IMG/VR virus record: IMGVR_UViG_2547132272_000009
Length of the DNA: 14,765 nucleotides
Reading direction: 5' to 3' (one strand)
Source of the DNA: a virus
Lineage: Duplodnaviria; Heunggongvirae; Uroviricota; Caudoviricetes
The notes under the pieces: model-generated
The model's input: the letters and a program-made list of their open reading frames with translations, nothing else
Database searches by the model: none
Told to the model about the DNA's origin: nothing
Made by a program: the position numbers and the translations under genes
Part shown: positions 1-14,765 of the stretch, piece after piece
How positions within the stretch are numbered: position 1 is the stretch's first letter
How the letters are laid out: each line of letters opens with the position of its first letter

Positions 1-25
1 TAGTCTCCAGGATTCCCGGGGCGGT

Positions 26-367
26 TCAAAACATCGTTTCGCCGCGACCTTTATAGTTGCTCACCAGCGAATCAGGTGTTTTTCCGCTACCGACAAAGCG
101 CCCTTTTTCATCCCTTAAACGTCCATCGGTGGGCGCAGCCGGAACTGGCACAGGTGAAGATGGTTTCCTGGGAGCCTGATTGGCTTCTCCGCCCGCAGTT
201 GCCTGCTGCGTGCCACCTCCTGGACCTGTATTTGAAGGTATTTTAAGCGGCGTCCCTGCAGGGCCAATCATCAGCCCATTGCGATACTTTTCAAATATCG
301 CCTCAAGTCGCTTAAGGTGTTCTTCATTAACGTCCAGTGTCAGAACTGGCATCTGATTACCTGACAT
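26..367 (-). CDS. Hypothetical tail-module protein with a Pro/Gly/Ala-rich central region (113 aa)
   Basis: Same frame as the 209-aa ORF and starts 10 nt upstream of the end of the -1 ORF. Central segment GPAGTPLKIPSNTGPGGGTQQATAGGEANQAPRKPSSPVPVPAAP is low-complexity. TGA at 26-28. Confidence 0.45.
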   Translation of the reverse strand: MSGNQMPVLTLDVNEEHLKRLEAIFEKYRNGLMIGPAGTPLKIPSNTGPGGGTQQATAGGEANQAPRKPSSPVPVPAAPTDGRLRDEKGRFVGSGKTPDSLVSNYKGRGETMF

Positions 368-674
368 TCAATACCCCTCCCGGCGTCGTGCATTTACGCA
401 GCTCACGAAACTGAGCTGCTGTTTTTACATTCAGACCGGAATTTGCCCAGATGTCGCTGAATCCGTCTCCGGCTGAGTAGTCGAGGATGTCGCTGATAAC
501 GTGCTCGCCGTCGCGCCAGAACTGGCGACAGGCTTCAATGTCGGCAATGAAGCAATCCATTCCGTAAGACTCAAGGATGAAGTGCGACTGTTCCACATTC
601 CACTGACTACCAGCATCATCTGTTCCGTCTGCTCCGGTGTGTTTATCGACGAGACGCATGTAAAAAAAACGAGT
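357..674 (-). CDS. Putative -1 frame extension of the chaperone (frameshift-fusion segment; track ORF 357..659)
   Basis: The -1 frame is closed by UGA at 675-677 and opens exactly at the slippery run. It encodes an acidic, protein-like 100+ aa segment and ends at 357, tightly overlapping the next gene's start at 367. Confidence 0.4.
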   Translation of the reverse strand, partial: TRFFYMRLVDKHTGADGTDDAGSQWNVEQSHFILESYGMDCFIADIEACRQFWRDGEHVISDILDYSAGDGFSDIWANSGLNVKTAAQFRELRKCTTPGGVLNVR

Positions 675-1060
675 TCACCCGCAACATCATCCAGCTCAAC
701 GATTTCACGCTCCAGCGCCATATCAAGAGGGATTGTGTCGTAACCTTTGCCCTCCACCGGATAAACAAGGTTTGCCAGGCGAATTATTTCGTTCACCAGC
801 GTATTACGAACTCCCTTATCATCGTCCCAGATACCGGAATCACGCGAGATCCGCTCCAGCATCAGAAAAGCAACGCGCGGCCCGGCAACGACGCCAAGAC
901 CTTCGGAGAAAATGGCAGAAAAAGTTTTACTCAGAATGAAGAAATGCTCTTTAAACACCTCTTTGCTGATCGGCGTGGCGTGAATCCAGGCTTTACCTTT
1001 CTCGGTCTGGACAGGAATAATCAGGTTTAAATTTCGCGCGATTTTCATACCAAATCCCAC
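431..1060 (-). CDS. Putative tail assembly chaperone, 0-frame product (209 aa)
   Basis: Sits at the tube-to-tape-measure chaperone position. The first 133 codons look protein-like and end in VFF on the U-run. The 75 codons after the U-run are Ser/Thr-rich and low in complexity, so may not be genuine coding sequence. Confidence 0.5.
   Translation of the reverse strand: MGFGMKIARNLNLIIPVQTEKGKAWIHATPISKEVFKEHFFILSKTFSAIFSEGLGVVAGPRVAFLMLERISRDSGIWDDDKGVRNTLVNEIIRLANLVYPVEGKGYDTIPLDMALEREIVELDDVAGELVFFTCVSSINTPEQTEQMMLVVSGMWNSRTSSLSLTEWIASLPTLKPVASSGATASTLSATSSTTQPETDSATSGQIPV
662..669 (-). other. Candidate recoding site: U UUU UUU slippery heptamer within a U8 run
   Basis: Minus-strand mRNA GGU GAA CUC GUU UUU UUU ACA UGC in the 0 frame. 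A -1 slip would read ...VFF then UAC AUG CGU (Y M R ...) into the 357..659 frame. Confidence 0.4.
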
Positions 1061-1488
1061 ATTTCAGAGTTGATGTAATACGTACCGGTAATGGTGATGG
1101 CCACACCCGGCTCGCCCCCGGCGAAGGTCATATCCTGCACGTTGGTGATCGCCGTGTTATAGATATCGAAGTCACCGAACACCGTGCTGTCGCTATACAC
1201 TTTTGCGTCGCCGATCGTGGCGTTTTTTTCCCATTGCGCCTTGAATTGTTTTCCCAGCGCCTGGCTACGCAGCAGATGAACACGCGCCTGTAAAATCATG
1301 TATGGCTGCGGCGACTGCACGGCTCCCGTCATAGCGGGTAAAAACTCCGTGATATTGCCCTGAAAGGACAATTCGACGCCTTCTTTTGCCAGAAATGAGG
1401 CGGACACATTCAGTTCGGAATGAGAGGTGAATTTAACGCTGGCGCGAACCCGGTTAAGGGTGCCAACGGGGATCATTGGATTAGGCAC
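1045..1488 (-). CDS. Putative tail tube protein (147 aa)
   Basis: Immediately downstream of the sheath-sized gene. GAGGGA Shine-Dalgarno upstream of the ATG at 1486-1488. Size consistent with myophage tube proteins. Confidence 0.45.
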   Translation of the reverse strand: MPNPMIPVGTLNRVRASVKFTSHSELNVSASFLAKEGVELSFQGNITEFLPAMTGAVQSPQPYMILQARVHLLRSQALGKQFKAQWEKNATIGDAKVYSDSTVFGDFDIYNTAITNVQDMTFAGGEPGVAITITGTYYINSEMWDLV

Positions 1489-1499
1489 GGTTCAGTCCC

Positions 1500-2837
1500 T
1501 CACGAAAGCTGCATTGTCACATTGATGTTAAAAATGATTTCGACAAATCCGCGCATCGGCGTATAGGAGGCCGAAAGGCCCGCATAACGCCCGATACCGT
1601 AATCATTCGGATTAGTGTTGATATACTGGCGGAAAGGCACTGCATCGACGACAGGCTGACCGTTGACCAGGCCGTAAGATACGCCCGTATTGAACACCGC
1701 CTGTGCGACCTGCTGTAGACGGTCGATCCCGTCCTGGTTGTAGTAAAGCGGGTTAATTGGGTTATTGCTGCCGTTGATCACCGTGTTGGCGAGCTGCATA
1801 TCGACATTAATCTGCACCCAGTCCACGGAATACCAGTACGTCATATCGTTACCGTCACTGGTAACGCCTTTCACCAGGATCGTGTTGGAGATTCCGCCCT
1901 CAGCCCCCGTTTCGACGTAGTTAATATTCTGCTTCGTCATCGTGGCCAGAATGGAATTTTTGCCCTTGTGGGCGTTTACCGCCTGCAGATAGCGAAATGC
2001 CATCGGCGGCACCTTGTTGATTTCTGAAGGTGATGCGGAAACATAGTTCCACATTACGGCTGCTGCCGCGTTTGTCGCCGGGTACGTATCATCCGCCGTT
2101 GCAATAACCGACTTAATACCGGCATAAGGCGAAACGTAATTCGTGTCATCCGGCGTTTTCGTCAGCACGAAGAAATACTGCATCGCTTCGTTGGCGGTGT
2201 GGAGTTTTGCCAGACTGATAAACTCCGCATCACCATCCCACGTCTGCGGTACCAGATAAGCGTAAAAACGCTGGAGCGGATCTTCCATATAAGATTTCAG
2301 CGCAGCGATTTCCTTACTGACTCCGCCTTTCTGTACTCCCAGCTCCAGCAGGTAAATCCCCACTGAATTTCCCTGGGCAAAAAACGTGTTTACTGCCGTC
2401 ACCAGATTTTCACTGCCAGCAATGGAAAACTGCCCCAGCGTCACTGGAGAACCGGAAAGCTGAGAACCAGTAATAGTCCAGGTCAGTGTTTTTTCATCCG
2501 TGACGGTAGCAGTATATTCGCCATTCCACGCGTCGGGCGAACACCCGGAAACAACAATTTTCACCTCAGAACTGTTTTCGCGTCGGATGTTGCTCCCTTC
2601 CGGAAGCGCCATCGTAACGGTGACGTTTGCCGCAGCTCTTCCTGCGGCAGCTGCCGACAAGGCAGCAATCGGATTTTTAACCAGTTCGTTAATGTCCTGA
2701 TTACGGGTGAGTAATACGGGTTTTCCCGGTTCATGAGTCGTGGAACCAAACGAGAGAATCGCAGCCATCTGTTGCAGATTCGAGGGTATGGCCCCGATGG
2801 TCTGGGACACATTCACCGTGACGATATTAAATCCCAT
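1500..2837 (-). CDS. Putative contractile tail sheath protein (445 aa)
   Basis: Size typical of sheath proteins and directly followed by a roughly 150-aa tube-sized gene and a chaperone-like ORF pair. Called from gene order and size, not homology. Confidence 0.5.
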   Translation of the reverse strand: MGFNIVTVNVSQTIGAIPSNLQQMAAILSFGSTTHEPGKPVLLTRNQDINELVKNPIAALSAAAAGRAAANVTVTMALPEGSNIRRENSSEVKIVVSGCSPDAWNGEYTATVTDEKTLTWTITGSQLSGSPVTLGQFSIAGSENLVTAVNTFFAQGNSVGIYLLELGVQKGGVSKEIAALKSYMEDPLQRFYAYLVPQTWDGDAEFISLAKLHTANEAMQYFFVLTKTPDDTNYVSPYAGIKSVIATADDTYPATNAAAAVMWNYVSASPSEINKVPPMAFRYLQAVNAHKGKNSILATMTKQNINYVETGAEGGISNTILVKGVTSDGNDMTYWYSVDWVQINVDMQLANTVINGSNNPINPLYYNQDGIDRLQQVAQAVFNTGVSYGLVNGQPVVDAVPFRQYINTNPNDYGIGRYAGLSASYTPMRGFVEIIFNINVTMQLS

Positions 2838-3781
2838 TATTTAACCTCATATTTACAAATAACTTTTTCAATCAACTGCCGGGATATTTCCCGGGCGGTG
2901 CTCTGGTAGTAATTCACGTCAAAATCGACAATTTTTTTCTTCGCCAGAGCGTTGATTTCAACCTGTCCCGACTTTGCGTCCTGAACCACCGGAATATTGG
3001 TTACACCAAACTTTTCCTCCTCCAGCGCCCTGTTCACCACCGAGTCGATAAGATCCAGCGCCATTTTGTTGCTGAATCCGTAAAGCGTCAGGCGAACCGA
3101 ATCCTGGACGAGCTGGAATCGCTCACCACCGAAAACAACGGGAGCCACCTGCAAAGGAATACTGTTGCGAACATCCACCGCGATATACGGAGGGCGAAGG
3201 TTCTGCGGTACCAGGTAAGACGGATACACGGTCGCGGCATCTTTCATTTGCAGCCAGATCGGGATGCTGTTGGATATGATCTGCTCGTCGCTGATATCCT
3301 CCTCGCAGTCGATAATCTGGGAACGCATGGTTGGCAAAATCGCCATGCCGCGATAATGAAAAATACCCGACTGCTGATAGCGGCTCTCCATTCGAGAAAA
3401 AGCGAACTGGACGCCGCCGTACTCACCGAGATAGATCGCGTCGGGATTTTCCACATTAAAATCATCAACCTGCTGAACAGGCGTGAAAATAATGTTGTTC
3501 ACATCCTTCGAGACAGACTCGTCCTGAATCGCAATAACCTGACGATGCAGGCTGCCTTTGATTTTCAGACGAGTTGGTGACTCAATATTCAGGCGACACA
3601 GTTCATCGCAACTGATGATTTCCGCATTAACCCAATAGACAAAGCCATCCAGCGGCAGAACCTGCCGGACATAGAGCCTGAACGTGATTTCCTGGTCTGA
3701 CGAGATGGTTTCAACTGCGGATTTAAGAACGGACGAGAGCTGCGAACTGTGCTGTTCGGCTAATTCCTCAAGACTCGGCAT
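2837..3781 (-). CDS. Hypothetical tail/neck-associated protein (314 aa)
   Basis: ORF immediately upstream of the putative sheath gene. Its TAA overlaps the sheath ATG (TAATG at 2835-2839). No motif recognised. Confidence 0.5.
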   Translation of the reverse strand: MPSLEELAEQHSSQLSSVLKSAVETISSDQEITFRLYVRQVLPLDGFVYWVNAEIISCDELCRLNIESPTRLKIKGSLHRQVIAIQDESVSKDVNNIIFTPVQQVDDFNVENPDAIYLGEYGGVQFAFSRMESRYQQSGIFHYRGMAILPTMRSQIIDCEEDISDEQIISNSIPIWLQMKDAATVYPSYLVPQNLRPPYIAVDVRNSIPLQVAPVVFGGERFQLVQDSVRLTLYGFSNKMALDLIDSVVNRALEEEKFGVTNIPVVQDAKSGQVEINALAKKKIVDFDVNYYQSTAREISRQLIEKVICKYEVK

Positions 3782-4208
3782 TATTATCTATCCACGCTAT
3801 AAAGCTGCCCTTAAACAGGCCGCCGTCTATGAATGACGGACGTCGCTCTCCGGTATATTTGTCCTTAAGCCTGGAGTTAACGCCCAGTAGCGCGGCCTGA
3901 GTTGGCACAGGGTTTCCGTTAATCGTCATCCCGGCCATTTCCTCGGCTTCCAGAAAACGGTGAAAAATCCCGCGGGTATCGCCCATAACCTGCACAGGTG
4001 GCAACGGCACTTTATTTTTGAGATGGCGAATGAGCTGGAACGCAACCATCTCCCCTGCCTCCTGGATAATCTCGTCCTTATGCATTTCCCAGAAGTGCGT
4101 AAAAATTTCGTATCGCTCCTCGAGGTCACAGGCCACGTCGAACGTGGTTTTTCCCGGTTCGTCACCGTAGTCATACGGCTGGTCAACAACACCAAAACAA
4201 AGTTTCAT
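3768..4208 (-). CDS. Hypothetical virion / head-tail connector-region protein (about 146 aa from the ATG at 4206-4208)
   Basis: The ATG at 4206-4208 overlaps the upstream TGA (ATGA coupling). The track's earlier start at 4223 would overlap the upstream gene more. Function unknown. Confidence 0.5.
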   Translation of the reverse strand: MKLCFGVVDQPYDYGDEPGKTTFDVACDLEERYEIFTHFWEMHKDEIIQEAGEMVAFQLIRHLKNKVPLPPVQVMGDTRGIFHRFLEAEEMAGMTINGNPVPTQAALLGVNSRLKDKYTGERRPSFIDGGLFKGSFIAWIDNNAES

Positions 4209-4645
4209 GGCGTGTAACCCCATACCGTGCCCATCTGCATCAGAACCGTAACAACCTGTCGTCCATACGGATCCTGTAACATCTGCAAATCCAGCAAAGA
4301 CAGATTACTCAGCGCGTCGCTGATGGTGATCGAACCCGATGTCCCCTGGTCTGCTGCCGCGCTGACAAGCCCGGTAGCCAGTTTCCCAAGGTTGAGTTTT
4401 TTTCTCAGGTCGGCAAACCACGAGCCGGGAGCGAAATTCAGGAGAAATGAGGCGGCAGCGTTATAAACCGTTCGCACATAGATGATGGGTAAACGCTCCA
4501 GCCCCTGATCATGAGGGATTAGCTCCATCGCAGACTGAAAGCAACATTCCAGCGTCGGATCATCGTCAGCAATAGCGTGAACCGGTACTTTCATGTCGTC
4601 ACGAACAAAGCGAATAAACCCCTCCAGTGACGGACGCAGGGTCAT
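4205..4645 (-). CDS. Hypothetical virion / head-tail connector-region protein (146 aa)
   Basis: The ATG at 4643-4645 overlaps the upstream TAA (TAATG). Called from position between capsid and sheath genes only. Confidence 0.5.
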   Translation of the reverse strand: MTLRPSLEGFIRFVRDDMKVPVHAIADDDPTLECCFQSAMELIPHDQGLERLPIIYVRTVYNAAASFLLNFAPGSWFADLRKKLNLGKLATGLVSAAADQGTSGSITISDALSNLSLLDLQMLQDPYGRQVVTVLMQMGTVWGYTP

Positions 4646-5115
4646 TATTTTTTAACCTTAATATTTCGCTTTGTGCTGGGCGGATTTTCCTGTTCAGTGT
4701 TGATCGCTTCCCCGGTGATTTCCATTTCAATACCACCTGGTTGAGGTTTTTCGCCACTCTGAATCACTGCCTGATCCACTGCGTTATTCAGCGATACGGC
4801 GCTGGCTGCGAGAATTTCTTCTGACAGGGATTCCAGATTTTCCGTTTTCTGCTCCGCGCAATCCTCAATGCGACCGACGCTCACAGGTTTATCGATGGAA
4901 TAGCAGATACCGGAAAAATTCTTGTCCACCTTGTCACAACGCTGGAATCCGTAAGGTTCATGCTGTCGGATGATGTGATCGATAATATCGGACTGATTTT
5001 CGATCATATGCTGACGTCCGGACGGAATTGTCACACCGAACGACTGCGTTTTTTCGGGGAGTTTGTAGTTGAACGTGTGCGGCTGACGTGAGCAGTTAGC
5101 GATGTAGAGCTTCAT
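4645..5115 (-). CDS. Hypothetical virion protein (about 156 aa from the ATG at 5113-5115)
   Basis: The first ATG of the track ORF (5140-5142) lies in the terminator hairpin loop. The second ATG at 5115 sits just downstream of the hairpin with GGGA 7 nt upstream. Function unknown. Confidence 0.5.
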   Translation of the reverse strand: MKLYIANCSRQPHTFNYKLPEKTQSFGVTIPSGRQHMIENQSDIIDHIIRQHEPYGFQRCDKVDKNFSGICYSIDKPVSVGRIEDCAEQKTENLESLSEEILAASAVSLNNAVDQAVIQSGEKPQPGGIEMEITGEAINTEQENPPSTKRNIKVKK

Positions 5116-5128
5116 AAATTTTTCCCAC

Positions 5129-5152
5129 AAAAAAGGGAGCATTTAGCTCCCC
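5129..5152 (-). terminator. Rho-independent terminator-like hairpin downstream of the putative capsid gene
   Basis: Minus-strand RNA reads GGGAGC-UAAAU-GCUCCC followed by UUUUUU (plus-strand GGGAGC 5135-5140, GCTCCC 5146-5151, A-run 5129-5134), about 20 nt after the TAA at 5172-5174. Confidence 0.5.
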
Positions 5153-5171
5153 GCATTATCAGATTGAACGT

Positions 5172-6200
5172 TTATGCGTATTTGGCAGACAACAGGGTGA
5201 TCCCCTCAGGGCGGAAGTTCCAGCCCGGCGTCGCACGCATGGTATACAACGTGGTCAGGCCGCCATCCGGCATAGGGGACGGGATTTCCGTCGGCGCTGC
5301 CATGTCGCAGAACATCACGTTGACGGCCTGCTGGTTCGGTACCAGCGTGGAGAAAATATTGGTGTTAATGGCGTGACGCGCTTCCGGAACCTCAATCGTC
5401 GGGTTCGTAACGATGATCAGGTCATTACCACCAGCTCCCTTACCGATCAGCGTGTCGTCCTGGCAGAAAATGATGTCATCGCCTGTTGCCTTATCGGCGA
5501 CGTCTTTAACCACCGTTCCCACCGTTCCGGTACCACCACCAGGACGCTGGTAACTGGTCAGCTCAACAATTCCTGTCCACTCCAGCGCCTTCATGAATCG
5601 CTGTGGGCTCAGAATAACAGTCGTTAATGGCTGCCCCAGCAGCAACATGCGGGTTTTCTGGTCAGCAATCAGGCCAAGCATAAATTTAGCCATCTCACCG
5701 GAATCCCAGGTGGTGTAAGAATCATTGCCTTTGCTGTCGTTGCCCAGATTCAGCGTCACTGCGTTCGGGGAGTTGGTGATCCCCTCGTTATTAGCTGCAT
5801 TCACGCCATACAGCAGCATATTACGCAACATTTGAGCGTGTCCCTGACGGTTAGCCAGGCGCAGGCCTTCAATCAGAGAATAGCCCCAGCGATCTGCTGC
5901 ATCAGTATCGAGATAGCTGTATTGCGAGCGGGAAGAAATTCGGTAAGTCATCATTCCGTCATAGCCGCCAGAGATACTGGAAGACGGTAACTGACCCGGC
6001 AGAGACTGGCTGACCTGCGCCTGCGAGGTCATGCGCAGATATTTCTGATAGACCATCAAATCACTGGAACTGATTTTTACCGCTGGAGCACCACCAGCCA
6101 GGACTTCAAACGCCCCGGAAGCCATGCTCTGTTGCACGATCATTTCCGGCAGCACCATTGACGGCGACACAATAGTAGTCGCAGGAGTAAATGCGCTCAT
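5172..6200 (-). CDS. Putative major capsid protein (342 aa)
   Basis: Size and position downstream of the scaffold-like gene. AGGGGA Shine-Dalgarno upstream of the ATG at 6198-6200. Followed by an intrinsic-terminator-like hairpin, as often seen after major capsid genes. Confidence 0.5.
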   Translation of the reverse strand: MSAFTPATTIVSPSMVLPEMIVQQSMASGAFEVLAGGAPAVKISSSDLMVYQKYLRMTSQAQVSQSLPGQLPSSSISGGYDGMMTYRISSRSQYSYLDTDAADRWGYSLIEGLRLANRQGHAQMLRNMLLYGVNAANNEGITNSPNAVTLNLGNDSKGNDSYTTWDSGEMAKFMLGLIADQKTRMLLLGQPLTTVILSPQRFMKALEWTGIVELTSYQRPGGGTGTVGTVVKDVADKATGDDIIFCQDDTLIGKGAGGNDLIIVTNPTIEVPEARHAINTNIFSTLVPNQQAVNVMFCDMAAPTEIPSPMPDGGLTTLYTMRATPGWNFRPEGITLLSAKYA

Positions 6201-6214
6201 TAATTAATATCCCC

Positions 6215-6832
6215 TTAAATTAAAAACAGGCCGCACGGTTTGCCGATTTCCCAGACAACGTTACCACCATCCTCTTTTTTCACCGTCAGGTTTCCGTCAA
6301 CTGAAACCATCAGCAGCTTAATATCCACTTTCGGATTAGCGCCGGGTGATCCTGAATAAACATCAACCATGTTTTTCGTCAGATCCCACACAAAACCACT
6401 GGCAGCAACGGTGTTATTTCCATCAGCCAGCGCAACAACTTCTGCACTGACAGGGAGAGGAATGCGGGCACCTGAGCCAACGCGATAATAGTGAACAAAG
6501 CCACCCGCGAGATATAACGGCACCGGATTATCCGGCGTGGTAATGCCATGAAATGCCTGATTAAAGACAGTAAAGGCGTTACAGGCGTCCTTCGTGGCTT
6601 GTTTAATTACCGCGCCGTTAACGCTGTCTTTCGCGGGAGCAATGCACTCCATAACTCCAACGCCACCCCATACCGGTTCAGTGATTTTGCTGTCCAGTCT
6701 ACCGGAGCAAAGTTGCAGACGAATTGCCGGATCATCCTGCGCATCCCCCTGCATCAGCCCACGGGATTCGACGTTAAAAAGGCCACCAAATGCCCCACGG
6801 TTTTTAAACGGATGAAAGTTAATATCAGCCAT
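6215..6832 (-). CDS. Hypothetical head-module protein (205 aa)
   Basis: ORF between the scaffold-like and capsid genes, with an 8-nt overlap with the upstream gene. No recognisable motif. Confidence 0.45.
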   Translation of the reverse strand: MADINFHPFKNRGAFGGLFNVESRGLMQGDAQDDPAIRLQLCSGRLDSKITEPVWGGVGVMECIAPAKDSVNGAVIKQATKDACNAFTVFNQAFHGITTPDNPVPLYLAGGFVHYYRVGSGARIPLPVSAEVVALADGNNTVAASGFVWDLTKNMVDVYSGSPGANPKVDIKLLMVSVDGNLTVKKEDGGNVVWEIGKPCGLFLI

Positions 6833-8147
6833 TGTTCAGGCTCCCTTGAGTGTTAATTTTTGCCAGACGACGCCCCGGAATTTTGAAAGCACTCAGCCAG
6901 ACGTTCGGATCGCCCTGATATTCAGTAATGCGACGTCCGGCTTCATCGTTGCGGATACGTTTATGCAGTTGCCCCTGCGTACTCATCATTTCTTTTTCGA
7001 TGGACTGACGAGCGGCACTGAAAATTGCGTCCTCAAGCACAGCCAGCGTTGCAGAATCCGCAATCGCGCGAATATTGACGTCCTTATGTGCCGGAGAGTG
7101 TTTCTGCATAGCGATTAGCGCACGCTTGCGGTAGTCCAGCACATTTTCACCAGAAAACGGTGCTGGCGCGTTTTTACCGCAGGCACTGAATGCGGAGTCG
7201 GCTTTTGCCTGCGCTTCTGCCAGGGCAGAATCATTGCGTTCTTTTTCTGCCTCCTCGTCGGCCTTACGCTGTTCTTCTGCTTCGGAATCAGCCTTTGCTT
7301 TCTCCTCAGCGTCTTTGGCTGCTGCCTCGTCAGCTTTGACTTTTTCTTCTGCCTCCTTTGCCGCAGCTTCATCAGCTTTACGCTGTTCCTCTGCGGCTTC
7401 ATCGGCTTTGGCCTTTTCTTCGGCCTCTTTTTTCGCCTGTTCTTCGGCATCCGCCCGCGCTTTGTCCCGCTGTTCCAGTGAGTCCATGCGCGTAACGACA
7501 CCATCGATTTTCTGATTAATGCCTTTCAGGGCATCGCTCACAACCCCCTGTAACAGGGCCTGGAGTTCTTCTTTTTCCATCTCAATTTCACCTGTATTTG
7601 TCACTTCAACCCCTGCGGGGATCCGGTCTTTATCCCACACGCCCAGCGAGCCGTGGGCTTTCGTCACCAGAGCGATGTGATCAACAAGGAAAGGAACGCC
7701 CTCGATTAAAAAATTGGTGTCACCTTCCTGTACTTCCACATTTCCTGATGTGCTGTTGAACACCACCGACGGACTTGTCGAAACATCCCCCTCAGTGATT
7801 TCTTCAACAATGCTCTGGAGGTAAACGCGGCACACCGCCCATACCTCGTCACCCCGGATATACGGCAGCATGACACTGCCGACGATCCGCGATTTAAAAT
7901 CCTCCTCCGTCAGAACTGCGTCGTCAGGATGGTTTGCGATAACCGGAAGGCCATTGCATCGCCTTAAAAACTCCTCACTCAGATAGAGCTTTGGATCACG
8001 CCATACGTGCTCTTTCAGCCCGGCGCGATAGGCGAGCCCGGTTCCGGTTATTCGCAAATTCACCAGCCACATGTTGGAGAATTTCACCGGGGACGGTACG
8101 GTTCCGTCCCTGATGCGTTCTGCCACTTCAAGCTCGGTTAAACTCAC
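6825..8147 (-). CDS. Putative scaffolding (possibly protease-scaffold) protein with an Ala/Glu/Lys-rich repeat domain
   Basis: Lies between the head-morphogenesis-like gene and the capsid gene. Central region is an imperfect KADEAA-type tandem repeat predicted to be highly helical, as in phage scaffolds. No protease catalytic residues identified by eye. Confidence 0.5.
   Translation of the reverse strand: MSLTELEVAERIRDGTVPSPVKFSNMWLVNLRITGTGLAYRAGLKEHVWRDPKLYLSEEFLRRCNGLPVIANHPDDAVLTEEDFKSRIVGSVMLPYIRGDEVWAVCRVYLQSIVEEITEGDVSTSPSVVFNSTSGNVEVQEGDTNFLIEGVPFLVDHIALVTKAHGSLGVWDKDRIPAGVEVTNTGEIEMEKEELQALLQGVVSDALKGINQKIDGVVTRMDSLEQRDKARADAEEQAKKEAEEKAKADEAAEEQRKADEAAAKEAEEKVKADEAAAKDAEEKAKADSEAEEQRKADEEAEKERNDSALAEAQAKADSAFSACGKNAPAPFSGENVLDYRKRALIAMQKHSPAHKDVNIRAIADSATLAVLEDAIFSAARQSIEKEMMSTQGQLHKRIRNDEAGRRITEYQGDPNVWLSAFKIPGRRLAKINTQGSLNNG
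7195..7460. repeat. Imperfect tandem repeats of about 30-42 bp encoding KADEAAxxEAEEK units
   Basis: Recurring motifs on the plus strand (gcctttgc/ggctttgg, ttcttctgc, tcagcttt). The repeat composition creates spurious long ORFs in the other frames (7115..7504 on minus, 7234..7515 on plus). Confidence 0.6.
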
Positions 8148-8961
8148 GTTTGCCTTTCTCCGTTAAAAATTCGTCGGGTAGTTTCTGAGGGGCGTAGATC
8201 GGCAGTGCATCGCAACTGCAATAAACCTCCTCCCCGGCAGCAGTGATTTCGTCATAAAAACCATATACGGGCTTAATCAGCCCCTGCTCCAGCGCCCACG
8301 AATCGCGGAGGAGATAAATTTTCTCGTCGCGCTCTTTGTGGTCCTGTCGGTATTTGTAGCCCGGACGCCGCCAGTTAGAATGCCAGCGCAGAGCAATCGC
8401 TCCACTCTGAACAGCCAGCAGATACTTAACGTTGCTTGCCAGCTTATGCCCCTGGTCAATTGCCACCCGGCGACTGATAAAATCCATATCCTTCACGGAC
8501 TTCTGAAACCCGGCCTTCACTTCCCGGCGATCAATTTCGCTCACCCCGTCAGGCGGAATGGACGTAACCCACCCCTGAAAACGCTGTATGGTTTTCTCGA
8601 TGGCCTGTTCGCGGTTGAGTTTTATCAGGTTGGCACTGGCGAAAATTCGCCTGTCGAGTTCCTTGCGAAACTCAGGTTTCAGTTTTTCAACAGTGATTTT
8701 TTTAGGGCCGTCAGGAGGCTGATCCCGTAATGCCCCGCCGTCGATGACAAGACGGCTGTAGATAGCGGTGAGATGTTTTCTGGCTACGGTATCATCAGGG
8801 GTTTCTCGCTGAGCGGCTACACGGAGTTTCCGGCACCATTCGAGCAATGATTTTTCGCTATCCCACCCGTGATTCACGTAGTAGTTAACGGCATCCGTCA
8901 GAACCTCATACAGCGTCCTGATCCGTTTCTTCTTCCTCACCGCCCGGCTGGAAATTGCCAT
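8128..8961 (-). CDS. Putative head morphogenesis / minor capsid protein (about 277 aa from the ATG at 8959-8961)
   Basis: Follows the portal-like gene, as MuF/gp7-type head morphogenesis genes typically do. The track ORF extends to 9129, but that extra N-terminus lies inside the portal gene in another frame. The ATG at 8961 has an AGGAGA Shine-Dalgarno 7 nt upstream. Function is by position only. Confidence 0.4.
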   Translation of the reverse strand: MAISSRAVRKKKRIRTLYEVLTDAVNYYVNHGWDSEKSLLEWCRKLRVAAQRETPDDTVARKHLTAIYSRLVIDGGALRDQPPDGPKKITVEKLKPEFRKELDRRIFASANLIKLNREQAIEKTIQRFQGWVTSIPPDGVSEIDRREVKAGFQKSVKDMDFISRRVAIDQGHKLASNVKYLLAVQSGAIALRWHSNWRRPGYKYRQDHKERDEKIYLLRDSWALEQGLIKPVYGFYDEITAAGEEVYCSCDALPIYAPQKLPDEFLTEKGKREFNRA

Positions 8962-10342
8962 CAGGCGTCTCCTGCTTCGGTGGTTCATAATTCGCCAGCG
9001 CGTCCACATCAATGATGAGTGGAGCTTCGCCATAGGTTTGCGTGGCATTAACAAGGCTTGCCAGCCATTCAGCGAGGGCGGCGCGGTTTTCAGGATCAAC
9101 CTGTGGCGACACGGCAGAGAAAAGTGCAATCGCCTGTTGAATCACTTTACTGTCGCTTTCCCGGCGTTTGTCCGGCGACTCCTCCACCAGCTCCTGCCAC
9201 GTCGCGGTAAATTCACGTCGCCACTGGTAAAACGTGGTTTTATAGTCGTCGGTTATGATGTCCGGGTAATCATTTTTCAGCGACTGATAAAATTCCTCGT
9301 TCCAGGCGATGTACTGCACCAGGCGTTCGAAATAATCCATCACAGGTTCAATCTGCTGGCGTACACCATCGATATACTGGCTGATGGCTTTCGAGTCCTC
9401 CTTACCTTCACCGAATCCGTTACTGAACGCTTCTTCCTTGATAATAATGGCCGGAACGTCACTCCCGGCGGCAATATCAGCAATGATGTTGTCGCGGGAT
9501 GTATTCAGCGCCCCGTCGATGTTTTGCAGGTTCAGTGAACTTACGTCTTCGTCTTTTCCAATACTCAACACGCCTTTATTTTTGGCGGCTTTCACGTTTT
9601 CCCTTTTACGCCCCGTGGCAGCAGCCATGATCCCGTCAATTTTCGAACCGTTCTGCACAACTTTAGCCACCAGTACGCCTGCCTTCTGGCTGACGAGATC
9701 ATTCGCCTCCATCGTATTGATATAGGATTTCAGGGAATAAAGAACTCGCTGAAACACGCTTCGCCCGGTGAATCCGAACGATGAACTCTGAAACTCCAGA
9801 TAAATCGGTGTGCCGTTGAAGATTTTCAGTGTGCGTGACGGATGCCAGTCTTTTCCGCCAATCTTCAGTTTTTTATTGGCTTCCTGGAAAAACGGGCTGT
9901 TGGGGTTCTGGTCAGTCACCATCGAACCGGAAGCGTTCAACGGATCCCACGCGTTGATATACACGTCATCTTCTGTCAGTCCGAACGTCGGAAGCGGTTC
10001 ACGACATGAAACACTGTCGGTGCCCACGCCGATCGCTGCGGCACCGTAGCAACGAGACAGAAAAAACAGATTTTTAATCTTCTCGTTCACCTTCATGCGC
10101 TCCCACACCTCCTGGAAACGCCGCACAACCCGCTCGTCAGGGTCTGTCTCCACGTTGTACTGGCGCGGCTTACACATCGCCATAAGTATGGGTTTTTCGA
10201 CAAGTTTCCCGCCCAGCGGATGGTACTGCCACAGCAGTTTACACAGTTCATAGCCAATGTCGGTTCCCGGCTGAATTTCTTCAGCCTCAAGAATGCGCAT
10301 CAGCGAAGAACTGAGATTTACAGAAATCTCGATCTCAGCCAT
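8906..10342 (-). CDS. Putative portal protein (478 aa)
   Basis: Called from position immediately downstream of terL, size, and a strongly acidic C-terminus (GGEEEETDQDAV). No catalytic motif expected or seen. Confidence 0.6.
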   Translation of the reverse strand: MAEIEISVNLSSSLMRILEAEEIQPGTDIGYELCKLLWQYHPLGGKLVEKPILMAMCKPRQYNVETDPDERVVRRFQEVWERMKVNEKIKNLFFLSRCYGAAAIGVGTDSVSCREPLPTFGLTEDDVYINAWDPLNASGSMVTDQNPNSPFFQEANKKLKIGGKDWHPSRTLKIFNGTPIYLEFQSSSFGFTGRSVFQRVLYSLKSYINTMEANDLVSQKAGVLVAKVVQNGSKIDGIMAAATGRKRENVKAAKNKGVLSIGKDEDVSSLNLQNIDGALNTSRDNIIADIAAGSDVPAIIIKEEAFSNGFGEGKEDSKAISQYIDGVRQQIEPVMDYFERLVQYIAWNEEFYQSLKNDYPDIITDDYKTTFYQWRREFTATWQELVEESPDKRRESDSKVIQQAIALFSAVSPQVDPENRAALAEWLASLVNATQTYGEAPLIIDVDALANYEPPKQETPDGNFQPGGEEEETDQDAV

Positions 10343-10361
10343 CAGAAAAAAATCCAGATTT

Positions 10362-11690
10362 TTACAATTCCGCGTAATTACCGTGCGCGATGATCAATCC
10401 ATAGGTGTAACAATCGAAAAGGTCATCAGCACGTTTATGCGCATCTTTGTCTGCCAGGTGGAACCCGGCGATTTGTTTTATGAGGTGGTTTGCGGTGGTG
10501 CGTTTGAATGAAACGGTCTTGTCGTAAGCCTCCCGGACGATTTTGCACATCCCCTGATAGTGGTAGCTGGATGCCATCACCGCCCGTTCGTCTTTGCCCT
10601 TGCTGGTTAGTGCCGATTTAATCGGCGTCATATCCCAGCCTTCGGTTTCCGCCTTCTGGTTGAGGATTGCCCCCATCGCGGCGTCTTCCATAAAAATTCC
10701 CTGGCTGCCCAGACGCGGACGGCATAATTTCGCGAGGCGCTCGAGGTTGTCATAAACGCCGGGGATATATTCAGGAAGCAATGACGCTTTAATTTGCGTC
10801 ACATCCCAGTCAATAATCGTCAGTTTTGGCTCGTCCGAATACGTTGACTCATAAGCGAAATACACCACGCCAGTACCATCATTTTCGGTCCCGCCTTTCA
10901 ACGCCGTATCCATCACTGCGAAAATCATGTCGCAGTACGGCGGCATCTCAATTGGTTGACCGTCCACCAGCAGCTTATCGACATCGAGTAACGCGTCTTT
11001 GGACCAGTCCACGAACTCGGCAAGATATTCCTGCTGCCAGACGCGCGGATCGGATTTCTTCTCCGTTTCCTCCAGTTCTTCTTTCGGAATATACGGATTC
11101 GATGAAGTTGGCGCATGGTGCATGACAAATCCCAGGGATTCATCGTGGCATATCGCGTAGAAAAAATTGCTCTCGTCGATACCGTTTGGTGTGGAAAATA
11201 CCCACGCACAGCCGCGGTAATCGACAAGCGTCGGGCGTATAGCGCGGGGCCAGATTTCCTCGAGCATTTCCGGCGATTTAGTGAATGCGGCCTCATCAAT
11301 CAGCACAGCGTGATATTTACGCCCACGCCCGGCCAGTTTGTTATTGTCCGTTACCCAAAAGTCGATGCGCCCCCCATTACGGAGAATGATGCGCTTTTCA
11401 TTTTTTGACTGACTGAGGATCAGCGGTTGCAGAACGGCGCTAATTTCATCCCAGATTTCCTGGTACTGGCGGTATTGCGCGGTAAAAATCCCCACCCTAC
11501 CCGCGATAAGTTGCCCGGTGGTAGGAATGGCAAATTTCCGCGTAGCGAAACTGGTAGCGATGTTCACCAGCATCACCGTTTTACCCCAGCGACGACCACA
11601 GCATACCGCGTGGAAGCGTTCCTCTATTGCCGCCGTCCATGCAGCTATTTGCCCCTCATGAGGTTTTGGGAGGTAGATTTCAATCGACAT
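10362..11690 (-). CDS. terL: Terminase large subunit (ATPase plus nuclease)
   Basis: Walker A-like CCGRRWGKT near the N-terminus, Walker B-like HAVLIDEAAF, and C-terminal acidic motifs typical of the RNase H-like terminase nuclease (AVMDTALKGG..DGTG, HLADKDAHKRADDLFD). Position between the small terminase and the portal-like gene. Confidence 0.9.
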   Translation of the reverse strand: MSIEIYLPKPHEGQIAAWTAAIEERFHAVCCGRRWGKTVMLVNIATSFATRKFAIPTTGQLIAGRVGIFTAQYRQYQEIWDEISAVLQPLILSQSKNEKRIILRNGGRIDFWVTDNNKLAGRGRKYHAVLIDEAAFTKSPEMLEEIWPRAIRPTLVDYRGCAWVFSTPNGIDESNFFYAICHDESLGFVMHHAPTSSNPYIPKEELEETEKKSDPRVWQQEYLAEFVDWSKDALLDVDKLLVDGQPIEMPPYCDMIFAVMDTALKGGTENDGTGVVYFAYESTYSDEPKLTIIDWDVTQIKASLLPEYIPGVYDNLERLAKLCRPRLGSQGIFMEDAAMGAILNQKAETEGWDMTPIKSALTSKGKDERAVMASSYHYQGMCKIVREAYDKTVSFKRTTANHLIKQIAGFHLADKDAHKRADDLFDCYTYGLIIAHGNYAEL

Positions 11691-12747
11691 TATCCACTCC
11701 CGGCATCGGCAGAGAGTTGTGGATAATTATTTCGTTATTCTCACCACCCACGCCTTTTTTGAGGTTTTCAATCTCAGTGCGCAGCTTTTCGTTGCGAAGC
11801 CTCAGTCCTTCAAGCTCCAGATCATTGCGACTGTCAGTTGCACCACCAGCAGAACTTCCTTTCGTCGCCATTATCAGCTTGATAAGTTCGCGCCGGGCGG
11901 CAGCCTTATCCTCCAGCAGGATCTCAACACCAAATTTCCCGAGCTTTGCCCCTGCATATAATTGCCGCGCATCCCCATCAAGCAGAGTGGTATCAGCCAT
12001 ATAAAGCTGCCCCGTTCCCTCACCGCAGCACTTCGGGCAGTCCGGATTGGGTATGGCGTTATCAACAAAGCCGAGGCCTCCATATTCCGGCTCGGGTTTG
12101 CCATCTCTGGAGGCCTGTGCCGCTGCCTTATCGAATTCTGCAATATCACGCCACTGGTAGAGGTGATTCTCGCCCCAGCAATAACGGCAGTTAACACGGC
12201 GAAATTGTGCCAACTGATTGGGGTCGGCCTGGACAATGGCCATCAACTGACTCACCAGTAAATCCAGGTCTGCGGTATAGCGTTTCTGGTACTGATTGCG
12301 AAACCAGGAAATAGCTCTGTAAACCTTAATATTTCTTAATAACTGACTTGCACCTGCGCTTGCCGCATTCCCCTCAGATTTATACCCAGCCAGGCGGTAT
12401 GCTTCGATGAGGTTTTTACCCTGAGCAACCAGCATCGCAAACTTTGCTTGCTGGTCTGAAATGCCGAATTCAGTGGGATCGAATGAAATTTCCTGGTCGT
12501 TTCCTGTAACAGGAGGGACAACAACCACGGACTTCTTTTTCTCAGTTTTTTGCGTTCGCTTTTGCGCACTTTTTTGCGCAGTTTTGCGCAATTCTGCCTG
12601 CGCATTTTTCGGAGGTTTTTTGATGTAACGACGGGCTGTTGCGTAATTCAGTCCCCTTGCTTCACACCATGCCACCGGAGATATACCGGAGCGGGTGTAT
12701 TCAGCAATATACTCCTGCTGCAACGCCCCCCAGTCCGGTCTGCTCAT
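11680..12747 (-). CDS. terS: Terminase small subunit (N-terminal HTH, terminase-small-like core, internal Cys4 cluster, C-terminal coiled coil)
   Basis: Directly upstream of and overlapping the large terminase by 11 nt. N-terminal HTH (ISPVAWCEARGLNYATARRYIKK). Segment DQQAKFAMLVAQGKNLIEAYRLAGYKSEGNAASAGASQLLRNIKVYRAISWFRNQ resembles small-terminase (Terminase_2-type) cores. CRYC ... CPKCC cysteines. 355 aa is long for a small terminase. Confidence 0.7.
   Translation of the reverse strand: MSRPDWGALQQEYIAEYTRSGISPVAWCEARGLNYATARRYIKKPPKNAQAELRKTAQKSAQKRTQKTEKKKSVVVVPPVTGNDQEISFDPTEFGISDQQAKFAMLVAQGKNLIEAYRLAGYKSEGNAASAGASQLLRNIKVYRAISWFRNQYQKRYTADLDLLVSQLMAIVQADPNQLAQFRRVNCRYCWGENHLYQWRDIAEFDKAAAQASRDGKPEPEYGGLGFVDNAIPNPDCPKCCGEGTGQLYMADTTLLDGDARQLYAGAKLGKFGVEILLEDKAAARRELIKLIMATKGSSAGGATDSRNDLELEGLRLRNEKLRTEIENLKKGVGGENNEIIIHNSLPMPGVDNVD
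12546..12609. repeat. Phased direct repeats of TTTTGCGCA (3 full copies plus 1 partial) inside terS
   Basis: TTTTGCGCA at 12560-12568, 12572-12580 and 12582-12590, with CTGCGCATTTTT at 12598-12609. Spacing of 10-12 bp is roughly one helical turn. Encodes the AQK-repeat basic linker of TerS. Confidence 0.6.
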
Positions 12748-12750
12748 CAG

Positions 12751-13002
12751 TTAGTCCTGATTTTTATCCACCCTGAGTAGTTCGCGCAGGGCAAAGGCAT
12801 CCCCTTTTCTGGCAAGCTTAAACAATGCCGCCCGTAGCTCGGCTTCACCTTTCGCTCTGCCCTTACGGATGGACGCATAAAAATTTGTCATTGCTTCCCG
12901 ATTTTCTTTCAGTCGGTTCAGATCAACATCCAGAACGTCAGCTATTTGTTGTGCAGTCATCCGGCACGCTGCCAGAGACTCGACTTTCGAATACGGAATC
13001 AT
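12751..13002 (-). CDS. Small DNA-binding (HTH-like) protein, 83 aa
   Basis: ORF immediately upstream of terS. Segment MTAQQIADVLDVDLNRL looks like a helix-turn-helix. GGGGGTGA Shine-Dalgarno-like sequence 5-10 nt upstream of the ATG at 13000-13002. Overlaps the 3' end of the upstream gene. Confidence 0.5.
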   Translation of the reverse strand: MIPYSKVESLAACRMTAQQIADVLDVDLNRLKENREAMTNFYASIRKGRAKGEAELRAALFKLARKGDAFALRELLRVDKNQD

Positions 13003-13870
13003 TTGTCACCCCCATTGATATGCAGGGTGTCTTCTTCCTGTATTTTTCGTGAAGGATTTTTACTGCAGCATTGTTCCAGGTGACCTGATGGTGAATGCGT
13101 TTATGGCTGGCCCCCATCAGTGCGATTTTCACGCACGACGGCGCATACATGACAGAGTAAAAACTTTTAACGTAGGTACCGGAATCCAGATACAGTTCGG
13201 TCATGCCACCGCTGTTTTTTTGCGTCTGCTTCTGGCCCAACTGGACGGCGCCAACCGTCATAAACAGTTCACCACACCGTCCGAGGTTCGTGTATGTGTT
13301 CACGTCCTCATTAATGCGCCCCATGAATGAGAACGGTCGGTCAACCGAACAGATAAAGCTGTTCATTGCCTTGCGTTTCACCCACGAAGCATGGCCGCCA
13401 TTGTCACCAAGAAAATCCCCGCCCTGCGACATAGCGATGGAAAGCGCAGGAATTGATTCGTAATACGCCAGCATTTCAGAAAGGATCGCATCAAGTTTCC
13501 TTATCGGAAAATAGGCCTGGTCATAGTTGCGATCCACCCGAAACTGAAACTCGTGATAATCATCATCGAGCTGAATGAAGTATTTACACCCGACCTTTTT
13601 TGCCAGGTCAAAACAGGCATTACGGGCGTAAAAAATTGAGCGACGATCACCGAAATTATCGGCTTCGTCAAAACGACTGGCGATATCGGCTTTGGAAAAC
13701 ACCAGCACCTGTTCACCAAATTCTGCTATGTACTGATGCCGGGTTTTATCTTCATCATCAACAACGATAAAAACTTTCCCGGTATAGCCAGCACGACGCA
13801 ACGTCCGGTAAGTCAGAACTTTGTCCGGACGCCCGTGAGTCAGAATAAAGGCGCAAAAATCATCACGCAT
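12938..13870 (-). CDS. Putative GT-A fold glycosyltransferase-like protein (about 310 aa from the ATG at 13868-13870; the track's longer ORF starts at 13891)
   Basis: N-terminal pattern FCAFILTHGRPDK ... KVFIVVDDEDKT and a hydrophobic strand followed by DxD (YFIQLDDDYHEF) resemble the GT2/GT-A nucleotide-sugar-binding region. No obvious transmembrane segment. The ATG at 13870 is preceded by GGAGGAGGAGG and overlaps the end of the upstream reading frame (ATGCGTGATG), suggesting translational coupling. Fold assignment is by eye only. Confidence 0.5.
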   Translation of the reverse strand: MRDDFCAFILTHGRPDKVLTYRTLRRAGYTGKVFIVVDDEDKTRHQYIAEFGEQVLVFSKADIASRFDEADNFGDRRSIFYARNACFDLAKKVGCKYFIQLDDDYHEFQFRVDRNYDQAYFPIRKLDAILSEMLAYYESIPALSIAMSQGGDFLGDNGGHASWVKRKAMNSFICSVDRPFSFMGRINEDVNTYTNLGRCGELFMTVGAVQLGQKQTQKNSGGMTELYLDSGTYVKSFYSVMYAPSCVKIALMGASHKRIHHQVTWNNAAVKILHEKYRKKTPCISMGVTNDSVFESRVSGSVPDDCTTNS

Positions 13871-14126
13871 ATTCCTCCTCCTCCCCGCCATGCATGATCT
13901 CCACCATGCGCTGCGTCATCCGGACAAATCCATTTTCAATAGCCTGCTGATAATCAATGATCACCAGCGCCGACTCCTCAAAAAGGCTCTGAATTTCAGC
14001 GGGGGCGTGAGCGTAATAGTCCGCAATTCTGCTGAAATTAAACACCGTGTGACGTTCTGCCGCGCACAGGAGGAATTTTTCGATATCAGGCTCAAGGGAC
14101 GCCGAACGTATCCGGCTGACCAGCTC
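13863..14126 (-). pseudogene. In-frame continuation of the ParB-like gene beyond the TAG (88 codons, ends GGEEEEYA, TGA at 13863-13865)
   Basis: Same frame as 14127..14657 (14657-14045=612, divisible by 3). Hand translation of 14126..14046 gives ELVSRIRSASLEPDIEKFLLCAAERHTV with no stop, then runs into the track ORF 13863..14045. That ORF only has a GTG start and no Shine-Dalgarno, so it is unlikely to be an independent gene. Whether this is a nonsense mutation, suppressed amber or readthrough cannot be told from sequence. Confidence 0.45.
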
Positions 14127-14657
14127 CTAAGTTTTCGTATCGTCGTACAGTTCACTGATATCCGGTTTATCGCCTGACGGCTCATAAACAGGCGTATCAA
14201 TTTTCGTCGTGTACGGTTCCTCCTCATTATTTCCTGTACCGGGCAAAACATCCGTCAACAGTTCATCAATTTCTGTCGGGCTAAATCCTGTCAGGGAGAT
14301 ATCAAAATCAGCATTGATTAGGTCCGACAGCTCCATCCGTAACAGATCTTCATCCCAGCCAGCGTTGAGCGGCAGGCGATTATCTGCCAGGCGGTACGCC
14401 TTTTTCTGATCATCCGTCAGGCCAGACAGAACAATGACCGGAACAGAATCCATTTTGAGCACCTCAGCCGCCATCACGCGACCGTGACCAGCAATAATTT
14501 CGCCCTTTTCGTCAATCAGCACCGGATTGGTCCAGCCGAATTGCTTAATGCTTTCTACCAGTTGTGCCACCTGCTCAGGGCTGTGTGTCCTGGCGTTGTG
14601 CGCATACGGAGACAGTTTTTGTAACGGGCGATAGACGATCTTCAATTTCTCGCTCAT
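14127..14657 (-). CDS. ParB-like nuclease domain protein, N-terminal part (176 aa), ends at an in-frame TAG
   Basis: N-terminal region KIVYRPLQKLSPYAHNARTHSPEQVAQLVESIKQFGWTNPVLIDEKGEIIAGHGRVMAAEVLKMDSVPVIVL matches the ParB/sulfiredoxin-type nuclease domain pattern (NxR...SI...G...P.....G....I.GHGR). ATG at 14655-14657. Stop is TAG at 14127-14129, the only in-frame TAG terminating any predicted gene in the window. Confidence 0.8.
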   Translation of the reverse strand: MSEKLKIVYRPLQKLSPYAHNARTHSPEQVAQLVESIKQFGWTNPVLIDEKGEIIAGHGRVMAAEVLKMDSVPVIVLSGLTDDQKKAYRLADNRLPLNAGWDEDLLRMELSDLINADFDISLTGFSPTEIDELLTDVLPGTGNNEEEPYTTKIDTPVYEPSGDKPDISELYDDTKT

Positions 14658-14765
14658 ACAGCCTCGCTTGATGAATAAAAAAGCTCACTAACAGCCAGTG
14701 CGCTGGGTGCGCGGCGGGTGCTGTTGGTGAGCCTGGCATTATCGCAGCCCCTCACTGAAGGGCTG

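Follow-up and report, generated by a model that had tools for sequence, protein, structure and literature searches.

The window analysed here is a stretch of 14,765 nucleotides from a virus of the class Caudoviricetes (IMG/VR record IMGVR_UViG_2547132272_000009). All genes in the window lie on the minus strand. The capsid, protease, portal and terminase genes are found farther toward the 5' side of the coding strand; they are followed by the genes of the tail. The features relevant to this analysis are:

2837-1500, minus strand: sheath gene, with a match to phrog_205
1045..1488, minus strand: tube-sized gene of 147 aa (phrog_6566), directly upstream of ORF-A
431..1048, minus strand: ORF-A, whose 0-frame product of 205 aa is a putative short chaperone-like isoform, matching phrog_11810 over its full length
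662..668, minus strand: slippery heptamer U UUU UUU, made up of the end of Val127 (GUU), Phe128 (UUU) and Phe129 (UUU)
357..662, minus strand: -1-frame segment of 101 codons, from UAC (662-660) to UAA (359-357), matching phrog_14324
434..661, minus strand: apparent dual-coding overlap, covering 76 codons of the 0 frame, with synonymous change suppressed in both frames
26..367, minus strand: start of a tape-measure / lytic transglycosylase gene (phrog_7694, positions 1-114 of 675)

The stop codon of the tube gene and the start of ORF-A overlap as AUGA. Because of this overlap, and because homologues begin with MKI or MRI, AUG 1048 is the likely start of ORF-A, rather than GUG 1060. An A8 run on the plus strand at 662-669 corresponds to U8 on the coding strand, followed by A-C. 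Counted from AUG 1048, codons 125-130 of the 0 frame are GAA CUC GUU UUU UUU ACA, with UGC next; this frame continues past the run for 76 codons to UGA (433-431). The -1 frame is closed by UGA (677-675) and then reads ACU CGU UUU UUU UAC AUG. The AUG right after the run is restricted to the lineage of the window. Two products can be derived from AUG 1048: the 205-aa protein of the 0 frame, and a transframe protein of 230 aa (129 + 101) with the junction ...ELVFF-YMRLV.... The predicted tryptic peptide across this junction in the window lineage is EIVELDDVAGELVFFYMR. In the transframe product the -1-frame segment forms the C-terminal module, which consists of a variable Gly/Asp linker and a conserved helical domain. 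The -1 stop codon (UAA 359-357) lies 11 nt beyond the AUG of the tape-measure gene at 367. The tape-measure gene is truncated in the window, where it ends after 113 codons.

An earlier note, made from the letters of the window, had proposed a programmed -1 frameshift at U UUU UUU which joins two ORFs at the position of the tail assembly chaperone. All of its coordinates are correct once they are read on the minus strand. The U8 run is present at 662-669 as GUU UUU UUU, with an X XXY YYZ heptamer in phase, and the gene immediately upstream is indeed tube-sized; it is itself preceded by the sheath gene. The predicted fusion of 133 and 100 residues (about 234 aa) has the right junction but probably not the right lengths, which become those given above when translation starts at AUG 1048. 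The U8 run of the window is simply the Val codon (GUU) plus the heptamer.

Profile searches match both window ORFs over their full length, ORF-A to phrog_11810 (E 3.9e-85) and the -1 ORF to phrog_14324 (E 5.2e-62); distant relatives and natural fusions match the same two families. Both are listed as 'unknown function', and sequence-profile searches connected them to no named chaperone family. There was no Pfam match at E <= 1 among 30 members and no NCBIfam match. The search of solved structures gave no significant match; annotated myovirus tail assembly chaperones recur among low-scoring BFVD matches, as weak echoes of the fold.

An exhaustive search with a natural T9 fusion (P0001) as the query gave 626 clusters at 50% identity. 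Most of these match P0001 only at residues 1-130, though they are 186-200 aa long. Relatives at 28-34% identity were found by tblastn in five groups of isolated phages: Klebsiella Chronis and RothC/D, Pantoea PdC23, the Yersinia vB_YenM phages and Shewanella QDWS. No frameshift is annotated in any of the five groups. Eight metagenomic contigs obtained by exact-protein look-up provided further distant DNA. Scans of genome contigs with the fusion protein and with P0130 gave no confirmed relatives, and scans of viral contigs with P0137 and P0169 gave none either. Sites were compared in 14 lineages, including the window, down to approximately 28% identity. The gene order of sheath, tube, ORF-A and tape-measure/SLT gene is kept in the window and in all relatives.

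The site reads NNU UUU UUU A-Y in 13 of the 14 lineages; the exception (L069) has ACC UUU UUU, i.e. C UUU UUU. One lineage (L075) has GUU UUU UUU UGC with a T9 run, and a -1 shift is still needed there. Run length varies (U6 in one lineage, U7 in seven, U8 in five and U9 in one), and the phase is constant. UUU is used for every one of the 28 Phe residues of the site in the 14 lineages, although the rest of these loci uses it for just 35% of Phe (P ~1e-14). Immediately 5' of the Phe pair, the third base of the codon is U in 13 of 14 lineages (P ~1e-8); this is so even in seven of the eight lineages with Cys, Ser, Thr or Ala at that residue, where the run is then only U7. A fixed phase, invariable UUU codons and a U-ending preceding codon identify the in-phase heptamer as the selected element. 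Within the window, runs of U7 are not enriched (8 matches versus 5.9 expected); such a run is thus unremarkable by itself, and the excess over chance lies in the conservation of the site.

Protein alignments point the same way. An alignment of 30 sequences with 31-46% identity has only five invariant columns, and F128 and F129 are among them; S133, W152, S167 and L168, all of which lie past the slip site, are nearly invariant. FF is found at the site in 135 of 150 representatives, and three others carry Y-F in its place. In 124 of the 135 the 0 frame continues with T, I or M, always encoded by A-[CU]-N, which keeps a Tyr codon (UAY) in the -1 frame. In a few representatives a single ORF spans both parts, and the join is at FF-Y in every one of them. 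Among 48 unique close relatives, the run and the following 12 nt show only 3 changes in 21 sites. The heptamer, the -1 ORF and the domain it encodes recur down to approximately 28% identity. A genuine programmed -1 shift at the tail-assembly-chaperone position is strongly supported by these comparisons.

Downstream of the run, the -1 frame is open for 98-117 codons and encodes a conserved domain (consensus FFY..L...YG...F.AD...L...GF...R; mean identity 0.33). The claim that the -1 frame opens exactly at the run holds for the window lineage but not for relatives, in which it opens 6-384 nt upstream. Its stop lies no more than 11 nt from the tape-measure start in 10 of 11 distant loci with an annotated start; the exception is Chronis (L063), with a stop 77 nt beyond the annotated start. 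The -1 ORF thereby occupies a gap of 57-137 nt which is otherwise unannotated. The +1 frame is closed within 4-25 codons in the six distant loci checked. The chance of finding the -1 frame open, given the 0-frame protein, is low (P 0.004-0.03). The chance of finding the 0 frame open, given the -1 protein, is higher (P 0.11-0.39), so an open 0 frame is uninformative by itself.

Substitutions were analysed in the 48 unique close relatives, which differ by up to 30% at the nucleotide level. Third-position changes per site are as follows:

Tube gene: 2.30
ORF-A upstream of the run: 3.22
Tape-measure gene: 3.38
-1-only stretch: 2.29
Overlap, 0 frame: 1.25
Overlap, -1 frame: 1.07

The values in the overlap are lower than those of single-coding third positions for both the 0 frame (Mann-Whitney P 1.6e-12) and the -1 frame (P 9e-16). 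Periodicity within the overlap follows the 0 frame in the first half and the -1 frame in the second half. The alternative C-terminal products are equally conserved, both having a mean pairwise identity of 0.33 across 18 lineages. The part of the 0-frame protein after FF is 50-69 residues long in 107 of the 135 representatives; in the window it has 76 codons. Roughly half of the proteins of the 0-frame type have P-[S/H/T/R/V] at their C-terminus, and the end of the S/T-rich tail carries an [IV]-P-[ST] motif. Judged from these substitution patterns, both frames are under selection in the overlap of approximately 228 nt. Likewise, conservation across more than 600 clusters indicates that the 0-frame extension is a real protein. 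The earlier note had held that a 0-frame protein conserved through its C-terminus, next to an unconserved -1 ORF, would speak against a shift; the 0-frame C-terminus is indeed conserved, but so, equally, is the -1 ORF.

The AlphaFold2 model of the 0-frame protein has a pLDDT of 87.5 and a pTM of 0.79, with ten-residue blocks of at least 92 from residue 11 to about residue 170. Residues 1-170 are predicted to be globular, and residues 171-205 to form a disordered tail rich in Ser and Thr. The FF site falls within a predicted helix (119-135), which is followed by two helices and a strand (138-167). The model of the transframe product is less certain (pLDDT 70.7, built on just 11 sequences). The N-terminal fold is retained in it and is followed by a disordered linker (about 138-146) and then by a domain made up entirely of helices (147-220). 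The long Ser/Thr-rich extension of the 0 frame had been called atypical. Its length after the site is unusual, as claimed; the extension itself, however, is conserved as protein throughout the family, and the model shows it, with high confidence, completing the fold. The two frames interleave, so that an ordered and conserved protein in one is accompanied by mostly linker or tail in the other.

Homopolymers are prone to sequencing errors, and the arrangement could in principle be an artefact (T8 misread from a true T9, which the earlier note had allowed for) or a frameshifted pseudogene in a defective prophage. The truncated tape-measure gene of the window would agree with decay, and T9 is found in two of 58 clean IMG/VR loci (L003 and L004). 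However, close relatives are numerous. They include E. coli phage Rac-SA53, a phage deposited as Actinobacillus phage pPE4, prophages (in 92 complete E. coli genomes) and 59 IMG/VR loci; T8 and a 205-codon 0 frame are present in 56 of these 59, and one locus (L058) has several single-base indels. In a database of 5.8 billion proteins the 205-aa form makes up hundreds of clusters, some on up to 1000 or more contigs, whereas fused forms of 226-227 aa make up only four (P0001-P0004), on 1-6 contigs each. The junction in P0001, the T9 form, is exactly the one predicted for the fusion. The four fused clusters change frame at four different positions, which marks them as sporadic indels; these scattered positions, together with the occurrence of the 205-aa form in thousands of contigs, lead to rejection of a read error. 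Decay is at odds with two frames which are both open and conserved in more than 600 clusters (50% identity), and with the same arrangement in the plaque-forming or inducible isolates Chronis, PdC23, Yersinia vB_YenM and QDWS. An artefact or a decayed gene is effectively refuted. Two independent genes would also account for two conserved frames: the -1 ORF (100 aa, AUG 659) would be translated from an internal start, the U-run would act as a U-rich leader bound by S1, and no fusion would be made. The AUG directly after the run in the window lineage (U8-AC-AUG) suits this arrangement, as does the separate gene of 97-100 aa in some database annotations (phrog_14324; P0127). It is nonetheless very improbable. 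The -1 ORF contains no Met at all in five distant lineages (Chronis, PdC23, Yersinia vB_YenM phages, QDWS and L062), although the domain is conserved there; expression in these lineages needs the upstream ORF, and independent initiation is excluded in them. Among 12 distant loci, seven have no Met in the -1 ORF and the others have at most three. Furthermore, conservation of the -1 frame begins at the junction (FFY..L), there is no Shine-Dalgarno sequence at a suitable distance, and the in-phase NNU before the two Phe codons would be left unexplained.

A further distinction is that between a shift of the ribosome and slippage of RNA polymerase. In transcriptional slippage the polymerase would add one U to the run (U8 to U9), and the resulting subpopulation of mRNA would encode the 230-aa fusion normally; only the step of recoding would differ, with products and biology unchanged. 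Genomic T9 (L003, L004 and P0001) encodes exactly the predicted fusion, and the run is T9 in one distant lineage (L075). A non-ribosomal mechanism was reportedly proposed by Vladimirov et al. in 2022 for T4-like chaperone genes, which would suit slippage. Ribosomes shift poorly on this heptamer in E. coli (PMC5009743) and no RNA stimulator for ribosomal shifting was found, both of which also suit slippage. However, efficient slippage by bacterial RNA polymerase is documented at runs of 9 A/T (PMC5009743), whereas only U7 is present in seven of the 14 lineages and U6 in one. It is the in-phase heptamer which is conserved and not the length of the run: after a Cys, Ser, Thr or Ala codon the third base is held at U and the run is extended no further. 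There is also no conserved nascent-RNA hairpin next to the run; a run of approximately 9 or more A/T, or a shorter run with an adjacent hairpin of this kind, would mark a programmed slippage site, and of the 14 lineages only one has a run of 9. Transcriptional slippage is disfavoured and seems rather unlikely. The runs of mostly 7-8 nt, and the conservation of phase instead of length, favour the ribosomal shift.

Ribosomal -1 frameshifting at U UUU UUU, with residues 1-129 shared by products of 205 aa and 230 aa, is thus the probable mechanism. Translation would begin at AUG 1048, coupled to that of the tube gene, and most ribosomes would read through the site to produce the 205-aa protein. 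With tRNA-Phe on the UUU codons 128 and 129, a minority of ribosomes would slip back by one base on 662-668, decode UAC as Tyr, and continue in the -1 frame to UAA (359-357) to produce the 230-aa protein. In G/GT chaperones the tape measure is bound by the N-terminal part and the tube protein by the -1 part. If the present proteins act as lambda gpG/gpGT do, the N-terminal residues common to both forms would contact the tape-measure protein, and the -1 domain would bring in the tube protein. The anatomy of the sequence, the synteny, and the conservation of the site, its phase and both frames are observed directly; from them we infer the occurrence of the shift, its ribosomal nature, the product ratio and the chaperone functions.

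The long:short ratio would be low and fixed. It would depend on how slippery the heptamer itself is, since no conserved RNA stimulator is detectable. A downstream pseudoknot or hairpin had been suggested as a check; there is no stable structure downstream of the run in the window (z = +1.9 and +1.2), and the downstream folds in nine other lineages (z -1.95 to +1.3) are unrelated to each other. No conserved hairpin abuts the run on its upstream side, where the window has only a marginal stem of 5 bp. No clear Shine-Dalgarno-like stimulator was found; a similar sequence, GGGUGA, comes just 6 nt before the heptamer and has variable third positions. U_UUU_UUU is far weaker than A_AAA_AAG as a shift site in E. 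coli, and the long:short ratio needed in lambda is approximately 1:30 (PMC5009743). Modest shifting at U_UUU_UUU would fit a low ratio of the lambda kind.

The G/GT chaperones comprise two proteins which are produced in a fixed, low ratio; both are needed for tail assembly and both are absent from virions. The frameshift of lambda gpG/gpGT is the closest point of reference (Levin, Hendrix & Casjens 1993; Xu, Hendrix & Duda 2004, summarised in PMC5009743). As in lambda, the gene lies between the major tail (tube) gene and the tape-measure gene, and a -1 shift on a heptamer is predicted to give a minor long form whose N-terminus is common with the major short form. Most lineages lack a separate start for the second ORF, which terminates at the tape-measure gene; there is no strong RNA stimulator; and the frameshift is kept despite sequence divergence. 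The systems differ in the heptamer (U UUU UUU here, G GGA AAG in lambda), in the phage, which is a myovirus here, and in the proteins, which have no detectable sequence or profile homology. They also differ in the location of the site. In lambda the shift occurs near the 3' end of G; here it falls within a predicted helix, with 76 codons of the 0 frame still to come (50-69 in most relatives). With a site in mid-helix, the long form would lack the tail of the short form as well as approximately 40 of its ordered residues, and approximately 228 nt would be dual-coding. The locus therefore resembles G/GT systems in gene position, in an overlapping -1 ORF with a heptamer, and in conservation among divergent relatives, but it has neither the canonical site near the 3' end (it is 50-76 codons upstream) nor homology to a named chaperone family.

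Chaperone frameshifts are also found in myoviruses, as in gpE/E+E' of P2. A TAC-N/TAC-NC pair with a conserved GTTTTT motif has been proposed for Pakpunavirus and Andersonviridae phages (PMC12846349). Common to these cases and the present one are contractile tails, a U-rich slippery motif, and a downstream -1 ORF which annotations regularly and wrongly enter as a hypothetical gene or leave as intergenic. The argument is also the same, namely an uninterrupted -1 frame across divergent relatives. However, the site in those phages is near the 3' end of TAC-N, whereas here it is in the middle of the gene and both arms are conserved; the family, phrog_11810 / phrog_14324, is also distinct from theirs. 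Slippage sites such as those of Thermus thermophilus dnaX and Shigella mxiE (PMC5009743) likewise use an A/T homopolymer to make a trans-frame product, and a genomic +1 U gives the same fusion. They differ in that runs here are mostly 7-8 nt, compared with 9 for documented efficient slippage, and in that the run here is phase-locked to a ribosomal X XXY YYZ heptamer.

It is very likely, on comparative grounds, that the locus contains a previously unannotated programmed -1 frameshift in a tail-assembly gene of a large group of contractile-tailed phages. Current GenBank and PGAP entries have a 'hypothetical protein' and an unannotated gap at this position, and the papers on Chronis/RothC/RothD and on the Yersinia phages make no mention of a frameshift or a chaperone. 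The finding provides a putative function and a recoding event for two widespread PHROG families of unknown function, which occur in many Escherichia, Salmonella, Citrobacter, Klebsiella, Yersinia, Pantoea and Shewanella phages and prophages. It would extend the G/GT paradigm and is relevant to prediction tools.

Because the predicted shift falls inside a folded domain, the isoforms would have different, mutually exclusive and equally conserved C-termini. The chances are about even that the frameshift goes beyond appending a 'T' domain and acts as a switch between two individually selected C-terminal modules on a common core of 129 residues. The [IV]-P-[ST] end of the tail of the short isoform may be a docking peptide. 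If true, the overlap would be among the longer conserved dual-coding stretches in a tail module, kept across more than 600 protein clusters. E. coli prophages offer a tractable system for the role of the part specific to the short form, and for how a weak heptamer sets a ratio without a stimulator. If both modules are functional, this would be a design of chaperone isoforms undescribed for lambda-like G/GT.

The slip run itself, eight U residues at window positions 662-669 (T8 in the DNA), is recorded one base longer in two IMG/VR loci: L003 and L004 carry T9 in its place at locus position ~3380. The additional residue joins the two ORFs in frame; otherwise both original frames are unbroken. 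In L003 the extra T is the sole difference from eight sister loci. Either these T9 runs are sequencing errors in a homopolymer, or they could represent natural variants that are 'locked-long'. Among distant members of the family, the protein sequences of the cluster representatives P0206, P0245 and P0262 show Y-F (UAY UUU) where the others have F-F at the slip site, and they therefore lack the full heptamer. A flanking element lies next to the run:

Window 669-682, minus strand: marginal terminator-like element, a 5-bp stem (GCGGG/CUCGU) which includes G-U pairs and is followed by the U8 run.

Other lineages do not conserve this element.

The tape-measure gene (ORF 26-367, minus strand) lies at the edge of the window. 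Similarity to all related phages and E. coli prophages ends at position 29. The 28 nt at window positions 1-28 diverge from the relatives and introduce a stop after tape-measure codon 113; in the relatives, the gene encodes 657-698 aa. The divergent segment may mark a junction left by a deletion or an insertion, or else the edge of a contig or of the assembly. In one distant lineage, L075, an inserted gene separates the tape-measure gene from the chaperone locus:

L075, 2185-2685: HNH endonuclease-like gene.

The -1 ORF of L075 stops ahead of this gene.

PP818812.1 (locus L001) bears the name 'Actinobacillus phage vB_Apl-pPE4' in the database. Its DNA shares 95.5% identity with the E. coli prophage region of the window, and its ORF-A (chaperone-like gene) region is identical to that of the IMG/VR locus L012; the attribution to an Actinobacillus host looks doubtful. 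OK094664.1 (Shewanella phage vB_Sb_QDWS) and OP650936.1 ('Hujiaoplasma phage zrk29-1'), both matched in the tblastn search for distant relatives, have equal record lengths (47,902 bp) and identical match statistics; they may be one genome, deposited twice under two very different hosts. A copy of the prophage region (91% identical) is also present in NZ_CP026085.1, an assembly labelled E. coli DH5alpha; its presence in a K-12 laboratory strain is unexpected.

Elsewhere in the window, one ORF adjoins the terminase genes:

Window 12938-13891, minus strand: 317-aa ORF matching phrog_842, 'beta-glucosyl-HMC-alpha-glucosyltransferase' (E 3e-103).

The ORF hints that the prophage encodes functions in DNA or surface glycosylation.

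What the first reader, a model, noticed from the sequence alone, without database searches (positions are those of the whole stretch)
12546..12609. Helically phased TTTTGCGCA repeats inside terS: candidate pac / TerS recognition site
Three exact TTTTGCGCA copies at 10-12 bp spacing plus a fourth TGCGCA followed by a T-run lie within the 5' part of terS. Each unit pairs a T-tract with the palindromic hexamer TGCGCA. In several pac-type phages the packaging recognition site sits inside the small terminase gene, and phased T-tracts bend DNA. The repeats also encode the AQK-repeat basic linker, so they may simply reflect protein repetition.
Basis: partly seen in the sequence, partly recalled or inferred. 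Interest (0 to 1): 0.4.

Follow-up and report, generated by a model that had tools for sequence, protein, structure and literature searches.

The report
Phage packaging-site repeats inside terS
A cluster of TGCGCA hexamers inside a prophage's small-terminase gene is kept by selection on the DNA itself and travels with a DNA-binding helix encoded just upstream, so it is most likely the site where this phage family starts packaging its genome, built like the phage P1 pac site but with a different hexamer.

Summary
Four exact TGCGCA hexamers and one degenerate copy lie at 12551-12604, inside the 5' part of terS (11680-12747, minus strand).

They are not a by-product of an AQK peptide repeat:
- In 130 distinct relatives the hexamer sits in all three reading frames.
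- The Ala codon is GCG in 96% of cases, against 25% elsewhere in the same genes.
- The preceding wobble base is T in 96%, although 12 different amino acids are encoded there.

Every intact relative sampled by close similarity keeps 3-10 copies just downstream of an N-terminal helix-turn-helix.
- Helix ARR[YH][IV]K goes with TGCGCA (116/116).
- Helix AKRYIK goes with TGCGAA (13/13).
- A Stx-phage allele, ARTRIK, goes with YGATCA.

That N-terminal domain aligns with phage P1 PacA residues 3-41 (hhalign probability 92%). The experimentally defined P1 pac site is an array of TGATCA/G hexamers at the same place in pacA.

Best reading: a P1-type pac recognition array read by the TerS N-terminal domain. 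It lacks Dam sites, an IHF site and a second cluster. Helical phasing is only approximate and is not conserved. Packaging initiation itself was not tested; that needs virion-end mapping. I rate it a new variant of a known kind.

The parts
11680..12747 (-). terS, small terminase subunit, 355 aa. It is 100% identical to an E. coli prophage protein (P0121).
   Evidence: ORF and translation. Pfam Terminase_2 5.2e-9, above the gathering score. phrog_51 'terminase small subunit' 1.3e-64. Identical E. coli protein.
12616..12747 (-). Codons for the N-terminal add-on helix-turn-helix domain (aa 1-44), PacA-like.
   Evidence: AlphaFold2 gives three helices with pLDDT 74-86. hhalign of a 65-sequence family profile against P1 PacA 3-41 gives probability 91.6%, E 8e-7. 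The domain profile finds 342 cluster representatives, almost always at the N-terminus. There is a weak IS66 TnpA-like HTH match, 22 bits, below cut-off.
12619..12645 (-). Codons for the putative recognition helix Y-A-T-A-R-R-Y-I-K (aa 35-43).
   Evidence: A38, R40, Y41, I42 and K43 are invariant in the A3 and A5 alignments; across the wider family (A2) R40 and Y41 are only nearly invariant. Residue 39 (R or K) tracks hexamer identity in 129 of 129 genes.
12599..12604 (.). Hexamer 1, TGCGCA. Reading frame T|GCG|CA, encoding N-A-Q.
12585..12590 (.). Hexamer 2, TGCGCA. It is out of frame relative to the others: TTG|CGC|A, encoding L-R-K.
   Evidence: The same out-of-frame copy ([LMV]-R) is seen 117 times in relatives.
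12575..12580 (.). Hexamer 3, TGCGCA, encoding T-A-Q.
12563..12568 (.). Hexamer 4, TGCGCA, encoding S-A-Q.
12551..12556 (.). Degenerate fifth copy (AACGCA on the coding strand), 12 bp after hexamer 4.
   Evidence: Relative to E. coli relatives with six copies, the window has a 24-bp in-array deletion.
12463..12615 (-). Codons for the predicted disordered linker (aa 45-95) between the add-on HTH and the terminase core. The hexamer array lies in its first part.
   Evidence: AlphaFold2 pLDDT is below 50 for aa 50-84. Linker length varies by hexamer copy number among near-identical proteins of 351-364 aa.
11839..12453 (-). Terminase_2 core of TerS (aa 99-303), with its own canonical HTH.
   Evidence: Pfam stretch 99-303. 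pLDDT 80-87 for aa 90-150. The best Foldseek matches are the SF6 G1P DNA-binding domain 4zc3/2cmp (TM 0.70 on the target, E 1.3, not significant).
10362..11690 (-). terL, large terminase subunit, the nuclease/ATPase expected to cut near the array.
   Evidence: Pfam Terminase_6N 4.8e-5. phrog_2 'terminase large subunit' 1.2e-35.

Best explanation
The array of TGCGCA hexamers is the recognition part of this prophage's pac site, where headful DNA packaging starts.

Proposed mechanism: TerS carries an extra N-terminal helix-turn-helix domain on a long flexible linker, homologous to the N-terminus of phage P1 PacA. Several of these domains, displayed by the TerS oligomer, bind the 3-6 closely spaced hexamers. 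The hexamers lie in the DNA that encodes that same linker. The bound complex positions TerL to make the first cut nearby, and packaging proceeds by the headful mechanism.

Shown here:
- The hexamers are under DNA-level selection.
- They are tied to the adjacent HTH domain.
- Their sequence changes with the recognition helix.
- The domain is PacA-like.

Inferred:
- Physical binding of the HTH to the hexamers.
- Cutting nearby.
- Use of the site as the packaging start.
For: (1) DNA-level selection.
- In 130 distinct intact relatives the hexamer is used in all three frames: A-Q/H 472, [LMV]-R 117, C-A 29.
- In a set non-redundant at 85% identity, Ala in A-[QH] is GCG in 189/197, against 233/949 elsewhere in the same genes.
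- The base before it is T in 190/197 against 287/949 background, while 12 different residues are encoded there.
- A Gallibacterium member encodes N-C-E repeats with the same DNA motif as S-A-N repeats elsewhere.

(2) Localisation. TGCGCA density is 43.4/kb in gene nt 121-230, against 2.8/kb in the rest of terS and 0.19-0.45/kb in the flanks. Each of these 130 intact genes keeps 3-10 copies.

(3) Link to the HTH.
- Helix ARR[YH][IV]K goes with TGCGCA in 116/116 genes; AKRYIK goes with TGCGAA or TGCGAATTCGCA in 13/13.
- In Stx phages the same gene body carries either ARRYIK with TGCGCA or ARTRIK with YGATCA.
- R- and K-type genes share at least 97% identical DNA for nt 1-105 and diverge from the recognition helix onward. 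The K cassette is joined to at least 4 different terminase bodies.
- In an unselected scan of viral contigs for three TGCGCA copies with 1-10 nt gaps, 73 of 120 loci have this domain within 500 nt.
- A TerS with a related core but no N-terminal domain (PEAT2) has no hexamer.

(4) Precedent. The family profile aligns to P1 PacA 3-41 (probability 91.6%). P1 pac consists of seven TGATCA/G hexamers inside pacA (gene nt 193-351 by my count) with cuts at about nt 276-285. Synonymous recoding of those hexamers lowers P1 titre about 9-fold (PMC10028697).

(5) The array encodes a predicted disordered linker (pLDDT below 50). This leaves sequence freedom for a DNA signal.
Against: - There is no direct evidence of packaging initiation, cleavage or binding for any TGCGCA- or TGCGAA-type member. 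No paper in the searched library links TGCGCA to a pac site.
- The window and its class have a single cluster, whereas P1 has two clusters flanking the cut.
- No IHF consensus was found in gene nt 1-520, and there is no GATC in the array.
- Helix and array are only about 20-30 bp apart, so part of the covariation could reflect linkage.
- P1 PacA also has A-R-R-Y yet uses TGATCA, so residue 39 is not the only determinant.
- Three divergent members with an ARRYIK helix, chosen because their linkers lack AQ repeats, have no TGCGCA array at all.
- Pairwise BLASTP to PacA is weak (E 0.095).
- The TerS core is Terminase_2, not PacA-like.
Confidence: 0.7

Rival explanations
1. The DNA repeats are only a by-product of a repetitive, basic, low-complexity linker (AQK repeats) selected at the protein level, or of neutral slippage.
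For: The array encodes NAQAELRKTAQKSAQKRTQK in a predicted disordered, lysine-rich linker. Copy number changes by unequal recombination among close relatives.
Against: One of three exact copies in the window is in another frame. All three frames are used family-wide, and synonymous positions are fixed: GCG 96% against 25%, preceding T 96% against 30%. Unrelated peptides (AQ, LR, CA; AN, CE) carry the same DNA motif.
Confidence: 0.03
2. The hexamers are bound by the TerS N-terminal domain, but for a purpose other than pac recognition. Examples are autoregulation of terS/terL expression by a roadblock inside the gene, or cis-loading of TerS.
For: The same covariation and linkage data show only a helix-site relationship, not what binding achieves. 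The window class lacks the second cluster, the IHF site and the Dam sites of P1 pac.
Against: The homologous P1 arrangement is an experimentally defined pac site. The domain is found almost only at the N-terminus of small terminases of several unrelated body types. Arrays of 3-10 sites fit binding by a ring-shaped oligomer better than a simple operator.
Confidence: 0.15
3. The hexamers are read by another protein: the 83-aa HTH-like protein encoded just upstream (12751-13002), a host factor, or a DNA methyltransferase or restriction system that targets TGCGCA or GCGC.
For: The upstream ORF looks like a small HTH protein and matches part of a 'terminase small subunit' PHROG (phrog_309, 2.5e-22). 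In P1 the hexamers are also methylation sites. A ParB-like gene and a glycosyltransferase-like gene lie upstream.
Against: Other classes with the same arrays have lysis genes, not this ORF, upstream of terS. Hexamer identity follows the TerS helix, not the neighbourhood. No methyltransferase was seen in the window.
Confidence: 0.07
4. The palindromic hexamers act at the RNA level, or as DNA cruciforms. Hairpins between neighbouring copies would modulate translation or slippage on the A-runs.
For: The mRNA folds into two hairpins that pair hexamers 1-2 and 3-4 (-20.6 kcal/mol). Many database copies are truncated or frameshifted in or just after the A-rich array.
Against: The z-score is only -1.87, and 9 of 200 shuffles fold as well. 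Spacing between copies varies from 7 to 16 nt. TGCGAA arrays are not palindromic, and one has six copies all in one orientation (L171).
Confidence: 0.03

Closest known systems
Phage P1 pac site and PacA (HEX4/HEX3 arrays of TGATCA/G inside pacA)
   Same: Several copies of a palindromic hexamer at irregular 7-16 bp spacing, inside the 5' part of the small-terminase gene, just downstream of the codons for an N-terminal HTH. That HTH aligns with the one here (hhalign probability 91.6%). Hexamers occupy more than one reading frame in both.
   Different: - The hexamer is TGCGCA, so there are no Dam (GATC) sites and no methylation control.
- There is one cluster rather than two flanking a cut.
- No IHF consensus was found.
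- The rest of TerS is a Terminase_2 protein, not PacA-like.
- The phage is an integrated myovirus-type prophage rather than a P1-like plasmid prophage.
SPP1/SF6 G1P small terminase (Pfam Terminase_2) with pacL/pacR
   Same: The TerS core belongs to the same Pfam family, and its own HTH resembles the SF6 DNA-binding domain. These are headful pac phages whose pac overlaps the start of the terS gene (PMC9611059).
   Different: G1P has no extra N-terminal domain or long linker, and its binding to pac is weak and largely sequence-independent in vitro. Here a dedicated add-on domain with a short repeated target appears to supply the specificity.
P22 and Sf6 pac sites inside the small-terminase gene
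   Same: The pac recognition sequence is embedded in the terS coding sequence (PMC9611059).
   Different: P22 uses one asymmetric 22-bp sequence, not an array of short repeats. Those TerS proteins belong to other families.
Lambda cosB R-sites bound by the gpNu1 winged HTH (from general knowledge, not tested here)
   Same: Repeated short sites next to the cut site are read by an N-terminal HTH of the small terminase.
   Different: Lambda is a cos system with a defined nick site and IHF-assisted bending. Its sites lie outside the coding sequence, and there is no sequence relationship.

Membership tests
P1-type pac site | Several copies of one hexamer within the 5' part of the small-terminase gene | tested here: met
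   Four exact copies plus one degenerate copy at gene nt 144-197. P1 hexamers lie at gene nt 193-351.
P1-type pac site | Two hexamer clusters (HEX4 and HEX3) flanking the cleavage region | tested here: not met
   The window and its class (355-378 aa) have a single cluster. A second cluster at about nt 347-397 exists only in the 320-335 aa class.
P1-type pac site | Hexamers contain GATC, so that Dam methylation controls cleavage | tested here: not met
   TGCGCA has no GATC, and the nearest GATC is at 12477. The Stx-phage allele of the same family does use YGATCA.
P1-type pac site | IHF binding site next to the cut | tested here: not met
   No match to WATCAANNNNTTR with at most 1 mismatch in gene nt 1-520 on either strand. 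This is a consensus scan only.
P1-type pac site | Small terminase with a PacA-type N-terminal HTH | tested here: met
   hhalign of the family profile against PacA 3-41: probability 91.6%, E 8e-7, 39 columns. Pairwise BLASTP is weak (E 0.095).
P1-type pac site | Terminase cuts at the site and packaging starts there | not testable with these tools
   This needs virion DNA end mapping or an in vivo cleavage assay.
PacA/PacB terminase (P1) | Full-length similarity of the small subunit to PacA | tested here: not met
   Only the N-terminal roughly 40 residues align. The remainder is Pfam Terminase_2.
Terminase_2 small terminase (SPP1/SF6 G1P type) | Pfam PF03592 match above the gathering score | tested here: met
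   37.3 bits against a cut-off of 26.1, aa 99-303.
Terminase_2 small terminase (SPP1/SF6 G1P type) | SF6-like HTH DNA-binding domain at the start of the core | tested here: inconclusive
   The top Foldseek hits are 4zc3 and 2cmp (TM 0.70 on the target, rmsd 2.3 A, 53 columns), but E is 1.3. The sequence match to solved small terminases is weak (E 0.19).
Headful (pac) packaging phage | Large terminase of a headful type; circularly permuted, terminally redundant virion DNA | tested here: inconclusive
   TerL matches Terminase_6N (T4-type N-terminal domain) only just above cut-off (23.5 against 22). There is no NCBIfam or PDB sequence match.

The most novel reading that the evidence does not exclude
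The recognition helix and its hexamer array may form a portable specificity cassette. This cassette would be exchanged by recombination among unrelated small-terminase bodies across Enterobacterales, Vibrio and Pasteurellaceae, re-programming which DNA a phage packages.

A near one-to-one code is visible from sequence alone. Helix residue 39 R pairs with hexamer base 5 C, K pairs with A, and a third allele pairs with GATC-containing hexamers.

The site is written into the codons of the disordered linker that tethers the very domain that reads it. If true, pac specificity could be predicted and engineered for a prophage family present in about 17% of complete E. coli genomes.
Probability: 0.5. 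Interest if true: 0.75.

Novelty: new variant of a known kind. Interest (0 to 1): 0.62.

Why it matters
How pac-type small terminases pick out their own DNA is still described as unclear. Binding to known pac sites is weak and largely sequence-independent in vitro (review PMC9611059). Here a dedicated small domain, a short repeated target and natural specificity variants (TGCGCA, TGCGAA, YGATCA) are visible from sequence alone. That gives a directly testable recognition system.

The module is common. A 401-bp stretch spanning it matches 915 of 5,426 complete E. coli genomes. It is also found in prophages of Klebsiella, Salmonella, Proteus, Providencia, Yersinia, Serratia, Pantoea and others.

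Knowing the pac site matters for three reasons. It helps predict generalized and lateral transduction from these prophages. It helps design packaging-competent phagemids. And it shows how to cripple packaging of a helper phage, as was done for P1 by recoding its hexamers.

Tried and rejected
- Pairwise BLASTP of TerS against P1 PacA gave only a 12-residue match (E 0.095). The link needed a profile comparison.
- Literature searches for TGCGCA with 'pac site' or 'terminase', and for repeats in E. coli prophage terminases, found nothing on this family. A search for the related phage names returned only unrelated papers, and one search failed on a term that was too short.
- A search with the N-terminal alignment in the 90%-clustered protein database returned mostly 44-88 aa fragments and did not reach PacA.
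- A search for a second, P1-like hexamer cluster in the window class found none.
- The IHF consensus scan found nothing.
- The RNA hairpin idea gave z -1.87, and the pairing is not conserved.
- PDB sequence searches for TerL and TerS gave no usable match. NCBIfam gave no TerL family.
- The P1-relative loci from IMG/VR were all 95-98% identical to P1, so they were uninformative for variation.
- No phage record in the collections starts at or near the array, so database records give no hint of physical ends.
- I considered treating the mosaic boundary after the array, and the truncated 75-aa relics, as evidence of cutting there. I rejected this as anecdotal.

Full report
**What is there.** All genes in the window run on the minus strand and form a phage late operon:
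- a ParB-like gene,
- a glycosyltransferase-like gene,
- an 83-aa ORF,
- terS (11680-12747),
- terL (10362-11690),
- portal, head morphogenesis, protease/scaffold-like and capsid-like genes,
- a tail sheath.

TerS is 355 aa and matches Pfam Terminase_2 over aa 99-303, above the gathering score. It is 100% identical to an E. coli prophage protein.
- TTTTGCGCA on the + strand at 12560, 12572 and 12582;
- TGCGCA at 12599, followed by T5;
- a degenerate copy at 12551-12556.

Four non-overlapping copies of one hexamer within 50 bp occur nowhere else in the window and in none of 300 dinucleotide-preserving shuffles.

**Reading frame in the window.** On the coding strand the copies read AAT GCG CAG / TTG CGC AAA / ACT GCG CAA / AGT GCG CAA. 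One of the three exact 9-mers is therefore in a different frame (L-R-K) from the other two (A-Q-K). This was the first sign that the DNA word, not the peptide, is what is kept.

**Relatives.**
- Close E. coli relatives carry up to six copies. A 401-bp stretch around the array matches 915 of 5,426 complete genomes.
- The window has a 24-bp in-array deletion relative to six-copy relatives.
- Near-identical proteins of 351-364 aa differ mainly by having three to six copies.
- A tblastn search showed that the first roughly 45 residues of TerS form a separate module. It is shared by small terminases of quite different body types in Yersinia, Klebsiella, Providencia, Escherichia and Stx phages.
- I collected 160 further loci from viral contigs and from one genome per species. 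After removing duplicates, 130 intact genes remained.

**Selection acts on the DNA.** In these 130 genes the dominant hexamer just after the module is TGCGCA or TGCGAA.
- It occurs in all three reading frames: 472 as x-A-Q/H, 117 as [LMV]-R, 29 as C-A.
- In a subset non-redundant at 85% DNA identity (65 genes), Ala in A-[Q/H] dipeptides of the linker is GCG in 189 of 197 cases. Elsewhere in the same genes it is GCG in 233 of 949.
- The third base of the preceding codon is T in 190 of 197 cases against 287 of 949 for the background, although that codon specifies 12 different amino acids.
- A Gallibacterium member encodes N-C-E repeats with the same DNA word that elsewhere encodes S-A-N.
- TGCGCA density is 43 per kb in gene nt 121-230, 2.8 per kb in the rest of terS and 0.2-0.45 per kb in the flanks.
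- Each of these 130 intact genes has 3-10 copies, most often five.

**The word follows the helix.**
- All 116 genes whose putative recognition helix reads A-R-R-[Y/H]-[I/V]-K carry TGCGCA.
- All 13 with A-K-R-Y-I-K carry TGCGAA, often as the 12-bp palindrome TGCGAATTCGCA.
- In Stx-converting phages one gene body occurs with either of two heads. One is T-A-R-R-Y-I-K-L with four or five TGCGCA. The other is T-A-R-T-R-I-K-M with four or five YGATCA. A downstream pair of TGCGCA is retained in both.
- R- and K-type genes can share at least 97% identical DNA over nt 1-105 and then diverge completely from the helix codons onward.
- The two types are interleaved on a tree of residues 1-36, which gives 8 parsimony changes, though the tree is poorly resolved.
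- The K-type head is joined to at least four different terminase bodies that are also found with R-type heads.

So helix and array move together as a cassette. Because they are only 20-30 bp apart, linkage contributes to this pattern. Even so, the arrays are otherwise very fluid in copy number, spacing, frame and spacer sequence, while the hexamer itself is held.

In the reverse direction, I scanned viral contigs without selection for three TGCGCA copies separated by 1-10 nt. Of 120 loci, 73 have this domain within 500 nt. A related terminase core without the domain (PEAT2) has no hexamer.

**Structure.** AlphaFold2, with an alignment that is rich for the N-terminus, gives:
- three helices for aa 1-45 (pLDDT 74-86);
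- a low-confidence segment at aa 50-84 (pLDDT below 50);
- a confident core from aa 90.

The array (aa 48-66) thus encodes the start of a probably disordered tether. The best structural matches of the model are the SF6 G1P small-terminase DNA-binding domain (TM 0.70 on the target, E not significant). This fits the Terminase_2 core having its own generic HTH, with the N-terminal domain as an add-on. The add-on is faintly IS66 TnpA-like. Its profile finds 342 cluster representatives in 1.8 billion proteins, nearly always at the N-terminus.

**Comparison with P1.** A profile of the add-on domain aligns to P1 PacA residues 3-41 with 91.6% probability. Both end in N-x-x-T-A-R-R-Y-[IL]-[KR].

In the P1 record, pacA carries TGATC[AG] at gene nt 193, 200, 212 and 227, and at 323, 335 and 346. 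These fall in two reading frames. The annotated cuts lie at about nt 276-285, with an IHF site beside them. A recent paper summarises the 161-bp P1 pac site as seven TGATCA/G hexamers (HEX4, HEX3) bound by PacA/PacB. It also shows that synonymous recoding of them lowers P1 titre about 9-fold (PMC10028697).

The arrangement here matches in position relative to the HTH codons, in hexamer size, in irregular 7-16 bp spacing and in the use of several frames. The YGATCA allele in Stx phages bridges the two.

**Differences and doubts.**
- The window class has one cluster, not two.
- There is no GATC in the array, so Dam control as in P1 is impossible.
- There is no IHF consensus.
- The terminase body is Terminase_2, not PacA-like.
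- Spacing is not helically phased in the family. In the window the A-tracts recur about every 11.3 bp, so some intrinsic curvature is possible but was not tested.
- P1 PacA shares A-R-R-Y yet reads TGATCA, so residue 39 is not the sole determinant.
- Three divergent members with an ARRYIK helix, picked because their linkers lack AQ, have no array.
- No experiment on any TGCGCA-type member was found. The TerL type does not by itself prove headful packaging.

**Rivals.**
- A pure peptide repeat is excluded by the frame and codon counts.
- An RNA hairpin role is weak (z -1.87; the pairing is not conserved).
- A different reader protein, such as the 83-aa HTH-like ORF upstream, is unlikely. Other classes with the same arrays lack that ORF.
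- The serious rival is that TerS binds the array for some purpose other than starting packaging. Only end-mapping or pac-plasmid assays can separate the two.

**Verdict.** The feature is real and functional at the DNA level. It is best explained as a P1-type pac recognition array read by a PacA-like N-terminal domain of TerS (confidence about 0.7). It is a new variant of a known kind. The review literature still calls pac recognition by small terminases unclear. This family offers natural specificity variants that make the question directly testable.

Noticed in passing
window 12938-13891 (-) and 14127-14657 (-): A TET-associated-glycosyltransferase-like gene (Pfam TAGT 1e-35; phrog_842 'beta-glucosyl-HMC-alpha-glucosyltransferase' 2.9e-103) and a ParB-like nuclease-domain gene sit directly upstream of the terminase genes. 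The same trio (ParB/Srx protein, roughly 310-aa hypothetical, small ORF) precedes terS in the E. coli relatives. This may be a DNA-modification module. No TET or methyltransferase gene was seen in the window.
   Followed up: partly
window 12751-13002 (-): An 83-aa ORF ends 4 nt before the terS start. It looks like a small HTH protein (…MTAQQIADVLDVDLNRL…) and matches positions 145-218 of phrog_309 'terminase small subunit' (2.5e-22). It has no Pfam or NCBIfam hit. It may be a third packaging component in this class, and it is absent upstream of terS in the other classes.
   Followed up: partly
window 12546-12609; proteins P0121-P0237: Hexamer copy number is polymorphic among near-identical E. 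coli and Salmonella TerS proteins (351, 355, 357, 359-361, 363 and 364 aa, giving three to six copies). This is consistent with unequal recombination within the array. None was seen with fewer than three copies.
   Followed up: yes
L002 (ETEC1747), L068, L107, L125, L135, L136, L164, L168, L177, L178; fragments P0001-P0120: Many database copies of terS are frameshifted or truncated within or just after the A-rich array (A6-A9 runs). The protein databases hold hundreds of 44-88 aa 'HTH plus linker' fragments. These could be sequencing errors, decay in defective prophages, or real slippage that produces a short isoform. This was not resolved.
   Followed up: partly
L438-L440 (Enterobacter), locus nt 1501-1728: A 75-aa relic of a terS head lies upstream of lysis-gene fragments. 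In L439 and L440 it also lies upstream of a second, intact terS. The relic has lost two of its three hexamers (TACGCA, CACGCA), whereas the intact gene downstream in L439 keeps four TGCGCA copies.
   Followed up: partly
L016, L179-L217 (Stx2a-converting phages), gene nt about 138-190 and 234-263: The Stx-phage terS allele with helix TARTRIKM has four or five YGATCA hexamers (I-D-H repeats). Each contains a Dam site, as in P1 pac. It still carries two TGCGCA copies further downstream, shared with the TARRYIKL allele. This looks like a head swap that left the old right-hand elements in place.
   Followed up: partly
L009, L011, L072-L086 and other 320-335 aa terS genes, gene nt 347-397: A second group of two or three TGCGCA copies lies about 170-200 bp after the first array, inside codons for the conserved peptide VAQAIAQQQ of the Terminase_2 core. 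This is reminiscent of P1's HEX3 cluster. It could not be separated from protein conservation.
   Followed up: no
window 11778-11783: A lone TGCGCA lies near the 3' end of terS (gene nt 965-970, codons L-R-T). It sits at the equivalent position in all close relatives. These are too similar to one another to tell whether it is selected.
   Followed up: no
window 12019-12189 (terS aa 187-243): The Terminase_2 core carries an insertion with a four-cysteine pattern (C-R-Y-C … C-P-K-C-C), suggesting a zinc ribbon. The model has low confidence there.
   Followed up: no
window 7287-7379: A 42-bp tandem repeat (2.2 copies, 75% matches, TRF score 98) lies inside the 440-aa ORF 6825-8147. That ORF is weakly similar to head maturation protease/scaffold families.
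   Followed up: no
P0342, P0358, P0363, P0378, P0379: A few proteins contain four to eight tandem copies of the N-terminal HTH-like domain rather than one. Their context was not examined.
   Followed up: no

Follow-up and report, generated by a model that had tools for sequence, protein, structure and literature searches.

A TAGT-family glycosyltransferase and its ParB-like partner form a conserved two-gene cassette beside phage terminase genes: a candidate DNA-glycosylation system

Introduction

What does a soluble phage glycosyltransferase modify when its gene lies just ahead of the DNA packaging genes? The question is raised by an open reading frame at 12938-13891 of the phage DNA analyzed here (the window, 14,765 nucleotides in all), which the original prediction had read as a GT-A-like glycosyltransferase next to a ParB-like gene. 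We found that the protein belongs to TAGT (Pfam PF20691), a family already known from phages, and that it is part of a two-gene cassette with the ParB-like partner rather than being solitary. We take TAGT to stand for TET/JBP-associated glycosyltransferase, and the family to include the T2/T6 enzyme as well as GT-A enzymes of phage C5-methyltransferase/TET clusters. Its original description is said to be that of Iyer et al. in 2013. Published surveys reportedly leave out 'solitary' TAGTs because these have no 5mYOX or ThyS neighbor.

Results

The predicted frame is present and lies on the minus strand, which had previously been left unstated. Counted from the first ATG (13891) it comprises 317 codons, and the ATG at 13870 is the likely biological start, yielding a 310-residue protein that agrees with the roughly 310 aa proposed earlier (Table 1). 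All three signature peptides quoted in the original prediction (CAFILTHGRPDKV, GKVFIVVDDEDKT and KYFIQLDDDYHEF) are found in the translation. The ORF is intact in the window and has more than 8000 homologues, which form 1332 clusters at 50% identity. Its dN/dS against close relatives is 0.04-0.10; synonymous sites are saturated in the majority of distant comparisons, dN reaching only 0.14-0.33. These homologue numbers and the low dN/dS together establish that it is not a chance ORF; purifying selection acts on the TAGT gene and on its ParB-like partner alike.

Table 1. Features of the cassette and its surroundings in the window
Feature	Coordinates	Strand	Details and basis
Terminase large subunit gene	10362..11690	-	Pfam Terminase_6N; PHROG 2, E 1.2e-35
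Terminase small subunit gene	11680..12747	-	Pfam Terminase_2, 37.3 bits; PHROG 51, E 1.3e-64
Mosaic block	11887..14711	.	ParB, TAGT, small ORF and N-terminal four fifths of small terminase; blastn vs L003, L010
Small ORF	12751..12960	-	69 aa (ATG 12960) or 83 aa (ATG 13002); ORF list
TAGT-family GT-A glycosyltransferase gene	12938..13870	-	310 aa plus stop; in-frame ATG at 13891 gives 317-aa ORF
Translational-coupling junction	13863..13886	-	GGAGGAGGAGG, Shine-Dalgarno run; read directly from sequence
Cut-off ParB C-terminal module	13863..14126	-	87 codons, same frame; matches PHROG 620 positions 155-217
Premature TAG stop, codon 177	14127..14129	-	CAG (Gln177) in intact relatives
ParB-like gene, N-terminal part	14127..14657	-	176 codons, then TAG; ParB_N and PHROG 620 matches

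The protein had earlier not been tied to a characterized family from sequence alone, but a Pfam scan provides one. Residues 8-222 span positions 4-205 of the 205-position PF20691 profile, scoring 124.1 bits against a cut-off of 27.5 (E 9.5e-36), and the protein matches PHROG 842 with an E of 2.7e-103. The precomputed PF20691 annotation is present on all of the 120 homologues listed. In newer E. coli genomes the NCBI pipeline names the product 'GREB1-related protein'. No NCBIfam or PADLOC model matches the enzyme, and a PDB sequence search with the TAGT profile returned no match at E up to 10. The postulated GT-A fold is supported: the protein has the nucleotide-diphospho-sugar transferase fold, and among viral structures it is matched best by TAGT-domain proteins (E 5.6e-20). 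Residues 216-310 are modeled at low confidence.

The DxD motif on which the glycosyltransferase assignment had been based is conserved, with Asp-102 and Asp-103 invariant in nine sequences that share 23-60% identity with the window protein. Arg-14 and Asp-189 are invariant in the same set; Asp-104 and Glu-188 are kept in most of the nine, Glu-188 being invariant only in close homologues. Phage DNA GT-A enzymes and the base-J glucosyltransferase (JGT) are characterized by the motifs R...DDD...ED[Y/F] (bioRxiv 10.1101/2023.12.21.572611). Arg-14, Asp-102-Asp-103-(Asp-104) and Glu-188-Asp-189 correspond to these motifs and we count them as such, the position after Asp-189 being Val-190 and not Tyr/Phe. 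The protein has a pI of 8.0 and, as predicted, no transmembrane segment (maximum Kyte-Doolittle mean over 19 residues, 1.08).

Other members of the family have additional domains. Two homologues (P0148 and P0147) contain two TAGT stretches each, and others are fused to SAM-methyltransferase or sulfotransferase domains or, in P0149, to an apparent P-loop domain. A ParB::TAGT fusion was considered for the N-terminally extended P0148, P0168, P0149, P0186 and P0194 and rejected, as none of them contains a Pfam ParB domain.

We analyzed the relationship of the TAGT gene with its ParB-like neighbor. A ParB homologue is found directly upstream in 88/88 TAGT-containing sequences, confirming and extending the neighborhood noted earlier. 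In a reverse search starting from the C-terminal module of the partner, TAGT is located directly downstream in 80/80 loci. The sequence identities of the two proteins drop in parallel across loci. At the ParB/TAGT junction, the minus strand reads ...GGGGAGGAGGAGGAATATGCGTGATGAT. The ParB frame closes with GAA TAT GCG TGA, and the TAGT ATG (13870-13868) and this upstream TGA (13865-13863) overlap, the start/stop overlap being 8 nt (ATGCGTGA). A GGAGG run is located 3-6 nt ahead of the ATG. The ParB end and the TAGT start likewise overlap in the relatives. TAGT and its ParB-like partner thus form a conserved, translationally coupled two-gene cassette, in which the partner is obligate.

The partner combines a generic and a specific part. 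In an AF2 model of an intact homologue, a domain (residues 1-95) is followed by helices (103-134), a disordered stretch (136-170) and a helical domain (172-254), the C-terminal domain being modeled at low confidence. The closest solved folds are Noc, ParB-CTP/CDP, PadC and KorB, over about 140 residues. The only Pfam match is ParB_N (29.1 bits, cut-off 26.3), PHROG 620 is matched with an E of 1.3e-72, and the protein is strongly acidic (pI 4.5). It is not a canonical partition ParB, as it scores 38.4 bits for TIGR00180 against a cut-off of 58.45, and no parA was found in any cassette neighborhood seen. Neither the model nor the Pfam scan revealed a helix-turn-helix or other recognizable DNA-binding domain.

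The N-terminal domain (∼140 residues) is 40-56% identical to the N termini of many phage DNA methyltransferases, and matches PADLOC MTase_II (E 2.5e-38) and PHROG 498. In the C-terminal ∼120 residues, the motif Y-T-x-K-I-x-x-P-x-Y-E-P precedes a helical domain in which R-H, E and D are invariant. E. coli prophages, Lactobacillus phages and an archaeal virus share this module at 38-52% identity, and in Vibrio phage pv27 it is a stand-alone 139-aa protein adjoining TAGT. The linker motif is invariant even between E. coli prophages and the archaeal virus, and the stand-alone Vibrio partner has kept it too. A PDB search with the module's profile returned only spurious matches to designed armadillo repeats. 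The module, found only together with TAGT and so far uncharacterized, is the TAGT-specific part of the partner, the ParB N-domain being generic.

In the window, this specific part has been separated from the rest of the protein. The full ParB-like frame (14657..13863) is interrupted by an in-frame TAG, as shown by aligning it with ParB (263 aa) from Salmonella phage SPF_0923. The N-terminal part that remains comprises the ParB/Srx nucleotide-binding domain and a short helical segment, along with the conserved linker motif PYTTKIDTPVYEPS. Because of the in-frame TAG, the TGA overlapping the TAGT start belongs to the cut-off C-terminal part of ParB. The coupling originally proposed is therefore borne out for the ATG/TGA overlap but not for an intact upstream ParB gene. 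In the 88 ParB frames examined, no other internal stop was found. Two other apparent defects were dismissed: ParB in L049-L051 ends at a natural stop three codons early rather than at a nonsense mutation, and the PGAP 'pseudogene' flags on ParB in L001 and L002 correspond to an uninterrupted 263-codon frame by tblastn.

Does the TAG mean that, irrespective of the role of the intact cassette, the copy in the window is a non-functional prophage remnant in decay? We regard this as a serious possibility, somewhat short of an even chance. The stop cuts off the TAGT-specific module, whose counterpart the 5mYOX/ParB system cannot do without (PMC13229309). There is decay in other loci, too: TAGT carries stop codons in four relatives (L057, L058, L060 and L067), and the Rac prophage of E. 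coli K-12 retains only the first 86 codons of the window's ParB (ynaK) and has no TAGT. Arguing against decay, the TAGT ORF is uninterrupted, dN/dS is low population-wide and the window is 96% identical to, and collinear with, a complete prophage across 14.7 kb. The single transition could moreover have arisen recently, reflect a sequencing error, or be suppressed in a supE host, where Gln would be restored at the CAG-to-TAG codon. Since the TAG removes the partner's C-terminal module, the window copy is probably impaired by this CAG-to-TAG change, its glycosyltransferase gene remaining intact. K-12 ydaY, considered as a possible TAGT remnant, shows no similarity, and we found nothing useful in the literature on ynaK/ydaY.

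The earlier placement of the gene just upstream of the terminase holds in the window and in relatives. The small ORF between them shares 23 nt with the 3' end of the TAGT gene. E. coli genomes and SPF_0923 have it as an annotated gene of 210 nt, and its sequence corresponds to part of PHROG 309 'terminase small subunit' (E 2.5e-22). In phages of Proteobacteria, Firmicutes and Bacteroidota the cassette is found just ahead of the small terminase irrespective of terminase type: these include at least three types recognizable by Pfam (Terminase_2/6N, Terminase_4 with TerL_ATPase, and GpA) and, in other loci, terminases without a Pfam type. In a haloarchaeal virus it is located about 3 kb upstream of the large terminase, and in Vibrio phage pv27 TAGT and the stand-alone module are found among SSB, exonuclease, primase and helicase genes. 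The complete E. coli prophage L001 is collinear with the whole 14.7-kb window at 96.2% identity, and the mosaic block is ∼92% identical to prophages with a different head/tail module. The cassette moves together with the DNA-recognition half of the small terminase. Promoter and terminator scans of the cassette region gave background levels, and parS-like or other repeats around the cassette did not exceed chance, apart from phased repeats inside the small terminase gene.

Of 5426 complete E. coli genomes, 866 contain at least 80% of a 2.07-kb query that runs from ParB through TAGT and the small ORF into the start of the small terminase gene; 1568 contain some part of it. Recognizable relatives extend to Actinobacteria, Firmicutes and Bacteroidota phages and to a haloarchaeal virus, with Lactobacillus, Porphyromonas and Haloarcula among the hosts of the conserved cassette. 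T4-like Aeromonas phages were reached by tblastn (E 1e-5) only at 23-26% identity. Some relatives adjoin sugar-nucleotide enzymes (an NAD-dependent epimerase, a CTP_transf_3 protein), and one (L099) has a radical-SAM protein nearby and a P-loop domain fused to TAGT.

We next consider the acceptor. Tested phage TAGTs glycosylate 5hmC, 5hmU or glucosyl-hmC, for which a TET/JBP dioxygenase or a hydroxymethylase is required (PMC13216743, PMC8256090). Pfam scans and annotations revealed no TET/JBP dioxygenase within 8 kb in L004-L007, and neither such an enzyme nor a thymidylate-synthase-like or other hydroxymethylase in the annotation of the near-identical complete prophage L001 or in the fully sequenced phages c5 and jlb1. 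dCMP hydroxymethylase and alpha-/beta-glucosyltransferases are likewise absent from this prophage, c5 and jlb1. A scan of 17 diverse loci, taking ORFs of 170 aa or longer from as much as 10 kb upstream of the cassette, likewise gave no source of a hydroxymethyl acceptor (62 representative ORFs; best 25 of 38 Pfam families, down to E ∼6e-8). The TET/JBP (5mYOX) association that gives TAGT its name is thus missing here; Pfam membership does not need it. Of the two kinds of neighbor expected for a modification module, the ParB-like gene is always present (88/88), and no acceptor-making, base-modifying gene was found. We found no literature on DNA modification in phages c5, jlb1 or HHTV-2 or in the Vibrio phages of the set.

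Discussion

DNA glycosylation is the function that we infer as best supported for the cassette. Tested family members act on DNA, namely the T2/T6 beta-glucosyl-HMC-alpha-glucosyltransferase (PMC13216743) and TET-linked phage glycosyltransferases (PMC8256090). In our best overall explanation, to which we give an even chance, a partner-assisted TAGT glycosylates the phage's own DNA around packaging. The cassette would be expressed at the head of the late/packaging operon, and in TAGT the DDD motif, together with a divalent metal, would bind a nucleotide-sugar. The enzyme would then place the sugar on the replicated phage DNA shortly before or during packaging, with help from the partner. By analogy to ParB-dependent phage thymine dioxygenases, the partner may hold TAGT on double-stranded DNA, or activate it there. 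An anti-restriction role, as originally suggested, might conceivably follow. Several observations count against this explanation: no enzyme producing 5-hydroxymethyl-pyrimidines was found in the prophage, phages and upstream loci searched, no glycosyltransferase is known to act on canonical DNA, the family member GREB1 modifies a protein (PMC7968844), and the partner is strongly acidic and shows no recognizable DNA-binding domain.

TAGT could instead be a protein O-glycosyltransferase, glycogenin-type or O-GlcNAc-type, with its own partner as the likeliest substrate, a reading that we consider unlikely, if deserving of attention. The candidate site would be the invariant Tyr/Thr/Pro motif in the disordered linker (Y148-T-x-K-x-x-x-P155-x-Y157-E-P). 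The motif's invariance from E. coli prophages to the archaeal virus and the stand-alone Vibrio partner suggests, in a disordered linker, a binding or modification site, although it may merely dock TAGT. The TAGT-domain protein GREB1 does O-GlcNAcylate ER-alpha at Thr/Ser (PMC7968844). The cassette travels without other conserved genes and thus needs a universal acceptor, which the partner itself would provide. All tested phage family members act on DNA, however, the partner's generic N-domain is otherwise tied to DNA-modifying enzymes, and the Vibrio phage pair is located among replication genes.

Alternatively, the cassette could be a self-sufficient system that glycosylates otherwise unmodified phage DNA at packaging, without prior hydroxymethylation, with the ∼120-residue module giving access to the substrate. 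The target may be a canonical base, the backbone or a DNA end. We consider this version quite unlikely. If true, temperate phages of both bacteria and archaea would carry a widespread DNA modification that has so far gone unseen.

We hold it for improbable that TAGT is a classical enzyme whose pre-modified base (5hmC, 5hmU or glucosyl-hmC) is supplied in trans, for example from a gene at another place in the phage or host, or on the DNA of a co-infecting phage. Every biochemically tested phage TAGT uses such acceptors (PMC13216743, PMC8256090), the window represents only 14.7 kb of the prophage, and a few relatives have additional enzymes nearby (L099, with its radical-SAM protein and P-loop fusion). 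Yet a candidate enzyme is absent from the complete prophage and from two completely sequenced small phages, none was seen upstream in the 17 diverse loci, and a shared external source of hydroxymethyl-pyrimidines is implausible across Lactobacillus, Porphyromonas and Haloarcula. Similarly improbable is a small-molecule or nucleotide target (a host metabolite or an immune-signaling nucleotide) with the ParB domain as ligand pocket: ParB-fold domains do bind CTP, ATP or GTP (PMC12704722) and some relatives adjoin the epimerase or CTP_transf_3 protein, but the Vibrio phage lineage does without the nucleotide-binding domain, the adjoining enzymes are better explained as donor supply, no PADLOC defence model matches the enzyme and the fixed place beside the terminase would be left without explanation.

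'Solitary' TAGTs have an obligate partner after all, the specific part of which is the uncharacterized C-terminal module and not the ParB domain. If their target is DNA, the genomes of temperate coliphages would contain an unrecognized modification, which would matter for restriction evasion, for sequencing and for phage engineering. With a protein target, the cassette would represent a bacterial-virus counterpart of GREB1-type glycosylation.

We compared the cassette to known systems. Our protein shares with known TAGTs the PF20691 and PHROG 842 assignments, the GT-A fold, the R...DD(D)...(E)D motifs and a C-terminal HH pair, and like them it is soluble and phage-encoded. Unlike them, it has no TET/JBP enzyme, adjoining C5-methyltransferase, alpha-/beta-glucosyltransferase or hydroxymethylase; it is found in a temperate phage, at the start of the packaging operon and with an obligate ParB-like partner, and it is only 23-28% identical to T4-like and Porphyromonas members. 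The supply of hmC-DNA and glucosyl-hmC to the T-even beta-glucosyl-HMC-alpha-glucosyltransferase has no counterpart here. GREB1 contains the same TAGT catalytic domain, but is a large animal protein that O-GlcNAcylates the estrogen receptor (PMC7968844), and the name 'GREB1-related' says nothing about the target of the phage protein. GtrB-type bactoprenol glucosyltransferases of serotype-converting prophages are also prophage GT-A enzymes with a DxD motif. Our enzyme differs from them in its lack of membrane segments (maximum hydropathy 1.08), as originally proposed, in belonging to another Pfam family, with no match to Glycos_transf_2, and in its position in a late operon between ParB and terminase genes rather than beside the attachment site with gtrA or gtrC neighbors.

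Two ParB-containing systems come closer in organization. ParB176 activates the phage thymine dioxygenase 5mYOX176 on double-stranded DNA, for which both of its end domains are needed (O'Toole et al. 2026, PMC13229309). In both cases an enzyme of a DNA-modifying family is encoded beside a ParB-fold protein, and terminase genes often co-occur (PMC13229309). As judged from the model, our partner would share with ParB176 a nucleotide-binding domain, short helices, a disordered linker (∼35 residues here), a C-terminal domain and the lack of a canonical DNA-binding domain, a likeness of architecture as described. The effector here is a glycosyltransferase and not a dioxygenase, and no 5mYOX is present. 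In ParB-N::DNA methyltransferase fusions (PHROG 498, PADLOC MTase_II; Kaljevic et al. 2025, PMC12704722), the N termini are 40-56% identical to the N-terminal ∼140 residues of our partner, and these fusions are also encoded beside terminase genes (Gardnerella phage AB1, Streptococcus Javan530). In our cassette, by contrast, the effector is a separate, translationally coupled glycosyltransferase, and the ParB protein has an extra C-terminal module that is found only with TAGT.

A TAGT-family Glycosyltransferase with Intact Catalytic Motifs

The longest open reading frame at the glycosyltransferase locus contains all three peptides quoted in the original prediction (AFILTHGRPDK, KVFIVVDDEDKT and YFIQLDDDYHEF). 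Its translation likely starts at the second ATG (13870), yielding a 310-amino acid protein with a pI of 8.0. GGAGGAGGAGG stands before this ATG, which overlaps the TGA of the upstream frame by 8 nt (ATGCGTGA), in agreement with the proposed translational coupling. The protein indeed lacks a transmembrane segment (maximum 19-residue Kyte-Doolittle mean, 1.08). It is matched by more than 8000 database proteins and by 1332 clusters at 50% identity, and its dN/dS is 0.04-0.10 versus close relatives (versus distant ones, dN is 0.14-0.33 with synonymous sites mostly saturated). Judged by these homologue counts and the low dN/dS, the frame is a real gene.

From sequence alone the gene could not be tied to a characterised family, but profile searches place it: it reaches 124 bits with Pfam PF20691 ('TET-associated glycosyltransferase', TAGT; threshold 27.5) and aligns end to end with PHROG 842 ('beta-glucosyl-HMC-alpha-glucosyltransferase'; E 2.7e-103). 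The gene thus belongs to a known family, is already named in public annotation ('GREB1-related protein', from the NCBI pipeline, in recent E. coli genomes) and is not categorically new. In an AlphaFold2 model, confidence is high for residues 1-215 and low for residues 216-310. Foldseek comparison of this model with viral models returns TAGT-domain proteins at the top (E 5.6e-20) and also reaches a T4-like beta-glucosyl-HMC-alpha-glucosyltransferase (E 6.8e-4). The predicted DxD motif is conserved, with D102, D103 and D104 invariant among 15 homologues of 59-82% identity. D102-D103, R14, D189 and H260-H261 are invariant in nine sequences ranging from 60% down to 23% identity, which include phages of Lactobacillus, Porphyromonas, Vibrio and Aeromonas and a haloarchaeal virus. 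They coincide with the R...DDD...ED[Y/F] motifs that have been reported in the base-J glucosyltransferase of trypanosomes and in phage GT-A enzymes that modify DNA (bioRxiv 10.1101/2023.12.21.572611). The protein is a TAGT-family GT-A enzyme whose catalytic motifs are intact.

TAGT Is Paired with a ParB-like Partner

We searched the window and 87 related loci by tblastn with an intact 263-aa ParB and with TAGT. At every locus a ParB homologue ends at or overlaps the TAGT start, extending the adjacency originally noted for the window, and the identities of the two proteins drop in parallel. The partner is obligate and translationally coupled. Its model comprises a ParB/Srx nucleotide-binding domain (residues 1-95), two to three helices (103-134), a disordered linker (136-170) and a helical C-terminal domain (172-254), the closest solved folds being Noc, CTP/CDP-bound ParB, PadC and KorB. 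In sequence, the first 140 residues are generic: many phage 'DNA modification methylases', whose genes also adjoin terminase genes, share 40-56% identity with them at the N-terminus, and both PADLOC MTase_II (E 2.5e-38) and PHROG 498 match them. Streptococcus phage Javan530 (locus L094, 4501-5675) encodes a 172-aa protein consisting of this N-domain only, annotated 'DNA modification methylase', which overlaps a 225-aa PHROG 11143 protein encoded before the terminase, possibly a further pair of a ParB domain and an effector.

The last ~120 residues of the partner carry the motif Y-T-x-K-I-x-x-P-x-Y-E-P, followed by FL..AA.RHTVF..IA.YYAHA...Q.LME.SALVIID..AIENGF. They are 38-52% identical among E. 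coli prophages, Lactobacillus phages and an archaeal virus, and this C-terminal module falls into no Pfam family, nor did a PDB search yield a meaningful match. In Vibrio phage pv27 (191 kb; L093, 6459-6875), a stand-alone 139-aa protein consists of the linker motif and the C-terminal domain only; the gene immediately downstream encodes a TAGT of 45% identity, and the pair is surrounded by genes for SSB, exonuclease, primase and helicase. A similar 157-aa version is found at locus L101. When viral contigs were searched in reverse with the C-terminal module, TAGT lay directly downstream in 80 of 80 loci (76 with a full ParB domain, one with the module alone and three cut by contig ends). What is new here is that the real partner module is defined, that its linkage to this TAGT clade is reciprocal and 100%, and that in one lineage it is independent of the ParB domain.

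A Common Mobile Cassette at the Head of the Packaging Operon

The predicted location of the glycosyltransferase just upstream of the terminase is borne out by the gene order.

Features of the window, listed from its right end
Feature	Position	Strand	Remark
Hairpin CAGCCC-N9-GGGCTG	14745-14765		perfect, 6 bp; at the window's very end, cut by the edge
ParB-like gene	14657..13863	minus	first in gene order, before the glycosyltransferase
Stretch common to SPF_0923-type prophages	11887-14711		~92%
TAG at partner codon 177	14127-14129	minus	in frame
GTG restart	14045		sole in-frame restart after TAG
Glycosyltransferase (TAGT) ORF	12938..13891	minus	317 codons
TAGT C-terminal extension	12938-13002		~20 residues
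69-aa ORF	12960..12751	minus	overlaps glycosyltransferase 3' end
Small terminase	12747..11680	minus	
TGCGCAAAA-like words	12535-12600	minus	three to four, ~10-11 nt apart
Large terminase	11690..10362	minus	
Portal	10342..8906	minus	then head proteins, contractile-tail module
Myovirus-like structural module	1500-2837, 5172-6200		

A 2.07-kb query (partner gene to small-terminase start) was matched in 1568 of 5426 complete E. coli genomes. In 866, coverage reaches at least 80%, almost always in a chromosomal prophage. The cassette is very common and cheap to test. In strain TUM1881, a lambdoid, Rac-like prophage is collinear with the window (96.2%), in the order holins, endolysin, small ORFs, ParB, TAGT, 69-aa ORF, terminases. 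The induced phage SPF_0923 has the order Rz, TrkG, ParB, TAGT, 69-aa ORF, small terminase, which is the arrangement of Rac. In the Rac prophage of E. coli K-12 (L096, 5378-5981), ynaK represents the first 86 codons of the ParB-like gene (98% identical), and the glycosyltransferase is deleted; ydaY, considered as a TAGT relative, is unrelated.

SPF_0923-type prophages have a different head and non-contractile, lambda-like tails, and only the stretch listed in the table is common to them and the window. The mobile block therefore consists of ParB, TAGT, the 69-aa ORF and the first four fifths of the small terminase; the mosaic break falls within this last gene and separates its DNA-recognition end from its C-terminal end. 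Terminase genes of varied types come after the pair in several groups: metagenomic phages (with Terminase_4/TerL_ATPase or GpA terminases), Lactobacillus phage c5, where the pair directly follows the cos site, Lactobacillus phage jlb1 and a Porphyromonas phage (TAGT identity only 28%). In haloarchaeal virus HHTV-2 it lies ~3 kb upstream of the large terminase. The position of the cassette at the head of the packaging operon is fixed, and both genes are under purifying selection.

The C-terminal extension of the E. coli-type TAGT, absent from 285-290-aa homologues, overlaps the start of the 69/83-aa ORF and is thus probably a by-product of that gene's insertion. The TGCGCAAAA-like words in the small terminase gene fall in a stretch coding for a lysine-rich AQKSAQKRTQK segment; phased repeats within such a gene are a classic location of a pac site. 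Read along the minus strand, the hairpin precedes the ParB start by ~90 nt. The structural module encodes a tail sheath (PHROG 205) and shows a weak match to a major head protein (PHROG 264); its other virion genes mostly belong to PHROGs of unknown function. The portal gene (16183-17619 in the complete E. coli prophage L001) matches Pfam Phage_portal_3 with 53 bits; the NCBI pipeline's name for it in E. coli genomes, 'anti-CBASS protein Acb1 family protein', looks misleading for a gene in the portal position.

The Partner Gene Is Interrupted in the Window

The ParB-like gene reported upstream of TAGT is present but broken: codon 177, CAG (Gln) in intact relatives, is TAG, a nonsense mutation not previously described and the sole internal stop in 88 ParB frames examined. 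It sits exactly between the linker motif and the C-terminal domain, and restart at the GTG would lose the R-H motif. The window's copy of the cassette is thus likely to be impaired, barring an erroneous base call, amber suppression by the host or a truncated protein that is sufficient. A supE (amber-suppressor) host would insert Gln at this TAG. As for the glycosyltransferase gene, it is intact.

Acceptor and Target

Every tested TAGT transfers its sugar to hydroxymethyl-pyrimidines or to the glucose that these already carry (PMC13216743, PMC8256090). We found no hydroxymethyl-pyrimidine source in the complete TUM1881 prophage (only an N6/N4 methyltransferase near the Q region), in phages c5 (31.8 kb) and jlb1 (38.3 kb), where unassigned ORFs have no Pfam match, or within 8 kb of 60-65%-identical TAGT homologues. 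Among 62 representative ORFs of at least 170 aa, located up to 10 kb upstream of the cassette at 17 diverse loci, were Q antiterminators, lysozymes, Dam and one C5-methylase; TET_JBP was absent among the 25 families listed. The cassette therefore appears to work without the classical precursor pathway. A 'solitary TAGT' has been reported in 288 of 753 phages (PMC13216743), and ~65% of glycosyltransferase contigs lack 5mYOX or ThyS (bioRxiv 10.1101/2023.12.21.572611), the function being left open in both studies. The original observation is confirmed and its interpretation partly supported: fold, kind of family and partner are right, and the putative target is chemically unexplained.

Variant cassettes bear on the sugar rather than on its acceptor. 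TAGT is fused to a Sulfotransfer_2 or SAM-methyltransferase domain at L091 (3418-5190) and L097 (8001-9755), each time after a ParB-like partner, and a protein with two TAGT stretches (P0148) adjoins an NAD-dependent sugar epimerase and a CTP_transf_3 cytidylyltransferase. This suggests that the transferred sugar is further tailored or that an unusual donor is used. Locus L099 (80-3270) encodes a radical-SAM protein, ParB, a 463-aa TAGT whose N-terminal extension starts with a P-loop (GASCAGKS), a small terminase and a GpA-type large terminase, possibly a three-enzyme variant.

We give DNA-directed glycosylation about an even chance. It is favored by the activities of tested family members, by DNA methyltransferases that carry the same ParB domain and occupy the same genomic slot, by the location of the Vibrio phage pair among replication genes, and by the co-inheritance of the cassette with the DNA-recognition part of the small terminase. 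Against it stand the lack of a known acceptor, the acidic partner (pI 4.5) and GREB1, an animal TAGT-domain protein with a protein substrate. The latter is a precedent for protein glycosylation, for which the partner's invariant Tyr/Thr-Pro motif would be the obvious candidate site; we regard this as unlikely. Glycosylation of otherwise unmodified DNA is a minority reading and, if true, would be a real surprise; the remaining alternatives are each highly improbable.

In the most likely mechanism, TAGT would use a nucleotide-sugar, with a metal ion held by the DDD motif, and would act on the replicated phage DNA shortly before or during packaging. The C-terminal module of the partner may dock or activate TAGT, and the ParB domain, where present, may link this to DNA or a nucleotide switch in the manner of the dioxygenase system. 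There, a phage thymine dioxygenase is activated on double-stranded DNA by a ParB protein, both terminal domains of which are required, and the architecture of our partner is that described for this activator (PMC13229309).

Follow-up and report, generated by a model that had tools for sequence, protein, structure and literature searches.

Among the described systems close to the locus considered here are the ParB activators of 5mYOX-associated phages, which are built of an N-terminal domain of the ParB nucleotide-binding type, a short helical segment, a disordered linker of ~35-50 aa and a C-terminal domain and contain no recognisable DNA-binding HTH (O'Toole et al., PNAS 2026, PMC13229309). 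In these activators the C-terminal domain is needed for activity, and ParB176 from which this domain was deleted retains 2% activity (PMC13229309). A truncated member of the ParB-like family that is the subject of this work is familiar from E. coli K-12, where it is known as ynaK of the Rac remnant; ynaK-type alleles of E. coli are cut at residues ~139-170 by deletion or rearrangement junctions. Orthologues of the gene described below are labelled in RefSeq as ynaK, ParB/Srx family N-terminal domain-containing protein. The same database also labels intact orthologues as partial ynaK pseudogenes, which is an annotation artefact. The sequence analysed here, termed the window, is a stretch of 14,765 nt from a tailed-phage record (Caudoviricetes; IMG/VR IMGVR_UViG_2547132272_000009), in which a gene of this family is interrupted by one in-frame TAG codon. 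It is very probable that the interruption is a single recent CAG (Gln177) to TAG mutation in a 264-codon prophage gene, i.e., a loss-of-function decay allele.

The ParB-like gene is placed on the minus strand and starts with ATG at 14657-14655, upstream of which GAGG is found; its frame comprises 176 sense codons, TAG at 14129-14127, 87 sense codons and TGA at 13865-13863 (Table 1). An earlier, sequence-only reading of this DNA had located the interrupting TAG exactly. It had also described 88 more codons after the TAG, and the frame is open up to the TGA as claimed, with the correction that there are 87 sense codons and that 88 includes the TGA. The protein of roughly 264 aa that it had predicted across the TAG was confirmed, since the computed full-length product has 264 aa (29.8 kDa; 176 aa and 19.6 kDa in the truncated form) and an intact Gln177 version of it exists. 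The open stretch 3' of the TAG exceeds chance, inter-stop runs of at least 87 codons amounting to only 1.3% in shuffled window sequence. Residues 1-251 match positions 3-217 of the 217-position profile phrog_620 (E = 2.7e-89), and with the 87-aa tail as the only query the C-terminal end of the same profile is still matched (positions 155-217 of 217, E = 1.3e-13). The label of PHROG 620 is phage 'ParB-like partition protein'.

Table 1. Features of the interrupted ParB-like locus and its surroundings (positions in the window).
Feature	Position	Strand	Remarks
End of IS3-family (IS1203/IS629-like) element	1..28		E. coli prophage homology begins at 29
TAGT-family glycosyltransferase gene, 310 aa	12938..13870	-	Pfam PF20691 TAGT, E = 9.5e-36; phrog_842
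Putative ancestral single ParB-like gene, 264 codons	13863..14657	-	Exact Gln177 protein known; end-to-end phrog_620 match
Stranded 3' part of ParB-like gene, 87 sense codons + TGA	13863..14126	-	Conserved C-terminal helical domain
Amber codon TAG (codon 177)	14127..14129	-	CAG (Gln) in relatives; coding-strand C to T at 14129
Truncated ParB-like ORF, 176 codons + TAG	14127..14657	-	Encodes ParB/Srx N-terminal domain, helical segment, acidic linker

The intact protein would consist of three parts: a ParB/Srx nucleotide-binding-type N-domain (~1-135), a disordered acidic linker (~136-170) and a conserved helical C-terminal domain (~171-264). Pfam ParB_N (PF02195) is matched at residues 23-88 with E = 1.4e-6 (28.7 bits vs. 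the gathering cut-off of 26.3), and a profile of 36 homologues matches chains of Noc, ParB and Spo0J with E = 2e-5 to 2e-3. The GxxR motif is represented by AGHGR at residues 56-60, in which A56, G57, G59 and R60 are invariant among the 36 homologues and H58 is nearly so. When an AlphaFold2 monomer model of an orthologue (P0017) was compared with the PDB by Foldseek, the top matches were 7nfu (Noc), 6ryk (PadC), 7bnr and 6sdk (both ParB) and 8qa9 (KorB), with probability 1.00 and E = 5e-6 to 5e-4. Profiles and model together assign the N-terminal part, with its ParB/Srx fold, to the ParB/Srx N-terminal domain superfamily. The N-domain is modelled with moderate to high confidence: means of pLDDT over 10-residue blocks are 67-91, with dips to ~50 near residues 95-100 and 131-140, and pLDDT is 30-42 over residues 141-170 of the linker, while helices extend from residue 166 (166-169, then 172-184) to 255. 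The C-terminal domain was modelled with low to medium confidence, and the model serves to define domain boundaries only, not the fold.

What is removed by the stop is the best conserved part of the ParB-like family. Comparison of the window protein with ORF1 of Lactobacillus phage c5, Orf1 of Nocardia phage NTR1 and a protein of Vibrio phage pv27 gave 27 invariant columns, all of which fall in residues 149-243, 20 of them after the stop and 7 in residues 149-170. Full-length homologues of 257-292 aa are found across Enterobacterales and also in phages c5 and NTR1; in Vibrio phage pv27 the conserved C-terminal region is encoded alone, directly before a TAGT gene. When the C-terminal domain served as the query in IMG/VR, only near-identical E. 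coli prophages were returned; the phage c5 and pv27 sequences were then used as queries for diversity. Among the resulting 157 viral loci, grouped at ~80% identity into 28 clusters, the C-terminal domain is fused to a ParB N-domain in 25/28, and in 27/28 the TAGT ORF closest to the gene on the same strand overlaps or adjoins its end (-89 to +27 nt); in the one remaining cluster the TAGT ORF starts 821 nt downstream. In the window the TAGT gene is intact relative to the orthologue in E. coli; it begins with an ATG (13870-13868) that overlaps the TGA of the ParB-like gene as ATGCGTGA, and its Shine-Dalgarno sequence, GGAGGAGGAGGAA, is located inside the 3' end of the ParB-like gene. Literature searches on TAGT, and on 'TET-associated glycosyltransferase' with ParB, returned nothing specific to a ParB-TAGT module. 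The ParB-like and TAGT pair directly before terminase genes can be regarded as a little-studied two-gene module, conserved in prophages of Escherichia as well as in phages of Lactobacillus and Nocardia.

The presumed ancestor of the amber allele is common. In the protein collection, the exact 264-aa protein with Gln177, identical at the other 263 residues (P0016), is present on 196 contigs, and its source, wherever named, is E. coli; the 176-aa form is confined to 4 contigs, each ~14.9 kb long. An exact match of the 176-aa protein, WP_001291111.1, comes from Escherichia sp. TW09231 (NCBI), a clade III strain isolated from the environment, at a freshwater beach in Michigan (PMC7716201). The copy of E. 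coli TUM1881 differs from the window gene at 2 of 795 nt, one difference being synonymous at codon 125 and the other the CAG to TAG change at codon 177. Three relatives (L001-L003) have CAG within ...DDTKTQELVSRIR... and a frame open for 263-264 codons, and three E. coli copies (L001, L002 and L009) show no difference from the window in the 261 nt 3' of the TAG. Relatives that are 96-99% identical use CAG at codon 177, and Gln is encoded there in 80/80 IMG/VR near relatives checked. The sequence-only reading had favoured one interrupted gene over two and had proposed alignment of homologues as a check: the homologues proved to be collinear across the TAG, their frame continues through the site, and it is Gln (CAG) that aligns there.

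The frequency of the allele was searched with a 55-mer, each 28-mer of which spans the variable base, in 5426 complete E. coli genomes, in which the TAG context occurs 0 times and the CAG context in 923. Metagenome and IMG/VR contigs with exact flanks carry CAG in 25/26 cases and TAG in 1/26, the lone TAG contig being Ga0209547_100124, which matches the window over its full length with 100% identity; an exact 26-mer with N at the variable base had no match in species-representative genomes. The amber allele is private to one lineage, a prophage of Escherichia cryptic clade III type. With intact orthologues and a sense codon one step away, it can probably be counted among simple nonsense pseudogene alleles, and further adaptation around the amber codon appears to be absent, as the stop is not conserved and no compensating start site is present. 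Between the tail and the E. coli copies there are 0 synonymous and 0-1 non-synonymous differences; with so few, dN/dS is uninformative as a coding test of the tail, and its coding status was judged instead by protein conservation in distant homologues.

In the proposed course of events, one C-to-T transition would have turned codon 177 from Gln to amber, and translation would end at the start of the C-terminal domain, so that the N-domain and linker would be retained in the 19.6-kDa product; the mutation would be too young for any decay downstream. The truncated allele may well be without function, by analogy with the ParB176 deletion, the analogy being drawn from a different ParB subfamily. 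The classical CAG to TAG amber hot spot results from deamination of 5-methylcytosine in CCAGG. Such a Dcm hot spot was considered as the cause of the mutation and rejected, the ancestral context being TCAGG (ACTCAGGAG), which is not a Dcm site.

The prophage late region is of the Rac-SA53-like lambdoid type, with the ParB-like gene adjoining the terminase genes, and 16 other genes compared align over their full length with no internal stops. At the other end of the window the IS element cuts an SLT-domain tail gene, whose orthologue has 693 aa, after codon 113 and provides its TGA (28-26); the parent contig runs on into the IS transposase gene. Since this IS1203-like insertion also sits in a tail gene, the prophage is read as decaying, and since the late region is otherwise intact, this reading rests on two lesions only. 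Because the insertion and the amber codon share the same Rac-SA53-like prophage, we infer that the allele reflects neutral decay, the prophage being defective. Of the explanations put forward by the sequence-only reading, the one that fits all data is that of a decaying prophage in which a nonsense mutation has recently occurred, the data being Gln in homologues, the exact Gln177 protein, the unchanged 261 nt and the IS insertion. As a lesion it is of a textbook kind, a prophage gene being interrupted by a nonsense mutation of a single base. For annotation it would follow that the locus is one pseudogene, neither two genes nor a case of recoding. The allele also offers a natural null or truncation, in which the ParB N-domain is split from the glycosyltransferase-associated C-terminal domain.

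Could the TAG be an error of sequencing or assembly, hiding an intact gene with C on the coding strand at 14129? Only one base separates the allele from the common intact one, and the allele is known from one sequence lineage only. However, the same 176-aa product is encoded on four contigs from four sources (NCBI TW09231, JGI 3300026224, ENA ERZ27241745 and Logan), which may re-assemble one data set; two of the contigs, which differ in length (14,987 and 14,956 nt), both match the window over 6.6 kb with 100% identity, and the amber site lies outside any homopolymer (ACTTAGGAG). An error, which had been listed among the possible explanations, is distinctly unlikely given these four contigs.

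Suppression of the stop has to be weighed as well. Suppressors of the supE type and near-cognate misreading of UAG both insert Gln, by which the wild-type sequence would be restored, while basal readthrough is low in wild-type E. coli. It is very unlikely that the stop is read through via a suppressor tRNA or near-cognate tRNA-Gln and that the allele is partly functional. The ancestral Gln and the still perfect downstream frame would agree with it, but a perfect frame is equally predicted by a very young mutation, the window contains no tRNA gene, and the stop is absent from the relatives (0/923 genomes, 0/80 near relatives and 0/25 exact-context contigs), so there is no sign of selection. Programmed readthrough, which had also been suggested, is refuted because no relative retains the stop. 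Very doubtful, too, is a selected separation-of-function allele, in which a stable fragment of ParB containing the N-domain only, with traces of the wild-type protein made by near-cognate tRNA-Gln readthrough, would lower the activity of a terminase-linked DNA-glycosylation module of ParB and TAGT, in which the glycosyltransferase is recruited by the C-terminal domain. An amber allele propagated in the laboratory on a suppressor host had been proposed earlier and is unlikely, as the exact protein is named for the environmental isolate TW09231 and is also present in metagenome assemblies.

The TAG could in principle be a sense codon. TAG-to-Gln recoding (genetic code 15) has been described for late genes of some gut phages, and the window gene resembles those of code-15 phages in that its in-frame TAG is placed where relatives have Gln, the amino acid of known TAG-recoded phages, and in that it belongs to the late region, beside the terminase genes. 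Unlike in such phages, there is exactly one in-frame TAG in ~5050 codons (19 ORFs), no suppressor tRNA is found in the window, the stop is not conserved in relatives, of which those 96-99% identical have CAG at the site, the 16 other compared genes align full length without stops, and Escherichia hosts use the standard code, so that recoding has a negligible probability. Stop-codon usage, which was tried as evidence of TAG avoidance, was rejected as not significant: the 18 other window genes (long minus-strand ORFs) end with TGA in 11 cases and TAA in 7, as the sequence-only reading had noticed for those it checked, TAG makes up roughly 8% of E. coli stops, and on this assumption the probability of 0/18 TAG stops is ~0.22, in line with its caution that the absence of TAG is not statistically strong. 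That the N-terminal ORF has its natural end at the TAG and that the tail forms a small gene of its own has next to no probability. In favour of it, one gene caller annotated a 60-aa ORF with a GTG start in this tail on the JGI contig. Against it, single ORFs of 243-305 aa span the TAG point among homologues, those of Lactobacillus and Nocardia phages as well as those of Enterobacterales, and this GTG (at 14045), the only start codon of the downstream part, as had been observed before, has no Shine-Dalgarno sequence, with nothing purine-rich upstream of it (gcagaacgtcacacgGTG), and lies inside the conserved domain, after invariant F195 to H203. Reinitiation after the TAG was likewise considered and rejected: an AGGAG core is present in TAGGAG, but the sequence that follows, CTGGTCAGCCGGATACG, contains no ATG, GTG or TTG in range.

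How, then, does the nonsense allele of the window relate to known systems? As with the ynaK-type alleles of E. coli, the setting is a lambdoid late region of Rac-SA53-like type and inactivation would be due to an ordinary mutation; the window allele differs from them in being a single base substitution, with the downstream part untouched, found in one lineage only. With the CTPase clamps ParB, Noc and KorB the window protein has in common the N-terminal fold and the GxxR motif; unlike in these proteins, Pfam finds only ParB_N and no HTH domain match. No ParA is present among the neighbours (lysis genes, TAGT and terminase genes), and the features of a canonical partition ParB of the ParABS type, an HTH and a ParA partner, thus seem to be lacking. 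The 5mYOX-associated ParB activators are alike in layout, as judged against their published description, and both they and the window gene are placed in neighbourhoods of the phage DNA-modification type, with glycosyltransferases and terminases (PMC13229309). Unlike the 5mYOX-associated systems, the window contains no TET/JBP dioxygenase detectable with Pfam and phrog profiles, and of the families seen at least twice among 150 neighbour ORFs of 28 diverged modules none is TET_JBP, i.e., it occurs in at most 1/150. Where the 5mYOX systems have a TET/JBP dioxygenase, the invariant partner of the window module is the TAGT glycosyltransferase.

All gene features described here lie on the minus strand. 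When the ParB-like frame was re-read on this strand, the coordinates of the sequence-only reading proved exact; its count of 88 further codons after the TAG holds for the open frame, in which 87 are sense codons and the 88th is the terminal TGA. The predicted products are 264 aa (29.8 kDa, computed) for the full protein and 176 aa (19.6 kDa) for the truncated one. The open tail is evidently not a product of chance, since inter-stop runs of at least 87 codons make up only 1.3% of those in the shuffled window sequence and the 87-aa tail, taken by itself, hits the C-terminal end of the phage protein family phrog_620 (E = 1.3e-13). The joined sequence matches this family end to end (E = 2.7e-89). 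As had been noticed earlier, the tail lacks a proper start, its sole start codon being a GTG at 14045 without Shine-Dalgarno, and the 18 other ORFs (long minus-strand ORFs taken as genes of the window) end in TGA (11) or TAA (7). The caution that this absence of TAG is statistically weak was justified (P ~0.22, given that TAG accounts for ~8% of stop codons).

Features of the ParB-like gene, its surroundings and its relatives
Feature	Position	Strand	Basis or remark
ParB-like ORF, start codon ATG	14657	minus	GAGG upstream
Truncated ORF, 176 sense codons, then TAG	TAG 14129-14127	minus	sequence reading
Frame beyond TAG, 87 sense codons, then TGA	TGA 13865-13863	minus	sequence reading
TAGT-family glycosyltransferase gene	12938-13870	minus	PF20691 E = 9.5e-36; phrog_842
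(GAG)n run, GAGGAGGAGGAA	13874-13885	minus	codes for E3/E4 stretch at ParB C-terminus and serves as TAGT Shine-Dalgarno
ParB-TAGT module (window; loci of phages c5, NTR1, pv27; surveyed loci)	12938-14657; L006:90-1713; L007:3-1720; L008:1947-3376; L116-L272		
Portal gene, 478 aa	8906-10342	minus	Pfam Phage_portal_3
SLT-domain/transglycosylase tail gene, interrupted after codon 113	26-367	minus	TGA (28-26) comes from IS element
End of IS3-family (IS1203/IS629-like) element, TGAACCGCCCCGGGAATCCTGGAGACTA...	1-28; L010:14863-14956		parent contig runs into transposase gene
E. coli orthologues of window 13863-14657 labelled partial ynaK	L001:3164-3958; L002:3164-3958; L009:13845-14639		
Linker-truncated E. 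coli alleles (proteins)	P0004, P0005, P0009, P0015, P0125, P0131, P0137		

The TAG is best read as a nonsense mutation (Gln177 to amber) that is both private and very young, because relatives carry CAG, a nearly identical E. coli gene exists and the TAG is absent from the genomes searched. The frame of relatives is open over 262-264 codons, and they proved collinear across the TAG, with Gln at that codon; Gln was found in 80/80 near relatives from IMG/VR. The exact 264-aa protein, with Q177 and the other 263 residues identical, occurs in 196 contigs of the protein collection (E. coli where the source names one), the exact 176-aa protein in four only. The main claim of the sequence-only reading, one ParB-like gene interrupted by a single amber codon, was borne out. 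The gene of E. coli TUM1881 differs at two of 795 nt: a synonymous change in codon 125 (14283) and C to T in codon 177 (14129). A 55-mer of the TAG allele, designed so that each 28-base word covers the T, had no match among 5426 complete E. coli genomes, whereas its C version matched in 923 of them. The exact 26-nt context was found in metagenome and IMG/VR contigs 25 times with CAG and once with TAG, the latter in the window's own contig.

A sequencing error at the amber codon is unlikely, as the allele recurs in contigs of four sources with different contig ends. Suppression or readthrough of the stop would still yield full-length protein; against it stand the lack of a tRNA gene within the window and the lack of conservation of the stop in relatives. 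Recoding of TAG to Gln was rejected (one in-frame TAG in ~5050 codons, CAG in 96-99% identical relatives), as were two separate genes, by homologue collinearity, and a Dcm-site hot spot, the ancestral context being TCAGG and not CCAGG. The 261 nt 3' of the stop are identical to three E. coli copies. Synonymous divergence from the E. coli copies L002, L003 and L009 is ~0.15-0.17 per site over the first 176 codons and 0 over the last 87, which suggests a mosaic (recombination) boundary inside or near the gene.

The window represents the late region of a lambdoid prophage of the Rac-SA53-like kind; read along the minus strand, the ParB-like gene comes first, followed by TAGT glycosyltransferase, a small ORF, the small and large terminase subunits, portal, and head and tail genes. 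Prophages 96-97% identical to the window reside in many E. coli genomes. JGI metagenome contig Ga0209547_100124 (14,956 nt) holds the entire window at 100% identity, and ENA contig ERZ27241745:k141_9197 (14,987 nt) is identical over the compared ParB-side 6.6 kb (8127-14765). The truncated 176-aa protein is recorded as WP_001291111.1 under the name of Escherichia sp. TW09231; this strain, of cryptic clade III, was isolated at a freshwater beach in Michigan (PMC7716201). RefSeq relatives of the portal gene are named 'anti-CBASS protein Acb1 family protein', which is either a questionable label or a fusion. The prophage is probably defective, as an IS element cuts the tail gene, which has 693 aa uninterrupted in E. 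coli Z1324SEC0014; the 16 genes between the insertion and the amber codon are intact. An amber mutation of recent origin in a defective prophage is an ordinary event of known kind.

Inactivation of the ParB-like gene is common in resident prophages, here by base substitution, since many other E. coli alleles are cut in the linker (after residues ~139-170) and joined to unrelated sequence; such alleles point to recurrent deletion or rearrangement junctions in prophage remnants. Of more interest than the mutation itself is the RefSeq/PGAP annotation of intact orthologues: in many E. coli genomes the 262-264-codon ORF is labelled as an 86-codon pseudogene, 'ynaK ... incomplete; missing C-terminus', and the rest is left unannotated though the frame is open to its end. 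This label is probably an artefact of matching truncated K-12 YnaK.

The stop falls where the C-terminal domain begins. Pfam places the ParB N-terminal domain at residues 23-88. When AlphaFold2 was run on orthologue P0017 (95% identical), the N-domain to ~residue 135 was of moderate to high confidence (pLDDT 67-91 as means of 10-residue blocks, falling to ~50 around residues 95-100 and 131-140), the acidic linker was disordered (pLDDT <50 over 136-170, block means 30-42 over 141-170), and the C-terminal region was helical from ~166-172 to 255, with low to medium confidence. The window protein was aligned with Lactobacillus phage c5 ORF1 (257 aa), Nocardia phage NTR1 Orf1 (281 aa) and a 139-aa protein of Vibrio phage pv27. 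The C-terminal domain is the family's best conserved part, since all 27 invariant columns fall within residues 149-243, 20 of them after the stop; at the stop position itself the residue is not fixed (Q, N, E, D).

This domain is closely associated with the TAGT gene, whose ATG shares bases with the ParB stop codon (ATGCGTGA) and whose Shine-Dalgarno (GGAGGAGGAGGAA) is located within the ParB 3' end. The (GAG)n run there differs in length among relatives (...GGEEEYA or ...GGEEEEYA). In phages c5 and NTR1 ParB and then TAGT stand just ahead of a terminase gene, and in pv27 a C-terminal-domain-only protein directly precedes TAGT. Among 157 viral loci encoding the domain, grouped into 28 clusters at ~80% identity, 25 clusters carry it as a fusion with the ParB N-domain (ORFs mostly 243-305 aa). 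In 27 of the 28, the closest TAGT ORF on the same strand overlaps or abuts the end of the ORF that encodes the domain (-89 to +27 nt, counted from the earliest possible TAGT start); in the remaining cluster it begins 821 nt downstream. Among the 150 neighbour ORFs, genes for the terminase large subunit are the commonest, with at least 21 ORFs matching a terminase-large N-terminal family. Since the module usually lies directly upstream of terminase genes, both in these diverged viral-contig clusters and in c5 and NTR1, and given the TAGT family name, a role in DNA glycosylation tied to packaging is suggested. No TET/JBP dioxygenase, which would supply a hydroxymethyl base as substrate for the glycosyltransferase, is among the families found in at least two of the 150 neighbour ORFs (~4 kb around the modules). 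This conserved ParB-TAGT-terminase module without dioxygenase likewise outweighs the mutation in interest.

With the mutation, translation ends before the conserved C-terminal domain, giving a product without the part that co-varies with TAGT. TAGT translation probably continues, owing to its own strong Shine-Dalgarno, and Rho-dependent polarity over the 264 untranslated nt would be damped if late transcription is antiterminated, as it is in lambda. The amber allele is predicted to be loss-of-function, given the missing domain and the analogy with ParB176. By sequence and structure comparison the N-domain is similar to Noc, ParB, PadC and KorB. Of the phage ParBs with a comparable architecture, only the 5mYOX-associated ones have been studied; deletion of the C-terminal domain left one of them, ParB176, with 2% activity (PMC13229309).
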